Notes: generated by a model from the sequence alone, not told the origin. Counted from the stretch's first letter, positions 1 to 64,000 are shown. The stretch: 64,000 nucleotides of DNA from Bacillota bacterium (GCA_023394875.1 JAEXAB010000004.1:135108-199107), one strand, 5' to 3'. Numbers and translations: made by a program.

Positions 1-1010
1 CCTATTCGGCAAAATTAGAATATAACGACAGTTTTTTCTTTGTTAAAAAACAGGCTATAGCATTTGCGGCGGGGATTATTCTTATGATTTTTGCCGCAAA
101 AATAAAACTAAGTTTACTTATTAAATACAAATGGATAATATACATATTAAGTATAATTTTGCTTGCGCTTTTGCTTATACCTAACGTTGGTAAGGAAAGT
201 TACGGCGCAACAAGATGGATTGATCTTGGCTTTATTTCCCTTCAACCTTCGGAAATCGCCAAATTCGGGTTAATGATATTTTTGGCGGGGTATATGTACG
301 AAAATCCACCCGAAAATCTTAAAAAAATGATTATCCCCATAATAAGCGGACTAGTAATTTGCTTATTAATTATTTTAGAACCCAATATGAGCATAACAAT
401 GTGCGTAGGTTTATCGGTAATTTTACTTGTATTTATCGCAGGCGCGCCGAAAAAATGGTTTGTTTTACTCATTATTTTAGTTGCTGTGGCTGTTCCTGTA
501 CTTATTATTATTGAGCCGTATAGAGTAAAGAGAATACTGGCATTTTTAGACCCATGGCAAAACCCGAAAGCCGAAGGCTATCAGCTCATTCAGTCCTATT
601 ATGCTTTAGGTAACGGCGGATTGTTCGGGGTGGGGTTATTCCAAAGCCGACAAAAATATCTTTTTCTTCCTTTTGCAGAGTCCGATTTTATTTTTTCGGT
701 AATAGGGGAAGAAACCGGACTTATAGGTTGTCTTTTGGTTATTATAGCGTTTGCTTTACTTATATATAATGGTATTAAGGTTGCAATATGCGCAAACAAC
801 TTTTATTGCACCCTTTTAGCAACCGGTCTTACGGCTGTTATTGCTTTGCAGACCATAATAAATATAGCCGTTGTAACAGGCTCAATTCCTCCTACAGGAG
901 TGCCTCTACCATACGTTAGCGCAGGCGGCACTTCTCTTGTTTGTTTTATGTTCGTTTCGGGGTTACTTTACAATATCGCCTCCGTAACCAACAAAGGAAA
1001 ATTGCCATAG
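1..1010 (+). CDS. ftsW: SEDS-family peptidoglycan glycosyltransferase (FtsW/SpoVE/RodA family), 5' end cut by window edge
   Basis: The frame of ORF 84..1010 stays open upstream to the window start (YSAKLEYNDSFFFVKKQAIAFAAGIILM...). It is a multi-TM protein with SEDS-like motifs (PSEIAKF, ESDFIFSVIGEETG, PPTGVPLPYVSAGGTS) and heads a murA-divIB-ftsA-ftsZ cluster. Confidence 0.9.
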   Translation, partial: YSAKLEYNDSFFFVKKQAIAFAAGIILMIFAAKIKLSLLIKYKWIIYILSIILLALLLIPNVGKESYGATRWIDLGFISLQPSEIAKFGLMIFLAGYMYENPPENLKKMIIPIISGLVICLLIILEPNMSITMCVGLSVILLVFIAGAPKKWFVLLIILVAVAVPVLIIIEPYRVKRILAFLDPWQNPKAEGYQLIQSYYALGNGGLFGVGLFQSRQKYLFLPFAESDFIFSVIGEETGLIGCLLVIIAFALLIYNGIKVAICANNFYCTLLATGLTAVIALQTIINIAVVTGSIPPTGVPLPYVSAGGTSLVCFMFVSGLLYNIASVTNKGKLP

Positions 1011-1088
1011 TATGTATTGATAGCTTTTTTTCACGGCGCATATATGCCGATTTGTTATAAAGGCTATACGGGTTATTGTGGGGGGATA

Positions 1089-2339
1089 ATGGGAAAATTT
1101 ATTATAAACGGCGGCAATAAATTATTTGGCGAAGTCCAAGTTCAAAGCGCAAAGAACGCCGTTTTACCGCTGTTTGCTGCAGCGCTTCTTACAGAAGAAG
1201 AAATAATTATAAAGAACGTCCCTGAGCTTATAGACGTTGACAACATGATAAAAATCATATGTAATATCGGTGCCGTAGTTAAAAAAGAAGGGCAAACGGT
1301 ATCGATAAAAGCGCAGGACATAACCTCCCACAATATACCTAACAGTCTGGCAAAAGAATTACGGAGTTCAATTTTTTTATTGGGCGCCGTTCTTTCACGC
1401 AAGAAACACGCCAAAGTCGCTTTCCCCGGCGGCTGTGATATCGGTATGCGCCCGATAGATATCCATATTAAGGGTTTGAGAGACCTAAACGTAAAAATAG
1501 AAGAAAAAGCGGGTTACATTTTTTGCGATGCGACCAAGCTTGTTTGCGGAGAAATAAACTTAGATTACCCAAGCGTCGGAGCCACCGAAAACGTAATGCT
1601 AACAGCCGTACTTGCAAACGGGAAGACCATAATACATAACGCGGCTTGCGAACCCGAAATTGTAGATTTGCAAAACTTCCTCAACAAAATGGGGGCGAAA
1701 ATTTTCGGGGCAGGTTCTTCGGTTATTGTTATTGAAGGAGTAAAAAAACTTCATGGTATTACTTATGAGGCTATGCCCGACAGAATAGTTGCCGGTACAT
1801 ATTTACTTGCCACCGCTATTTGCGGCGGGGAAGTGTTATTGAAGAACGCCAGAATGGAAGATATACGCTCACTTTGTGCCAAACTGTCAAAAACTTCTTG
1901 CCATATCGAGCATTTTAATGATAATATATTAATTAAAGCAAGCGCTAGACCGACTTCGGTAGTCAGCGTAACTACGCAACCGTATCCCGGATTTCCTACC
2001 GACTTGCAGGCGCCTATGATGTCCTTACAGGCAGTAAGCGAAGGAATTTGCGTAATTACCGAAAACATCTTTGAAAACCGTTTTCGCCACGTAAGCGAAT
2101 TACGAAAAATGGGAGCGGACATAATAATTAATAACCGCACCGCTGTTATAAAAGGTGTACCCAGACTTACGGCAGCTGAGGTTAACGCTCAGGACTTACG
2201 CGGAGGAGCGGCATTGGTTCTAGCAGGGCTTAACGCGCAAGGAACTACGATTATTAACGATATATATCACATAGACAGAGGTTATCAGAGCATAGAAAAA
2301 GTATTTTCACAGCTTGGAGCGGATATCATCAGAGTATGA
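1089..2339 (+). CDS. murA: UDP-N-acetylglucosamine 1-carboxyvinyltransferase
   Basis: MGKFIINGGNKLFGEVQVQSAKNAVLP N-terminus and full-length MurA-like sequence (GGCDIGMRPIDIH, PGFPTDLQ). I prefer ATG 1089, preceded by a GGGGGG SD, over the track start 1017, which adds 24 atypical residues. Confidence 0.93.
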   Translation: MGKFIINGGNKLFGEVQVQSAKNAVLPLFAAALLTEEEIIIKNVPELIDVDNMIKIICNIGAVVKKEGQTVSIKAQDITSHNIPNSLAKELRSSIFLLGAVLSRKKHAKVAFPGGCDIGMRPIDIHIKGLRDLNVKIEEKAGYIFCDATKLVCGEINLDYPSVGATENVMLTAVLANGKTIIHNAACEPEIVDLQNFLNKMGAKIFGAGSSVIVIEGVKKLHGITYEAMPDRIVAGTYLLATAICGGEVLLKNARMEDIRSLCAKLSKTSCHIEHFNDNILIKASARPTSVVSVTTQPYPGFPTDLQAPMMSLQAVSEGICVITENIFENRFRHVSELRKMGADIIINNRTAVIKGVPRLTAAEVNAQDLRGGAALVLAGLNAQGTTIINDIYHIDRGYQSIEKVFSQLGADIIRV

Positions 2340-3034
2340 AAAAAAAGATAGTAATAATTGCAATCAGTCTTGTTATTGTCACAGCGTTGATTATTTGCGG
2401 CAATATTTTTGCCGTGGACAGCGTTGAGGTTGTTTTTGACAATAAGACCGATATAACTAATGAATACGATATTCTTAAAGCGGCGGAGATTTCTAAAAGC
2501 ACGATAATTTTTAATATAAAAGAAAACAGCATAAAAAGTAAGGTAAGTAAAGAATATAAAGACAATAGCATTGTCGTTACCAACGTAGAAAGAGTTTTTC
2601 CCAACAAAGTCAAGATTTTTGTCAAAGAGCGTGTTCTTATTTATAAACTTAACGTTTTTTCTCAAACCGACGATGATTTATACGTTCCTACCGACAAAGA
2701 CTTCCAGAGGGGAGCGCTTATTGATAATATCGACGATTATAACCTGATAACCGTCAAAAATTTTGTTATAAAAGACACTTTTAACCTAGAAGAATGCTAT
2801 GAATTGCGGGAATTTGCCGATGTTTTTATCTCTTTAGGCATAAGCGAAGAGGCTTTGCCGTATTTTGTGGAGAGTATTGAGTTTTCCGAAAAAACTTTGA
2901 AAATTGATTTAAGACACAGTAGCGGAATATTTACAATTTCCCGCAATAATATAAAAAATGAACTCAAAACTATTTATTATCAATATCTAAAATTAAGCGA
3001 CCAGGACAAACTGAACTGCGCTTTGTCGATTTAG
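2336..3034 (+). CDS. divIB: cell division protein DivIB/FtsQ-like (N-terminal TM anchor plus POTRA-like region)
   Basis: ATGA overlap with the murA stop. It has a single N-terminal TM segment (IVIIAISLVIVTALIICGNIF) followed by VDSVEVVF..., and lies between murA and ftsA/ftsZ. Sequence is weakly conserved. Confidence 0.7.
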   Translation: MKKKIVIIAISLVIVTALIICGNIFAVDSVEVVFDNKTDITNEYDILKAAEISKSTIIFNIKENSIKSKVSKEYKDNSIVVTNVERVFPNKVKIFVKERVLIYKLNVFSQTDDDLYVPTDKDFQRGALIDNIDDYNLITVKNFVIKDTFNLEECYELREFADVFISLGISEEALPYFVESIEFSEKTLKIDLRHSSGIFTISRNNIKNELKTIYYQYLKLSDQDKLNCALSI

Positions 3035-3063
3035 TCGGATTTTTCACAAAACTTTTACATCTA

Positions 3064-3092
3064 TTGACTATTAATTATATTTAATATATAAT
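3064..3092 (+). promoter_or_regulatory. sigma-A-type promoter TTGACT-17-TATAAT immediately upstream of the ftsA-like start
   Basis: TTGACT at 3064-3069, 17-nt spacer, TATAAT at 3087-3092. The ATG at 3100 lies 8 nt after the -10 and there is no SD in between. Confidence 0.6.
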
Positions 3093-3099
3093 TATTACT

Positions 3100-4236
3100 A
3101 TGCTGAAGTCCGATTTGTATCCTATTCTTGAAATAAATACCGCCACTCTTTGCCTAAGCGTTATCGAAAAGAGCGGAGAGTATTTTCATCATCTCTACCG
3201 CAAGGTTGTTTCTTATAAAGGCTTCGAGAAGATATTTTTCAAGGACCCCGAAGAACTTTTTACTTCGGTACAAAACATTTTCAGCGATTGCGAATTTAAT
3301 TTGCATCTTAATTTCAAACATTTTTACGCCCTTTTGCCCCAAACCTTTTACCGCGCAAACGCACAAGAAAAAAGCCTTATTCTTAATGGAAAATCGGTAA
3401 GTAATAAGGATATCAACAAACTGAAAAGCAAGTATTTTGTGACCGACAGCGGTTTTAAGGCGGTAAGTTTGATTCCTTTGTCGTACAAACTTGACGGCGA
3501 GGAGTTTTTTGAGGCTCCTTTGGGTAAAAGCTGCAAGGTTTTTTCGGTCAATATGGAGCAAGTAGCTTTAGCCGAAAACGTAGAAGAGCTGTTTTCCACC
3601 TGCGCAAAGAGGCTAAATAAGACGGTGAGTTTTATTGCCGACAACGTAAGCGCGGCTTTGCGGTTATATAAGCAGGAAAGAGGCGATAAATACATACTAA
3701 TCGGCATTAACGAAAGGCACACAGACGTTAGTTTGTGCGAAAAAAATGCGGTAGTTACTAATGAAAACGTAGAATGGGGCGGAGATTACGTTCATTTAGC
3801 GTTAGCTGACATGCTGAAAATTTCCGAAGAGGCGGCAATTGAACTTACCAAGAAGCTTAATTTGAATTTACCGCTTGACAACGTAAACAAATATATGTCA
3901 GACTTTAGCGGTAAAGAGTTGTTTTCGGCTTCGCAAGTTAATAAGCAAGCCATGACGACAATTTATTTTATAATAAAAGAAGTTAGTAAAAAAATTACTC
4001 TTCTTGATAAGGGAGCCAAACTTCCGCTGTATTTTTACGGGCATTATATCTGCAACGTAAGAGGACTAAAAGAAATTTTGGAAGAAATAACCGGCGTAGA
4101 GGTAAATATAATTGACGACGGAAAATTCTTCCGCGAGAATATAAATTATAAAACGCAATCTTTATTTGACAACGAAAATTTACTTATTGACAACAAAAAG
4201 CAAAGTTTTTTGTCAGATATACTAAAAATAAAATAA
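3100..4236 (+). CDS. FtsA-like actin-fold cell division protein, divergent (degenerate nucleotide-binding motifs)
   Basis: Located directly upstream of ftsZ. The FtsA-like layout is visible by eye (ILEINTATL, ILIGINERHTDVSL, WGGDYVHLALADML, C-terminal amphipathic SFLSDILKIK), but the canonical DxGT, GGG and TGG motifs are replaced. Confidence 0.65.
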   Translation: MLKSDLYPILEINTATLCLSVIEKSGEYFHHLYRKVVSYKGFEKIFFKDPEELFTSVQNIFSDCEFNLHLNFKHFYALLPQTFYRANAQEKSLILNGKSVSNKDINKLKSKYFVTDSGFKAVSLIPLSYKLDGEEFFEAPLGKSCKVFSVNMEQVALAENVEELFSTCAKRLNKTVSFIADNVSAALRLYKQERGDKYILIGINERHTDVSLCEKNAVVTNENVEWGGDYVHLALADMLKISEEAAIELTKKLNLNLPLDNVNKYMSDFSGKELFSASQVNKQAMTTIYFIIKEVSKKITLLDKGAKLPLYFYGHYICNVRGLKEILEEITGVEVNIIDDGKFFRENINYKTQSLFDNENLLIDNKKQSFLSDILKIK

Positions 4237-4252
4237 CTTACAGGAGAACAAA

Positions 4253-5407
4253 ATGGACTTTGATTTCGAAAAAAACGATATGCAGGCTAGCTATTTTGAC
4301 AACAACAACGAAGACTTTTTGAAGATAAAAATATTCGGAGTGGGCGGCGGCGGATGTAACGCCGTATACCGTTTGCGTGAAAAAGTCGACGCAGGGGTGG
4401 AGTTTATTGCCAGCAACACCGATATGATGGCTCTTTCTAAAATTAATTTCCCCAATATAAAGAAACTTCAGATAGGCAAGGAAAAGACCAAGGGTATGGG
4501 CGCTGGCGCTTTGCCCGAAGTAGGTAAGGAAGCTGCCAGAGAATCCCGCGAGGAAATCAAAAGAATGATTGAAGGCTCCAACATGGTCTTTGTTACTGCC
4601 GGTATGGGCGGTGGTACAGGCACAGGAGGCGCGCCGGTTGTAGCGGCTATAGCAAAAGAACTGGGCATTCTTACCATTGGTATAGTAACCAAGCCTTTTA
4701 ATTACGAAGGCAAGAAAAAAATGGTTATCGCAGAAGACGGTATAGAAAAACTCAAAAAAGAAGTAGACGTACTTATAGTTGTGCCCAACGAAAGAGCCTT
4801 TGAATATGCTCCCGCTGGCACACCGCTTATCGAAGTGGTAAAAATGGCTGACGACGTTCTTCTAAAAAGTATTATGGGTATTACCGACATTATGCTCAAG
4901 CACTCCCTTATTAATTTGGATTTTGCCGATATCAGAACGGTAATTAAAAACAAGGGTACCGCGCATATTGGAGTTGGAAGAGCGCAGGGAGAAAACCGCG
5001 TAATGGATGCTTTGCGTAAGGCTTGTTCTTCTCCGCTTCTTGACAGCAATATAGAAGGAGCAACACACATAATTGTAAGCGTAGTTGCCGACTATGAGCT
5101 TAGCGGAAACAGCGTGGAAAAAGCCCTTAACCTGATACCCGAAGTGGCTGCTCCCGACGCTAACATAATCCACGGACTGGGCTTTGACGAAAACTTGAAA
5201 GACGAAGTAATAGTTACCGTAATAGCGACAGGTTTTGACGGCGGCAGAGAAGTGGAAGGAAATTCAGCCGAAGCAGTAGCTGCCGAAGATAAATCGGAAT
5301 TGTTTTCCATTAAGAAAAAAACTCAAGCAAAGGTAGAGAAAGAACCCGAAGAAGTGAGTCAGGACGACATACCCGCCTTTTTACAACGCCTAAAACAAAG
5401 AGGCTAA
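4253..5407 (+). CDS. ftsZ: cell division GTPase FtsZ
   Basis: GVGGGGCNAV and GGGTGTGGAPVVA tubulin-signature motifs; SD AGGAGA upstream; conserved C-terminal peptide DDIPAFLQR. Confidence 0.98.
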   Translation: MDFDFEKNDMQASYFDNNNEDFLKIKIFGVGGGGCNAVYRLREKVDAGVEFIASNTDMMALSKINFPNIKKLQIGKEKTKGMGAGALPEVGKEAARESREEIKRMIEGSNMVFVTAGMGGGTGTGGAPVVAAIAKELGILTIGIVTKPFNYEGKKKMVIAEDGIEKLKKEVDVLIVVPNERAFEYAPAGTPLIEVVKMADDVLLKSIMGITDIMLKHSLINLDFADIRTVIKNKGTAHIGVGRAQGENRVMDALRKACSSPLLDSNIEGATHIIVSVVADYELSGNSVEKALNLIPEVAAPDANIIHGLGFDENLKDEVIVTVIATGFDGGREVEGNSAEAVAAEDKSELFSIKKKTQAKVEKEPEEVSQDDIPAFLQRLKQRG

Positions 5408-5430
5408 GACTTAAATTAGGAAACAAATAC

Positions 5431-5466
5431 AAAAGACAAGTTAATATTTAGCTTGTCTTTTTTGTT
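5431..5466 (+). terminator. intrinsic terminator after ftsZ
   Basis: Perfect 10-bp stem AAAAGACAAG / CTTGTCTTTT (5431-5440 / 5452-5461) followed by a T-run. Confidence 0.75.
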
Positions 5467-5480
5467 TTATATGGAGAATT

Positions 5481-6263
5481 ATGACGGTTTACGTAGAAAT
5501 TATTTTTTTATCGAATTTTTGTATTGACGCTTTTATCTTTTGTCTGGTAAATACTATTCTAAAGGTAAAAAGCAGTATATTACGAATAATTTTTGCCGCC
5601 TTTATTGGGGGGCTTTGTTCGGCAGTTTATCCGTTTATCGGGCAGTATGCTAATATAATGAAAATAGCATTAGGTCTAGTTTTGCCGTTTTTCTTTCGCA
5701 AAATAGCCATTTTCAAGGATTATATAATAACCTTATCTGTATTTTTGACAGTTAGTTTTTCTTTGGCTGGCTGTGTATACCTACTTAACGGATTTTCTCT
5801 AAAAAACGTATCTTTTTCGCCGGTAACGTACGGGATTTTTCCCATTCTTTTTTGCTCTTCGGGGCTAATTTTAACATTTATGTGCGGCAATACGATAACC
5901 AAGCTTTTACCACAACGGACGAAAAATGAAAACTATTATAAGGTGGTCATAGAAAATGAGAACGCGAGGGTAAGTTCGATAGCGTATTATGACAGCGGAA
6001 ATCGGGTTTTCGCTAATAATGGCGAACGTGTTGTATTTGTCAGTGAGGATATCTATAATAAGCTAATGCCCGCTAAAGAAAAAAGCATAGTGGTGTCCAC
6101 CATAAACGGAAAACGCCTTGTAAAAACCACCGATGCTAAGGTACAGATATATTTCGGAGAAAATGAGAATAAAATATACTATGCTTGCATAGGGTTAGGG
6201 AATATGGAAAACGTTGACCAAAAAATATTATTACACGCAGAAATGCTCGGGGGCGAAATATGA
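5481..6263 (+). CDS. spoIIGA: sporulation sigma-E precursor processing peptidase SpoIIGA
   Basis: Membrane N-terminal half (VYVEIIFLSNFCIDAFIFCLV) and the aspartic-protease-type YYDSGN motif. Located immediately upstream of and overlapping sigE. Confidence 0.88.
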   Translation: MTVYVEIIFLSNFCIDAFIFCLVNTILKVKSSILRIIFAAFIGGLCSAVYPFIGQYANIMKIALGLVLPFFFRKIAIFKDYIITLSVFLTVSFSLAGCVYLLNGFSLKNVSFSPVTYGIFPILFCSSGLILTFMCGNTITKLLPQRTKNENYYKVVIENENARVSSIAYYDSGNRVFANNGERVVFVSEDIYNKLMPAKEKSIVVSTINGKRLVKTTDAKVQIYFGENENKIYYACIGLGNMENVDQKILLHAEMLGGEI

Positions 6264-6961
6264 AAAACTTTATTAAAAAAATCATACGATGGATAAAAAA
6301 ATTCTTTGGAAGAGAGAAGAACGAACTTAACTACATAGTATCCTTACCCACTCCGTTAAATGAGGACGAAGAAGCAATAGCTATCGCGGCGCTTGATATA
6401 GGCGACGAAGACGCAAAAAATCTTCTCATCGAAAGAAATCTGCGGTTAGTTGTCTATATAGCCAAAAGATTTGATAACACGGGCATTGATATGGACGAAT
6501 TAATTTCGGTAGGGACTTTGGGACTGATTAAAGCGGTAAAAAGCTATAATTCGGAAAAGAAAATAAAACTGGCAACGTACGCCTCAAGATGTATAGAGAA
6601 CGAAATTCTGATGTTTTTGCGGAAAATGGTCAAAACGAAAGCCGAAGTTAGTTTAGATGAACCGCTAAACGTCGATTGGGAAGGCAATCAGCTGGTACTA
6701 AGCGACATACTTGGGACCGATAGTGAAATGATATATAAGGACATAGAAACGCGCGTTGAGAGCGATATTCTAAAAGAACTTTATGACAAGCTGGACGAAA
6801 GAGACCGGGAAATTGTTGGTTTACGTTACGGTTTGTACGGCAGAGAAGAAAAAACCCAAAAAGAAATAGCCGATATGATGAATATTTCTCAGTCCTATAT
6901 AAGCAGATTAGAAAAGAAGATATTAAGTAAACTCAAAAAAGATTTCTTAAAATGTGAATAG
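6260..6961 (+). CDS. sigE: sporulation sigma factor SigE (pro-sigma-E)
   Basis: N-terminal pro-sequence, then LIERNLRLVVYIAKRF and ATYASRCIENEILM, typical of SigE/SigK-type sigma-70 factors. Lies in spoIIGA-sigE-sigG order. Confidence 0.92.
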   Translation: MKNFIKKIIRWIKKFFGREKNELNYIVSLPTPLNEDEEAIAIAALDIGDEDAKNLLIERNLRLVVYIAKRFDNTGIDMDELISVGTLGLIKAVKSYNSEKKIKLATYASRCIENEILMFLRKMVKTKAEVSLDEPLNVDWEGNQLVLSDILGTDSEMIYKDIETRVESDILKELYDKLDERDREIVGLRYGLYGREEKTQKEIADMMNISQSYISRLEKKILSKLKKDFLKCE

Positions 6962-6983
6962 TTTTTTTATTTTAACAAATACT

Positions 6984-7021
6984 TCCTTATGCGGTAAAAG
7001 GGTCATTTTGCTACATAAGGA
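6984..7021 (+). promoter_or_regulatory. hairpin sequestering the sigG Shine-Dalgarno
   Basis: TCCTTATG (6984-6991) is the exact reverse complement of CATAAGGA (7014-7021). The right arm overlaps the SD AAGGAGG (7017-7023) of sigG (ATG 7030). Confidence 0.5.
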
Positions 7022-7029
7022 GGTTTTTT

Positions 7030-7797
7030 ATGTCTCACAAAGTGACAATTACCGGTATATCCACCTCACAGTTGCCGAAGCTTACAGCTAAAGAGAGCGA
7101 AGAACTGCTGTTAAGAATAAAAAACGGCGAAGAAAATTTGCGGGATACTTTTATTGAAGGGAATATGCGGCTAGTTCTTAGCATGGTGCAGAGATTCCGT
7201 TCCGACAAGGGTTGTTCCGACGACTTGTTCCAAGTTGGTATGCTGGGACTTATTAAGGCTTTGGATAATTTCGACGTGACGTTAAACGTGAGGTTTTCCA
7301 CATACGCAGTACCGATGATATTAGGAGAGATACGCAGATATCTACGCGAAGGAACGGCTCTCAAAGTAGGAAGAAACCAAAGAGATATAGCATACAAGGC
7401 AATGCAGGCGAGAGATAAACTGGAACTATCTAAGAGTAACGAAGTTACCTTAAACGAAATCGCCGCCGAAATTTGCGTACCGTACAGAGAAGTAGTAAGC
7501 GCGCTTGACGCTATAAGTGAGCCGGTATCTTTATACGAAGCGGCTTACAATGACGGAGAAGACAGCATAACCGTAATGGACCAAATAAGCGACAGCATAA
7601 CCGAAGAAGACGTGCTAAATAACCTTACCTTGAAAGAAGAAATCAAAAAACTGCCCGAAAGAGAAAAGAGCGTAATAAAAATGAGATACTTTCTTGGGAA
7701 AACACAAATGGAAATTTCCAACGCTCTAAATATCAGTCAAGCGCAAGTTAGCAGACTGGAAAAAAGCGCGATAGAACATCTGAAAACCGCATTTTAA
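7030..7797 (+). CDS. sigG: sporulation sigma factor SigG
   Basis: Full-length sigma-70 group 3 protein (FIEGNMRLVLSMVQRF, FSTYAVPMILGEIRRYLR, ISQAQVSRLEK) directly after sigE, as in the spoIIG-spoIIIG arrangement. Confidence 0.9.
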   Translation: MSHKVTITGISTSQLPKLTAKESEELLLRIKNGEENLRDTFIEGNMRLVLSMVQRFRSDKGCSDDLFQVGMLGLIKALDNFDVTLNVRFSTYAVPMILGEIRRYLREGTALKVGRNQRDIAYKAMQARDKLELSKSNEVTLNEIAAEICVPYREVVSALDAISEPVSLYEAAYNDGEDSITVMDQISDSITEEDVLNNLTLKEEIKKLPEREKSVIKMRYFLGKTQMEISNALNISQAQVSRLEKSAIEHLKTAF

Positions 7798-7814
7798 TGC
7801 CATTTCAGTATAAA

Positions 7815-7857
7815 AACGCCGTCTTCAACATATTATTTGTTAGGACGGTGTTTTTTT
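7815..7857 (+). terminator. probable intrinsic terminator after sigG
   Basis: ACGCCGTCTT / AGGACGGTGT stem (10 bp including 2 G-U pairs) with a 17-nt loop, followed by TTTTTTT (7851-7857). Confidence 0.55.
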
Positions 7858-8166
7858 ATGAACAATATTGCTTATACATTCTGCGAATTAAGAGAGAGAG
7901 AAGTAATCAACGTCGCAGACGGCAGGCGGCTTGGTAGGCTAAACGATATGGCGTTTGGAATGAACGGCTGTATTTTGGGGATAATCGTGCCCGGAGAAAA
8001 GAACTTTTTTCGGAATCTTACCGGCAGTGACAATATTTTTATACCCTGGGAGTGCGTGTTAAAAATAGGCACCGACGTAATTTTGGCGGATCTGAATAAT
8101 AATATGAATTTCTGCAATCACAGAGATAATTGCAACAGAAGCATAGGCTGCACACAATGCACGTAA
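7858..8166 (+). CDS. YlmC/YmxH-family PRC-barrel sporulation protein
   Basis: ELREREVINVADGRRLGRLNDMAF...IPWECVLKIGTDVIL matches the YlmC/YmxH pattern. I prefer ATG 7858 over the track's TTG 7837, which lies inside the terminator. It carries a Cys/His-rich C-terminal tail. Confidence 0.75.
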   Translation: MNNIAYTFCELREREVINVADGRRLGRLNDMAFGMNGCILGIIVPGEKNFFRNLTGSDNIFIPWECVLKIGTDVILADLNNNMNFCNHRDNCNRSIGCTQCT

Positions 8167-8171
8167 ATAAG

Positions 8172-8200
8172 TTTACAATTTTTGATAAAAAAGGTATAAT
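8172..8200 (+). promoter_or_regulatory. sigma-A-type promoter TTTACA-17-TATAAT for nrdR
   Basis: TTTACA at 8172-8177, 17-nt spacer, TATAAT at 8195-8200; a normal leader with SD GAGAGG precedes ATG 8229. Confidence 0.6.
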
Positions 8201-8228
8201 TTAATTATCAAAAACCGAGAGGAACTTT

Positions 8229-8696
8229 ATGAAGTGTATTTATTGCGGTAGTATGGACAGCAAAGTTATAGATTCCCGCGTCAGCGAAGACGGAAATTCC
8301 ATTAGGCGCAGAAGGGAATGTCTCAATTGTTTTAAGAGATATACCACCTACGAAAAAGTAGAATCGGCGCCTTTGTTAGTCATAAAAAACAATGGCAACA
8401 GACAGGCTTTTGATTCCGAAAAAATAAAAATAGGAATCCTCAAGGCTTGCGAAAAAAGACCGGTTCCCATATCAAAAATAGAAAATCTTGTCAGCAATAT
8501 AGAAAGACAGGTGCATAACTCTTTAGCACAAGAAATAACCAGTAAAAGAATAGGAGATATGGTTATGTGCGGACTAAAGGAACTTGACGAAGTAGCCTAC
8601 GTAAGGTTTGCTTCCGTTCATAGAGAATTTAAGGATATAAATACATTACTTACCGAAATAGAAAGTTTGGTTAAAGATAAGAAAAAAGAAGAATGA
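8229..8696 (+). CDS. nrdR: transcriptional repressor NrdR
   Basis: MKCIYCGSMDSKVIDSRVSEDGNSIRRRRECLNCFKRYTTYE zinc ribbon followed by an ATP-cone. Confidence 0.97.
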   Translation: MKCIYCGSMDSKVIDSRVSEDGNSIRRRRECLNCFKRYTTYEKVESAPLLVIKNNGNRQAFDSEKIKIGILKACEKRPVPISKIENLVSNIERQVHNSLAQEITSKRIGDMVMCGLKELDEVAYVRFASVHREFKDINTLLTEIESLVKDKKKEE

Positions 8697-9535
8697 AAGA
8701 GCTTGTCTGTGCCGAAACTTCTATTAAACTAACAAAGTTTTTAGCAAAAAACCTTGTGGATTTGCCGTATTCCGCCATGCAAAAAACATTACGAAACGGC
8801 GATATAAAAATTAACGGCAAAAAAGTAAATAATGACGTTGTTATTGTTAACGGCGACGTAATTAAGATATATTATAAGGAACCTATAAAAGTTTTTCAAC
8901 CGAAAATTCATTACGAAGACGATAATTTGATTATTTTTTTCAAACCTGTCAAGATAGCAAGTCAAGGGGAGAACTCTTTTGAAAATAAAGTTAAAGAGTT
9001 TATAAACAATGATTATATTCTATGCCACCGCCTGGACACAAATACTCAAGGTTTAATAATTTTTGCTAAAAACGAAAATGCTTTTGAGGAAGTTAAATTA
9101 GCTTTTAGTAACAGAGAGATAGAAAAGCATTATTTTGCTGCGGTTTATGGAAAAATAGAAAAGGCGCAAACCTTTATTGATTATCTTGTTAAGGACAGCG
9201 ACAATTCCAGCGTTAAGATTTTTGCAAACGAAGTGCCTTTTTCTCAAAAAATAATAACCAAAGTTACTCCCTTGTCGTATTTTGATAACGTAACGTACTT
9301 GGACGTAGAACTGATTACGGGTCGGACACATCAAATAAGGGCGCATCTTGCGTTCAAGGGCTATCCTATAATCGGGGATAAAAAGTACGGAAAAGAAGTA
9401 ATAAACAGACAGTTTAAGCAAAAAACGCAAATGCTTATGGCTTATAAGTTAGTTTTTAAGTCTGATTTACCTATTTTCAAGGTATTCAAGAATAAAGAAA
9501 TTACCGCTGATTATTCTCATTTAACTGACAATTAA
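8693..9535 (+). CDS. RluA/RluD-family pseudouridine synthase with S4-like N-terminus
   Basis: HRLDTNTQGLIIFAK catalytic-Asp motif and GRTHQIRAHLA motif; ATGA overlap with nrdR. Confidence 0.88.
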   Translation: MKELVCAETSIKLTKFLAKNLVDLPYSAMQKTLRNGDIKINGKKVNNDVVIVNGDVIKIYYKEPIKVFQPKIHYEDDNLIIFFKPVKIASQGENSFENKVKEFINNDYILCHRLDTNTQGLIIFAKNENAFEEVKLAFSNREIEKHYFAAVYGKIEKAQTFIDYLVKDSDNSSVKIFANEVPFSQKIITKVTPLSYFDNVTYLDVELITGRTHQIRAHLAFKGYPIIGDKKYGKEVINRQFKQKTQMLMAYKLVFKSDLPIFKVFKNKEITADYSHLTDN

Positions 9536-9585
9536 ACAACTTTAATACTCCTTCGACATATATTGTATAGTGACACGGGAGCTAT

Positions 9586-10290
9586 ATGATATTGGAAGGT
9601 TTTTTTACTTTACTCAGTAATTTATTATTATTTACGTCCAGAATTGAGAATACCAATTCTTTTCCGCATCCGTTAAGCTCCGAAAAGGAAAAAGAATATT
9701 TGGAAAAATATCATAAAGACGGCGACATTGAGGCTAGGAATATCCTCATTAAACACAATTTGCGCCTGGTTGTTTTCATTGCCAAAAAATATGTAAATTA
9801 TCCCGACAATGAAGACCTTATTAGTATAGGTACAATGGGACTAATTAAGGCAATTAATACTTTTGATATGACTAAAGGCTCACAGCTTGCTACGTACGCT
9901 TCCAGATGTATAGAAAACGAAATCCTTATGACTATGCGAAATTACAAAAAAAGGTCGCAGGATATATCTATTTATGACTCCTTAAACAATAGAAGAAGCG
10001 GAGTGGAACTACCAATTATAGATTTACTTAAAACTGATGAGGAGAGCGTTTACAGTAGGATTGAAGACGAATTTCTCAATAAGTCCATAAATATATTGAT
10101 ACAAAAATATCTCAACGAAAGGGAGGCGGAAATTATTTTCCAGCGGTTTGGCTTATCTACCGGTATACCCAAAACCCAACAGGCCGTTGCCGACAGTATG
10201 GGAATATCAAGGTCATACATATCTAGAATAGAAAAGAGGGCGTTGGAAAAATTAAAATACGCAATCGAAAAGGAAAAGATGCAATTATAA
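9586..10290 (+). CDS. sigK: sporulation sigma factor SigK (pro-sigma-K), uninterrupted
   Basis: The N-terminus (LLLFTSRIENTNSFPHPLSSEKEKEYL) resembles the pro-sigma-K leader and cleavage region. It is followed by LIKHNLRLVVFIAKKY and ATYASRCIENEILM, as one contiguous ORF. Confidence 0.88.
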   Translation: MILEGFFTLLSNLLLFTSRIENTNSFPHPLSSEKEKEYLEKYHKDGDIEARNILIKHNLRLVVFIAKKYVNYPDNEDLISIGTMGLIKAINTFDMTKGSQLATYASRCIENEILMTMRNYKKRSQDISIYDSLNNRRSGVELPIIDLLKTDEESVYSRIEDEFLNKSINILIQKYLNEREAEIIFQRFGLSTGIPKTQQAVADSMGISRSYISRIEKRALEKLKYAIEKEKMQL

Positions 10291-10292
10291 CC

Positions 10293-10321
10293 AAAAAACC
10301 GCTGGATATCAGCGGTTTTTT
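10293..10321. terminator. bidirectional intrinsic terminator shared by sigK (+) and rnpB (-)
   Basis: AAAAAA-CCGCTG-gatat-CAGCGG-TTTTTT: a GC stem flanked by an A-run and a T-run, lying between the converging sigK 3' end and rnpB 3' end. Confidence 0.8.
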
Positions 10322-10327
10322 GATGGT

Positions 10328-10646
10328 GAGTTAATCTGTAAGCCGAGTTCTGTATTTGATGACCATCTATCTAGGCTTGCCGTTGCCGGCAAGCTCGAGC
10401 GAATTTATAAAGCAAGTCGGGCAAACTATGCGCTTCATATCTTGCATCAAGTGGGGTTTACACAGCCAATTTCGTTGCCGAACTGCTGGTACGCTCTTAC
10501 CGTACCTTTCCATCCTTACAAGCTTGCGCTTGCGGTTTATTTCTGTTGCACTATCCTTAAAGTTGCCTTCAGCGGACGTTATCCGTCACTCTGCCCTGTG
10601 ATGCTCGGACTTTCCTCATCTTGCGATGCGGTCATCTGATTAACTC
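10328..10646 (-). ncRNA. rnpB: RNase P RNA, bacterial type A
   Basis: The reverse complement contains GAGGAAAGTCCGAGC, ACAGGGCAGAGTGACGGATAACGTCCGC, AGTGCAACAGAAATAAACCGC, GGAAAGGTACGGTAAGAGCGTACC, GTAAACCCCAC, CCTAGATAGATGGTCATC and ACAGAACTCGGCTTACAG. The ends pair as P1 (GAGTTAATC / GATTAACTC). Ends are approximate, within a few nt. Confidence 0.93.
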
Positions 10647-10652
10647 AATAAC

Positions 10653-10681
10653 ATATTAGCACCAAACAACAAAAAAATCAA
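10653..10681 (-). promoter_or_regulatory. sigma-A-type promoter TTGATT-17-TAATAT for rnpB
   Basis: On the minus strand: TTGATT (10681-10676), 17-nt spacer, TAATAT (10658-10653). The predicted start falls about 7 nt downstream, at the 5' arm of P1. Confidence 0.65.
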
Positions 10682-10742
10682 GTATACGTAAAGTCGTTAC
10701 GGGAATAATTTTTACATATTTTGTAAAGCTTTTCGGGGTGAT

Positions 10743-13700
10743 ATGCTGATAATAGTTTTAATAATAGTCTGCTTTATGATATTGGCTTCGGCTTATTTTG
10801 CTAAAAAAGACCATCCTCAGGTGGCTTTTCGGCAAATGCGGGAACTGCCTATTGAAGAATTGATAAAATCCATTTCCGATTTGGGCAAAAATTTGCGTCA
10901 GACCGAAAAAGGCAAAGGCGTCAATTCTGTATTTATGTACAACATAATTAAAAAAGCCAACAGAATGATTGCAAAAAAGAACAGTCACAATCAGCCTTTG
11001 CAGGAAAGCGAAAAATGGCTTTATGAAAACTTTTATCTAATTTACCGCTATATTTTCGGTCAGCGCAGCCGTATGTATGACCTTCCGCATGTGGAGAATA
11101 TACCCAGAATAGTTATTTTGGCAAGACAGATAGTTGATAACTCTCTCAATTCTTTAAGTGAGGAGAGAATAAGAATAGTTTTAGAACAATTAAAGATAGT
11201 TTTACCTCTAAATTTTAATGAACTTAGAGAATTTGGCAATGCGATAGGTTATGCGGTTATTGAACAGTTATACATTTTATCTAAGCGCATACTTTATCAG
11301 GAAGAGTGCAAAAATAAGGCAAAAAAATACGGATATAATACCAAACTGATGAAAAGTGATGTGTATACCTATTATTTACTTTGCGGCGGAAATCTTACCG
11401 AAAGTGAAAAAACAAAACTGGAAAAAAGCGGAGTAATTACCAAAAATATATTACTTAGCTATAATAACACCATTTTACTCAACACCGATATGGCAAAAGG
11501 GCTTTTCGGGGCGTTGCGGGATATAAACAACCTTATGCCCATGCATATCGGCATTAAGTTTTTGGGCGCGTATCAGGAGTTATCGATTTTTAAGGACTTC
11601 AAAAGCGTGGATATCGCTACGCAGATTAGTTATTTTAATATTATCGAAAGTATAAGTGTAAATACGAAAATAAGCGAAACGTACGTCGCAAAAAAGCTCA
11701 TTGAATACGCCGAATATAACAACACCGACATAAGTAACGTACTTTATGATAATAAAAGGCAGTTCAAAGAGTATTTAAGAAACAACAAGCTTACAAAAAT
11801 AAGTTCGGTATCAAAAAGATGGTGCGAAAGGCTATATATTTCGGCTATAATCTTGTTAAGTCTTGTTTCTGCTGTAAGTATCAGTCTTTTTGTAAACCTA
11901 GTAATCGGTATATTGTCCTTTTTGCCCCTAATTTATATTTGGGAAAATTTACTTAACTACTTGTTAGAGCATACGAAAAATACCGCCGACACGCCTAAAA
12001 TGAACTATAAAAAAGTGCCGTATGAGCATAACGCTATGGTAGTAATCAGCGAATTTATAACATCATTTACACAATTTACCGAAAGTTTGCGCCATGCCCA
12101 AGTTATTTTGGACGGAAATAACGACAAAAACGTTCAAGTAACTATGCTTATTGACTTAAAAGGGGGTGATGCGCCCGTTGATCCCTTAAACTTTCAAATT
12201 GAAAATTATTTGCGTGAGCAGAATTTTGACAGTCGTTTTAATGTTTTTATCCGAAAAAAAGAGAAAATAGGCAATAAATATATGGGAAAGGAAAGGAAAA
12301 GAGGAGCTATCATGGCGTTAAACAAGCTTTTGATTACCAAAAACAATGCCGACTTTCAGTATATTTATAACGAAAATTTCGTAACTCCACGATATATTGT
12401 CACATTGGACGCCGATAATACCATGCTGCTTGGAGAAATTTTGGATATGGTAAATATGATGGCGCATCCGTATAACGCCAAATACGACCTTTTGGCAACG
12501 CAGAATAAATATAACCTGTATTCTATTAAAACCTGTTATTCTTTGCGTTTTATGAGCGACAGCGGGCTTAGCGGTTATCCTTTCTATACCGGACTTTATA
12601 AAAAGCTTTTTCAAAAAGAAATTTTCTGCGGCAAAGGTATTTACAGGCTCCTAAGTTTTTATAACAAACTTGAAGAAATAATACCTTCAAACAAAGTCCT
12701 TTCACACGATATTTTAGAAGGAAGCATATTGGATACCGGCAGCGGAAGCATAATTTTTGAGGATGCTCCCAGCGGATTTATTTCGGATAGAGAGAGAAGA
12801 AAACGTTGGCAAAGAGGGGATATTCAGCTCCTACCGTTTATAAAAAGCCGATGGAAGACCGACTGTGGAGAAGTTTGCGTAAAGGAAATTTCGCCGATTT
12901 ATAAGTTTATAATGGCGAAAAATATCTTAGTTAACCTAAAAGAGCTGTTTGTACTAGCGGCTATCGTTGTCGGGTTGTTTTTAGGTAATTATTTTTTGTT
13001 GTGGGGCTTGGGGTTGTTTGTAGTCCCTTATATAATAAATCAGATAAAAATTCTCCGTAACGTTACTAGAAAAGTTCGTCCTTGCTATATCGTAAAAAGC
13101 ACTATTTGTAACTTTTTGTTGATGTTGGAAGACTTTTTTATGCTTTCTTATTACGCAATAAGTAACGTTTGTATATTGTTTACTACCCTTAGAAGAATGT
13201 TATTAGGTAAAAAACTTCTGGAGTGGAAAACCTATTACAGCTCACAAAATTCCACGAAATTTGCTTCCTACGCGCAGGAATTTTGCATTCCTTTCCTTGT
13301 TTGTACCGTTATTTTCGGGGTGTTATGGTATTTTAACCCCGTTGGGTTATGGTTGCTTGCATATCTAGGTTTAAGCGTTATTGCTTATATTGAGTTATAT
13401 CTTTTCTCAAACAAAAAGCTTAAAGGAAAGAAAATTAAGGACGAAGACAGAGAGTTTTTAGGTAAAATTGCCGAAAAGACCTACAAATATTTTCAGTATA
13501 TGTCAAACGAAACAGGTTTGATAGCTGACAATCTGCAGATAAAGCCTTATAAGGGCTTAGCGAAGAATACATCTCCGACAAACATCGGTTTTTCTATGCT
13601 ATCCCACGTTTGCGCCTTTTATCTTAACTATATAAATATTGATGAAGCAACGTATGAACTAAATAAAATACTGGATTGTGTGGAAAATTTGCCGAAATGG

Positions 13701-16700
13701 AAAGGAAATCTCTATAATTGGTACAGCCTTAGCAGTCAAAAACAAGTAAACGACTTTGTGTCAAGCATAGACAGCGGCAATTTTTTGACTAGCTTATTGA
13801 TAATAAAGGAGTTTTTCAAAGAAAATAATGATATTGTGGGAGCAAAACGCGCCGAAAATCTGATTGAAGAAACAGATTTGGGCAGTCTGTACGATTCTTC
13901 CAAAAATTTATTCTATATCGGCTTTGACGGCTCCAAATTTGTGGGACATTATGACCTACTTGCTTCCGAAGCAAGAATATTGAGCACCGTTTTTATCGCA
14001 TTGTATCAGAAGAAATACCATTATCACGCTTTGCAAAGGGATTTTTGCGCCTATAACGGAAATACTTTGCTAAGTTGGAGCGGAACGGCATTTGAATACC
14101 TTATGCCCGATTTGTTTTTTGGTTCTCCAATGGGCTCATTACTATATAAATCTTCCAAAAATTCTGTCAAGGCGCAAATGGAAGAGGAATATAACGGTAT
14201 TTGGGGTATGAGTGAAAGCGCGTATTACCGTTTTGATGAAAATATGCTCTATCAATATTATGCTTTCGGTATAAATAGACTGTCCTTGCGGGGAGAAAAG
14301 CAGTACAGAGTTTACGCGCCATATGCTTCTGTATTAGGACTGGAATATTATCCCGAAGATACTATTAAGAACCTGAAACGGTTTTTCAAGCTGGATACTT
14401 TTAACGAATACGGCTTTTATGAAAGCGTAGAGTATAAAGAAAAGCTCCAAATTATAGCTTCCTATATGACTCACCATCAAGGAATGATACTAAGTAGCAT
14501 CACTAATTTTTTATGCGAAAATAAGTTAAAAAAATTATTACTAAATAATACGAAAATTGAAAGCGCACTCAATTTTTATAACGAAATCACTCCTATTGAA
14601 AAGTTTGGGGCAAAAACTCAAGTAAATCAAGTAAAATGTACAAAGAACAATATAGAGTATTACAAAAATTGTGCCAATATAGAACAATACTACCAATCTG
14701 CAGTATTATTTGACTTACAATACAGCGTTAATTTTACCTCTTTAGGCAAGAATTTTTCTAAGTACAGCGACTTGTTTTTAAGCGAATTTTCTCCGTTATA
14801 TGAAGAGCCGACGGGCGGATATTTCTTTGTAAGCGAAGATAAAAACGACTGGTATTCGCCGACTTATTTACCTCTTTGCGGGAAGGAAAGCGATCATACT
14901 TTTTGTTATAGCCATAACGAAATTACTCACGTTAACGTACCAAAAGACGCCACCCAGTCGGTTACTATCGTTGGAAACGCCAATATAGAAGTAAGAAAGC
15001 TTACCGTCAGCAAAAACGCCAGAAAGGCAGCTTTTTATATGGATATTGCTCTTAATAGCTTTGACGGATATTATTCTCACCCGGCTTTTAACGATATGTT
15101 TGTCAAAGCTAAACTATCCGAAGATAAAAAGGTACTGTTTATCACTAAGAGCAATTTAAGTAAGGTTATACCCGATTTTTGTATTGGAGTAAAGGTTTGC
15201 GGCATAAAAAATATACGTTGGGAGTGCAATAAAGCCAACTTTGTGGGCAGAAATCAAAGTTTGCGCCGCCCGAAAATGCTTTTTGATAGTGATAATGATA
15301 GGATATATCCCTCTTTAGGTGACGTTTTGAGCCCTTGTATCGGTTTTATCGGAGAACTGGAAGAGAGGGAAGACAAAAAGGAATGTAAAGTTAGTATTGC
15401 TTACGGCACAAATGAAAAGGAAGTCTACGATGCTTTGATGTATCTACCCGACGATATGTATTCTTATGCCGTTTTATCGGGGCAAAAGTATATTTTCAGC
15501 AACCTTACAATGGAGCTTTTAGGCGAACTTATTTATCTTCCTTATTCCCAAAAGTTCTATAATATGCTTTTAGACAGCGGAAATATGGGAAGATTTAATG
15601 GTTTTTCTCACGGCAGAAAACTGATATCTTATGAATTTTTTGAGGATAATACCGCTAATTTCGAACAGTTTTTGCGGATACTTGCCGATTTGAAAGTACT
15701 GAAAATTAAGGTTAAAGCAATAATCGAAGTTAGGAAAAATTTATCGGATAACTTAAAAAGTTATATCAAAAACGCTTTAGAAAAAAACCTAATTTACGAA
15801 TATTATATCCTTGAAAGCGGAAACGAAGAGCTTGACTGGGCATTTATAAAGCTAAATAATGCCCTTAATTTTTCTCCGACGAAAAAGATATATTCCAAGA
15901 TTTTTGATATAGAAAGGGAGAGCGCTAATATAGTAGCGGGTAAAATTCCCGCGCCTGCGGCGATAATTAGCAGCGGTTTCGGGGGATTTAACTATGACGG
16001 AGTTTATTTTCAGCAGAGTGAAATCCCGACCTATTTACCTTACAGCGCGGTAGTTGCCGACAAAAAAGGCGGTTTTTTATCAACAAACAACGGCGGTGGA
16101 TTCTTCTATTTTGAAAATTCCAGAGAAAACAAGATGACAAGGTTTGATAATAACTACGTTTTCGACCGTCCGTCAGAAGCTTTGTATATAAAAACGACCG
16201 AAGGTTACCACAGAATCAACGGCGGAAGCGGCATTAGTAGGCTAACCACGTTTGATAAAGCCCAAATAAACCATATAACCGATATAAATAAAGTAAACAC
16301 TTCGGTCACTCAATATATGATTTGCGAAGGAAGAATAAAAATAACCGAAATCGATATAAGGAATTATTCGGAAAATATTTTTGAACTGATATATTCTCTA
16401 TATCCGTCCTTGAATTGGGTATACAATCCCGACGTTATTACTTTTTCCCAAAAAAATGACCTTATTACGGTTACGAATACCCAAAATCAGACGTCGTTAT
16501 ATTTGCGCTTTATTGTGGACAATCCCGAAAATATTACGATAATGGGAGAAAGAGAGGTTTTGCCGTATTTTGAATACTATTCAGACAAAAATAACGAAAG
16601 TATATTCATTAGCGCTACGCAGGATATAAATTTGTGCCTGTCTATTAATCGTAATAATATTTATTTTTATCGGGAAAAAGCCTTGTCAGATATAGGATTC

Positions 16701-18146
16701 TTAGATAATATCAGCGTGGCTACCGAAAAGAAGTCGTTTGATTTGTTGGTAAACTTCTTGCCAAAACAGATATATTTTAGCAGAATACTGGGTAAATTCG
16801 GCTTTTATCAAGTTGGAGGGGCTACGGGCTTTCGGGATCAGTTACAGGACAGCTTAGCTTTTCTTCACCACGGAGAGATAACCAGAGAGCATATAATAAA
16901 CGCCGCAATGCACCAATATGAGAGCGGAGACGTAATGCATTGGTGGCATCATCCCAAGTTCGGTTTGCGGACGAAAATTACCGATGACAGGTTGTTTTTA
17001 CCCTATGCTGTGTGCGAATATATTGATTGGAGCGGAGATTTTGAGATTCTTAATTATCCTATACCTTATCTAAGCTCACCCGAACTTACTTTCCATGAAG
17101 AAAGCAGGCTAGAAAACCCCGAATACACCGAATATAAGGACTCTTTATTCCGACACTGTCTAAGAGCAATTCGGATTTCTCTAAAATACGGAGAACATAA
17201 CCTTATTGTTATGGGCAAAGGGGACTGGAACGACGGTATGGACGATATTTGCGGACTTGGTAGGGGAGAAAGCGTATTTAACAGTATGTTCTGCTATGAG
17301 GTGTTGACTAAATTTGCAAAAATCGCTCCCGCAGACTTAAAAGAAGAGATGCTTAACATTGCCGATGGGCTAAATAAAGCAATAAATTCCTATGCCTTTG
17401 AGGGCGACAGATATAAGAGGCTGTACAGTGACGATAACAGATGGTTTGGTAGTACCGAAAGTAAGGCATTAGAACTTGATTTGTTGGTGCAAAGCTATGC
17501 TGTTATTTCCGAAGTGGCTATAGGGAAAAGGGCGGAAACTGTGCTTGATACCGCAAAAAAGCTTATTGACACCGATGCGGGCATAATAAAATTATTAACT
17601 CCACCCCTTACAAAAGAGACCTATTTCGGGTATATTTCCGCCTATCCAAAAGGGGTAAGGGAAAACGGCGGGCAGTATACCCATGCGGCAATGTGGTATC
17701 TTATTGCTTTGACCAAAATTAATCGTCAGGACGAAGCTTTCGAACTGTTTCAGATGCTAAACCCAGTGGAAAAATGCCGCACAGAGGAAGGAAACAAGCG
17801 GTATATGGGAGAACCTTTTGTTTTAAGCGGCGATGTTTACAGCAACATAGACAACTACGGCAGAATGGGTTGGAGTTGGTACACCGGTAGCGCAGGCTGG
17901 GCGTATAAGCTAATAATTGAGAACTTTTTTGGTTTGGTTTTGCGTGATAAAAAGCTTAAAATACAACCGAAACTGCCCAAAAAACTTGATTATTCGGTAA
18001 TAACTTACCGTAACGGTGAGGCTTTATATACCATAGAATACCGCAAGAGCGATAAAAATCTAATAACCCTTGACGGAGAGATTATTGAGGGAGAAATAAC
18101 CCTGGAAACGACCGGAAAGTATAAAATAAATGTTGAAAGCATTTGA
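10743..18146 (+). CDS. cyclic beta-1,2-glucan synthase-like giant protein (GT84 glycosyltransferase, TM segments, alpha-barrel cyclase-like domain, C-terminal GH94 phosphorylase domain)
   Basis: 2467 aa. GT84-type motifs are KERKRGAIMALN, TLDADN (D556) and LSHDILEG...RRKRWQRGDIQLLPF (R688). TM segments follow. The middle domain has LIADNLQ...TSPTNIGF, GNLYNWY, SIDSGNF, DLLASEARI, WSGTAFEYLMP and WGMSESAY. GH94 motifs are GFRDQLQDS, GDVMHWWH, GKGDWNDGMD, ENGGQYTHAAMW and GEPFVLSGDVYS. Confidence 0.85.
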   Translation: MLIIVLIIVCFMILASAYFAKKDHPQVAFRQMRELPIEELIKSISDLGKNLRQTEKGKGVNSVFMYNIIKKANRMIAKKNSHNQPLQESEKWLYENFYLIYRYIFGQRSRMYDLPHVENIPRIVILARQIVDNSLNSLSEERIRIVLEQLKIVLPLNFNELREFGNAIGYAVIEQLYILSKRILYQEECKNKAKKYGYNTKLMKSDVYTYYLLCGGNLTESEKTKLEKSGVITKNILLSYNNTILLNTDMAKGLFGALRDINNLMPMHIGIKFLGAYQELSIFKDFKSVDIATQISYFNIIESISVNTKISETYVAKKLIEYAEYNNTDISNVLYDNKRQFKEYLRNNKLTKISSVSKRWCERLYISAIILLSLVSAVSISLFVNLVIGILSFLPLIYIWENLLNYLLEHTKNTADTPKMNYKKVPYEHNAMVVISEFITSFTQFTESLRHAQVILDGNNDKNVQVTMLIDLKGGDAPVDPLNFQIENYLREQNFDSRFNVFIRKKEKIGNKYMGKERKRGAIMALNKLLITKNNADFQYIYNENFVTPRYIVTLDADNTMLLGEILDMVNMMAHPYNAKYDLLATQNKYNLYSIKTCYSLRFMSDSGLSGYPFYTGLYKKLFQKEIFCGKGIYRLLSFYNKLEEIIPSNKVLSHDILEGSILDTGSGSIIFEDAPSGFISDRERRKRWQRGDIQLLPFIKSRWKTDCGEVCVKEISPIYKFIMAKNILVNLKELFVLAAIVVGLFLGNYFLLWGLGLFVVPYIINQIKILRNVTRKVRPCYIVKSTICNFLLMLEDFFMLSYYAISNVCILFTTLRRMLLGKKLLEWKTYYSSQNSTKFASYAQEFCIPFLVCTVIFGVLWYFNPVGLWLLAYLGLSVIAYIELYLFSNKKLKGKKIKDEDREFLGKIAEKTYKYFQYMSNETGLIADNLQIKPYKGLAKNTSPTNIGFSMLSHVCAFYLNYINIDEATYELNKILDCVENLPKWKGNLYNWYSLSSQKQVNDFVSSIDSGNFLTSLLIIKEFFKENNDIVGAKRAENLIEETDLGSLYDSSKNLFYIGFDGSKFVGHYDLLASEARILSTVFIALYQKKYHYHALQRDFCAYNGNTLLSWSGTAFEYLMPDLFFGSPMGSLLYKSSKNSVKAQMEEEYNGIWGMSESAYYRFDENMLYQYYAFGINRLSLRGEKQYRVYAPYASVLGLEYYPEDTIKNLKRFFKLDTFNEYGFYESVEYKEKLQIIASYMTHHQGMILSSITNFLCENKLKKLLLNNTKIESALNFYNEITPIEKFGAKTQVNQVKCTKNNIEYYKNCANIEQYYQSAVLFDLQYSVNFTSLGKNFSKYSDLFLSEFSPLYEEPTGGYFFVSEDKNDWYSPTYLPLCGKESDHTFCYSHNEITHVNVPKDATQSVTIVGNANIEVRKLTVSKNARKAAFYMDIALNSFDGYYSHPAFNDMFVKAKLSEDKKVLFITKSNLSKVIPDFCIGVKVCGIKNIRWECNKANFVGRNQSLRRPKMLFDSDNDRIYPSLGDVLSPCIGFIGELEEREDKKECKVSIAYGTNEKEVYDALMYLPDDMYSYAVLSGQKYIFSNLTMELLGELIYLPYSQKFYNMLLDSGNMGRFNGFSHGRKLISYEFFEDNTANFEQFLRILADLKVLKIKVKAIIEVRKNLSDNLKSYIKNALEKNLIYEYYILESGNEELDWAFIKLNNALNFSPTKKIYSKIFDIERESANIVAGKIPAPAAIISSGFGGFNYDGVYFQQSEIPTYLPYSAVVADKKGGFLSTNNGGGFFYFENSRENKMTRFDNNYVFDRPSEALYIKTTEGYHRINGGSGISRLTTFDKAQINHITDINKVNTSVTQYMICEGRIKITEIDIRNYSENIFELIYSLYPSLNWVYNPDVITFSQKNDLITVTNTQNQTSLYLRFIVDNPENITIMGEREVLPYFEYYSDKNNESIFISATQDINLCLSINRNNIYFYREKALSDIGFLDNISVATEKKSFDLLVNFLPKQIYFSRILGKFGFYQVGGATGFRDQLQDSLAFLHHGEITREHIINAAMHQYESGDVMHWWHHPKFGLRTKITDDRLFLPYAVCEYIDWSGDFEILNYPIPYLSSPELTFHEESRLENPEYTEYKDSLFRHCLRAIRISLKYGEHNLIVMGKGDWNDGMDDICGLGRGESVFNSMFCYEVLTKFAKIAPADLKEEMLNIADGLNKAINSYAFEGDRYKRLYSDDNRWFGSTESKALELDLLVQSYAVISEVAIGKRAETVLDTAKKLIDTDAGIIKLLTPPLTKETYFGYISAYPKGVRENGGQYTHAAMWYLIALTKINRQDEAFELFQMLNPVEKCRTEEGNKRYMGEPFVLSGDVYSNIDNYGRMGWSWYTGSAGWAYKLIIENFFGLVLRDKKLKIQPKLPKKLDYSVITYRNGEALYTIEYRKSDKNLITLDGEIIEGEITLETTGKYKINVESI

Positions 18147-18171
18147 CTTTAGCACATATTAAATATATTAT
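18143..18171 (+). promoter_or_regulatory. sigma-A-type promoter TTGACT-17-TATTAT overlapping the stop of the giant gene and abutting the rarA start
   Basis: TTGACT at 18143-18148 (contains stop TGA 18144-18146), 17-nt spacer, TATTAT at 18166-18171. The ATG at 18178 lies 7 nt after the -10, with no SD. Confidence 0.5.
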
Positions 18172-18177
18172 ATAAAT

Positions 18178-19452
18178 ATGGATATTTTTGACAGTAACCG
18201 CGTTAAGGGGATGCCTTTGGCAGAAAGAATGCGAAGCGACAAACTGGATGATTTTATAGGACAAAAGCATCTTGTAGGTCCCGGGTGTCTTTTGCGCAGG
18301 GCGATTGCCTCCGACAGGCTAGGGAGCTGTATTTTTTACGGCCCTCCGGGTACCGGCAAAACCACTTTAGCTAACGTTATTGCAAAAACCACTTCTTCAA
18401 ACTACGTTTATATGAACGCAATATCCAGTGGCGTTGCCGATGCGAAAAAGGTTATTGACGAGGCAAGGGATAATCTTGCTTATTTCGGTAAAAAAACCTA
18501 TCTTCTGCTTGATGAGTGCCATCGTTGGAACAAAGCCCAGTCCGACTGTGTGCTAAGCGCTATAGAAAAAGGGGAGATTATTTTTATCGGGAGCACTACC
18601 GAAAACCCCTACGTTAATATGACTAGGGCAATAGTTAGCCGTTGCAGAGTGTTTGAATTTAAGCCTCTAACTGACAATGAGATAAAAGAAGGTATTTTGC
18701 GGGCAGTTTCCGACAAAGAAAAGGGCTTAGGTAATTACGATATTTCACTAAGTAAAGAAGCCGTGTCACATATTGTATACGTAAGTAACGGTGATTTGCG
18801 GGTTGCGCTTAACGCGCTTGAACTTGCCGTATTAACCACCCCGTCAAACAAGGACGGACTGATAGAAATAACTGCCGAAATTATGGTGCAGTCCACGCAA
18901 AAACCTGTTTTGAGTATAGATACCGACCAGTATTACGACTTGCTTAGCGCGTTTTGTAAGAGTATCAGAGGCAGTGACGAAAACGCCGCTTTGTTCTACG
19001 CTATGAGGCTAATAGAAACAGGCTGTGACCCTACGGTTGTTGCAAGAAGGCTTATTGCCCATTCGGCAGAAGATATAGGTTTAGCTGACCCGAATGCACT
19101 TAACATCGCGGTAAACACATTGTACGCTATAGAAAGAATGGGGGTGCCCGAAGGGTTAATTCCTTTGGCAGAGGCGATTATTTACGTTACTAAGTCGCCT
19201 AAATCAAACAGCGTTATTATTGCGTTAGACGCCGCTAAAGAAGCGGCTAAAGAAGGGCATAACAAGGTTCCAGACCACTTAAAAAATACTAATTACGCCA
19301 ATGAGGAGCGGACAAAATATAAATATCCGCATGATTACGGCGGCTACTGTCCTCAGCAATATTTGCCCGACAGTATAAAAGACAGAATTTTTTACATTCC
19401 CGCTGAAAACGGAGAAGAAAAAAAATATAAAAATAACATATGGAGGTCGTAA
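18178..19452 (+). CDS. rarA: replication-associated recombination protein A (AAA+ ATPase RarA/MgsA)
   Basis: [11 protein letters not shown] Walker [11 protein letters not shown] Walker B region, and C-terminal MgsA-type helical domain ([17 protein letters not shown]). Confidence 0.93.
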
Positions 19453-19453
19453 T

Positions 19454-19990
19454 ATGAAAGAACTGAAAGGATCTAAAACCGAACAAAATTTATGGACGGC
19501 TTTTGCCGGAGAGAGTCAGGCAAGAAATAAGTACGATTATTTTGCATCTAGGGCGAAAAAAGACGGATATGAACAGATTGCCGACTTTTTTGCGCAAACC
19601 GCTTTGAACGAAAAAGAACACGCTAAAATTTGGTTTAAGCTACTTAAAGGTATTAACACAACCGAAGAAAACCTTCTTGAAGCAGCTGCAGGAGAAATGT
19701 ACGAATGGACCGATATGTATGCAGGATTTGCAAAAATAGCCGCAGAAGAGGGATTTGACGACATCGCTAAGCTTTTTGCGGGCGTTGCCGCTATAGAGAA
19801 AGACCATGAGGAAAGATACAGAAAGCTTCTTGCCAACATAAAAGACGGTTCAGTCTTTGCAAAAGCCGAAAAATCAATATGGAAGTGCCGTAACTGCGGT
19901 AACGTAGTATTCGGAACCGAAGCTCCCGATGAATGCCCTGTTTGCGCTCATCCCAAGGCTTATTATGAATTGTTAGCAAAAAATTATTAA
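19454..19990 (+). CDS. rbr: rubrerythrin
   Basis: N-terminal ferritin-like diiron domain ([16 protein letters not shown]) plus C-terminal rubredoxin CRNCG...CPVC. Confidence 0.93.
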
Positions 19991-20012
19991 GATATAGTTA
20001 TCGGAGGGGTAA

Positions 20013-20777
20013 ATGATAGAGATTTCTAATTTGTCAAAATCCTACGCAAACAGCGGTGTTAAAGCTGTCGACGGTGTGGATTTAGTAGTTAAAGGCGGAG
20101 AAATTTACGGATTTTTGGGTCCGAACGGCGCAGGTAAGTCCACCACAATTAAGTGCTTGACGGGGATTTTGCCTTTTAGCGAAGGAAGTATCAGTATTTG
20201 CGGATACAACCTCAAAGACGAACCGGTAAAAGCCAAGTCGAATATCGGTTTTGTTGCCGATGAGCATACCCTTTATGAGGGACTTACAGGCAATGAGTAC
20301 ATAAACTTTATTGCAGACGTGTTCGGAGTAGAGCCGAATATTCGTAAAGAAAGGGTGGCAAAGTACGCAACGCTGTTTGATATGACCGACAAACTATATG
20401 ACAAAATTTCTACATATTCCCACGGTATGAAGCAAAAAGTAAGTATAATTGCCGCGCTAGTCCACGAACCCAAAGTCTGGGTTCTGGACGAACCGCTAAC
20501 AGGTCTTGACCCAAAAAGCAGTTATGAACTCAAGCAATTAATGATAGAACACGCCAAAAGCGGCAACGTAGTGTTCTTTTCTTCCCACGTTTTGGAAGTA
20601 GTGGAAAAACTTTGCACAACGGTTGCCATTATTAACAAAGGCAAAATCGTGACGGTCTGCGATATGAAAGAATTGCAGGAAAGAAGAAAGGACGTCAGCT
20701 TGGAAGAATTGTTCTTAAGCATTACCGGCGCATATAATAACGGTCAAGATTCAGAGGGAAACTATGAGACAATCTAG
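20013..20777 (+). CDS. ABC transporter ATP-binding protein
   Basis: GPNGAGKST Walker A, YSHGMKQK signature region, VWVLDEP Walker B; SD GGAGGGG. Confidence 0.92.
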   Translation: MIEISNLSKSYANSGVKAVDGVDLVVKGGEIYGFLGPNGAGKSTTIKCLTGILPFSEGSISICGYNLKDEPVKAKSNIGFVADEHTLYEGLTGNEYINFIADVFGVEPNIRKERVAKYATLFDMTDKLYDKISTYSHGMKQKVSIIAALVHEPKVWVLDEPLTGLDPKSSYELKQLMIEHAKSGNVVFFSSHVLEVVEKLCTTVAIINKGKIVTVCDMKELQERRKDVSLEELFLSITGAYNNGQDSEGNYETI

Positions 20778-22512
20778 TATGTTTTGGACTGTTTTCAAAG
20801 CCTCTGCAAAGGATATGTTTTTTTCCACTTCCAAACTTTTCAAGGCAAACAGACCCGAAAAAACAAGCAAAAAAAAGGTTAACGTAGGCGGTAAAATTGG
20901 TCTTGGCGTCCTTATGGGCATTGGTATTTTGGCTATGCTGTTTTATCTTGTATCCTACGTATATTCTATGACCGTAGCTGCTTTACAGTCAAATCTTCAT
21001 AAAGAGCTACTATATACGTTGTTGCTGATGACTCAAGTTATGCTGCTGTTTCTTGGCAGTATGACTACCTTGAACTTTTTATATTTCAGTAAAGACAATC
21101 AGCTACTTTTTACGCTACCTATTACCGACAGAGTTATTTTTGCAGTTAAATTTTCGTTGTCATATTTATCGCAGCTTCTTATAAGCGCGTTTTTTGCTCT
21201 GCCTGTTTTATTAACTTACGGCGTAACGATGTTGATAAACGGCGGAGCTATAGGGGCGTCTTACTTTGTATTTTCGGTAATTTCTATATTCTTATTACCG
21301 ATTATACCTTTATTACTCATTAGTTTACTGTCCGTTCCTTTAATGTATATCGCATCGTTTCTTAAAAAACGGGTTATCGGCAAATCCCTTGTCGTAGCCT
21401 TTATTTCTATATTCTTTTTGGCGATATATTTTGTAATAATAAGCGGTACGGTAAAAATGAACATTGACCCGGAAAATAATAACGTGCCAGTTCTGTCCTC
21501 CACAATTTCCGCATTAGTAAGCGGAGGGGGCAAAATCGGCATTTATAACTATAATATAGTAAATGCAATGCTTGGCGTGAAAGCCGCCCTTAACTTCTTT
21601 ATTTATCTGGGCGCTTTAGTAGTGGTGTTCTTACTATCCTTAGTTTTAAGCTCAATGTTCTATAGAAAAGGTATCAGCGTAGTTATGGAAGAGGGAGCTG
21701 GCGGCACAAGCAAAAAGAAAAAAACCGACGAAAGTAAGACCTATCTAAAAAACAGTTTCCGAAAAAGTTTCTTTATTAAGGAAATAAAGACTATTTTCGC
21801 AACCCCGAGTTTGTTTATGAGTAGCATAATCGGCTTGGTTGCCGTACCCTTAATTATATTTATTATGGGCGGAAATATGTTCAATTTTGCCGAAGAAGGC
21901 ACGGTGTTGACTCTAGGTTCGGAACTGGGCACAATAGGTTTTATTTGTTACTTTGCATCGATAATTATGTCGGGCACCAATACTATATCTTTGGTGGGCT
22001 TTTCTTTGGAAGGGAAAAATATGTATATCCTAAAAACTCTTCCTTTAAGAACAAAAGACATTATTATAAGTAAACTGACCGTTGCCAATATTTTTAACGT
22101 CCTTTTATCAATAATAGCCGGAGTTACTTTTACAATAATAAGCTCCTTCCATAATGCTTTTATCGGTATTGCGATAATGGCGCTTCTTACCATAAACGGT
22201 CTTGCCATTTCGGCAATAGGCATGCATAACGATATCAGGAATCCTAATTGTAAATACAAAAACATAGCCGAACTGACTAAAAATAACAAAAAAACTATAA
22301 AACCAATGCTTATTAGCCTTGGTATCGGTCTATCTTATATGATATTCGGCATAATGCTGAGCGCGTTTTCTTCATCGGGCAGCCTACCTGATTGGCTAGC
22401 GTATCTGTTGTTCTTCTTTGTTATACTGATAATCAATATGCTTTTTGGATTTATTGCATTCAAAAAACTTTTCGACAACGCGGACGAATATTTTTACCAG
22501 ATTGAGGCATAA
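20764..22512 (+). CDS. large multi-pass ABC exporter permease (uncharacterized family)
   Basis: 582 aa with many hydrophobic spans; overlaps the ATPase gene by 14 nt (translational coupling). I recognise no specific motifs. Confidence 0.65.
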   Translation: MRQSSMFWTVFKASAKDMFFSTSKLFKANRPEKTSKKKVNVGGKIGLGVLMGIGILAMLFYLVSYVYSMTVAALQSNLHKELLYTLLLMTQVMLLFLGSMTTLNFLYFSKDNQLLFTLPITDRVIFAVKFSLSYLSQLLISAFFALPVLLTYGVTMLINGGAIGASYFVFSVISIFLLPIIPLLLISLLSVPLMYIASFLKKRVIGKSLVVAFISIFFLAIYFVIISGTVKMNIDPENNNVPVLSSTISALVSGGGKIGIYNYNIVNAMLGVKAALNFFIYLGALVVVFLLSLVLSSMFYRKGISVVMEEGAGGTSKKKKTDESKTYLKNSFRKSFFIKEIKTIFATPSLFMSSIIGLVAVPLIIFIMGGNMFNFAEEGTVLTLGSELGTIGFICYFASIIMSGTNTISLVGFSLEGKNMYILKTLPLRTKDIIISKLTVANIFNVLLSIIAGVTFTIISSFHNAFIGIAIMALLTINGLAISAIGMHNDIRNPNCKYKNIAELTKNNKKTIKPMLISLGIGLSYMIFGIMLSAFSSSGSLPDWLAYLLFFFVILIINMLFGFIAFKKLFDNADEYFYQIEA

Positions 22513-22932
22513 ATGAGAAAGATAGCATTGGATATTGGAGATGTAAGAATAGGTATTGCTACAAGCGACCCCATGGGCATAATAGCCAGCGGGTACGAAA
22601 CGTATACCAGGACAAAAAACGAAGAAAAGGATCTTATTTATTTTGCCGAACTGGCAAAAAATAAACAATGCGATACCTTTGTTCTTGGTTTGCCGGTAAA
22701 TATGGACGGAACCGAGGGTTTAAGAGCGGTTTTAGTTAGAGAATTCGGGGAAAAATTAAAACAATATACCGATATAAAAGTGATTTTTCAGGACGAAAGA
22801 TTAAGTACAGTCAGCGCGGAAAAGGCGTTAATTGAGGGCGGAATGCGTAGAGAAGACCGCAAAAAAGTGATAGATAAGGTAGCTGCGAGTATAATTTTGC
22901 AAAGTTATCTTGACAAAATAAAAAAATATTAA
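22513..22932 (+). CDS. ruvX: Holliday junction resolvase-like nuclease RuvX (YqgF)
   Basis: MRKIALDIGDVRIGIATSD... and ERLSTVSAE..., typical of the YqgF family. Confidence 0.92.
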   Translation: MRKIALDIGDVRIGIATSDPMGIIASGYETYTRTKNEEKDLIYFAELAKNKQCDTFVLGLPVNMDGTEGLRAVLVREFGEKLKQYTDIKVIFQDERLSTVSAEKALIEGGMRREDRKKVIDKVAASIILQSYLDKIKKY

Positions 22933-22945
22933 GGAGTTTGTTAAA

Positions 22946-23233
22946 ATGAACGAAAAAGAAAAGACCTACATTGAAGAAGATGACGAAATAGTTACCTTAA
23001 CCTATGACGATGGAGATACCGAAGATTTTTATAATCTTGCCGAACTTGATTATGAGGGTAAATGGTATATTTATCTAACCCCAGTTAATCCTACCGAGGA
23101 TTTTGCCGACGACGAAGTAATAATTTATGAAATGGCAACCGACGAAGAGGGCAATGAGGAATTTTTGCCAATAGAAGACGACGATTTGTTGGATAAGCTA
23201 ATCGACCTTCTAAACGCAGAGGCTGCAGAGTAG
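22946..23233 (+). CDS. DUF1292-family acidic protein
   Basis: IVTLTYDDGDTEDFYNLAELDYEGKWYIYLTPV pattern; follows ruvX as in many Firmicutes. Confidence 0.8.
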   Translation: MNEKEKTYIEEDDEIVTLTYDDGDTEDFYNLAELDYEGKWYIYLTPVNPTEDFADDEVIIYEMATDEEGNEEFLPIEDDDLLDKLIDLLNAEAAE

Positions 23234-23283
23234 CGATTATGTGTTTTAAGGCAGATTTTATGGTAAATTTGCCTTAAAAACTA

Positions 23284-23312
23284 TTGCAATGGAAAAAATT
23301 TTGTGTTAAGAT
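23284..23312 (+). promoter_or_regulatory. sigma-A-type promoter with extended -10 (TTGCAA-17-TGtTAAGAT) for rpsB-tsf
   Basis: TTGCAA at 23284-23289, 17-nt spacer ending in TGT, TAAGAT at 23307-23312; leaves a leader of about 100 nt before ATG 23418. Confidence 0.55.
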
Positions 23313-23417
23313 ATATCAGAAATTACGAACCGCGCACGGAGAAAGGATTGTTGTCCGTTTTGGATTGTCACTTTTGTAGATGGCACGGGGAGAAACAAAC
23401 AAGGAGGTTTTTTTAAT

Positions 23418-24164
23418 ATGTCAGTAATTTCAATGAAGCAATTATTAGAAGCAGGTGTACATTTCGGTCACCAGACCAAGAAATGGAATCCTAAGATGAA
23501 GAAGTACATTTTCGACGCAAGAAACGATGTACATATCATCAACCTGGAACAAACCGTTGAGGCTATCGAGGCCGCATACGCTTTTGTCCGCGACGTTGTT
23601 GCCAAAGGCAAGACCGTTCTTTTCGTAGGAAAGAAAAAGCAGGCTAAAGAAGCTATCCAACAGGAAGCCGAAAGATGCGGTATGTTCTATATGAACCAAA
23701 GATGGCTAGGCGGAACTTTAACCAACTTCGCCACAATCCGTACCAGAATCGACAAACTTAACAAGCTTAACCAGATGGAAATCATCGGCGAGTTCGATTT
23801 ACTCCCCAAAAAGGAAGTTATCAAACTTAAAGCAGAAAGAGACGTTTTGGAAACAAACCTTGGCGGTATCAAGAACATGAGAGAACTTCCCGGCGCTTTA
23901 TTTGTTGTAGACCTAAAGGTAGAGCACTTGGCAGTTAAGGAAGCAAGAAGTCTTGGTATACCCATAGTTGGCTTGGTAGACACCAACTGTGACCCCGAAG
24001 AAGTTGACTTTGCTATCCCCGGCAACGACGACGCTATAAGAGCAATAAAGCTTATCGCAAGCGTAATAGCCGATGCGTGTATCGAAGCTAAAGAGGGTAA
24101 GCAGGAAGTAGCCGAAGTTCAAGAAGCTGTGGAAGTTGAAGAAAACGAAGGCGATTTAGAATAA
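23418..24164 (+). CDS. rpsB: 30S ribosomal protein S2
   Basis: [23 protein letters not shown]-terminus; strong SD AAGGAGG. Confidence 0.98.
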
Positions 24165-24195
24165 TTTAGGATTAAATTTTTGGAGGTATATATTT

Positions 24196-24861
24196 ATGGC
24201 ATTTACAGCTAAAGACGTGCAAGACTTGCGCGTACGTACCGGTGTAGGTATGATGGACTGCAAAAAAGCATTGGTAGAAACAGACGGCGATATGGATAAA
24301 GCCGTAGAATATTTGAGAGAAAAGGGCATTGCTACCGCCGCTAAAAAGGCAAGCAGAATAGCCAGTGAGGGTATAGTTGACACATATATCCACCTTGGCG
24401 GCAAAATCGGCGTTATGGTAGAAGTTAATTGCGAAACAGACTTCGTGGCAAGGGGAGAAACCTTCCGCGCGTTTGTTCACGACGTTGCTTTACAAATCGC
24501 CGCTGCAAAACCTTTTTATGTTAATAAAGAAGACGTTCCTCAGGCAGAACTTGATCATGAGAAAGAAATTTTGAAAGCTCAAGCTATTAACGAAGGCAAA
24601 CCTCTTGCAATAGTTGACAGAATGGTAGAAGGCAGAATTCAAAAATACTATAAAGATTTTTGCTTAATGGAACAGGATTTTGTTAAAGATCCCGATAAGA
24701 CTATCACCACACTTCTTAACGAAACAATCAGTGCAATTGGCGAAAAAATTACTATCAGACGTTTCACCAGATATGAAATGGGCGAAGGTCTGGAAAAGAA
24801 AGTTGATAATTTTGCAGAAGAAATCAACGCGCAGGTTGCAAAAATGCAAGCTAACAAATAA
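24196..24861 (+). CDS. tsf: translation elongation factor Ts (short form)
   Basis: [25 protein letters not shown]-like N-terminus and [11 protein letters not shown] motif. Confidence 0.97.
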
Positions 24862-24867
24862 CAATTG

Positions 24868-24895
24868 AAAAAGCACTTTTTAAGGTGCTTTTTTT
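24868..24895 (+). terminator. intrinsic terminator after tsf
   Basis: AAAAAGCAC / GTGCTTTTT stem with an 8-nt loop, followed by additional T residues. Confidence 0.7.
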
Positions 24896-24914
24896 CTGTA
24901 ATAAAAGGAGTATT

Positions 24915-25619
24915 ATGGCAGCAAAATACAAGAGAGCTTTAATAAAATTAAGCGGAGAGGCTTTGGCAGGCAAAAGCAGTTTCGGTATCAGCGGAGAGGA
25001 AATCGAATTAGTAATAAAGCAAATCAAAGAAGTGGTAAGTGAAGGGGTACAAATAGGCATAGTAGTAGGCGGCGGAAACTTTTGGAGAGGCAGACAAGGC
25101 ACCAATATGGACAGAACAACAGCCGACCATATGGGTATGCTTGCAACGGTCATTAACGCCCTTGCCTTGCAGGACGCTTTAGAGCAGAGCGGTATTCCTA
25201 CCAGAGTACAGACCGCTTTGACTATTCAAAGAGTGGCAGAACCATATATATTGAGAAGGGCGCTTCGCCATTTGGAAAAAGGGCGCGTTGTCGTATTTGC
25301 ATGCGGCACAGGCAATCCTTATTTCTCCACCGATACGGGAGCGGCTCTTCGCGCTGCGGAAATCCACGCCGACGTACTTTTGTGCGCAAAAAATATCGAC
25401 GGTATTTACGACTGCGACCCAAAAAAGAACCCGAACGCCAAAAAATATGACGAAATAAGCTATCTTGATTTTATCAAAAACGGACTTACCGCTTTGGATA
25501 CTACGGCTGTTAGCTTGTGCAGAGAAAATAATATTCCTATAATAGCTTTCGGACTTTGCGAAGAAAACAGCATAGTTAGGGCAATAAACGGAGAAAAGCT
25601 GGGCACAATAATTTGCTAA
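24915..25619 (+). CDS. pyrH: UMP kinase
   Basis: [17 protein letters not shown]... and GGGNFWRG motifs. I prefer ATG 24915 (SD AAAGGAG) over track start 24885, which lies inside the tsf terminator. Confidence 0.96.
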
Positions 25620-25653
25620 ATTTGTAATAAAAACAGATATTTTTGCAAAAAAT

Positions 25654-25686
25654 AAAGCGAGTTGACATTTAAGCTCGCTTTTGTGT
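25654..25686 (+). terminator. probable intrinsic terminator after pyrH (its loop contains a TTGACA -35-like hexamer)
   Basis: AAAGCGAG / CTCGCTTT stem (25654-25661 / 25674-25681) followed by TTTTGTGTT. TTGACA at 25662-25667 and TGtTATAAT at 25684-25692 could form a promoter for the next gene, but with a long 19-nt spacer. Confidence 0.55.
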
Positions 25687-25751
25687 TATAATTAAATTGA
25701 GTTAGAAAATATATTAATCATATAAGGTTTTACAAAGGGGGTAATTGTTAT

Positions 25752-26243
25752 ATGATTAAAAAGGTATTTTTTGTATTCGTTTTAATTATTTTATGCGTTT
25801 GTATATTCTCTTCCTGCGCTCTATTTGTCAGTCGCGGAGAGTTTATTTCGTTGCAAAAAGCCTATGATACAGGGATAATTACCAAAGAGGACCTAAAGAG
25901 TATCGCTTATTATCAGAACGGAGATAATAGGGGAATAGACAATGAAAACTTTGTTCCTAATAAAAAAACACCCGAAACCTTGAGCGCTGAAACAGAAAAA
26001 GCCATAAAAGAAACCAGAGCTTATAACCTAAGAAAGAATTCTTTATCGGGAATATCCACAAAAATGGCTAAAGCCGATGACGTGGAGATTTTTAAGTATT
26101 ACGGAACGTACAATAATTACGTAGCCGTTATGCTGTTTGACGCTTTTACCGATTATGACCAGGCGTTATGGGAAATAGAAATAGACGGAGTCGTTTTCTA
26201 CTACAAAAACGGCAACAGAATATTCCTTTGGAAGGAAATTTAG
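25752..26243 (+). CDS. hypothetical secreted protein or lipoprotein
   Basis: N-terminal signal-like segment ending in a lipobox-like IFSSC; SD AAAGGGGG; no family recognised. Confidence 0.6.
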   Translation: MIKKVFFVFVLIILCVCIFSSCALFVSRGEFISLQKAYDTGIITKEDLKSIAYYQNGDNRGIDNENFVPNKKTPETLSAETEKAIKETRAYNLRKNSLSGISTKMAKADDVEIFKYYGTYNNYVAVMLFDAFTDYDQALWEIEIDGVVFYYKNGNRIFLWKEI

Positions 26244-26370
26244 TTAATCCAACATTATATACCCTCGTTTTTATAAATTTTCTCTTGTGCCTATTGATAA
26301 AATATGCTATATTATTTATATATTCTTTTTATGAGGTGAATTTATGGCATATGACATTTTAGAGGTGGAA

Positions 26371-26919
26371 ATGATTTTTGAAGAGCTTGAGGAAAGAATG
26401 ACCAAGTCGATTAATTCTTTTGTGAGCGAGCTTAACAATATGAGAGCCGGCAGGGCAAATCCTCATATTTTGGATGCTGTGCGCGTTGATTATTACGGCG
26501 TAGAGTCTCCGATTAATCAGGTTGGCAACATCTCAATACCCGAAGCCAGAGTTTTGATGATAAACGTATGGGACAGCAGCATGTTAAAAAAGGTTGAGAA
26601 AGCTATTATCGACGCCAACGTAGGCATTATTCCCAACAATGACGGCAAAGTTCTACGCTTAATTTTCCCCGAGCCTACCGAAGAAAGAAGAAAGGCTCTG
26701 GTTAAGGAAGTTAAAAACCTTGCCGAAAGAACCAGAGTAGCGATAAGAAACATCAGAAGAGATTCTTTAGCTGAGGTAAAAACTTTGGAAAAGAACAAGA
26801 CAATCAGCGAAGATATGTCCAAAAACTACGAAGCCGACATCGAAAAGAAGGTAGTAGCAAAAATTGCCGAAATCGACAAAATAGCCGCGGATAAGGAAGT
26901 TGAAATCTTAAAAGTATAA
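26371..26919 (+). CDS. frr: ribosome recycling factor
   Basis: MIFEELEERMTKSI...MRAGRANPHILD...YYG pattern. I prefer ATG 26371 (SD AGAGGTGG) over track start 26344. Confidence 0.96.
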   Translation: MIFEELEERMTKSINSFVSELNNMRAGRANPHILDAVRVDYYGVESPINQVGNISIPEARVLMINVWDSSMLKKVEKAIIDANVGIIPNNDGKVLRLIFPEPTEERRKALVKEVKNLAERTRVAIRNIRRDSLAEVKTLEKNKTISEDMSKNYEADIEKKVVAKIAEIDKIAADKEVEILKV

Positions 26920-27614
26920 TGAAACACTTGGCTATTATTATTGACGGGAACGGCAGATGGGCAGAAAAACAAGGCTTAAACCGCATCTACGGTCACGAAA
27001 AAGGGGCTTTCGCTTTGGAAAGGGCGTTAGTTGACCTAAAGAATCTTGACATAGAAACATTATCCGTTTATGCTTTCAGTACCGAAAATTCTCACCGTTC
27101 ACCAAAAGAAGTAAGCAATCTCATGGGAGTTATTGCTTACTTTTTCAATAATAATATAGGTAAAATTATAAATAAAAATAATTACCGCGTAAGGTTTATC
27201 GGCGATTTACAAAAGCTTCCTCAGGAAGTACTTGCAGCTGTCGCTAACCTTAACGCTTCGGCTTTGAACAATACGGGAAAGCTTATTGTATTTGCCCTAA
27301 ACTATGGCGGAGTAAACGAAGTTTGCCGCGCTTTCGATAAGCTTTATGCCGAAAAATTGTTTTTCAAAGACGATTTACCTATTACCGAAAAGCAGCTATA
27401 TGCGGCTTTGGATACCGCAAACATTGATTTACCGGACGCGGTTTTACGTTATGGCGGACATAAGAGATTAAGCAACTTTTTACCTTTGCAATCGGTTTAT
27501 TCGGAGTTGTTTTTTACCGATAAATTATGGCCGGATTATGAAAAAAACGATATAGAAGAAATAATAAAGCAATATACTACAATAAAAAGGAATTTCGGAG
27601 GGATAAATGCCTGA
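26919..27614 (+). CDS. uppS: isoprenyl transferase (undecaprenyl diphosphate synthase)
   Basis: HLAIIIDGNGRWA, FSTENSHR and RYGGHKRLSNFLP motifs. Confidence 0.95.
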   Translation: MKHLAIIIDGNGRWAEKQGLNRIYGHEKGAFALERALVDLKNLDIETLSVYAFSTENSHRSPKEVSNLMGVIAYFFNNNIGKIINKNNYRVRFIGDLQKLPQEVLAAVANLNASALNNTGKLIVFALNYGGVNEVCRAFDKLYAEKLFFKDDLPITEKQLYAALDTANIDLPDAVLRYGGHKRLSNFLPLQSVYSELFFTDKLWPDYEKNDIEEIIKQYTTIKRNFGGINA

Positions 27615-28497
27615 AAAGAAAAAAATGAGCGATGGTATGGCGCGTACTGTCAGCGGAATAATATTGGCTGGCGCGCTGTTTTTGGTTCTGTGGCTGACGA
27701 GTTTTTCTCAGATAATATTTGATATACTTGTTTGGATATTCGGAGCGATTGCTACCTTGGAAATGTACCGCGCCGTTAAAAAAGCCGATACCGGCATAAT
27801 TGATAAACGCGGCTATAACATAAGCATGTGGTCAATGATAGTTTTTGTTATTATTATTTATCCGCTGTGCTATGCCCTTGGTATGACAGGACTGATGTTT
27901 GCCTTTATTTTAGCCTTGCTGTTTGCTTTTATTGAGTTCATTTTTGACCAAAAAAAGAAATTGAGCGACTTCGGCGTAAATATATTTGCCCTTATTTATC
28001 CTATGTTTTTGATTGGTATAATCTTCGTAATGGGCAGAATTTATGGTATGATACCTATACTTTTGGCGGTAGGAGTGTCACTTATAAGCGATGCGGCAGC
28101 CTATTGGATTGGAGTTAAATTCGGCAAGAAAAAGATATTCCCCACAATCAGCCCCAAAAAGACCTATGCAGGCAGCATCGGCGGTATTTTCGGCGGTGTT
28201 TTAGGCGCGATAATAATTTATCTTATTTTCGAACTGGGTAAGTTCCCCACCAACACAGTATTTATTTTCGGTAAGATTACCAAAACACCTGTTTTGTTGT
28301 ATGCTTTATCGGGAGCAATTTTGGCGGTATTCTCCGAACTTGGCGATTTGGCTGCAAGCAGAATAAAGAGAGCGGCGGGAATAAAGGATTACGGCACTAT
28401 ACTTGGTTCTCACGGCGGGGCGTTGGACAGAATTGACAGTATTTTGTTCTCATCGGCGGCAACGTTGCTTCTTATCAGACTTTATTTGGCTTTTTAA
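27607..28497 (+). CDS. cdsA: phosphatidate cytidylyltransferase
   Basis: Multi-TM protein with the CdsA signature region ISPKKTYAGSIGG...GDLAASRIKR...KDYG...GHGGALDRIDS. Confidence 0.94.
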   Translation: MPEKKKMSDGMARTVSGIILAGALFLVLWLTSFSQIIFDILVWIFGAIATLEMYRAVKKADTGIIDKRGYNISMWSMIVFVIIIYPLCYALGMTGLMFAFILALLFAFIEFIFDQKKKLSDFGVNIFALIYPMFLIGIIFVMGRIYGMIPILLAVGVSLISDAAAYWIGVKFGKKKIFPTISPKKTYAGSIGGIFGGVLGAIIIYLIFELGKFPTNTVFIFGKITKTPVLLYALSGAILAVFSELGDLAASRIKRAAGIKDYGTILGSHGGALDRIDSILFSSAATLLLIRLYLAF

Positions 28498-29630
28498 TGA
28501 AAAAAATTGCGGTACTGGGCTGTAGTGGTTCCATAGGCGAAACAACCTTAAACGTTATAAAAAACAATGCGGATGCCTTTTCGGTGTCCATCCTTGTCAA
28601 TAAAAATAACCTTAACCGCCTAAAAGCTCAGATTGCAGAATTTAAGCCAACAAAAGCCATTTGCATTGACAGTAATTATTTTTACTGCAACGGCAAAGAA
28701 TATGAACTTGATAAAAAAGTTTTATCGGATACCGAACTATATAATGACAGCGATATCGTTGTAAACGGTATTGTGGGACTTGACGGACTTATTCCCACGA
28801 AAAATGCGCTAAATGCGGGCAAAATTCTTGCCACAGCAAACAAGGAGAGCATTGTTTGCGCAGGCGGTTTGATTAATAAAATTAAAAGGGCAAAAAATTC
28901 GGCTATTTATCCGGTTGACAGCGAACACAGCACTATTTGGCAGTTGCTTGACGGCAAAGAAGAACTTGTAAAGAGAATTATTCTTACCGCATCGGGTGGA
29001 GCTTTCCGTGATTATTCCCTTACAGAGTTAAAAAACGCAAAAGCCGAAAGGGCTTTAGCTCATCCCAATTGGATAATGGGTAAGAAAGTTACTATCGACA
29101 GCGCAACTTTAATGAATAAAGGTATGGAGATTATTGAGGCAAAACACCTCTTTAATAAAGAAATATCGGTCGTTATGCATAGGGAGAGTATTATTCATTC
29201 GCTTATTGAAATGGTTGATAATTCTATGCTGGCTGGTTTATCCGTTCCCGATATGACTCTGCCTATTCAATACGCATTAACTTATCCGAAAAGGGCAAAA
29301 TCAAGCATACAAAGCCTTGATTTAATAAAAATAGGTTCCCTTAATTTTTCGGCAATAGACGAAGACAAGTTCCCTTGTATTAGGCTTGCTAAGGAAGCAA
29401 ACAAATATGGAGACTACGCAGGAACGGTACTAAACGCCGCAAATGAGGTTTTGGTTAGTCAGTATATAGAAAATAAAATTGGTTTTTACGGAATTTCTAC
29501 CGGTGTGGAAATGGCTATGGAAAAATTCGGCCTAAACGGAGAGATAAATTGTACCGAAGATGTTTTTTGTATTGACAAACAAGTAAAAGAATATACTTTA
29601 AGTATTATTGACAGATTAGGAGAGAGATGA
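28497..29630 (+). CDS. dxr: 1-deoxy-D-xylulose 5-phosphate reductoisomerase
   Basis: KIAVLGCSGSIGETTL NADPH-binding N-terminus, ANKESIV, DSEHS, and HPNWIMGKKVTIDSATLMNKG. Confidence 0.96.
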   Translation: MKKIAVLGCSGSIGETTLNVIKNNADAFSVSILVNKNNLNRLKAQIAEFKPTKAICIDSNYFYCNGKEYELDKKVLSDTELYNDSDIVVNGIVGLDGLIPTKNALNAGKILATANKESIVCAGGLINKIKRAKNSAIYPVDSEHSTIWQLLDGKEELVKRIILTASGGAFRDYSLTELKNAKAERALAHPNWIMGKKVTIDSATLMNKGMEIIEAKHLFNKEISVVMHRESIIHSLIEMVDNSMLAGLSVPDMTLPIQYALTYPKRAKSSIQSLDLIKIGSLNFSAIDEDKFPCIRLAKEANKYGDYAGTVLNAANEVLVSQYIENKIGFYGISTGVEMAMEKFGLNGEINCTEDVFCIDKQVKEYTLSIIDRLGER

Positions 29631-29659
29631 TATTATTTTGCGCCACCTTCGGCGGTGTT

Positions 29660-30736
29660 ATGTCAACAATAGGTTACGTAATTTTGGCGATTTTGTGCTT
29701 GATGCTCATGGTCGTAATTCACGAATTGGGACACTATCTGGCAGGAAAAGCTTTGGGATTCAAAATAGTGGAGTTTTCTATAGGCTTTGGACCTGCCATT
29801 TTTAAGCATAAAAACAAAAAAACGGGAGAAATATTCTCCATACGTCCTTTTCCTCTTGGCGGAGCTTGCCAATTTGTAGGAGAAGACGAAGAGAATCCCG
29901 ATGAAAAAGCCTTTAATAACCAAAAACCTTGGAAGAGACTTATCGTACTGTTTTCGGGCGCATTTTTTAACTTTTTATCGGCGATTTTGTTTATTACCTT
30001 GCTTTTTACCTTTTACGGACAATTACTGCCCACCGTTAATTCTTTGAGTGAAGAGTCCTATATCGCCCAAAACAATATTTTACAGGAAGGGGATATTATT
30101 TATAAGGTAAACGGAAGACAGGTTAACATTCTGATGCAGGACGACTTGCAAAACGCTTTTGCCCGCGTGGGTGAGGACGGAGGAACATTTACTATTATAA
30201 GAGAGGGTAAGAAACTTACCGTAAACGTAAAACGCAGTGAAATTTTTGTAAGAGACGCCGAAGGTAATATAACCTATGATACTGACAATAATCCGATAAC
30301 CAGAGAGGCGTTCGGGTTTGTCAGCGGACTAAAACACGTAAGACTTAACTTTTTTACAGCTTTTGCAAGGTCGTTTTCTTTTGGTTTTTATATAGTAATC
30401 AAGATTTTATGGCTCTTAGGGCAATTAGTAACAGGGCAGTTAGCTTTTGCAGAATCGGCAGGCGGACCTATAACTATTATTTCTACCATGAGCGAAGCGG
30501 GTCGTTCGGGCTTCGCATCGTTAGCTTACGTGGTTTGTATAATATCCGCTAATTTAGCGGTTATGAATTTATTACCGCTTCCCGCCCTTGACGGCTCAAG
30601 AATGGTATTTACAATAATAGAATGGATAGCCAAAAAACCGGTTAACAGAAAGGTGGAAAGCGCAATACACTTTACCGGACTAATACTGTTGTTTATGGTG
30701 GCGATATTCGCCGACGTACTGCATTTAATCAGATGA
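29660..30736 (+). CDS. rseP: RIP site-2 metalloprotease RseP/RasP (M50 family, PDZ domain)
   Basis: HELGHY zinc motif in TM1 and NLLPLPALDGS motif near the C-terminus. Start 29660 puts HELGH at its usual distance from the N-terminus; the alternative ATG 29627 (ATGA overlap with dxr) cannot be excluded. Confidence 0.9.
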   Translation: MSTIGYVILAILCLMLMVVIHELGHYLAGKALGFKIVEFSIGFGPAIFKHKNKKTGEIFSIRPFPLGGACQFVGEDEENPDEKAFNNQKPWKRLIVLFSGAFFNFLSAILFITLLFTFYGQLLPTVNSLSEESYIAQNNILQEGDIIYKVNGRQVNILMQDDLQNAFARVGEDGGTFTIIREGKKLTVNVKRSEIFVRDAEGNITYDTDNNPITREAFGFVSGLKHVRLNFFTAFARSFSFGFYIVIKILWLLGQLVTGQLAFAESAGGPITIISTMSEAGRSGFASLAYVVCIISANLAVMNLLPLPALDGSRMVFTIIEWIAKKPVNRKVESAIHFTGLILLFMVAIFADVLHLIR

Positions 30737-31755
30737 GCAAAAAAATCGTATACGTAAAAAACGTTCCCTTAGGAGACGGCAATATCGTTATTCAATCGAT
30801 GACCAATACCTTAACAACGGATATTGACGGTACGGTTCAGCAAATTTTACGCTTAAAAGAGGCGGGAGCGGAACTTGTTAGGGTAAGTATTCCGGACGAA
30901 GAGAGCGCAAAAGCAATTAAACATTTTGTTAATTTGGGTGTGCCAATAATAGGGGATATTCACTTTTCAGAAAAGCCCGCCCTAATAGCTATAGAAAACG
31001 GCATAGCAAAAATTAGGCTAAACCCCGGCAATATGACCAAAGAGGGCATAAAAAATACCGTTAAAGCCTGCATTGAACGTAATATTCCCATAAGAGTTGG
31101 AGTTAATAAAGGTTCTTCGGGCAATCTTAGCCCTAAAGAACTAGCCGATAAATGTATTGACACCGCCAAAATTATAGAAGATTTGGGTTGGGACAAGCTT
31201 GTCCTTGCCGTAAAATCCTCCGACGTAAAAGAAACGGTGGAAGCGTACAGATATCTAAGCTCTATTACCGATTATCCTTTGCACGTAGGGCTTACCGAAG
31301 CAGGCACAATAAATAGCGGTTTTTGTAAGTCAGCAATAGCGATAGGAAGTTTACTTTTAGAAGGCATAGGCGATACCATAAGAGTAAGCCTGGCTACAGA
31401 CCCTATTGAAGAAATTTATGCGGCAAAGAGGATTTTACGCGCCGCGGGAATTGATAAAAAGTTTGTAGAAGTTATTGCTTGCCCTACATGCGCCAGAACC
31501 AATATAGAAGTATCAAAGTTAGCCGAAGAAATAGAAAAATATACCGAAAAAATGACTTTTCCGTTAAAAATTGCTATAATGGGTTGTGTGGTAAACGGAA
31601 TAGGAGAATCAAAAGGCGCCGACTTTGGAGTGGCGGGCGGCAAAGATATTTCGGCAATATTCCGCGATAAAGAAATATTGAAAAAAGTGCCGAATGAAAA
31701 AATTTATGAAGATTTACTGCAAATAATAGAGGAATACAGACTAAAAAATGAATGA
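30733..31755 (+). CDS. ispG: 4-hydroxy-3-methylbut-2-en-1-yl diphosphate synthase
   Basis: VQSMTNT, RVSIPDE and IACPTCAR...GCVVNGIGES Fe-S motifs. Confidence 0.96.
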   Translation: MSKKIVYVKNVPLGDGNIVIQSMTNTLTTDIDGTVQQILRLKEAGAELVRVSIPDEESAKAIKHFVNLGVPIIGDIHFSEKPALIAIENGIAKIRLNPGNMTKEGIKNTVKACIERNIPIRVGVNKGSSGNLSPKELADKCIDTAKIIEDLGWDKLVLAVKSSDVKETVEAYRYLSSITDYPLHVGLTEAGTINSGFCKSAIAIGSLLLEGIGDTIRVSLATDPIEEIYAAKRILRAAGIDKKFVEVIACPTCARTNIEVSKLAEEIEKYTEKMTFPLKIAIMGCVVNGIGESKGADFGVAGGKDISAIFRDKEILKKVPNEKIYEDLLQIIEEYRLKNE

Positions 31756-33274
31756 ACTGCCTTTTATTGAAGAATTAAACAAAAGACTGTTGGAAAACGA
31801 AAGAATTTTTAAGTTTCGCAGCGCAGAAATTACCAAAGGGAAATATTTTTCTTTGGAGCTTATGCTTAATTCTTATACCGCCAACACTTTTTTTACTAAA
31901 GAACTTAAAAATAAGGTAGAGGGAAAAATTAAAGAAATTTTACCAAAAAACTTGAACGTTAACGTAAAATTCCATAAAACATTGACAACCAAAGATTTAA
32001 TTAGAAAGAGCTTTTTAGAATACATATATAAAGAAAAACCCACTTTTTATGAAAATTTTCTCAACGCCGATATGGATATAGAAATAATCGGCAATATGGT
32101 TTACATAAACGTCACGTTGGAAAAATTTATGTGCGATTTTGCCAATAGTTCCAACCTTGGCGCCGATATGTCCGAAGTTCTAAATAAAGAATTTATGGAA
32201 GATTTCGAAATTCACTTTTTAGAAATTCCCAACAAAGAAGTAGCCATAGAAAATAGGGTAAGCAACAAAATCGAGTACTCTTTAAGGTTTATTAACGTAG
32301 AAATTAATGCCTCTTTATGGGGTAGTATACTGCAAAATCCGCGCTATATTGCCGACGTCAAGGACAAAGCGTATTCCGACGTATGTATTTGCGGAGTAAT
32401 AAGCAACGTAAAAGAAAGATACATAGAAAGTATCAAAAAGAACCTGTTTACCTTCCAACTTTACGACACAACGGGCTATATAACCTGCAAAGCCTTTATT
32501 AATACAGCTAGAAAGGATCAACTAAAGTTTGCCCAGTCTATGTTAGACGGTAACACAATGGTAATGCAGGGACAAATAAAATACGATAACTACGACAACT
32601 CTATGTCATTTATTCCTAATAAAGCGGCTTTTTGCACTATTGATTATAAATCCATCGATACTGCGCCAAAATATTTACCCGAACCAGATAATTATATGTA
32701 CATAACCCCGGTAAAATATATGGAAGAAGTACAAATCGACCTGCTTTCCGAAGGTATTCCCAAAGAGTTGTATAATAAAACTTTCGTGGTGTTTGACTTC
32801 GAAACAACAGGAACAGAACCCGAAAAATGCGGTATTACCGATATAGGCGCCGTAAAAATAGTCAACGGAAGAATAACCGAAACTTTTTCTTCGCTGGTAA
32901 ATCCCGAAATGGAAATTCCCGAGGAGGTAATAGCCTTAACGCATATTACCAACGAAATGGTACAAAAAGAGCGTAGGTTTGAAGAGATTATCGGAGATTT
33001 TTATAAGTTTACAAGAGGGGAAAGTGTGATACTGGTAGCACATAATGCTCCTTTTGATATGTCATTTTTACGTAAATATGCCGCTATAAGCAATTATTAT
33101 TTTGATAATTCGGTAATAGACACGTTAATTCTTGCCAGACAAAAAATCCAATTGAAAAAGTATAAGTTGGGTAATTTATGCGAAGCGCTGCAGGTACCCT
33201 TAAACGGGGCACATAGAGCCTTAAACGACGCTATAGCAACGGCTAAAGTTTTTATAAAATTGCATTCAATATAA
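31748..33274 (+). CDS. PolC-like N-terminal domain, OB fold and DEDDh 3'-5' exonuclease; no PHP or polymerase core
   Basis: 508 aa. The exonuclease motifs are intact: FVVFDFETTG (Exo I, ~aa 346), AHNAPFDMSFL (Exo II, ~aa 431), HRALNDAIATAKVF (Exo III, ~aa 489). The preceding region (aa ~205-295, LFTFQLYDTTGYITCKAFINTARKD...VMQGQIKYDNYDNSMSFI) resembles the PolC OB domain. The gene occupies the polC position between ispG and rimP-nusA. It has a clean stop, followed by a promoter and a terminator. Confidence 0.75.
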   Translation: MNELPFIEELNKRLLENERIFKFRSAEITKGKYFSLELMLNSYTANTFFTKELKNKVEGKIKEILPKNLNVNVKFHKTLTTKDLIRKSFLEYIYKEKPTFYENFLNADMDIEIIGNMVYINVTLEKFMCDFANSSNLGADMSEVLNKEFMEDFEIHFLEIPNKEVAIENRVSNKIEYSLRFINVEINASLWGSILQNPRYIADVKDKAYSDVCICGVISNVKERYIESIKKNLFTFQLYDTTGYITCKAFINTARKDQLKFAQSMLDGNTMVMQGQIKYDNYDNSMSFIPNKAAFCTIDYKSIDTAPKYLPEPDNYMYITPVKYMEEVQIDLLSEGIPKELYNKTFVVFDFETTGTEPEKCGITDIGAVKIVNGRITETFSSLVNPEMEIPEEVIALTHITNEMVQKERRFEEIIGDFYKFTRGESVILVAHNAPFDMSFLRKYAAISNYYFDNSVIDTLILARQKIQLKKYKLGNLCEALQVPLNGAHRALNDAIATAKVFIKLHSI

Positions 33275-33280
33275 AAATTG

Positions 33281-33309
33281 TTGCATTATTTTTCCAAATA
33301 TGGTAATAT
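33281..33309 (+). promoter_or_regulatory. sigma-A-type promoter with extended -10 (TTGCAT-17-TGgTAATAT) for the rimP-nusA-infB operon
   Basis: TTGCAT at 33281-33286, 17-nt spacer ending in TGG, TAATAT at 33304-33309. Confidence 0.55.
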
Positions 33310-33335
33310 ATAATTACTTAATAGATAAACATCTT

Positions 33336-33370
33336 GAGAGTGGTCGTAAAAAACGGCCACTCTCGTTTTT
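33336..33370 (+). terminator. strong intrinsic terminator hairpin located in the rimP-nusA leader (candidate attenuator)
   Basis: GAGAGTGGTCG / CGGCCACTCTC 11-bp stem (one G-U pair), loop TAAAAAA, followed by GTTTTT. It lies downstream of the predicted promoter and 1 nt before the SD AGGGAGG of rimP. Confidence 0.75.
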
Positions 33371-33382
33371 AGGGAGGACAAG

Positions 33383-33841
33383 TTGGATAGTATTTGCAAG
33401 ACGGTTTATCAATTAACCAATGATATTATTACTAATTTGGGCTATGAAATCGTCGACATAGAATATAAAAAGATGTACGGAGAAAACAATCTTATCATTT
33501 TTATATTCAAAAAAGGCGGAGTGGACTTAGACGATTGCGAAAAAGTATGTCAAGCTATAGACATCATTCTTGACGAAAGCGATTTTACAAAGGGAGAAGC
33601 TTATAACCTCAATATTTCTTCCCCCGGACTTGACCGTCTCATTGTTACTAATGACGACTACCGCAGAAGTTTAGATACCGAAATCGAAGTTATTTTTGAC
33701 AAACCGCAAGGCAAAATGAAAAAAACGAACGGTATTTTGATAAAATATGACAAAGACACGCTGACTTTGGAAAAAGGCGGCAAAGAAAACGTATATAACA
33801 AGGCAGACTTAAAAACAGTAAGACCTTATATAAAATTTTAA
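33383..33841 (+). CDS. rimP: ribosome maturation factor RimP
   Basis: TTG start with SD AGGGAGG; LGYEIVDIEYKK... and NISSPGLDRLI motifs; precedes nusA. Confidence 0.9.
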   Translation: MDSICKTVYQLTNDIITNLGYEIVDIEYKKMYGENNLIIFIFKKGGVDLDDCEKVCQAIDIILDESDFTKGEAYNLNISSPGLDRLIVTNDDYRRSLDTEIEVIFDKPQGKMKKTNGILIKYDKDTLTLEKGGKENVYNKADLKTVRPYIKF

Positions 33842-33873
33842 CAAACAAAAAATACAGGAGGATATCAAAAAAA

Positions 33874-34947
33874 ATGATAAACAGAGAGTTTTTTCTAGCA
33901 TTAGACCAATTGGAGAAAGAAAAAAAGCTGAATAAGCAAATGTTGGTTGCGTCAATAGAGGCAGGACTTGCTTCTGCATATAAAAAAGAAATGGGCGAAA
34001 GCAGAATAGTTACCGCAAAACTTAACGAAGAGAAAGGCAGAATTGAGTTTTACGCTTATCAGACAGTTGTTGAGGGGGAACCTTTGGAAGAGAGCCAATT
34101 GTCCTTAGAAGAGGCTTTGGATATAAAACCCGACGCTAAGGTAGGGGACGTTATCGGCGAAGATATCACTCCTAAGACGTTAAGCCGTATAGCCGCCCAG
34201 ACCGCCAAGCAGGTCATTATGCAAAGAATAAACGAGGCAATTAGAGAGCAAATCGCTTTAGAAATGAACGACAAGGAAGGCGAGCTTGTTACCGCAATTA
34301 TCAGACGTATAGACAACAATATCGTATATGTGGAAATAACAAATTCCCAAATGGAAGGCGTTATGGCTCTTAACGACCAGGTATTCGGAGAAAAATACAA
34401 TATCGGCGATATTATTAAGGTTTACGTTAAGAAGGTTAGAGATACTATGCGCGGGACTCAAGTAGTTGTTTCCAGAAGCTGTTCTGGCTTTGTTAAGAAG
34501 TTATTCGAAATGGAAGTTCCCGAAATGCGTAGCAACCTTGTTAAAGTTAAGAATATAGTAAGAGAAGCGGGCAACCGTACCAAAATGGCAGTTTACTCCG
34601 ATGATCCCAACGTTGACGCTTTGTCGGCTTGCATCGGACAAAAGGGCGAAAGAGTAAATAACGTAGTAAGAGAATTAAACGGAGAAAAAATCGATATTAT
34701 TCTTTACACTGCCAATCTTCAAGAATATATTATCCGCTGCCTAAATCCCCTAAAGAGCGTTGTCAGCATAAAAATCGACGAAGAAAATAAGAAAGCGCAA
34801 GTTATAGTCCCCGACGACAAGCTGTCCCTTGCTATAGGTAAAGGCGGCATGAACGCGCGTTTGGCGGCTAGACTTACCGGCTTGAAACTGGACATCAAAT
34901 CTTGGAGCGCTACAACGCAAAGCGCCGAGGAACTATATGAAAACTGA
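33874..34947 (+). CDS. nusA: transcription termination/antitermination factor NusA
   Basis: N-terminal domain, S1 domain (GELVTAIIRR...VYVEI) and two KH domains (CIGQKGERV, AIGKGGMNARLA). Confidence 0.97.
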   Translation: MINREFFLALDQLEKEKKLNKQMLVASIEAGLASAYKKEMGESRIVTAKLNEEKGRIEFYAYQTVVEGEPLEESQLSLEEALDIKPDAKVGDVIGEDITPKTLSRIAAQTAKQVIMQRINEAIREQIALEMNDKEGELVTAIIRRIDNNIVYVEITNSQMEGVMALNDQVFGEKYNIGDIIKVYVKKVRDTMRGTQVVVSRSCSGFVKKLFEMEVPEMRSNLVKVKNIVREAGNRTKMAVYSDDPNVDALSACIGQKGERVNNVVRELNGEKIDIILYTANLQEYIIRCLNPLKSVVSIKIDEENKKAQVIVPDDKLSLAIGKGGMNARLAARLTGLKLDIKSWSATTQSAEELYEN

Positions 34948-35218
34948 AAAAATTAAGGACACTCCGTTAAGAATGTGTGTGGTCTGTAAACAAATGCTGC
35001 CCAAAAAAGAAATGCTACGCATTGTAAAAAATAAGGACGGCGAAATTATTATAGACCATACCAACAAAGCTAACGGCAGAGGCGCTTATATTTGTGACAG
35101 TTTAGAATGTATCGAAAAATGCGTAAACAAAAAATTGCTGAATAAATCCTTTAGCATGGCGATATCACAAGAAGTTTATCAAAAAATCTTGGAGGATTAT
35201 GCAGGAAGCAAAAATTAA
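34937..35218 (+). CDS. ylxR: YlxR/RnpM-family RNA-binding protein (DUF448)
   Basis: PLRMCVVCKQMLPKKEMLRIV...GRGAYIC pattern; follows nusA. Confidence 0.92.
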   Translation: MKTEKIKDTPLRMCVVCKQMLPKKEMLRIVKNKDGEIIIDHTNKANGRGAYICDSLECIEKCVNKKLLNKSFSMAISQEVYQKILEDYAGSKN

Positions 35219-35492
35219 AAGCTATATTGGATTTGCAATTAAGGCAAGAAAAATCCTCTACGGGTTGGACAATATAACAATGTCCAAGAAAAAACCATAT
35301 TTACTGTTGGTAGATGCTAGTTTTAGTCCTAACAGCCAAAAAAAGTTGGCTAGTTATGCGCAAAACAACGAAATACCCATAATTAACTACAGTTTAGAAG
35401 CTGTTATTCCCGACCGTAATTGCAAGGCGGTGGGAATTATGGAAAAAAATCTTGCCTCAGCAGTTTTGAAAGAATTAAAGGAGAGCTTATAA
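35199..35492 (+). CDS. ylxQ: L7Ae-family RNA-binding protein YlxQ
   Basis: IGFAIKARKILYGLDNI pattern; lies between ylxR and infB. Confidence 0.85.
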   Translation: MQEAKIKSYIGFAIKARKILYGLDNITMSKKKPYLLLVDASFSPNSQKKLASYAQNNEIPIINYSLEAVIPDRNCKAVGIMEKNLASAVLKELKESL

Positions 35493-37904
35493 ATGACCGA
35501 GAACGAAAAAGTATTAAGAAATGATAGGGCTAATATTACAAAAACAATAGAGGAAAAGGAAGGCATTTCTTCCAAGTTTGCAGAAAAATTGCGTTTAAGC
35601 ATGATAAATATCAACAAACTTAAAGAAGCATGCAGTCAAAATAAAAAAATACTTTTGGATAAGCTCACTCCGGTTTTGGAGAGTAATGAGCAGTTTGACG
35701 CTACCGGAAACGTAGAAATAGAGGAAATAACTAATACCGAAGAAAAGGTTATTCCGCCCGAACTGAAAACAATTACCGAAGACGATTTTCGGACGGTAAA
35801 TGTCGCAACTAAGCCTGTTGCAGAATCTACAAGACTGCAAAAACCTTCGACACCTAACAAATTTAAGGAAAATGTCAATACAAAAGTTGAAGTTGTGGAA
35901 GAAGTCGAATCCGACTTAAAAAAGAAGGGCGGTTCCACAGAAAAGAAGAAGCAGGTAGTAGACGATAAGAAAAAATTGTCGAAAAAGACAAAGATTCAGA
36001 AGGGCTACGAAAAGAATATGTCCTCTTATGAGTATGACGAATTAAGCGGCGAAATTATGAAAGTCAGGGCAAGGAAATCCTTTATTGACAAAGAAAAAAA
36101 GAGAATGGTTCCGCCTGCAGCTATCGTAATTGACCATGCGATTATGAACACCGAAACTATTTCTATCAAACAATTGAGCGAAAAAATCGGCAAAACCAGC
36201 GTGGATATTATTAAAAAGCTGTTTTTAGAACTGCAAATGATTAAGACTATAAACGACGTTATCGATTTTGATACCGCCGAACTAATTTCTTCTATGTTCA
36301 ACGTAACTTTGGAATTGCAATTAGAGCAGACCAGCGAAGAAAAGTTGATTGCCTTCCATAGCGATGACAACGAAGACGACAGCGGAAACTTAGTCAGACG
36401 TCCGCCGATTGTAACCATTATGGGACACGTTGACCACGGTAAGACTTCTATACTTGACTATATCAGAAAAGCCAACGTGGCTAGCGGAGAAGCGGGCGGA
36501 ATAACCCAGCATATCGGCGCGTATACCGCAGTTGTACCTTCTTCGGAAGGCAAAAAGACGGTTACGTTCTTAGATACCCCGGGGCATGAAGCTTTTACTT
36601 CCATGCGTGCAAGAGGCGCAAACGTTACTGATATCGTTATTATCGTTGTTGCTGCCGATGATGGTATTATGCCTCAGACTATAGAAGCTATCAACCACGC
36701 CAAAGCGGCGAAAGTACCGATTATTGTCGCCATGAACAAAATGGACAAGACGGCAGTAAATCCTGACAAAGTGTTGCAACAGCTTGCAGAACACGGATTG
36801 GTATCCGAAGAATGGATGGGCGACGTACCGACCATACGCGTTTCGGCTAAAACCGGCATGGGTATTGATTCCTTGTTAGAAACAATAGTAACAATAGCCG
36901 AAATTAATGATTATAAGGCTAATCCCGACCGCAGCGCTAAGGGAACCATTATTGAGGCAAAACTTGACAAGGGTAAAGGTCCGGTTGCAACTGTGCTTGT
37001 ACAAAACGGAACCTTGCATACAGGAGATTTTATCGTTGCGGGCACAGCTATAGGTAGAATAAGGGCAATGTTTGACGACAAAGGTAAAACGGTAGCCACC
37101 GCTCTTCCCAGCACCCCCGTATCGATTTTGGGGCTGCAAGACGTACCTAACGCAGGCGACCAAATAATGGTTGTTAAGGACGAAAAACTCTCCAAACAGG
37201 TAGTAGAAGAGAGAAAGAACAGAGAAAAAATAGAAAAATTAAAGACAAAGAAAGTAACTTTGGAAGACGTTTTCAGTAAAATCGAAGAGGGCAAAACCAA
37301 AGACCTTAATCTTATTATTAAAGCCGACGTTCAAGGTTCGGTTGAAGCTGTTAAGCAGTCTTTGAGCAGTCTTTCTAACAGCGAAGTTAACGTTCACATC
37401 GTCCACAGCGGCGTTGGAGCTATTAACGAATCCGATATAACCTTAGCCGACACAACGGACGCTATTATAATTGGCTTTAACATTCGTCCCGACAACAACG
37501 CAAAAGTTCTTGCCGACAAAGTGGGCGTGGATATTAAGTTATACCGCATAATTTACGATGCGATAAATGATATCAAACTAGCCATAAAAGGTATGCTTGC
37601 GCCTACTTATAAAGAAACATATTTGGGCAGAGCCGAAGTCAGACAGGTTTACAAAATTTCTTCTGTGGGCACAATAGCAGGGTGTATGGTAAAAGACGGC
37701 AAGATTACACGAAACGCCAAAGTCAGACTACTTCGTGACAACGCAGTAATAGCCGAAACGTCTATTGCATCCTTAAAGAGAATGAAAGACGACGTAAAGG
37801 AAGTTGCCTCCGGTTATGATTGCGGTATAGGTCTTGATAAATTCAACGATATTCACGAAAACGACGTTATCGAAGCATATATTGTGGAGGAAGTAACGAA
37901 ATGA
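35493..37904 (+). CDS. infB: translation initiation factor IF-2
   Basis: [17 protein letters not shown] and NKMD GTPase motifs, conserved C-terminal domains, and a variable Lys/Glu-rich N-terminus. Confidence 0.98.
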
Positions 37905-38248
37905 TTAAACTCGAAAGAGTAGACAACGAAATAATGAAGTACCTTAACGAAATAATTTGTCGGGAAGTTAAAGACCCCAGACTTGATAACAAATTTATTT
38001 CGGTAACGGGGGTAAATACCTCCAAAGACCTTAAATATGCCAAGGTCTTTGTTTCCGTTATGCCTCTTGAAGCACAAAAAGAGGTACTAAAGGTACTCAA
38101 TTCCGCTGCCGTTTATATCAGGAGCTTGTTGTTTGAAAGACTAAAAATCAGATTGGTGCCAAGTCTTAACTTTTATTTGGATAATTCTATTGCAAACGGA
38201 ATGAAAATTGATGCTATAATAAAACAAATACACCGTGAAGAGGAGTAA
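37901..38248 (+). CDS. rbfA: ribosome-binding factor A
   Basis: REVKDPRL...ITVTGVNTSKDLKYAKVFVS pattern; ATGA overlap with infB. Confidence 0.95.
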   Translation: MIKLERVDNEIMKYLNEIICREVKDPRLDNKFISVTGVNTSKDLKYAKVFVSVMPLEAQKEVLKVLNSAAVYIRSLLFERLKIRLVPSLNFYLDNSIANGMKIDAIIKQIHREEE

Positions 38249-38251
38249 GCT

Positions 38252-39232
38252 ATGAAAAACTATACAAAAGCTATCGATATGATAAAAAATGCCGAAACTA
38301 TAGCTATTTTTATGCATGTAAATCCCGACGGCGATTGTATAGGAAGCGCGCTTGCTCTTTATGCTTTTTTAACGAAACTTAACAAAACGATACATTGTTT
38401 TAGCTCATCAACCGAAGAAAACGCAATTCCGCAAAAGCTTGCTTTCTTGCCGTATTCCGATGTTTTTAACAAAAATCAATTAAAAAGCTATGACCTTTGT
38501 ATAGGAGTGGACGTTGCCGACGGCAACAGATTGGGGGATACGCTTTTCAAAGTGTTTTTAACAGGAAAAAACACACTTGTATTTGACCACCACGAAGGCT
38601 ACATAGATTTTGCAAAACATACGGTAAGGGACGTAACTTCGGCTTCCACCACACAAATTCTTTATAGATTAATGTGTGAATATGACAAAAGCTTAATTGA
38701 TACTGATATTGCCACGTTGATTTATGCGGGTATTGTGACAGATTCGGGCTGTTTTAGTTTTAGCTCCACTTCCAAAGAAACACATCTTATTGCCGCAGAG
38801 CTTTTCGAATACGGAATAGATTACAGCGACATGAATTACCGTCTTTTGCGCGATATTCCTAAAGACGTGTTTAACTTAAAAATGCGGGTACTTTCCAAGG
38901 CGAAATTCTATGAAGACGGACAAATAGGAGTTATCGTATTCCGCACACAAGACTTTGAAGAAACAAACACCTACGAAAACAACACCGACGGAATAATAAA
39001 CAGCATAATGGATATTTCCAGCGTGGAAATTGCTATTTCCATAGCCGAAATAGGAGATAAGAAATATAAGGTAAGTTTCCGAACCAAAGACAAAGTAAAC
39101 GCGTCGGCATGCGCAAAAGCTTTCGGCGGCGGCGGTCACGCTCACGCTGCAGGGTGTCGGGTATACGGATATTTCGAAGACGCATATAACAAAGTAGTTG
39201 ACGTTGCTAAGGAAATGCTAAGCTATGCTTAA
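38252..39232 (+). CDS. nrnA: DHH/DHHA1 phosphoesterase (NrnA-type oligoribonuclease/pAp phosphatase)
   Basis: HVNPDGDCIGS, FDHH, and DTGCF-like (VTDSGCFSF) motifs, plus GGGGHAHAAG of the DHHA1 domain. Confidence 0.9.
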   Translation: MKNYTKAIDMIKNAETIAIFMHVNPDGDCIGSALALYAFLTKLNKTIHCFSSSTEENAIPQKLAFLPYSDVFNKNQLKSYDLCIGVDVADGNRLGDTLFKVFLTGKNTLVFDHHEGYIDFAKHTVRDVTSASTTQILYRLMCEYDKSLIDTDIATLIYAGIVTDSGCFSFSSTSKETHLIAAELFEYGIDYSDMNYRLLRDIPKDVFNLKMRVLSKAKFYEDGQIGVIVFRTQDFEETNTYENNTDGIINSIMDISSVEIAISIAEIGDKKYKVSFRTKDKVNASACAKAFGGGGHAHAAGCRVYGYFEDAYNKVVDVAKEMLSYA

Positions 39233-40091
39233 CGGTTTTATCAACCTTTACAAAGAGAGCGGTGTTTCTTCCAATAAAGCTCTTAGTATTATAAAAAGGC
39301 TGTTAAAAGAGAATAAAATAATTACTAAAGTCGGACATTTTGGAACACTTGACCCGCTTGCCGAAGGCGTATTGCCCATTGCTTTAGGCAGAGCTACAAG
39401 GCTTTTTGATTATACTTTAGCTAAAGAAAAGACCTATATAGCCACCTTTATTTTTGGCAAAGAAACCGACACGCTTGATATTACCGGCAAAATAACTTCC
39501 GAAGAAGAAGTGACGGTGACGACAAACGATATAAATAAAGTTATCGATAATTTTATTGGCGAAATAGACCAGATGCCTCCGCAGTTTAGCGCAAAATCGA
39601 TTAACGGCGTCAGAGCCTACAAGTTAGCAAGAAAGGGCATAGAAGTTAATCTGCAACCTAAAAAAATTACGATTTATGATATAAAATTACTTAAACAAGT
39701 AGAAAACAATGCTTTTGAGTTTAGTATAACTTGTAGCGGTGGTACTTATATCCGCAGTATCGTCAGAGATTTGGCAGCAAGATTGGGTACAATCGGCGTT
39801 ATGTCTAAACTAGTAAGAACAAAAAGCGGCAATTTCTCTATTGAAAATTCGGTCAAAGTACAAGATATTGACGATATTACTAAGTTTATTATGCCGATTA
39901 ACGTTTTTACCGATAATTTTGATAAAATATATCTGACTGATGAGCAAAAAACAAGTCTGATTAACGGGATTTTCCCGAAGTTATCGGGAATTACCGACAA
40001 ATATTATGCCGTATACGGCGATGACACACTAATGGGAATAGGAGAAAGCTGTAACAATGATTTGTTACGCCTAAAAACGTGGTTGCTATGA
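39225..40091 (+). CDS. truB: tRNA pseudouridine(55) synthase
   Basis: NGFINLYKESGVSS...GHFGTLDPLAEGVLPIALG catalytic-Asp motif. Confidence 0.96.
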   Translation: MLNGFINLYKESGVSSNKALSIIKRLLKENKIITKVGHFGTLDPLAEGVLPIALGRATRLFDYTLAKEKTYIATFIFGKETDTLDITGKITSEEEVTVTTNDINKVIDNFIGEIDQMPPQFSAKSINGVRAYKLARKGIEVNLQPKKITIYDIKLLKQVENNAFEFSITCSGGTYIRSIVRDLAARLGTIGVMSKLVRTKSGNFSIENSVKVQDIDDITKFIMPINVFTDNFDKIYLTDEQKTSLINGIFPKLSGITDKYYAVYGDDTLMGIGESCNNDLLRLKTWLL

Positions 40092-40966
40092 AAAATAACG
40101 TACTAGCATTGGGATTTTTTGATTCGGTACATATAGGTCACAGACTGCTTATTTCCACTGCCTTAGAATATGCAAGAAGAAACAATTGCAAACTTATCGC
40201 AGTGACTTTTGACGATAATTTTTTGAGCCAGCTAAAAAGAGATGCCAAAGAAATTTATCTTTTTGAAGAAAAGAGAGAAATTCTATTATCATTAGGCGTG
40301 GACTTAGTCATCAGCCTTCCTTCCGAAAAAAAGTTCTTTTCCCTATCCAAAGACAAGTTTTTGGATTATATTTATGATACTTATTGCCCAAAAGCCGTTG
40401 TTTTCGGCAGCGATTACCGTTTCGGAAGGAATGCCGAAGGGGATAATGAGTATATAAAAAGCTATCTTGCAAGCAAAAACGTAGAAACCATTACCGTTAA
40501 CTTATTGCAGGTTGCCCACAAAAAAGTGGCCTCTACCGATATTCGGAATTTGCTTATTGACGGTGATATTGTTACTGCCAACAAACTGCTTGGTCAGCCC
40601 TATTTTTTGAGCGGAAAGGTAGAACACGGGTTTGCCATAGGCAAAAAACTTAATTTTCCTACCGCAAATATTCATTTTGCCGAAAACAAATTAGTGCCGA
40701 AAAATGGTGTTTATGCGGTAAAAGTAGAGTTTGACAACAATTGTTTTATGGGACTATGCAATATTGGCGGTCGTCCGACGTTTAACACCGACATAATAAA
40801 AGCAGAAACATACATTTTAGATTTTGAGGGGGATTTATATGGCAAATTTATTAAGATATATTTGCTTGATTATCTTCGTGAAACAACAAAATTCCAAAAT
40901 CCGGAAGAATTGAAAGTTCAGATTACAAAAGATATTGCCAGATTAAAAGAGGTGTATTATGACTAA
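40088..40966 (+). CDS. ribF: bifunctional riboflavin kinase / FMN adenylyltransferase
   Basis: ALGFFDSVHIGH and the C-terminal kinase region GRPTFN...ETYILDF. ATG 40088 forms an ATGA overlap with the truB stop (the track start GTG 40079 is less likely). Confidence 0.94.
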   Translation: MKNNVLALGFFDSVHIGHRLLISTALEYARRNNCKLIAVTFDDNFLSQLKRDAKEIYLFEEKREILLSLGVDLVISLPSEKKFFSLSKDKFLDYIYDTYCPKAVVFGSDYRFGRNAEGDNEYIKSYLASKNVETITVNLLQVAHKKVASTDIRNLLIDGDIVTANKLLGQPYFLSGKVEHGFAIGKKLNFPTANIHFAENKLVPKNGVYAVKVEFDNNCFMGLCNIGGRPTFNTDIIKAETYILDFEGDLYGKFIKIYLLDYLRETTKFQNPEELKVQITKDIARLKEVYYD

Positions 40967-41810
40967 ATTCGGCGTGGCAGGCAACAGCAACAGTTTTTAC
41001 GAACAAGGATATATGTCTACCATAGAAGCGGCAAAGTGGTGCAAGGACAGAGGAATAGATATATTTGAATATTCCTTTGGGAAGGGCATTAATATGTCTG
41101 ACAAGACCGCCGAAGAAATAGGCAAAGCGTTTTGTGAAAATGGCGTAGAGATGTCCGTTCATGCACCGTATTATATCAATTTTGCCAATCCAGACCCGCT
41201 AATGATAGAAAAAAGTATCGATTACGTTATCCGCTCTTTGGCTAAAATTCAGGTACTTAACTGTGGCGACAGGGTTGTTGTTCACCCCGCGGCGCAAGGG
41301 AAGCAGGAAAGAGCAGCAGCCGTAAATCTTGCCAAAAATAATATCGGCTTATTGTCCGAAGTGATAAAAGAATATAACCTTAATAATTATAAGGTCTGTA
41401 TAGAAACTATGGGAAAATTAGGTCAGATAGGTACGGTGGAAGAAGTAACAGAGTTTGTTAATCTTGCGCCTTTCTTTTATCCTTGTATTGATTTCGGTCA
41501 CCTTAACGCCCGCACTTTCGGCAGTATAAAAACCGCCGCCGACTATGAAAGCATAATCCGCTATTTACTTGATAATATGGACGAATACAAGGTAAAAAAT
41601 ATGCACGTGCATTTCAGCAAAATTATGTACGGAAACAGCGGAGAAATCCGTCATCTTACCTTTGCCGATGAGGTTTACGGCCCCTACTTTTTGCCGCTAG
41701 CGGAGATTTTGCATAAATATTCTCTTAATCCTGTCATTGTCTGCGAATCTGACGGCACCCAAGCCGAAGATGCCGTTTCTATGAAAGAGATGTACAATAG
41801 CTTAAACTAG
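40959..41810 (+). CDS. endonuclease IV-like (AP endonuclease family 2) TIM-barrel protein
   Basis: By eye, Nfo-like metal-ligand blocks: SVHAPYYINFANPD, VVVHPAAQG, CIETMGK, CIDFGHLNAR, MHVHFSK, VCESDG. Function is not established. Confidence 0.6.
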   Translation: MTKFGVAGNSNSFYEQGYMSTIEAAKWCKDRGIDIFEYSFGKGINMSDKTAEEIGKAFCENGVEMSVHAPYYINFANPDPLMIEKSIDYVIRSLAKIQVLNCGDRVVVHPAAQGKQERAAAVNLAKNNIGLLSEVIKEYNLNNYKVCIETMGKLGQIGTVEEVTEFVNLAPFFYPCIDFGHLNARTFGSIKTAADYESIIRYLLDNMDEYKVKNMHVHFSKIMYGNSGEIRHLTFADEVYGPYFLPLAEILHKYSLNPVIVCESDGTQAEDAVSMKEMYNSLN

Positions 41811-41843
41811 CACGTTTTTTTCTATTCCGCATATAATATACCG

Positions 41844-42488
41844 ATGCGGAAATTAACCAAGAAAAGAAAATTTTTTATTGTTCTTTTGATCCTCATTATA
41901 CTGATAACGGTATATTTTTTCGGCGTTGTATTGGATCTTATTAACAGATTATGCGCCGAAGAAGCCAGAGCCAAAGTTATTAATTACGTCAACGAATCAA
42001 ACGATATTCTTATGTCACGGAGTTTTTTTTATCAGGATTATTTCAAAATTGTAAGAAACGACCAAAACGAAATCACTACAATTATGGCAAATACCGGTCT
42101 TATTAACCAACTAAACATGATTATGCAGACCGAAATACAGAATAAATTAAATACCCTAAGGTCTTTTCGGGTATCTTTGCCCATAGGCGCATTTACCGGC
42201 AGCACGCTGTTTGCTCAATTTGGTTTTAACGTCCATTTGAAAGTTCAGACGGTAAATAACTGTCATACCGAAGTTATTTCTGAGTTTACATCGGTTGGGA
42301 TAAACCATACCATACACCGCCTGATTATTAGAGCCGTTATTGAACTAGAAATTCTTATCCCTACGAAATCCTATACCGACACGGTAATAAACGACGTAAT
42401 AATGGCGGAAACTTTGATTGTAGGTAAAGTGCCCGACACTTATATCGGCGGTAATTTCGACACCAATTATTTGGATTTAGTGCCATAA
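41844..42488 (+). CDS. yunB: sporulation protein YunB
   Basis: N-terminal TM anchor; SLPIGAFTGSTLFAQFG...VGINHTIHRLIIRAVIELEILIP...VGKVPDTYIGG parallels the B. subtilis YunB core. Confidence 0.8.
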   Translation: MRKLTKKRKFFIVLLILIILITVYFFGVVLDLINRLCAEEARAKVINYVNESNDILMSRSFFYQDYFKIVRNDQNEITTIMANTGLINQLNMIMQTEIQNKLNTLRSFRVSLPIGAFTGSTLFAQFGFNVHLKVQTVNNCHTEVISEFTSVGINHTIHRLIIRAVIELEILIPTKSYTDTVINDVIMAETLIVGKVPDTYIGGNFDTNYLDLVP

Positions 42489-42513
42489 AATCCCTTAGAT
42501 TATCGTTTAATTC

Positions 42514-42542
42514 TTGCCTATTGCCCATAATAATGATATAAT
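42514..42542 (+). promoter_or_regulatory. sigma-A-type promoter TTGCCT-17-TATAAT for pheST
   Basis: TTGCCT at 42514-42519, 17-nt spacer, TATAAT at 42537-42542; a leader of about 30 nt with SD AGGAGC precedes ATG 42579. Confidence 0.6.
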
Positions 42543-42578
42543 TATTCAAGTTTATATTATTTAGGAGCGTAAGCTGAT

Positions 42579-43598
42579 ATGTTGGATAGGATAAAAAGCA
42601 TTTCCGATGCCGTTACTGAGAAACTATCTCTGGTAACCAGCACTTCGGAATTGAATGATTTGAAAGTAAGATACCTTGGTAAAAATGGAGAGATAACCGC
42701 GCTATTGAAAGGTCTAAAGGATTTTAGCCCAGAAGATAGACCTGTTATGGGTAATCATATAAACTCTTTACGCCAAAAGGCGGAAGCGCAATTTACCGAA
42801 AAGGAAAGTTTCCTTGCTAAAAAAGAAAAAGAGGAGAGACTAAAAGCCGAAGAAATCGATATAACGCTTTCCAAACCAGATTTGTCGGTAGGCGGCTTAC
42901 ATCCTCTAACGCTAGCAAAAAACGAACTTATTAACGCTTTTATCGGTTTGGGCTTTGAAATAAAAGAAGGTCCCGAAGTGGAGCTTGATTTTTATAATTT
43001 TGAACAATTAAATCTCCCCAAAGACCATCCGGCAAGAGACGCGCAGGATACTTTCTATATTAACGACAATATTCTGCTAAGAACCCAAACTTCTTCGGTG
43101 CAAGCAAGAACTATGGAAAATGAAAAACCGCCTATAAGGATTATTTGTCCGGGTAAGGTTTACCGCGCCGACGACGACGCTACCCATTCTCCCATGTTCC
43201 AACAGCTTGAAGGGCTTGTTGTTGACAAAGGTATCAATATTTGCGATCTTAAAGGCTGTCTTGACGATTTTGCAAAGACTTTCTTCGGAGAGGAGACAAG
43301 AACACGTCTTCGTCCGTCGTTTTTCCCGTTTACCGAACCAAGTGTAGAATTAGACGTCAGTTGCTTTATGTGTAAAGGCAAGGGTTGCCGTCTTTGCAAA
43401 GGCACAGGCTGGATAGAAGTTTTGGGTGCGGGCATTGTTAACCCCATAGTTTTACAAAACTGCGGTATTGATCCTAATATCTATTCTGGTTTTGCCTTCG
43501 GAATCGGTATAGAGCGTTGCGCCATGTTAAAATACGGCATACCCGACATGCGCATCTTGTTTGAAAATGACGTTCGTTATCTCAAACAATACAGATAA
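42579..43598 (+). CDS. pheS: phenylalanine--tRNA ligase alpha subunit
   Basis: HPLT...FYNFEQLNLPKDHPARD...RTQTSSVQ...FFPFTEPS...GAGIVNP class II motifs. Confidence 0.98.
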   Translation: MLDRIKSISDAVTEKLSLVTSTSELNDLKVRYLGKNGEITALLKGLKDFSPEDRPVMGNHINSLRQKAEAQFTEKESFLAKKEKEERLKAEEIDITLSKPDLSVGGLHPLTLAKNELINAFIGLGFEIKEGPEVELDFYNFEQLNLPKDHPARDAQDTFYINDNILLRTQTSSVQARTMENEKPPIRIICPGKVYRADDDATHSPMFQQLEGLVVDKGINICDLKGCLDDFAKTFFGEETRTRLRPSFFPFTEPSVELDVSCFMCKGKGCRLCKGTGWIEVLGAGIVNPIVLQNCGIDPNIYSGFAFGIGIERCAMLKYGIPDMRILFENDVRYLKQYR

Positions 43599-43612
43599 TA
43601 GGAGGAAAAACC

Positions 43613-45991
43613 ATGAAAGTACCGTATAGTTGGCTAAAAGACTTCGTTGACATAACAATTACTCCTGAGGAACTAGGCGAAAAGCTGGTTTCTGCGGGTT
43701 TTGAAATAGAAGAAATAATCTATAATCGCGACGCTATAAAAAACGTCGTTACCGGCAAAATTCTTAGCGTTACTAAACATACAAACAGCGACCATTTAAG
43801 CGTTTGCAGTATTGATATAGGTAAAGATAAACCTTTGCAGATAGTAACGGGGGCTAGTAACGTAAAAGCAGGGGATATTGTTCCGGTAGCTCTTGATAAT
43901 TCCATATTACCTAGCGGAAAGAAGATTTTTGCGGGAGAATTGCGCGGAGTACTAAGCGAAGGTATGCTTTGTTCGGGCGGTGAGTTGGAAATAACCGAAG
44001 ACGATTTTGTAGGCGCAGGAGTTAACGGAATTTGGATTTTACCTACCAATACCGCTATTGGCGTCGATATTAACGATATTATCGGTAATAACGAAGTAAT
44101 TTTAGACGTTGCCATAACTGCAAACAGACCCGATTGCAATAGCATTTTCGGTATAGCCAGAGAGGTTTCCGCCGTTCTGAAACTACCTTTGAAAGCTCCT
44201 GATTTTTCTTATTCGGAAAATAAAGAGTCCATAAAAAATTACGTTTCCATAGAAAACAAAAATTATTCTTTATGCCCTAGATATTTAGGTAAAGCCGTAA
44301 GAAACATCAAAATTGAGAAGTCTCCGAAAATAATCAGAGACAGACTGCGCGCGGTAGGGATTAGAGCTATTAATAATTACGTTGACATAACTAATTACGT
44401 GCTTATAGAAATCGGTCAGCCCATGCACGCTTTTGACCTGGACACCTTAGACGGTAAAAAAATTGTTATAAGAAACGCTAACGAAGGCGAAAAAATTCTT
44501 GCGTTGGACGGCAAAGAATATTCCTTAAACGCCAATATGCTGGCTATCTGCGATAATAATAAACCTGTAGCAATTGCAGGCGTTATGGGCGGGGAAGAGT
44601 GTTCTATAAACGATAACACCAAAAACGTGGTACTAGAAAGCGCAAGATTTGCCCGCGACAGCGTCAGACATACTTCAAGAGACCTTAATCTCCATAGCGA
44701 TTCTTCCACTAGATTTGAAAAAGGCATTGATTTTTATTCTCAGGAAGCAGGCTTAAAAAGAGCTTTGGCTTTGCTTTATAAATACAATTGGGGAGAAATA
44801 GTAGGCGGAGAAATCGATATAATTAAAGAAAAACCTACTAAACGCTGCCTTACCTATAATTATCAGGAAATAAATAAGATAATCGGGGTAGAAATCGATA
44901 AAAACTCCATTATAAATATCCTTAACAGCCTTACTTTGGATACAACGACAGATGGCGATATCTTAACGACGTTTGTTCCCGACTACCGCGAAGATATTTA
45001 CGGAATTAACGACCTTACCGAAGAAGTAATCAGAATTTACGGCTATAACGTGGTTGTGCCAAGGCTTGTAAGCAACAAAAAAGGCGGTAAAACCGACGTT
45101 CAACTAAGAATGGACAAGTTAAAGAACATTCTGACAGCTAAGGGCGCGTTTGAGATATATTCTTATTCCTTTGTTCCGCCAAAAGCCTTTGATATGCTTA
45201 ATCTAAGTGAGGTTAGCGACCTAAGAAAAGCTATTGCTTTGAAAAATCCGCTCAGCGTGGATATAAGCATTATGAGGACAACGCTCAGTTACAGTATGCT
45301 AAAAATTATGTCAAGTAACTACGCGCGCGGTAACAAGAATTTCCGTTTATTCGAAATTGCCAATATTTACGAACCGAAGAAACTTCCTTTAGAAGATCTT
45401 CCCTATGAACATACTATGCTTTCTATTGGTCTAATCGGCGATGAAGATTTCTATAAATTAAAGGCTATAGTAGAAGATATATTAAACGTACTAGGACTAA
45501 AAGCCGGCTACCAAAGGACAAATATCAGTTATTTGCATCCCGGCCGCGCCGCTTCGGTAATTTGCAATGACGTATGCATCGGATATATCGGCGAAGTTCA
45601 CGTTGACGTTGCTAACAATTTTGACGTTGACAAAAATATGTATATTGCCGAACTTGACGCCGAATTTTTGGTTAAAAACGGCATAGATATCAAGCCTTAT
45701 AAGGCAGTAAGTAAATATCAGGCGGTAGAAAGAGACCTTGCGTTAATTGCTCCTCTTGAGATGCCTGCGCAAACAATTCTTGACACCGTAAACGCCGCAG
45801 CTTCCAACATTTTGGAAAGTTCCGAAGTCTTTGACGTCTATACCGGCGGACAAGTTCCCAAGGACAAAAAAAGCGTTGCAATAAAGATAATTTTCAGAGA
45901 TTTTGAAAAAACTTTGAAGGATTCCGACGTCAATGCCGAAATAGAAAAAATTCTCGGCGCGTTAGAAAAAATTTATGTCTTTTTACGATAA
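43613..45991 (+). CDS. pheT: phenylalanine--tRNA ligase beta subunit
   Basis: MKVPYSWLKDFVD N-terminus, tRNA-binding OB, B3/4, B5 and FDX-ACB domain order; SD AGGAGGA. Confidence 0.98.
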   Translation: MKVPYSWLKDFVDITITPEELGEKLVSAGFEIEEIIYNRDAIKNVVTGKILSVTKHTNSDHLSVCSIDIGKDKPLQIVTGASNVKAGDIVPVALDNSILPSGKKIFAGELRGVLSEGMLCSGGELEITEDDFVGAGVNGIWILPTNTAIGVDINDIIGNNEVILDVAITANRPDCNSIFGIAREVSAVLKLPLKAPDFSYSENKESIKNYVSIENKNYSLCPRYLGKAVRNIKIEKSPKIIRDRLRAVGIRAINNYVDITNYVLIEIGQPMHAFDLDTLDGKKIVIRNANEGEKILALDGKEYSLNANMLAICDNNKPVAIAGVMGGEECSINDNTKNVVLESARFARDSVRHTSRDLNLHSDSSTRFEKGIDFYSQEAGLKRALALLYKYNWGEIVGGEIDIIKEKPTKRCLTYNYQEINKIIGVEIDKNSIINILNSLTLDTTTDGDILTTFVPDYREDIYGINDLTEEVIRIYGYNVVVPRLVSNKKGGKTDVQLRMDKLKNILTAKGAFEIYSYSFVPPKAFDMLNLSEVSDLRKAIALKNPLSVDISIMRTTLSYSMLKIMSSNYARGNKNFRLFEIANIYEPKKLPLEDLPYEHTMLSIGLIGDEDFYKLKAIVEDILNVLGLKAGYQRTNISYLHPGRAASVICNDVCIGYIGEVHVDVANNFDVDKNMYIAELDAEFLVKNGIDIKPYKAVSKYQAVERDLALIAPLEMPAQTILDTVNAAASNILESSEVFDVYTGGQVPKDKKSVAIKIIFRDFEKTLKDSDVNAEIEKILGALEKIYVFLR

Positions 45992-48335
45992 TATCGGAAA
46001 AATTAAATATTCGGACAAGCATTCCACTTTCGATTCCAGTCTGATAAGTTATACCAACTGGAGAAAACTGGGAGAGCTTGCTCCGATTTATTATCCCGAA
46101 TATTACAAAATGGAAATTCTTTCTCCCTGCTCAAAAGATTCTTATAAAGCAGCAGTATATAACGGCGCCGACGCCGTTTATTTTGGTTATAAAGAGTTAA
46201 ATGCCAGAGCCAATGGCGACAACTTCGAAAAAATAAAAGAAATAGTGGATTTTTGCCATTTATTCGGCGTAAAAGCCTATCTAGCGCTCAATATCTCTTT
46301 CAAATCTAATGAACTTGATAGAGTAAAAGCTATTATTATCGAAGCCGAAAACGCGTTTATAGACGCTTTTATTATTTGCGATTTAGCTATTCTTCCCATA
46401 ATTCGTAAATTATCTAAAGCCGAAGTCCACGCAAGCACGCAAATGGGCGCGCATAATCATAAAAGCGTGGAGTTTTTAGTCAATTTAGGCTTCGACAGGG
46501 TAGTTTTATCCAGGGAAGCTACTTTAGAAGAAATCAAAGGTATAAAAGATAAAAAACTACCTATCGCTTTGGAAGTATTCTGCCACGGTGCATTATGCGT
46601 GGCTTTTTCGGGAGCATGCCTATTTTCTTCCATGTTGACGGGGAATAGTGGTAACAGGGGACGCTGCAATCAGTTTTGCCGCAACTACTATCGATGTTTT
46701 ATCGACGGGAACCAAGCAAATGAAGGATATTTATTGAGCGCAAAGGATATTTGCGCAATTGATAGTCTGCAAAAACTGTACGAAATGCAGGTTGATTCCT
46801 TAAAAATCGAAGGAAGACTGCGCCGAAGTGAGTACGTTGCCGCAACAGCAAATTGCTATTCCAAGCTAAAAACCGGTGATGAGTGCGAAGAAAAAGATTT
46901 CGATATTTTGAAAAAAATGTTCAACCGCGGTAATTTTACTAACGGATATTTTGACAATAATAATGTAATTTATCCTTACGTTGCCTCTCATATAGGCTCA
47001 AAATGCGGTAAAATTAAAAAAATACTTTCAAAAAGACTTGTTTTAGCGGAAACTACCGTTCCTATAAATAAAGACGACGGCTTTAAGATAATCAGAAACA
47101 ACAAAGAAATATGCGGTGGGGTGGCAACCGGAGAATATAAGGATAACGGCTACGTGTTGTTCCTGGATTCCGAAGGCGCGCAAATTGATGACGAAATTAA
47201 TATTACCACCGATACCGAACTAAATAAGTCGTTGTTGGAAATTAGGAAAAAACTAACCATAGAAGTTGCTATAAGCTTGTTGCCCGAAGAAAATATAAAA
47301 GTTCTGGCGCATTGTAAAAGCGTATACGTGGAATTTAGCGGAGAAAAACTTAGTTCTTCCGATGCCCTGACTATTGATAAAAAAGATATAATATCGCAGT
47401 TTTCTAAGACAAAAGATACCGATTTTGATATAAAATTAGTTCACGCAAATATCGGCAACGTCTATATCTCAAAAGCCGGATTAAACCAATTGCGGAGAGA
47501 AATTATAGAAAAAATAACATTAGCTATACTTTCTAACTATAAAAGGACAACGCCGAAGAAATATATTCCGCCGAAAAATACCGAATTTTTTATAGAAGGG
47601 GATTTTGCCGAAATATCCGATATTAAATTTTTAACCGAAAAATTGAAAAACGAAATTAAGAATATCATATATTCTCCCACCGAATTTACTTTGGAATTAT
47701 GTAAAAAATTCTATAATGAAGCCAAAACAAGCGATAATTTAATTTTCATAAAGCCGCCTGTTTTTGTGCCCCATAAAAGTATGGATTTTCTCAAAGAATT
47801 GATTGATATTTTTGACGGAGTTGTGGCAAATAACCTAACCGGCTTGCAAATTGCTAAGGATTTGGGGAAATTTGCTGTGGCAGGGTATAATCTCAATATC
47901 ACAAACGATAAAAATCTGCTTATAAAAACCAGTCATCAATATATAATTTCTCCCGAATTGAACGCCAAAGAAATTCGATCTATGCCAAAAGGACTTATAT
48001 ACGGTTACGGATATTTGCCGCTTATGTATCTTAACCATTGTCCATATAAGCTTAGCAAAGTAAAATGCGGCGACTGTGGTAAGAATATAGTCTATAAGGA
48101 CGCAAAAGGGGAATATCCGATTACTTCTATAAAAATGGACAGATATTGCCAACACGTACTAAAAAACGGCGTTTTGACCGATTTGGGCAGCGAATTAAAA
48201 AATTATTGCAGATACTTCGATTTTTGCCATTCTACTAAGGAAGAAATGGAAAAAGTGTTGTATAATTATAAAAACAACGTTACTTTGGAAAATAAAACTA
48301 GCAACAAACTCCATTTGAGTAGAGGTGTGAAATAA
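45975..48335 (+). CDS. peptidase U32-family protein (long form)
   Basis: MEILSPCSKDSYKAAVYNGADAVYFG core and the E-x-F-x-H-G-A-L-C signature (EVFCHGALCVAFSGACLFS). The start is uncertain: ATG 45975 overlaps pheT by 17 nt and adds 45 atypical residues, while ATG 46110 would give the usual U32 N-terminus. Neither has a clear SD. Confidence 0.85.
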   Translation: MSFYDNIGKIKYSDKHSTFDSSLISYTNWRKLGELAPIYYPEYYKMEILSPCSKDSYKAAVYNGADAVYFGYKELNARANGDNFEKIKEIVDFCHLFGVKAYLALNISFKSNELDRVKAIIIEAENAFIDAFIICDLAILPIIRKLSKAEVHASTQMGAHNHKSVEFLVNLGFDRVVLSREATLEEIKGIKDKKLPIALEVFCHGALCVAFSGACLFSSMLTGNSGNRGRCNQFCRNYYRCFIDGNQANEGYLLSAKDICAIDSLQKLYEMQVDSLKIEGRLRRSEYVAATANCYSKLKTGDECEEKDFDILKKMFNRGNFTNGYFDNNNVIYPYVASHIGSKCGKIKKILSKRLVLAETTVPINKDDGFKIIRNNKEICGGVATGEYKDNGYVLFLDSEGAQIDDEINITTDTELNKSLLEIRKKLTIEVAISLLPEENIKVLAHCKSVYVEFSGEKLSSSDALTIDKKDIISQFSKTKDTDFDIKLVHANIGNVYISKAGLNQLRREIIEKITLAILSNYKRTTPKKYIPPKNTEFFIEGDFAEISDIKFLTEKLKNEIKNIIYSPTEFTLELCKKFYNEAKTSDNLIFIKPPVFVPHKSMDFLKELIDIFDGVVANNLTGLQIAKDLGKFAVAGYNLNITNDKNLLIKTSHQYIISPELNAKEIRSMPKGLIYGYGYLPLMYLNHCPYKLSKVKCGDCGKNIVYKDAKGEYPITSIKMDRYCQHVLKNGVLTDLGSELKNYCRYFDFCHSTKEEMEKVLYNYKNNVTLENKTSNKLHLSRGVK

Positions 48336-48337
48336 CA

Positions 48338-50692
48338 ATGCGCAATAAGACCTTAAAAGCTTTAGAATATGACAAAATACTGCAAAAGGTAGCTTTTTTT
48401 GCCTGTTCTGCCAGCGCAAAAAGCCTTATAAGCGAAATTCGCCCCATGCAGGATATAGAAAAAATAACCCAAACTCTTAACGAAGTGGAAGAAGCCGACA
48501 AAATACTTTTTGAATACGCCATAAATCCCACTCTGAGCTTTGACGATATAACCAATGCATTAGAAAGGGCAAACGTACTAAGTATGCTTACAATGGGAGA
48601 GCTGTTGCGAATTGAGAGAGTTTTGCGTATTTCCAGAACCTTGCAAGCGCAAATTTTGAAAGTACCCGACGAAAATATAAAAATTCTCAAGGCTCTTGCA
48701 AAATCTATTTATATAAACAAGCAATTGGAAGACGATATTAATAAAGCAATCTTGTCGGAAACGGAAATGAGCGACGATGCTTCGCCCGAATTGCGAAACA
48801 TTAGGGCAAGAATGCGGAAAATAAGCGACAATATAAAGTCAAAATTGTCTTCTTACGTAAATTCTTCGGCGTATTCCAAATATATTCAGGACAATATAAT
48901 TACCGTAAGGAACGACCGCTATGTTGTGCCGTTAAAAGCCGAATATAAAGGCATGATACCCGGACTAATTCACGACCAAAGCGCGTCTGGGGCTACCTTG
49001 TACGTTGAGCCCATGGCAATTGTGGAAATGAACAACGACCTAAAAACCTCAATGCTTGAAGAAAGCGTGGAGATAGAAAGGATTTTGCGGGAATTTACCT
49101 TCCGCATAAGCAGTGAAGTGGGTTTGATTAAATATACCTTCTCTGTAATAACCAGATTGGACGTTATTTTTGCCAAAGCGCACTACGCAAGCAGCATAAA
49201 AGCAGTCAAACCGATTTTCAATAACAATGGATATATCAATATTCAAAAAGGAAGACACCCCCTAATCGACAAGGATAAAGTAATCAGTAACTCCGTCCAC
49301 TTGGGCAGAGATTTTAACTTATTATTGATAACAGGCCCCAATACAGGCGGTAAAACGGTCTGTCTAAAGCTAGTCGGCTTATTGGAGCTTATGGGTATGA
49401 GTGGTTTGTTTGTACCAGCACTTTATGCCGAACTTGCTTGCTTTGACAACGTTTTTTCGGATATTGGGGACGAACAGAGCATAGAGCAGAACCTTTCTAC
49501 GTTCAGTTCTCATATGAAAAACGTAGTTAATATAATAGCCGAACTTACCACCAACACATTGGTACTTTTTGACGAACTTGGCGCGGGAACAGATCCTACC
49601 GAGGGAGCGAGCCTTGCCCTTAGCATATCCGAATACATCCTAAAAATGAACGCCAAAGCCATCATAACGACACATTATAACGAACTTAAAGAGTTTGCTG
49701 TGGTCACAGACGGAGTGCAAAACGCCTCAATGGATTTTGACCCGAACACTTATTCTCCCACTTATCATTTAATAATCGGCGCGCCCGGCGCAAGCAACGC
49801 CCTTTTGATAGCCGAAAAACTGGGACTAAAAAAGGAAATTGTAGAAAAGGCGCGTGAAGGCATAAGTAGTCAAAAGTTTGAGTTTGAAAACGTACTGCTT
49901 TCTTTGGAAAAAGCAAGGAAAGATGCCGAAAGTAACTTAACTGAAACCGAAAGGATTAAGAAAGAAAATGCCGAAATGCTGAAAAAGACAGAGGCGGAAA
50001 GAGAAAAACTGTTTGCGCAGAGAGAAAGGCTCAATCAATCGGTAAAAAAAGAAATGAAAAGGCTTGTTGAAGAGGCGATGGAGGAAGCCAACGAAATTAT
50101 CGAAGAACTGCGTGAACTTCTTGACAATCCCGACGAAAGCACAGTTTTTAAAGCCCAAAAACTTAGAAAATCCCTCAAGAAATACGTTATTGACGAAGAA
50201 AACGAATTCCAAGGCTTCGGAGAGGAGCTTGGCGGAGAAATTGCCGTAGGGGACTGGGTTCTTGTTAAGAGCCTCAATTCCGAAGGGGAAGTAGTTAACC
50301 TCAATCCGATTAAGAAAGAAGCTAAAATCAAGCTGGGTAAGATGCTTACCAACGTAAGACTTGATAATTTACAGCGGTTAAAGCGCAAAAATAGAGAAGA
50401 AAAGCCCGAAAAAAGGGTAAATACAAAAATGGAGCTTTTCCGCGAGCAGGTCTCTCCCGAAATAAACCTTATCGGCAAAAACAGTGACGAGGCGTTGTAT
50501 ATGCTGGAAGAATACCTTGATAAATGCCTAAGGGTACATTTGCATGAAATAAGGATTATTCACGGCTATGGTGAGGGAATTTTGCGTAAAACGGTACAAA
50601 ACTTCCTAAGAACAAGAAAGGAAATAGAAAGCTACCGCGACGGTGGTTTCGACGAGGGCGGCAAAGGAGTTACTTATGCAATATTTAAGTAA
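48338..50692 (+). CDS. mutS2: endonuclease MutS2 (MutS domain plus C-terminal Smr)
   Basis: GPNTGGKT Walker A, LVLFDELGAGTDP, a coiled-coil middle region, and an Smr domain (LHEIRIIHGYGEGILR). Confidence 0.96.
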   Translation: MRNKTLKALEYDKILQKVAFFACSASAKSLISEIRPMQDIEKITQTLNEVEEADKILFEYAINPTLSFDDITNALERANVLSMLTMGELLRIERVLRISRTLQAQILKVPDENIKILKALAKSIYINKQLEDDINKAILSETEMSDDASPELRNIRARMRKISDNIKSKLSSYVNSSAYSKYIQDNIITVRNDRYVVPLKAEYKGMIPGLIHDQSASGATLYVEPMAIVEMNNDLKTSMLEESVEIERILREFTFRISSEVGLIKYTFSVITRLDVIFAKAHYASSIKAVKPIFNNNGYINIQKGRHPLIDKDKVISNSVHLGRDFNLLLITGPNTGGKTVCLKLVGLLELMGMSGLFVPALYAELACFDNVFSDIGDEQSIEQNLSTFSSHMKNVVNIIAELTTNTLVLFDELGAGTDPTEGASLALSISEYILKMNAKAIITTHYNELKEFAVVTDGVQNASMDFDPNTYSPTYHLIIGAPGASNALLIAEKLGLKKEIVEKAREGISSQKFEFENVLLSLEKARKDAESNLTETERIKKENAEMLKKTEAEREKLFAQRERLNQSVKKEMKRLVEEAMEEANEIIEELRELLDNPDESTVFKAQKLRKSLKKYVIDEENEFQGFGEELGGEIAVGDWVLVKSLNSEGEVVNLNPIKKEAKIKLGKMLTNVRLDNLQRLKRKNREEKPEKRVNTKMELFREQVSPEINLIGKNSDEALYMLEEYLDKCLRVHLHEIRIIHGYGEGILRKTVQNFLRTRKEIESYRDGGFDEGGKGVTYAIFK

Positions 50693-51161
50693 CTATACCT
50701 TGGAGTGTTTTGTAGATACCCATAAAAAAAGAGGTTACTTTTTAAGTAACTTATCTATGGTTTTCAAAATACTTTCGGTGCTGTCTTTAATAGGATTGTT
50801 CCTAAGTTTATACTTTCTTATACTTACTTTTGTTCTATGGACGTGCAGTATAATTATCAATTATTCCAAAAACAGACTGTTTTTTAGCTATAAGTATTCC
50901 ATTTATGGGGATACTTTGGAGATTATTAAGCAAGACTTAACCAACAAAAAAGAGGTGCTAGTCAGTATAAATTTAAGTGATATAAAAAGCTGCGAAATTA
51001 TAACCAATTGCGAAAATTACAGCAAAATATATTGCTGTGAAAGCACAAAAAACGGTTTTATGATAAATATTAAGACAGAAAAGGACGATTTCGTCATGCT
51101 ATCCGACGAATACATGTATAGTTTGATTTGTAAAATCAGTCAAGAGGAGAATGATAAATGA
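50676..51161 (+). CDS. hypothetical small membrane protein (two predicted TM helices)
   Basis: ATG 50676 with SD AAAGGAG (the track's GTG 50643 is less likely); a hydrophobic hairpin (FKILSVLSLIGLFLSLYFLILTFVLWTCSII) followed by a soluble domain; no family recognised. Confidence 0.5.
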   Translation: MQYLSNYTLECFVDTHKKRGYFLSNLSMVFKILSVLSLIGLFLSLYFLILTFVLWTCSIIINYSKNRLFFSYKYSIYGDTLEIIKQDLTNKKEVLVSINLSDIKSCEIITNCENYSKIYCCESTKNGFMINIKTEKDDFVMLSDEYMYSLICKISQEENDK

Positions 51162-52285
51162 TTTATCTTGATAACGCAGGCACAACCCGCGCGACGGAAG
51201 ATATAGCCGAAACTTATAAATATTATCTTACCGAGGAATTTCACAACCCTTCGGCGCCTTACCATCAAGCTTTAGAACTAAGTAAAGGTATAACTGCCGC
51301 AAAAGAAAAAATTCTGCGTCTTCTAAAGGGAAACGGCGGTATTGTTTTTACTTCCAGCGGTACAGAAAGCGATAATTTAGCACTTTTCGGCACAAAAAAG
51401 CCCAATGATTGCCGTATAATCGTTTCCAACAGCGAACATCCGGCCGTTTTTAACGCCGCAATGGAGCTAAAACAACGTGGTTACGACGTAATCTTTACCG
51501 AAGTTGATAATTATGGACGGGTTAATATAGACGCTTTCGAAAAAAATATGACCAAAGATACTTACCTTGTGTCCATAATGCACGTAAACAACGAAACAGG
51601 GGCGATAAATGATATTAAACAACTATGTGAGATAGCAAAACAAATCAATCCAAAAGTTATTTTCCACAGTGACGGTGTACAGGCAGCGGGCAAAATAAAA
51701 GTTTCTCTGTCTGACTTAGACGTCGACTTATACAGTTTTAGCGGCCATAAAATTCACGCTCCAAAAGGTGTAGGGGGATTATTTGTAAAAAGCGGAATAA
51801 ATCTCAAACCGCTTTTGTTCGGTGGGGGACAAGAAAACAATATACGTTCCTCAACGGAAAACGTTGCGGGAATAATGTGCCTTGCCAAAGCTTTAGAAAC
51901 AGCGGTAAATAATATTGAAGAAAATTATAAAAATACCGCATCGCTTAGGGATATTGTGCTTGATAAAATTGATAACGATAAGATTATTGCAATTAATAAT
52001 AATGAATGTTCTCCCTATATCCTCTGCCTTGCGCTGAAAAATATAAAAGGGGAGGTTATGCTCCATTCTTTGGAAAAACACGGAATTTTGATAGGTACAG
52101 GGAGCGCATGTTCCAGTAAAAAAAGTCACAAAAGATTACCGTCTATACTAAAACTCTCAAAAGAATATTCAGAAGGCATAATTAGGGTTAGTTTCTCAAG
52201 ATATAATACAAAAGACGACATAGAGTATTTTATTAATAAGCTTAATTTGGAATACTCTCAACTAATAAAATATGTAAGAGGATAA
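51158..52285 (+). CDS. cysteine desulfurase (class V aminotransferase, NifS/IscS-like)
   Basis: MIYLDNAGTT N-terminus, SFSGHKIHAPKGVGG PLP-lysine motif, GTGSACSS active-site Cys loop; precedes thiI. Confidence 0.92.
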   Translation: MIYLDNAGTTRATEDIAETYKYYLTEEFHNPSAPYHQALELSKGITAAKEKILRLLKGNGGIVFTSSGTESDNLALFGTKKPNDCRIIVSNSEHPAVFNAAMELKQRGYDVIFTEVDNYGRVNIDAFEKNMTKDTYLVSIMHVNNETGAINDIKQLCEIAKQINPKVIFHSDGVQAAGKIKVSLSDLDVDLYSFSGHKIHAPKGVGGLFVKSGINLKPLLFGGGQENNIRSSTENVAGIMCLAKALETAVNNIEENYKNTASLRDIVLDKIDNDKIIAINNNECSPYILCLALKNIKGEVMLHSLEKHGILIGTGSACSSKKSHKRLPSILKLSKEYSEGIIRVSFSRYNTKDDIEYFINKLNLEYSQLIKYVRG

Positions 52286-52287
52286 AA

Positions 52288-53448
52288 ATGGAACACACAA
52301 TTTTGATAAGAATAGGCGAACTTTTCTTAAAGGGAAACAATAAGAATTTATTTGTTGCGCAACTAAAATATAACATTGTTGAAGCGCTAGACGGCATAGT
52401 TTTTCAGTTTCTAAACGCCCAAAACCGCATGTATATTTCTAACTATAAAGAGGACGATGAGAAGGAAATTATTTCCCGTCTTACAAAAGTATTCGGCATT
52501 CACAGCATAAGCGCGGCGGTAAAACTAAGGACAGATCTTAACGAAATTTCAGCTAAGTGCGCCGAAATTTTTCCTAAGAATGGCAAATTCCGCGTAACCG
52601 TAAACCGCGCCGATAAGACTTTGCCAAAAACCTCAATGGAAATAGCCAAGCAAATAGGCGGATATATGCTATCCAATGCAAAAAACCTTGTTGTTGACCT
52701 ATTCGAATATGATTTTGAGGTAAATATCGATATAAGAGAAGATAAATACACCTATATTTTCTATGACAAGATACCTTGCGCAGGCGGACTTCCTGTTGGT
52801 TGCGGCGGTAAGGGTATGTTGTTGCTTTCGGGTGGAATCGATAGCCCTGTAGCCGGTTATATGATGGCAAAAAGGGGAGTAAAGGTCTATGCGGTACATT
52901 ATCACAGCTTCCCCTATACCAGCGAACAAGCCAAAGAAAAAGTTTTGAGCCTAGCTAAGAAAATATCGGCTTACTGCGGCAACGTGGAAGTGTCCGTTGT
53001 GCCTTTTACCGAAATTCAATACGCAATAAGAGAAAACTGCCCCATTGAGTATATGATTACTATGATGAGACGTTTTATGATGAGAATAGCCGAAAAAATT
53101 GCAAAAAATAAAGGCTGCGGAGCCTTACTGACCGGCGAAAGCCTAGGTCAGGTCGCAAGCCAGACTATGGAAAGCATTAACGTTACTAATTCTGTGGTAG
53201 ATATGCCTGTTTTCCGCCCCCTTATTGGCATGGATAAGTCGGATATTATAGAAATCGCAAGAAAAATAGATACTTACGAATTGAGCATACTCCCCTTTGA
53301 AGATTGCTGTACGGTATTTTTGCCAAAAAATCCTGTAATTAAGCCAAAAATTGATTTAGCAGAGGAATTTGAAACCCGTCTTAACATAGAAGAATTGATT
53401 GAAGAGGCGATAAAAAATACCGAAACAATAAATTGCTTTTTCAAGTAA
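52288..53448 (+). CDS. thiI: tRNA 4-thiouridine synthase ThiI (no rhodanese domain)
   Basis: IRIGELFLKG N-terminus, THUMP region, and LLSGGIDSPVAGY PP-loop. Confidence 0.95.
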   Translation: MEHTILIRIGELFLKGNNKNLFVAQLKYNIVEALDGIVFQFLNAQNRMYISNYKEDDEKEIISRLTKVFGIHSISAAVKLRTDLNEISAKCAEIFPKNGKFRVTVNRADKTLPKTSMEIAKQIGGYMLSNAKNLVVDLFEYDFEVNIDIREDKYTYIFYDKIPCAGGLPVGCGGKGMLLLSGGIDSPVAGYMMAKRGVKVYAVHYHSFPYTSEQAKEKVLSLAKKISAYCGNVEVSVVPFTEIQYAIRENCPIEYMITMMRRFMMRIAEKIAKNKGCGALLTGESLGQVASQTMESINVTNSVVDMPVFRPLIGMDKSDIIEIARKIDTYELSILPFEDCCTVFLPKNPVIKPKIDLAEEFETRLNIEELIEEAIKNTETINCFFK

Positions 53449-55660
53449 AAATAATTTTACTCTTAGAAAAACCTAGTCTTTCATTTTCCGAATATACTTC
53501 CAAATAATAAAGGTACACGTTACCTTCACTTGCCGTATTATCAAGAAAACTTTCTCCGCTTACTTCAAAATATACAGTTTCGTTAGTATAGACGTTTTCA
53601 CGCACCAAACAATAGTCCATTTCTTCGGCATGGATAAAAGAAATAAGATTACCTTGCGCGTTTTGTTCTACCAATAATTCTATTCTGTTAATATCAAAAT
53701 AAGCTGAATAATCCATTGGGCAGTTATCCAAAGAAAAAACTGCCGTTTTTCGGTATTTTTCGGGAGTATATTGAGTGGAAAGAAGCAATTGTTTATCTTT
53801 ATTTAATGCGAAAAGGTCAATTTCCAGCTCCACGATGTTTTCCGAAGCCTCAAAAGCTTTATTTTTTGGAACAGACAGCCTTTTATAGATATAGCTAGCA
53901 AGAATGGTAGGCATGCCCCCGCCCGTAGCGCTGATTGCATGTTCTTCGTTATTTTCTATTGCACCGTACCAAACGCAAAGGGTGTTTTCGGTAGTGTAAC
54001 TTACGCTCCAGGCATCAAGATTCTTGTCGGTATTTTTATAGCTTACAGTGCCTGTTTTGGCGGCTATATCATAAGAAAACTGATTTAATTTCCGCGCGGT
54101 GCCGTCCTTTACGGTGTTACATAGCATATTTGTCATAAGATATGCGGTATCTTGAGATATTACTTGCTTAGGTTGCGTTCCATTTTGAAAAATTATCCTT
54201 CCATTGGCGTCTTCTATGCGGGAAATGAAGCTGTTTTCTATAAAAAACCCACCGTTTGCCAAACACATATAAGCTTGAGTTAGTTCCAAATTAGTTACAC
54301 CGTATGTCATTCCCCCCAGAGCTAAAGCGTAGTTATTGTCCTTTTCGTCAAAACTGATACCCATTTTATTTGCTATTGCTTTGGAATAATCAAGTCCGTT
54401 TTCACTCAGCAGTTTTACTGCCACTGTATTAACCGAATTTTTAACGGCATCTTCAATCGATATCCATCCGTTATATACGTTTTTGTAATTATCGGGTGAG
54501 TAGCCGTTTATATCGAATTTTTCATCTAAAAATAACGTTTGAGTAGTTATATAGTTACTTTCCAGCGCCGGCGTATAAACCAAAATGGGCTTTATTGCAG
54601 AGCCGGGCTGGCGGCGGAAGGCAAAAACGTTATTATCGACGTTACTGTAATACGCCTTGACGCCACCGCTTAGGTTATCGCACAATATTGCCGAATAACC
54701 GCAGGCTTTGCCGTTTTTACTATATACTTCGTATTCCTTGGACATAAAAGCATCATAGAGTATTTTTTGGTCGTTTACTTTATAATAAGTATAAATTTTA
54801 TAATTGCTCTTAATAATTTCGTTTTCCGTCTTGTCAAGCAGGATTTTTGCTTGACTTAATACGTTTGCAAAATACGGAGAGCACATTTCGTTGACTTTAT
54901 TACCGCTATAAACATAATTCTGACTTATAGCTTCCTCATATTCCTTTTCTCCGATATAGTTTTGCTCCCGCATAAGACTTAATACTAGGTTTTTACGCTT
55001 ATTTGCTTTCTCAGGATTGGAAATAGGGGAATATTTAGCGGGATTTTTTACTATTCCGGCTAAAATAGCCGCTTCACTGACCGTCACGTCAATTGGCTCT
55101 TTGTCAAAATACGTTCTGCATGCGCAGTCGATTCCGTAAATACCATAGCCAAAATATATGGCGTTAAGATACATTTCCAAAATTTCTTCCTTGGTGTAGT
55201 TTTTTTCTATATCTCTAGCTAGCTTTAGTTCTTTTATCTTTCTTTTTAAGGTTTTTTCATTGGTAAGTTGGGTATTTTTTGCCAGTTGTTGAGTAATAGT
55301 AGAGCCGCCTTCTTTAATATATCGGTTCTTTATATTTTTATAGAGCGCGCCGAAAGTTCGGTAATAATCAACCCCTTTATGGTCAAAGAACCTTTTATCC
55401 TCCAAAGCCACAAAAGCCGAAATAATATTGGTAGAAATATCTTCGTAAGGGATATATCTGTTAAGTTTATTGTATTCGATAGCATTGTTATTGCTGTCAA
55501 AAAGCTGAACTTGAGCTTTTGCCGTAATTACTGCGTTTTTGTCGAGTTTAACAGAAAAATAGATGCTGCTAAAGGCAATAATAGCAACAAGTATTACAGA
55601 AATAAAGCTAATTAAGAATAATATCAATATCATTTTTAGATTTTTTTTGGTTCTGCTCAT
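53441..55660 (-). CDS. class A penicillin-binding protein (GT51 glycosyltransferase plus transpeptidase) with an uncharacterized C-terminal extension of about 150 aa
   Basis: GT51 motifs EDKRFFDHKGVD and GGSTITQQLAKN; transpeptidase motifs RQPGSAIKP (SxxK), SVN and KTGT; N-terminal TM anchor. Confidence 0.94.
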   Translation of the reverse strand: MSRTKKNLKMILILFLISFISVILVAIIAFSSIYFSVKLDKNAVITAKAQVQLFDSNNNAIEYNKLNRYIPYEDISTNIISAFVALEDKRFFDHKGVDYYRTFGALYKNIKNRYIKEGGSTITQQLAKNTQLTNEKTLKRKIKELKLARDIEKNYTKEEILEMYLNAIYFGYGIYGIDCACRTYFDKEPIDVTVSEAAILAGIVKNPAKYSPISNPEKANKRKNLVLSLMREQNYIGEKEYEEAISQNYVYSGNKVNEMCSPYFANVLSQAKILLDKTENEIIKSNYKIYTYYKVNDQKILYDAFMSKEYEVYSKNGKACGYSAILCDNLSGGVKAYYSNVDNNVFAFRRQPGSAIKPILVYTPALESNYITTQTLFLDEKFDINGYSPDNYKNVYNGWISIEDAVKNSVNTVAVKLLSENGLDYSKAIANKMGISFDEKDNNYALALGGMTYGVTNLELTQAYMCLANGGFFIENSFISRIEDANGRIIFQNGTQPKQVISQDTAYLMTNMLCNTVKDGTARKLNQFSYDIAAKTGTVSYKNTDKNLDAWSVSYTTENTLCVWYGAIENNEEHAISATGGGMPTILASYIYKRLSVPKNKAFEASENIVELEIDLFALNKDKQLLLSTQYTPEKYRKTAVFSLDNCPMDYSAYFDINRIELLVEQNAQGNLISFIHAEEMDYCLVRENVYTNETVYFEVSGESFLDNTASEGNVYLYYLEVYSENERLGFSKSKIIFT

Positions 55661-55715
55661 AACGCTAGTATGTCGTTATGCATATAAAATATTTATTGTT
55701 TATGCGCGCTTATTC

Positions 55716-55744
55716 TTGCGTAACAAAATAATTTACTATATAAT
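55716..55744 (+). promoter_or_regulatory. sigma-A-type promoter TTGCGT-17-TATAAT abutting the miaB start
   Basis: TTGCGT at 55716-55721, 17-nt spacer, TATAAT at 55739-55744. ATG 55754 lies 10 nt after the -10, with no SD. Confidence 0.6.
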
Positions 55745-55753
55745 ATATTCACT

Positions 55754-57082
55754 ATGGAAAAACAATATTATATATATACATACGGCTGTCAAATGAACGT
55801 TCACGAGTCCGAAAAACTCGCGGGAATGCTTCAAAATATAGGCTATACTTCCAGTGCGGAAGTGAAAAACGCCGATATAATCTTATTTAATACCTGTTGT
55901 ATCCGCGATACCGCCGAGAAAAAAATTCTTGGCAATATCGGCGATATAAAACAATTAAAGAAGAAAAATCCCGACCTTATTGTAGCAATTGTGGGCTGTA
56001 TGACCCAACAGGAAGGTATGGCGGAGAATCTTCATACCAAATTCCCGTACATTAACATAGTTTTAGGCACCGACAATCTTAATAAACTGCCGGAACTGGT
56101 TGAAAATATTGCAAATAAGAGAACAAAATTCGATTATAAAATCAATTCCGACCCATTAAGGGATATTAACGAGGATATTCCCGTATTCAGAACCAGCGGA
56201 ACCAACGCTTGGGTTAATATCATGTATGGTTGTAATAATTTCTGCACTTATTGTATTGTTCCTTACGTTAGGGGCAGAGAACGGAGTAGAAAACCTTCCT
56301 TAATTATTGACGACGTAAAGAGATTAATTGATAACGGTTATAAAGAAATAACCCTTTTAGGGCAAAACGTTGACTCTTATAAGTACGTAACCGAAACTAA
56401 AGAGTACAATTTTGTAGCTATTTTGGAAGAAATTGCCAAAATAGATGCCAAATTCCGCCTTAGATTTATGACCTCACATCCTAAGGACTTCCATAGCGGT
56501 GTTATTGATATAATAAAATCGTGTGACAATATCTGTAATAATATCCACTTGCCAGTACAAGCCGGCAGCGATCGGATATTAAAATTAATGAACAGGCATT
56601 ATACCCGCGAAAGATACTTAGATATCGTGCAGGAAATTTACGAAAAGCTGCCCACCGTAGGCTTAACTTCGGATATTATGGTAGGTTTCCCGACCGAAAC
56701 GGACGAAGACTTCATAGACACCCTTGATTTAGTAAAAAAAGTGCGTTTCAGTAACGCTTTTACCTTTGTTTATTCGCCGAGAAAAGGCACCGCCGCCGCA
56801 AAAATGGAGCAGGTACCGTCTGCCATTAAAAAGGAAAGAATAACCAAGCTTGTCGCCTTGCAAAATTCCATTTCTGCGGAAATCAGCCAGACTTATATTG
56901 GCAAAACCGAAGAAATTTTGATAGAAGACGTCAACAAAAAGAAAGAAAATTACGTTTGCGGAAGAACGGAAAGCGGCAGACTGGTTAACTTCGATGGCAA
57001 AAATCATAACTTGGGAGAATTCGTTAAAGTAAAAATTACTTCGACAAAATCATCTTCTTTATGGGGGGAAATTGATGGATAA
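55754..57082 (+). CDS. miaB: tRNA-2-methylthio-N6-dimethylallyladenosine synthase
   Basis: YIYTYGCQMN UPF0004 N-terminus, radical-SAM CNNFCTYCIVP, and a C-terminal TRAM domain. Confidence 0.97.
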   Translation: MEKQYYIYTYGCQMNVHESEKLAGMLQNIGYTSSAEVKNADIILFNTCCIRDTAEKKILGNIGDIKQLKKKNPDLIVAIVGCMTQQEGMAENLHTKFPYINIVLGTDNLNKLPELVENIANKRTKFDYKINSDPLRDINEDIPVFRTSGTNAWVNIMYGCNNFCTYCIVPYVRGRERSRKPSLIIDDVKRLIDNGYKEITLLGQNVDSYKYVTETKEYNFVAILEEIAKIDAKFRLRFMTSHPKDFHSGVIDIIKSCDNICNNIHLPVQAGSDRILKLMNRHYTRERYLDIVQEIYEKLPTVGLTSDIMVGFPTETDEDFIDTLDLVKKVRFSNAFTFVYSPRKGTAAAKMEQVPSAIKKERITKLVALQNSISAEISQTYIGKTEEILIEDVNKKKENYVCGRTESGRLVNFDGKNHNLGEFVKVKITSTKSSSLWGEIDG

Positions 57083-59699
57083 GCTTTCACCGATGATGAA
57101 ACATTATCTTACCTTAAAAGAAAAATATCCGGATACCATTATTCTTTATAGGTTGGGCGATTTTTATGAAATGTTCTTTGAAGATGCTATTAAGGCGAGC
57201 AAAATTTTGGAATTGACATTGACCGGCCGTGATTGCGGACTGGAAGAGAGAGCGCCCATGTGCGGCGTTCCTTACCACGCGGTAGATAATTATATCTCCC
57301 GATTGATTTCTTCGGGCAATAAAGTAGGTATTTGCGAGCAGTTAAGCAACCCCGGCGTCCAAAAAGGTATGGTAAAAAGGGATATCGTAAGGATAATAAC
57401 GCCCGGGACAAATACAAATGAAGACATGCTTGACAGCAAAGTAAACCATTATCTTTGTAGCGTAGTAAAGGGAAAGTTCGGCTATGCCAGCGCTATTCTT
57501 GATATAACAACGGGCGAAACATACGCGAAAAGCTTCTCTGGAAGCGATATATTCCAGCTAGAAGACTTTCTTCTGACTAATCTTCCCAGCGAAATAATAG
57601 CCCCGAAAGAGGTTTGCGACGAGTCAAAGTCATTAACATCGGTAATAACCGAAAAACTGGTAAAATTTTCTCCTTATTATGATTATTCCTTTGATTTTGA
57701 TAACGCCAAAGATACCGTATTAAAACAAATGCAGGCTTATAGCTTAGAGGCTTTGGGCTTGCAGAGAGAAGAAAACATAGTAAAAGCCTTGGGCGGACTG
57801 CTTGATTACGTAAAAAACACCCAGAAAAAGAGTTTGAGTCACATAAATTGCGTAAAAGTTCTGTCCAACGGACAAACCATGGAACTTGACTACAACACGG
57901 TTAAAAATCTGGAGCTTGTAGAAACACAAAGCGACAACAAAAAAATCGGCAGTTTGCTGTGGGTGTTGGACAAGACTAAGACAGGTATGGGGGCAAGAAA
58001 GCTCCGTAATTGGGTACTTAATCCATTACAAGACGTTGTCGATATAGAAAACAGACAAACGGCGGTAGGCGAGTTTGCGAAAAATCTGCAAATCCGCAGT
58101 CTTTTGTCCAACGTTTTAGGAAAAGTTAAAGATATAGAACGTTTGGTTACCAAAATTTCTTACGGAACCATAATGCCGAGAGATTGTATTAGTCTAGCTT
58201 CCTCAATTGCGCAATTTCCTTTGATAAAAGAGCTTATTACCAAGACAAAATCGCCACTTTTGAAGACTCTGGACGAAAGTTTTGGCACTTTTACAGAAAT
58301 CAGCAATAAAATTAACGCGACAATTGCCGAAGAGCCGCCCGCGACCCTAAAAGACGGTGGTTTTATAAGAAATAACTGCAATAAAGAGCTTGACGAAACA
58401 AGAAAAATGCAGAAAGACAGTAAAGCTGTACTTGCTAAATTTGAAAGCGACCAAAAACTCCTTACCGGCGTAAGCACACTAAAAGTAGGCTATAACAGAA
58501 TTTTCGGCTATTATATAGAAATATCAAAGAGCAAAAAGCCGGAAACGTTACCGCCAGATTATATAAGAAAGCAAACCATAGCCAACGGCGAAAGATACGT
58601 CAATGATGAATTAATGCGTTTAGAAAAAGAGATTTTGGGCGCAGCGGACAAAATACTTTACTTAGAAAACCAAATTTATGAGGAACTTAAAGAATATTTA
58701 GCTAATTTTGTTGCTCCTCTGCAACGTAATGCCGAAATTATCGCTAATTACGACTGTTTGTTGTCCCTTGCAGAAACTGCGGTTAAGAACAATTATACCA
58801 AACCGAAGTTCGTTAAAGATAACGTTATTAATATAACCGACGGCAGGCACCCTGTTGTGGATATGCTTATTGGCGCCAATGAGTTTGTGCCGAATGACAC
58901 TTTTATTAACAAAGATAACCTTACCATGATAATAACAGGCCCGAATATGGCAGGTAAGAGTACATATATTAGACAAGTTGCCATAATAACCCTTATGGCG
59001 CATATCGGTAGTTTTGTGCCTGCAGCTAAGGCAGAACTTTGTCTTGTGGACAAGATTTTTACAAGAGTTGGCGCAAGCGATAATCTTATCCGCGGTCAAA
59101 GTACTTTTATGGTGGAAATGCTGGAAGTTGCCAATATCCTAAACAACGCCACCTCAAAAAGTCTGCTTATCCTTGACGAAATAGGGAGAGGAACTTCCAC
59201 ATTGGACGGACTTAGCATAGCATGGGCGATTGTAGAGCATATTACCCTAAATCTAGCCGCCAAAACGCTGTTTGCAACGCACTATCACGAACTAAGCGAA
59301 CTGGAACAACTACTAAAAGGAATCAGAAATTACCGCATTTTAGTGCAGGAAAAGAGCGACGGTATAGCGTTTTTATATAAAATCGCCCGCGGCGGAGCCA
59401 ATAAGAGTTTCGGTATAGAAGTTGCGGAAATTGCCGGGGTTAAAAAGTCGGTTATTGCCAGAGCCAAAGATATTATGGCATCGTTATCTGACAATCATGA
59501 GCTAAGCGGCGGGCTGAAAGACAAATTATCGGCAAATAATAATTCAACCGAAGTTATCGCCGACCAGTTTTCTATTTTTAATGAGGATCCACGTTTTGTG
59601 GAGATTTCCAAAATACTAAAAGACACCGATATTAACAGATGCACGCCTATTGAGGCCTTGACTATACTTTCCGATTTGAAGAAAATCATCAATAAATAG
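57075..59699 (+). CDS. mutS: DNA mismatch repair protein MutS
   Basis: TPMMKHYLTLKEKYPD...LYRLGDFYEMFFEDA mismatch-binding N-terminus, GPNMAGKST Walker A, LILDEIGRGTST. I prefer ATG 57075 (SD GGGGGG) over TTG 57072. Confidence 0.97.
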   Translation: MDKLSPMMKHYLTLKEKYPDTIILYRLGDFYEMFFEDAIKASKILELTLTGRDCGLEERAPMCGVPYHAVDNYISRLISSGNKVGICEQLSNPGVQKGMVKRDIVRIITPGTNTNEDMLDSKVNHYLCSVVKGKFGYASAILDITTGETYAKSFSGSDIFQLEDFLLTNLPSEIIAPKEVCDESKSLTSVITEKLVKFSPYYDYSFDFDNAKDTVLKQMQAYSLEALGLQREENIVKALGGLLDYVKNTQKKSLSHINCVKVLSNGQTMELDYNTVKNLELVETQSDNKKIGSLLWVLDKTKTGMGARKLRNWVLNPLQDVVDIENRQTAVGEFAKNLQIRSLLSNVLGKVKDIERLVTKISYGTIMPRDCISLASSIAQFPLIKELITKTKSPLLKTLDESFGTFTEISNKINATIAEEPPATLKDGGFIRNNCNKELDETRKMQKDSKAVLAKFESDQKLLTGVSTLKVGYNRIFGYYIEISKSKKPETLPPDYIRKQTIANGERYVNDELMRLEKEILGAADKILYLENQIYEELKEYLANFVAPLQRNAEIIANYDCLLSLAETAVKNNYTKPKFVKDNVINITDGRHPVVDMLIGANEFVPNDTFINKDNLTMIITGPNMAGKSTYIRQVAIITLMAHIGSFVPAAKAELCLVDKIFTRVGASDNLIRGQSTFMVEMLEVANILNNATSKSLLILDEIGRGTSTLDGLSIAWAIVEHITLNLAAKTLFATHYHELSELEQLLKGIRNYRILVQEKSDGIAFLYKIARGGANKSFGIEVAEIAGVKKSVIARAKDIMASLSDNHELSGGLKDKLSANNNSTEVIADQFSIFNEDPRFVEISKILKDTDINRCTPIEALTILSDLKKIINK

Positions 59700-59706
59700 G
59701 GGGATT

Positions 59707-61503
59707 ATGGGAGTAATTAATATACTTGAAAGCAAAGTTTACAATCAAATCTCCGCCGGCGAAGTGGTGGAAAATCCTTCTTCTATTGTCAAAGAATTGG
59801 TAGAAAACAGCATTGACGCGGGAGCTACTGCCATTGAAGTTGCCGTTTTGGACGGAGGAATTAAATCTATTATTGTTTCCGATAACGGTTGCGGTATGGA
59901 TAAAGTTGACTTGCGCCTAAGCGTTATGCCGCATGCTACCAGTAAAATAAAAGTAGCAGCGGATCTTGATATGATATCCACTTTAGGTTTCCGCGGAGAG
60001 GCTTTGGCAAGTATAGCGGCAGTAAGTTCTGTGGAAATTAAGTCAAGTAATAACGGTAAAGCCAATTTATTAATAGTTAAAGGCAATGAAGTTATCAAAG
60101 AAGAAGAAACGACTTTGAACATCGGTACGGTTATAAAAATCACTTCCTTATTTTTTAATACTCCGGCTAGATTTAAGTTTCTTAAAGCGCCCAAAACCGA
60201 AGAAAGCTTGATAACCAGACAGCTTTTGGAGATTATTTTTGCCAATCCCGATATCTCTTTTAAGTACGTTGCCGATGGAGAAATAATATTCCAAACCGAA
60301 GGGGGCGGCTTAAAAGATGCGCTATATTCGGTCTACAGTAGTGAAATTGCCGAAAATATGCTGCCGATTTCCGGAGAGAATAAAGGTTACCGCATAGAAG
60401 GCTATACCGCAAGACCGGCTACTGAAGCTATAAAGAACAACAGAAGACACCAAATAATTATTATTAACGGCAGAAGCATATCGGATCAGACAATCTCCGC
60501 CGTTGTTCAGAACGCATATTCGGACAAGCTAATGAAAAGGACTTTTCCTTCCTTTATATTGGATATAATAGCGCCGTTTGATACTGTTGACGTAAATGTA
60601 CACCCAAACAAAAAGGAAGTGCGTTTTGCCGAGCCGAAAATAATTCACGGACTTATTTATCATGCAGTTGCCAACGCCATAAACGCCGACGAAAACGCAA
60701 AAATACAGGAAATAATAAATAACCTAACGCAAAGCGAAAATACGGTAAAAGAAACGGTTAAAGAGAAAGAAATACTTTTTGCCCTTCCTCAAGAAAGTGA
60801 AGAGACTGTAAATTATAATTACGTACCGCAAAAAGGTTTAGAAATAAAAGAGGAGATAAAAACCGAAAAAATAGTCAAATTTTCGGACATTATTACTGAT
60901 ATACCCGTCAGCGAGAAAGTTTTTGAGGAAGAAAAACCAATTTACCGCATAATAGGACAGTTATTTGACACTTATTTGCTGATTGAATTTTCTGACAAAA
61001 TGTTTATTATAGACCAGCATGCTGTTCATGAAAAAATTCTTTATAACCGCATTATGGACAGTTACGAAAAAAGCGCGCAATCCCAAGACCTTTTGATTCC
61101 TTACGAAATTGATATGGACGTTGAAGACATCGAATACCTAAAACAAAACGTAAATCACCTAAAAAAGATAGGTTTTGATTTGGTTTTTGGTAAAAACGGA
61201 ATAATAATAAATAGCATTCCCGCAATTTTGATGAATCTTGACATACCCGAATTTTTCAATGATTTTATAACAGAAAAATCAAATAATAGCGGTGTGGAAA
61301 GTAACTCCTTGAGGTCAAAAATTGCCACAATGGCTTGCAAAAGCGCCATTAAGGGCGGCGATAAGTTAACGGATAGCCAAATTCGTTTTGTTCTGGATTA
61401 TTTCTTAGAAAATAATTTACCTATGCAGTGTCCGCACGGCAGACCGACTATAAGCGTATTGACAAAGTCCCAGATAGAAAAAATGTTTAAGAGGATAGTA
61501 TAA
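59707..61503 (+). CDS. mutL: DNA mismatch repair protein MutL
   Basis: ISAGEVVENPSSIVKELVENSIDAGAT GHKL ATPase N-terminus, and C-terminal endonuclease-type region DQHAVHEKILY ... CPHGRPT. Confidence 0.97.
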   Translation: MGVINILESKVYNQISAGEVVENPSSIVKELVENSIDAGATAIEVAVLDGGIKSIIVSDNGCGMDKVDLRLSVMPHATSKIKVAADLDMISTLGFRGEALASIAAVSSVEIKSSNNGKANLLIVKGNEVIKEEETTLNIGTVIKITSLFFNTPARFKFLKAPKTEESLITRQLLEIIFANPDISFKYVADGEIIFQTEGGGLKDALYSVYSSEIAENMLPISGENKGYRIEGYTARPATEAIKNNRRHQIIIINGRSISDQTISAVVQNAYSDKLMKRTFPSFILDIIAPFDTVDVNVHPNKKEVRFAEPKIIHGLIYHAVANAINADENAKIQEIINNLTQSENTVKETVKEKEILFALPQESEETVNYNYVPQKGLEIKEEIKTEKIVKFSDIITDIPVSEKVFEEEKPIYRIIGQLFDTYLLIEFSDKMFIIDQHAVHEKILYNRIMDSYEKSAQSQDLLIPYEIDMDVEDIEYLKQNVNHLKKIGFDLVFGKNGIIINSIPAILMNLDIPEFFNDFITEKSNNSGVESNSLRSKIATMACKSAIKGGDKLTDSQIRFVLDYFLENNLPMQCPHGRPTISVLTKSQIEKMFKRIV

Positions 61504-62412
61504 ATGCTGATAATAGGCGGGGCTACAGCTACAGGAAAAAGCGGTATTGCGTTGCAGGTTGCCAAAGAGATTAACGGCGAGATAATAAGCGCGGACAGCA
61601 TGCAGATATATAAATATATGGATATAGGCACCGCCAAAATAACAATGGAAGAAAGGCAGGGCATCGTTCATCACCTTATCGATATCGTAGAACCTGAGGA
61701 AAATTTCAGCGTGGCGCAATTTTGCAGCATTGCCCGAGAGAAAATAATCGATATAAAATCAAGAAACAAAGTGCCAATAATTGCCGGCGGAACAGGCTTA
61801 TATATAAATACACTTATTTATGAATATAAACTATCAAATCAGGATTTGGAATTACGTGACAGCTTAAAAAAAGAGCTGGAAACAGTGGGCAAAGAAGAAA
61901 TGTATAAAAAATTAAGCGCGGTAGACCCTGTATCGGCTTCAAAAATACATCAAAACAACGTAAAAAGAGTATTACGCGCTTTGGAAGTGTATTTATCCAG
62001 CGGTCAATCCTTAGGAGAAAAAGACGACAAGAAAGAGACTATACCCCATATGATGTATGCTTTAAGCTTGGATAGGGATAAATTGTATCAAAAAATAAAC
62101 GACAGAGTCGATAAAATGTTCCAGACGGGACTTGTTGAAGAATTAGAGTACTTAGTAAACGAAAAGAAGCTAAATTTCGATATGCAAAGTATGCAGGCAA
62201 TAGGATACAAAGAATTCAAAAATTACTTTACCGATATAGAAAGTATGGAAGAAATAAAAAACAATATCAAACAACACACAAGGAATTACGCCAAAAGACA
62301 AATAACCTGGCTAAAAAGCATACCCACTTGCCAGTGGCTGAGAAACGAAGATAAACAGCAAATAATCGACAAAATTTGCATAGAGTATTCTAAATATAAA
62401 GCTAATTTATAA
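61504..62412 (+). CDS. miaA: tRNA dimethylallyltransferase
   Basis: GGATATGKSG P-loop, ISADSMQIYKYMDIGTAK, and YAKRQITWLK motifs. Confidence 0.95.
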   Translation: MLIIGGATATGKSGIALQVAKEINGEIISADSMQIYKYMDIGTAKITMEERQGIVHHLIDIVEPEENFSVAQFCSIAREKIIDIKSRNKVPIIAGGTGLYINTLIYEYKLSNQDLELRDSLKKELETVGKEEMYKKLSAVDPVSASKIHQNNVKRVLRALEVYLSSGQSLGEKDDKKETIPHMMYALSLDRDKLYQKINDRVDKMFQTGLVEELEYLVNEKKLNFDMQSMQAIGYKEFKNYFTDIESMEEIKNNIKQHTRNYAKRQITWLKSIPTCQWLRNEDKQQIIDKICIEYSKYKANL

Positions 62413-62427
62413 TTATAGGTGTATAAA

Positions 62428-63657
62428 ATGGACAAATCAACAGCAAAGAAAATACTAAACGAATGCGAAAAAAAGGCAGCGGATGATTTCAGAATATTAG
62501 AAGAAGTCGCATTATACAATCAAAGCAAAGTTCTCAATGCTTTCCGAAAAAACCGCGTCAGCAGCATGCATTTTCAAGGCACAAACGGTTATGGCTACAA
62601 CGACAGCGGCAGAGAAACCCTATGCAAGGTTTTTAGCGATATAATGCACTGCGAAGACAGTATTGTTTCTCCCTTGATAGCTAACGGCACTCATGCCTTA
62701 AATTTAGCTCTTTTTGGTCTTCTTAGGCCGAATGATTTATTATTAAGTATTTCGGGCAAGCCTTATGATACATTAGACGCAGTAATTAACGGAGAAAATA
62801 ACGGTTCTTTGAAGGATTACGGCATAAAATACAGCAAGATTGAGTTAACCGACGAGGGAGAATTTGACTATACCGCAATAACAAAAGCGCTGGAAAACAA
62901 GCCGAAAGTGGTATTTATTCAACGTTCTAAGGGTTATTTATGGAGAGACGCCCTTACTATGGACAGAGTCTCCAATGGCATAAATCACGTAAAAAAAGTA
63001 TATCCCGAAGCTATTATATTAGTTGATAATTGCTATGGAGAATTCGTGGAGAAAATAGAACCCACTGACGTAGGCGCGGACATAATCGTTGGCTCTTTAA
63101 TAAAGAATCCAGGCGGCGGAATTGCCCCCACAGGCGGCTATATTTGCGGTAAAAAGTCACTAATAGAACAAATTTCTTACCGTTTAACCGTACCGTCTAT
63201 GGGTATGGAAGTCGGCTCTTACAGTAGCGGTTATCGACTGTTTTTCCAAGGGATATTCCTTGCTCCGTCAATTGTACTTAACGCATTGAAAGGTAACGTT
63301 TTGGCAGGATACGCATTCAAAACAATGGGATACAAAACCATGCCGGAGGCAGGAGAAATGCCGGCGGATATAATAAAATCCATAAAATTTAATACAAGTG
63401 AAGAGCTTATTACGTTTTGTCAGACAATACAAACCGTTTCTCCGATAGATAGTTATGTAACGCCCGAGCCTTGGGATATGCCTGGATACAGTAATCCGGT
63501 AATAATGGCAGCAGGAACATTTGTTCAGGGCGCATCATTGGAGCTTACGGCAGACGGCACAATAAGAGATCCTTATATAGCTTATATGCAAGGCGGCTTA
63601 ACGTACGAACATTGTAAACTAGCTTTATTAGAACTATTAGAAAAGCTTGCTAAATAG
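62428..63657 (+). CDS. YnbB-like PLP-dependent protein (methionine gamma-lyase / aluminium-resistance family)
   Basis: Family-typical GYGYNDSGRE, VDNCYGEF and GSLIKNPGGG blocks. I prefer ATG 62428 (SD AGGTG, 9-nt spacing) over the track's GTG 62419. Confidence 0.85.
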   Translation: MDKSTAKKILNECEKKAADDFRILEEVALYNQSKVLNAFRKNRVSSMHFQGTNGYGYNDSGRETLCKVFSDIMHCEDSIVSPLIANGTHALNLALFGLLRPNDLLLSISGKPYDTLDAVINGENNGSLKDYGIKYSKIELTDEGEFDYTAITKALENKPKVVFIQRSKGYLWRDALTMDRVSNGINHVKKVYPEAIILVDNCYGEFVEKIEPTDVGADIIVGSLIKNPGGGIAPTGGYICGKKSLIEQISYRLTVPSMGMEVGSYSSGYRLFFQGIFLAPSIVLNALKGNVLAGYAFKTMGYKTMPEAGEMPADIIKSIKFNTSEELITFCQTIQTVSPIDSYVTPEPWDMPGYSNPVIMAAGTFVQGASLELTADGTIRDPYIAYMQGGLTYEHCKLALLELLEKLAK

Positions 63658-63714
63658 AATACATTTTCAAAAATTAATCTAATTTAGAATAATTGCCACT
63701 ACTCCGAACGCTTT

Positions 63715-63744
63715 CTCTTCGCAAAATGTGTATTTTGCGAAGAG
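63715..63744 (+). other. perfect 13-bp hairpin downstream of the ynbB-like gene (possible terminator without a canonical U-tract)
   Basis: CTCTTCGCAAAAT-gtgt-ATTTTGCGAAGAG; followed by ATATAGATGTTTTAATTTTT rather than an immediate T-run. Confidence 0.4.
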
Positions 63745-63749
63745 ATATA

Positions 63750-63962
63750 GATGTTTTAATTTTTGCTATCCGCTCTTCATTTTACTAACTTTGCAAAGGA
63801 AATTTTTTTCCGCTCAACATTTTTAGTACTCTGTTCTGTTATGTGGCTACTTAGTGATGTTTTTATTTTCGCTTCCGCTCTTCATTTTACTAACTTTGCA
63901 AAGGAATTTTTTTCCGCTCAATATTTTTAATACTCTGTTCTGTTATGGGGCTACTTAGTATG
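63750..63962. repeat. tandem direct repeat, about 2 copies of a ~105-bp unit
   Basis: Unit starting TCCGCTCTTCATTTTACTAACTTTGCAAAGGAA...CTGTTCTGTTATG.GGCTACTTAG at 63769 and again at 63874 (a few substitutions, one 1-nt indel). The unit tail GATGTTTT.ATTTT.GCT is also present at 63750-63768. No ORF of 60 aa or more overlaps it. Confidence 0.8.
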
Positions 63963-64000
63963 GACAATATCCTGTGTGTGTGATAAAATATTATAGATGA

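Follow-up and report, generated by a model that had tools for sequence, protein, structure and literature searches.

What does a gene of only 508 codons do in the chromosomal slot of polC? PolC is regarded as the hallmark and the essential replicase of low-GC Firmicutes, and a new class of antibiotics (ibezapolstat and its relatives) is directed against it. The stretch of Bacillota DNA analyzed here (64,000 nucleotides; GCA_023394875.1, JAEXAB010000004.1:135108-199107; hereafter called the window) carries such a gene, which we refer to as X, at the position where polC sits in other Clostridia. An earlier interpretation made from the DNA alone (the sequence-only reading) had pointed to this gene as holding PolC-like N-terminal, OB and exonuclease modules and no polymerase, and we followed it up by profile searches, structure modeling and a survey of related loci.

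Gene X and its flanks

X spans positions 31748..33274 of the window (all features described here lie on the + strand), and the ORF list and its translation give a complete gene of 508 amino acids plus stop. It is preceded by ispG (30733..31755; Pfam GcpE, E 4e-118) and followed by rimP (33383..33841; TTG start), which was recognized by Pfam RimP_N and RimP_C and by synteny and opens the rimP-nusA-infB block. The order at the locus is thus uppS-cdsA-dxr-rseP-ispG, then X, then rimP-nusA-ylxR-L7Ae-infB. The ATG start codon of X lies inside the ispG stop region, and coordinates and sequence give an overlap of 8 nt between the two genes (31748..31755, ATGAATGA), which suggests that translation of X is coupled to that of ispG; a tight ispG-X junction is also present in loci L003, L004, L006 and L007. 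At its other end, X stops 108 nt before rimP. The 508-aa gene in the polC slot, its overlap with ispG and its clean stop at 33274 had all been described in the sequence-only reading, and are borne out here.

The same reading had placed both a promoter-like element and a strong terminator hairpin after the stop codon of X, and the two fared differently. The terminator scan and the RNA fold (z = -3.8) agree on a terminator-like hairpin of 13 pairs (33335-33365) that continues into a T-run (whole element 33335..33370) ending 13 nt ahead of the rimP start codon, and an equivalent hairpin and T-run were found in 38 of 57 related loci. The promoter was not recovered, as a consensus scan of 33275-33335 gave no site on the + strand, and promoter-like sites in the region were as numerous as in shuffled sequence.

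Domain organization of X

The C-terminal part of X (aa 345-505; 32780..33262) is a DEDDh 3'-5' exonuclease domain of PolC type, as judged by Pfam, NCBIfam and PDB profile searches, and the polypeptide ends three residues past it. The Pfam RNase_T model (PF00929; E 3e-37, 129 bits versus a cut-off of 24) assigns it to the DEDDh superfamily. The motifs that had been reported as intact can indeed be read from the sequence: ExoI is DFETTG (aa 350-355, 32795..32812, with D350 and E352), ExoII is HNAPFD (aa 432-437, 33041..33058, with D437), and ExoIII, which sets the DEDDh subtype, is HRALNDA (aa 489-495, 33212..33232, with H489 and D494). D350, E352, D437, H489 and D494 are unchanged in all 167 distinct members of the family, and N433 is likewise invariant. 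Regarding the origin of the domain, the top NCBIfam model is PolC NF001688, with PolC models ranking first, and the PDB profile search gave 200 bits for the T. maritima PolC exonuclease (2p1j) and 168 bits for PolC 9qpc, versus approximately 101 bits for E. coli epsilon. Other DEDDh enzymes also match the domain (RNase T, ExoX, DinG exonuclease), and the scores for the PolC exonuclease are about twice those for epsilon or RNase T. The comparison of aa 345-505 with PolC and DnaQ, which had been suggested together with the sequence-only reading, thus comes out closer to PolC, and on these profile scores the ancestry of the exonuclease is PolC, not dnaQ.

The middle of the protein, whose resemblance to the PolC OB domain had been noted by eye, contains a PolC-type OB fold that includes a pre-OB glycine motif (aa 188-297; 32309..32638), identified by hhalign, PDB profile search and Pfam. 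The hhalign comparison with PolC N-termini gave a Prob of 98% and an E of 7e-14, and the PDB profile search matched G. kaustophilus PolC (3f2b, E 5e-8) as well as E. faecium PolC (9qpc). Pfam support for the window copy is weak (E 2e-5, under the gathering score); the PF01336 family was matched in 28 of 30 family members.

Upstream of the OB fold, X carries two subdomains of tandem alpha-beta-beta-alpha-alpha-beta topology. NI (aa 1-80; 31748..31987) was delimited by hhalign and by an AF2 model of the N-terminal domain (NTD) alone, with a pLDDT of 90.7, and NII (aa 81-165; 31988..32242) is a diverged repeat of NI, as indicated by hhalign (Prob 89%, E 2e-6) and a matching order of secondary structure elements. 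Residues 18-77 match one PolC clade at its N-terminal subdomain (116 sequences; hhalign Prob 95%, E 2e-8), and it is only with this clade that the NI match is significant: the NTD of X compared with a small mixed PolC NTD alignment (4 sequences) gave a non-significant hhalign E of 0.14. Profile comparison of NII with PolC sequences returned nothing significant, the Pfam families for PolC NI and NII had no match in X, the N-terminal 336 aa had no NCBIfam match, and there is no solved structure of a PolC NTD with which X could be compared. The PolC-like N-terminus that had been proposed from the sequence is therefore supported for NI, through one PolC clade, while NII and the Pfam families gave no match. 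The PolC N-terminal pair has been described as a distant relative of tau domain V, and a contact with the clamp loader has been proposed for it. The match of NI to PolC and the repeat relationship of NII to NI agree with a published account in which two related domains make up the PolC NTD (Timinskas and Venclovas 2011, as cited in PMC12926913).

The OB fold and the exonuclease are joined by a linker of 47 aa (aa 298-344; 32639..32779), which by BLASTP and motif mapping takes the place of PolC's N-terminal PHP segment; PolC has approximately 82-90 aa between PHP motif I and ExoI, a stretch that is missing from X. Two linker residues are conserved among the 167 members, Y316 (in 162) and P321 (in 163). 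It also contains QIDLL (aa 329-333; 32732..32746), a candidate beta-clamp-binding motif and a weaker variant of the family pattern Q-x-[NDS]-[LMF]-F, in which the Q is present in 151/167 members (approximately 90%) and the last position is F in 132/167 and L in 30/167 (97% F or L). The pattern occurs only once in X, recurs at the C-terminus of PolC (QLSLF, QISLF) and is shared by clamp motifs predicted for C-family polymerases (Timinskas 2013 Table S1, PMC3919608). The region is modeled by AF2 at lower confidence (pLDDT 73-75). We consider the motif a likely clamp-binding site.

When X was considered as a whole, the structure prediction that had been suggested as a check yielded an AF2 model with a mean pLDDT of 87, whose top Foldseek match was PolC 9qpc (E 2e-17 over 380 aligned columns). 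X nevertheless falls below the cut-offs of the full-length PolC models NF001688 (169.8 bits versus 873) and TIGR01405 (158.2 versus 1043). It passes TIGR00573, an epsilon subunit family domain (111.5 bits, cut-off 71.5), and fails both the proteobacterial dnaQ equivalog TIGR01406 (91.6 versus 222.7 bits) and NF004316 (95.1 versus 196 bits). A Pfam search of the 508 residues detected neither PF02811 (PHP) nor PF07733 or PF17657 (Pol III alpha core), and with 108 nt to rimP this confirms that the gene holds no PHP domain or polymerase core, as had been claimed. The origin of X must therefore have involved two losses, one of the N-terminal PHP segment and one of all that follows the exonuclease. 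As far as its identity alone is concerned, X very probably represents a PolC-derived DEDDh exonuclease family residing in the polC slot.

X and polC across genomes

X is not a one-off, and belongs to a large conserved family: at least 120 full-length homologues of 498-541 aa were collected at 28-81% identity, and 460 clusters (50% identity) match the profile of its NTD. The best 150 of these profile matches include no PolC-length polymerase, one 936-aa match (14 short matches) being left aside. The size of the family and its conserved clamp-binding-like linker motif were added by the present analysis.

A survey of relatives, also proposed with the sequence-only reading, located X in the same slot in 70 related loci, mostly from species-representative MAGs, each with an intact gene of approximately 500-540 aa in the layout [rseP/ispG]-X-rimP-nusA-infB; ispG is upstream in most of them. 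Probes for the N-terminal PHP and palm regions of DnaE1 and PolC detected nothing by tblastn within 10 kb on either side at the 70 loci, and no tandem duplicate was found there. The 14 PolC-type loci that we sampled have polC in this same slot, directly after ispG wherever the upstream context is visible; three further PolCs, 59-79% identical to that of L075, are also encoded directly after ispG, which brings such cases to approximately 11. Each sampled genome has one of the two genes in the slot, polC or X, and none has both. The X and polC loci are orthologous, so that X does stand where other Clostridia carry polC, as had been stated. The operon context of X is a heritage of polC and is silent on function.

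A neighbor-joining tree of ispG alone did not resolve the monophyly of X-bearing genomes, and the literature that we searched holds no description of the X family or of a loss of PolC in Christensenellales-like lineages. Some database records name relatives of X 3'-5' exoribonucleases, and IMG names one of them 'DNA polymerase III alpha, Gram-positive type'; label-based surveys of polC presence may thus count X as polC.

The replicase of X-bearing genomes

No C-family polymerase was detected among the large ORFs of the window or in the 10 kb past each of its ends. One scenario is that a broad clade of uncultured Clostridia, mostly associated with the gut and comprising at least 64 MAGs at species level and 460 protein clusters, lacks PolC and replicates with DnaE1 only, polC having been turned in situ into a clamp-binding DEDDh proofreader that acts in trans; we regard the case for this full scenario as evenly balanced. 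Some Clostridia have only DnaE1, and the clostridial enzyme shows every feature expected of a self-sufficient replicase (Timinskas 2013, PMC3919608). It usually possesses an intact PHP proofreader (PMC12926913), which leaves no obvious need for a second one.

The main competing explanation is that PolC, either normal or exonuclease-less, is encoded at another locus, X being an accessory or complementary module that arose by duplication and complementary loss. This is a substantial possibility, which we place a little short of an even chance. PolC is near-universal and, where tested in Firmicutes, essential. Six percent of PolCs lack the exonuclease insertion (Timinskas 2013, PMC3919608), and these variants are confined to Clostridia and Negativicutes (PMC3919608). 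The window itself has two traits that are associated with PolC (PMC11040001, PMC4070872), namely an extreme gene-strand bias, a single strand carrying 48 of the 49 large ORFs, and an excess of purines on that strand. Against a second locus, polC lies directly after ispG in the approximately 11 sampled polC genomes with visible upstream context, and the 70 X-type loci have neither PHP nor Pol3 within 10 kb, nor a tandem copy. In addition, X has a clamp-like motif of its own and its best 150 NTD-profile matches hold no PolC-length polymerase, which argues against X being a recent paralogue.

Base composition was also compared between both types of loci. At 4-fold degenerate sites the AT skew is -0.20 for X-type and -0.05 for PolC-type loci, but the high-GC PolC-type loci L080, L086 and L087 (the first of which belongs to a Christensenella-type PolC clade) resemble X-type loci, and the two types do not differ in purine excess over the whole strand; base composition is thus not diagnostic of the replicase. 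Parsimony slightly favors loss of PolC in X-bearing genomes.

A possible role in proofreading

In the mechanism that we propose, the lineage of X would have kept the PolC N-terminal pair, OB fold and DEDDh exonuclease and lost the PHP domain around the exonuclease, together with the whole polymerase core, while a short flexible linker with the motif Q-x-[NDS]-[LMF]-F would have taken the place of the N-terminal PHP segment. X would be docked onto the beta sliding clamp by the linker motif, its N-terminal subdomains could contact the replisome through tau or the polymerase, and the OB fold may grip single-stranded DNA. The DEDDh site would then excise misincorporated 3' nucleotides left by a C-family polymerase without a DEDDh domain of its own, most likely DnaE1, or alternatively a PolC without exonuclease at another locus. 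What is inferred here is that X binds the clamp and docks on the replisome, that its substrate is DNA and not RNA, and which polymerase it serves. We lean, with some reserve, towards X being a PolC-descended, stand-alone 3'-5' proofreader at the ancestral polC locus that acts by this clamp-tethered mechanism.

X could also be a repair or RNA-processing exonuclease of PolC descent that works away from the fork, in 3'-end trimming during recombination or repair, or in stable RNA maturation, like RNase T or oligoribonuclease. The domain is indeed matched by the DEDDh enzymes RNase T, ExoX and DinG exonuclease, and the exoribonuclease (3'-5') labels on some relatives' records would fit; the exonuclease, however, scores approximately twofold higher against PolC than against epsilon or RNase T. 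X also adjoins the ribosome-maturation genes rimP, rbfA and truB and a gene for an nrnA-like DHH protein, but this neighborhood was inherited from polC. The retained N-terminal pair and OB fold and the gained clamp-motif-like linker fit a role on DNA at the clamp, which could include clamp-bound repair, and we consider an activity away from the fork unlikely.

Finally, although PolC-like modules in a polC slot without a polymerase could signal a faulty assembly, a frameshift error or a polC pseudogene in decay, such an origin has a negligible probability and is ruled out, at the level of assembled sequence, by an identical protein and locus in independent ENA and Logan assemblies (6 contigs in all), a length held at 498-541 aa across 28-81% identity, invariant catalytic residues and a family size of 460 clusters, the 108 nt before rimP moreover leaving no space for the 2.7 kb that would encode PHP and polymerase. 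This agrees with the earlier view that X is not a simple truncation.

If PolC is truly absent from these genomes, they would provide a natural experiment in which proofreading was uncoupled from the polymerase and re-tethered via the clamp, and commensals with X would be insensitive by nature to drugs that inhibit PolC. X is, in addition, a compact and separately encoded version of the poorly understood N-terminal region of PolC, which makes the function of that region directly testable.

Comparison with known systems

X shares with PolC the chromosomal slot after ispG and before rimP-nusA-infB and the order of N-terminal subdomains, OB fold and DEDDh exonuclease, and its exonuclease, OB fold and NI are each closest to their PolC counterparts. 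The proteins differ in size (508 aa for X versus approximately 1320-1520 aa for PolC) and in architecture: PHP surrounds the exonuclease in PolC, whereas X has no PHP and its exonuclease is not inserted. Palm, thumb, fingers and HhH are all missing from X, which therefore cannot polymerize. The clamp-like motif is internal in X, in the OB-Exo linker, and C-terminal in PolC.

The exonuclease-less PolC (NTD+OB+PHP+Pol3+HhH), known only from Negativicutes and some Clostridia (PMC3919608), is the complementary variant, in that it keeps PHP and polymerase and loses DEDDh, while X does the reverse. Both fall within the same broad group, Clostridia and Negativicutes. PMC12926913 also describes PolX-like proteins that have retained the PHP exonuclease without the polymerase region. 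As in X, the nuclease part of a polymerase survives separately after loss of the polymerase, but the polymerase is of family X and not of family C, the fold is PHP and not DEDDh, and the role lies in repair and not in replication.

E. coli epsilon (DnaQ) is a DEDDh enzyme, separate from the polymerase, that supplies proofreading in trans to a DnaE-type replicase, as we propose for X. It reportedly has a clamp-binding motif beside its exonuclease domain. Unlike epsilon, X has no C-terminal tail for binding alpha (PHP), and it carries approximately 340 extra N-terminal residues that form the subdomain pair and the OB fold. If the DnaE1-only scenario is true, a Firmicute lineage would have reached an E. 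coli-like 'alpha plus epsilon' arrangement independently, starting from PolC.

A conserved 508-residue protein in the polC slot

Gene X (31748–33274, + strand) encodes 508 amino acids, as given by the ORF list and translation. Its ATG and the stop codon of ispG overlap by 8 nt, and Pfam places uppS, cdsA, dxr, rseP and ispG on its 5' side and rimP, nusA and infB on its 3' side. We screened by tblastn 80 loci from a genome-collection scan together with 7 assembly loci. Seventy were X-type, reading [uppS-cdsA-(dxr)-rseP-(ispG)]-X-rimP-nusA-infB, with no PHP domain or Pol III detected within 10 kb of X in any of them; 14 were PolC-type, with polC immediately 3' of ispG, and none of those screened carried both. 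Thus, the sequence-only reading was right to speak of a syntenic polC slot, and X behaves as a positional orthologue of polC. Three further PolCs, 59–79% identical to that of 'Christensenella sp. UBA7703', also lie directly after ispG, one of them on a 2.85-Mb contig.

In some X-type loci, dxr and ispG are missing and the gene order is uppS-cdsA-rseP-X (L017, L019, L020, L025, L033, L035, L038, L049, L054, L055, L060), which suggests that the MEP-pathway genes were lost or relocated in this sub-clade. In L005, L010, L011 and L062, 4–8 kb of unrelated genes separate X from rimP, those of L005 including alr, lspA, rluD and a gene for a 1212-aa Flg_new-repeat protein; the X–rimP junction is therefore breakable, whereas the ispG–X junction is inviolable. 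In three polC loci (L088, L091 and that of P0405), RNase Y rather than rimP follows polC.

The strong hairpin described earlier in the X–rimP spacer was recovered by terminator scan and RNA folding (33335–33370); it carries a T-run and ends 13 nt upstream of the TTG start codon of rimP. The promoter-like element described with it was not: the scan found no + strand site between the X stop codon and the hairpin, and promoter-like sites around the spacer were as numerous as in shuffled sequence. A stable hairpin with a T-run, ending 10–30 nt before the rimP start, was observed in 38 of 57 related loci (X–rimP spacers, L001–L082). It could be a terminator of the upstream operon or, alternatively, an attenuator of rimP-nusA-infB; B. 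subtilis NusA autoregulates by this kind of attenuation.

Homology searches recovered at least 120 clusters of X homologues, nearly all 498–541 aa long, with full-length coverage and 28–81% identity. When a profile covering residues 1–165 alone was searched against 1.84 billion representatives, it matched 460 clusters (50% identity). The best 150 of these were of approximately 500–577 aa or fragments, the one exception (936 aa) matching in 14 short stretches, and no PolC-length polymerase was among them. X is an intact ORF in all 70 X-type loci, from assemblies and GTDB species genomes, and mostly spans 492–549 aa, which bears out the earlier view that it is not a simple truncation. The protein and its 20-kb neighbourhood are identical in ENA and Logan assemblies that were produced separately, and six contigs, two of them longer than 1 Mb, carry the identical protein.

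We found no paper describing this family, and its members bear generic database names, except for one labelled PolC by IMG. X-bearing genomes are all MAGs, the majority recovered from the guts of animals and humans. They are labelled Clostridia, Christensenellaceae, Christensenella sp., Catabacter or Candidatus Scatosoma, and some labels are clearly unreliable. The same locus occurs in MAGs labelled Spirochaetales, Thermoanaerobacterales and Lachnospiraceae (L035, L017, L019), labels that are probably wrong.

Domain organization and relationship to PolC

A confident AlphaFold model of X built on a 30-sequence alignment (mean pLDDT 87, pTM 0.52) displays two N-terminal modules of the same alpha-beta-beta-alpha-alpha-beta topology (NI, residues 1–80; NII, 81–165), a disordered spacer (163–177), an OB fold (188–297), a linker of lower confidence (298–344) and a DEDDh exonuclease (345–505), three residues after which the chain ends. 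The pTM value indicates that the modelled domains are flexibly linked. The top PDB match of the whole model is PolC 9qpc (E 2e-17, 380 aligned columns).

The exonuclease, in which all three motifs named by the sequence-only reading were found, is PolC-like: its two top NCBIfam models are PolC equivalogs, and the family profile scores 200 bits against the T. maritima PolC exonuclease (2p1j) and 168 bits against E. faecium PolC (9qpc), versus approximately 101 bits for E. coli epsilon and 51 bits for RNase T. The OB fold is likewise PolC-like. In profile–profile comparison with PolC N-termini, residues 188–295 aligned to 200–307 of A. woodii PolC (Prob 98%, E 7e-14), including the glycine motif preceding the OB, and in a PDB search the OB of PolC 3f2b (E 5e-8) outranked that of DnaE.

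For the N-terminal region, the expected resemblance to PolC holds in part. None of 30 X members matched the Pfam PolC NI/NII families, a small mixed PolC alignment gave nothing, and Foldseek returned only weak matches to other tandem small alpha/beta modules. When 116 aligned sequences from a single PolC clade ('Christensenella sp.' MAGs) were used instead, residues 18–77 did match the PolC N-terminal subdomain (Prob 95%, E 2e-8). Comparison of the two modules shows NII to be a divergent copy of NI (E 2e-6), in keeping with the description of the PolC N-terminus as two related domains with distant similarity to tau domain V (Timinskas and Venclovas 2011, as cited in PMC12926913). This region is resolved in no solved PolC structure (PMC12592400).

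One clade of PolCs, from 'Christensenella sp.' and Clostridia MAGs (L075, L080, L088, L091; P0307–P0426), is short (1320–1360 aa), and a single N-terminal subdomain precedes the OB where two are usual. P0080, an 826-aa PolC fragment from an AT-rich organism, has two tandem DEDDh domains inserted in its PHP domain.

A putative clamp-binding motif in the linker

The PolC exonuclease is nested within the PHP domain. In the PolCs recovered, PHP motif I lies approximately 82–90 residues before ExoI, and approximately 850 residues follow the exonuclease. X lacks both the segment from PHP motif I to ExoI and these 850 residues, confirming the reported absence of a PHP domain and Pol III alpha core; a 47-residue linker joins OB and exonuclease instead.

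Judged by its conservation over 167 distinct members, this linker is no random remnant: Y316 is kept in 162, P321 in 163 and Q329 in 151, position 331 is N, D, S or G in 150, position 332 L, M, F or I in 159, and position 333 F in 132 and L in 30. The resulting consensus, Q-x-[NDS]-[LMF]-F, follows the bacterial beta-clamp-binding pattern. X contains a single motif of this kind, which lies at the conserved site (QIDLL in the window copy). The PolCs recovered end in QLSLF or QISLF, and motifs predicted for C-family polymerases include QGNLF, QLGLF, QMSLL, QIELF and others (Timinskas 2013 Table S1, PMC3919608). Since loss of the polymerase would remove the C-terminal clamp motif of PolC, a conserved substitute in the linker suggests that X has to gain access to the sliding clamp on its own.

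Just upstream, Y-x-x-V-x-P-x-x-Y (residues 316–324) is near-invariant family-wide, and we identified no PolC counterpart for it. As an in-genome reference for motif style, the window MutS (57072–59699) carries QFSIF at residues 832–836 of its C-terminal tail, where Firmicute MutS is known to have its clamp-binding motif.

Fate of PolC and proposed role of X

No C-family polymerase was found in the window or within 10 kb of either end, and base-composition tests were not diagnostic of PolC presence versus loss. We give even chances to PolC having been lost from X-bearing genomes. In favour of loss, polC keeps a very stable position in each polC genome that we sampled, neither a tandem duplicate nor a polymerase remnant is seen at any X locus, and the linker motif suggests self-sufficient clamp access. 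PMC3919608 also reports Clostridia that have only DnaE1, and a clostridial DnaE1 with all the characteristics of a self-sufficient replicase.

Nearly all Firmicutes have PolC, which favours a relocated PolC with X as an accessory module, a quite plausible reading that we place short of even chances. Exonuclease-less PolCs, which would profit from a trans proofreader, occur in Clostridia and Negativicutes (PMC3919608). The extreme gene-strand bias of the window (48 of 49 ORFs of at least 150 aa on the + strand) is a trait that PMC11040001 associates with PolC.

The window's very few minus-strand features include a class A RNase P RNA (10323–10647, – strand; 269 bits), its sole gathering-level Rfam match. 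A 2467-aa protein (10743–18146, + strand) combines a GH94 catalytic domain with GH94 supersandwich and glucoamylase-like domains and resembles a cyclic beta-1,2-glucan synthase or phosphorylase.

X is a DEDDh 3'-5' exonuclease. In the mechanism that we propose, it would be tethered to the sliding clamp by its linker motif and docked on the replisome by its tau-domain-V-like N-terminal pair; its OB fold would hold single-stranded DNA, and the protein would act in trans as the proofreader of a polymerase devoid of a DEDDh domain. A non-replicative function, in repair or on RNA, seems improbable to us. An assembly artefact or pseudogene is ruled out, its likelihood being next to nil, by the identical protein in independent assemblies, the number of homologue clusters, the conserved length and the 70 intact loci.

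Comparison with known systems

X lacks the polymerase core and PHP domain of PolC and scores below the curated cut-off, and is thus not a PolC. It belongs to the DEDDh superfamily and scores above the threshold of the generic 'epsilon family' domain model. It is no orthologue of proteobacterial dnaQ, and it lacks the polymerase-binding tail of epsilon. In the proposed role, X would be a functional analogue of E. coli epsilon built from PolC parts.
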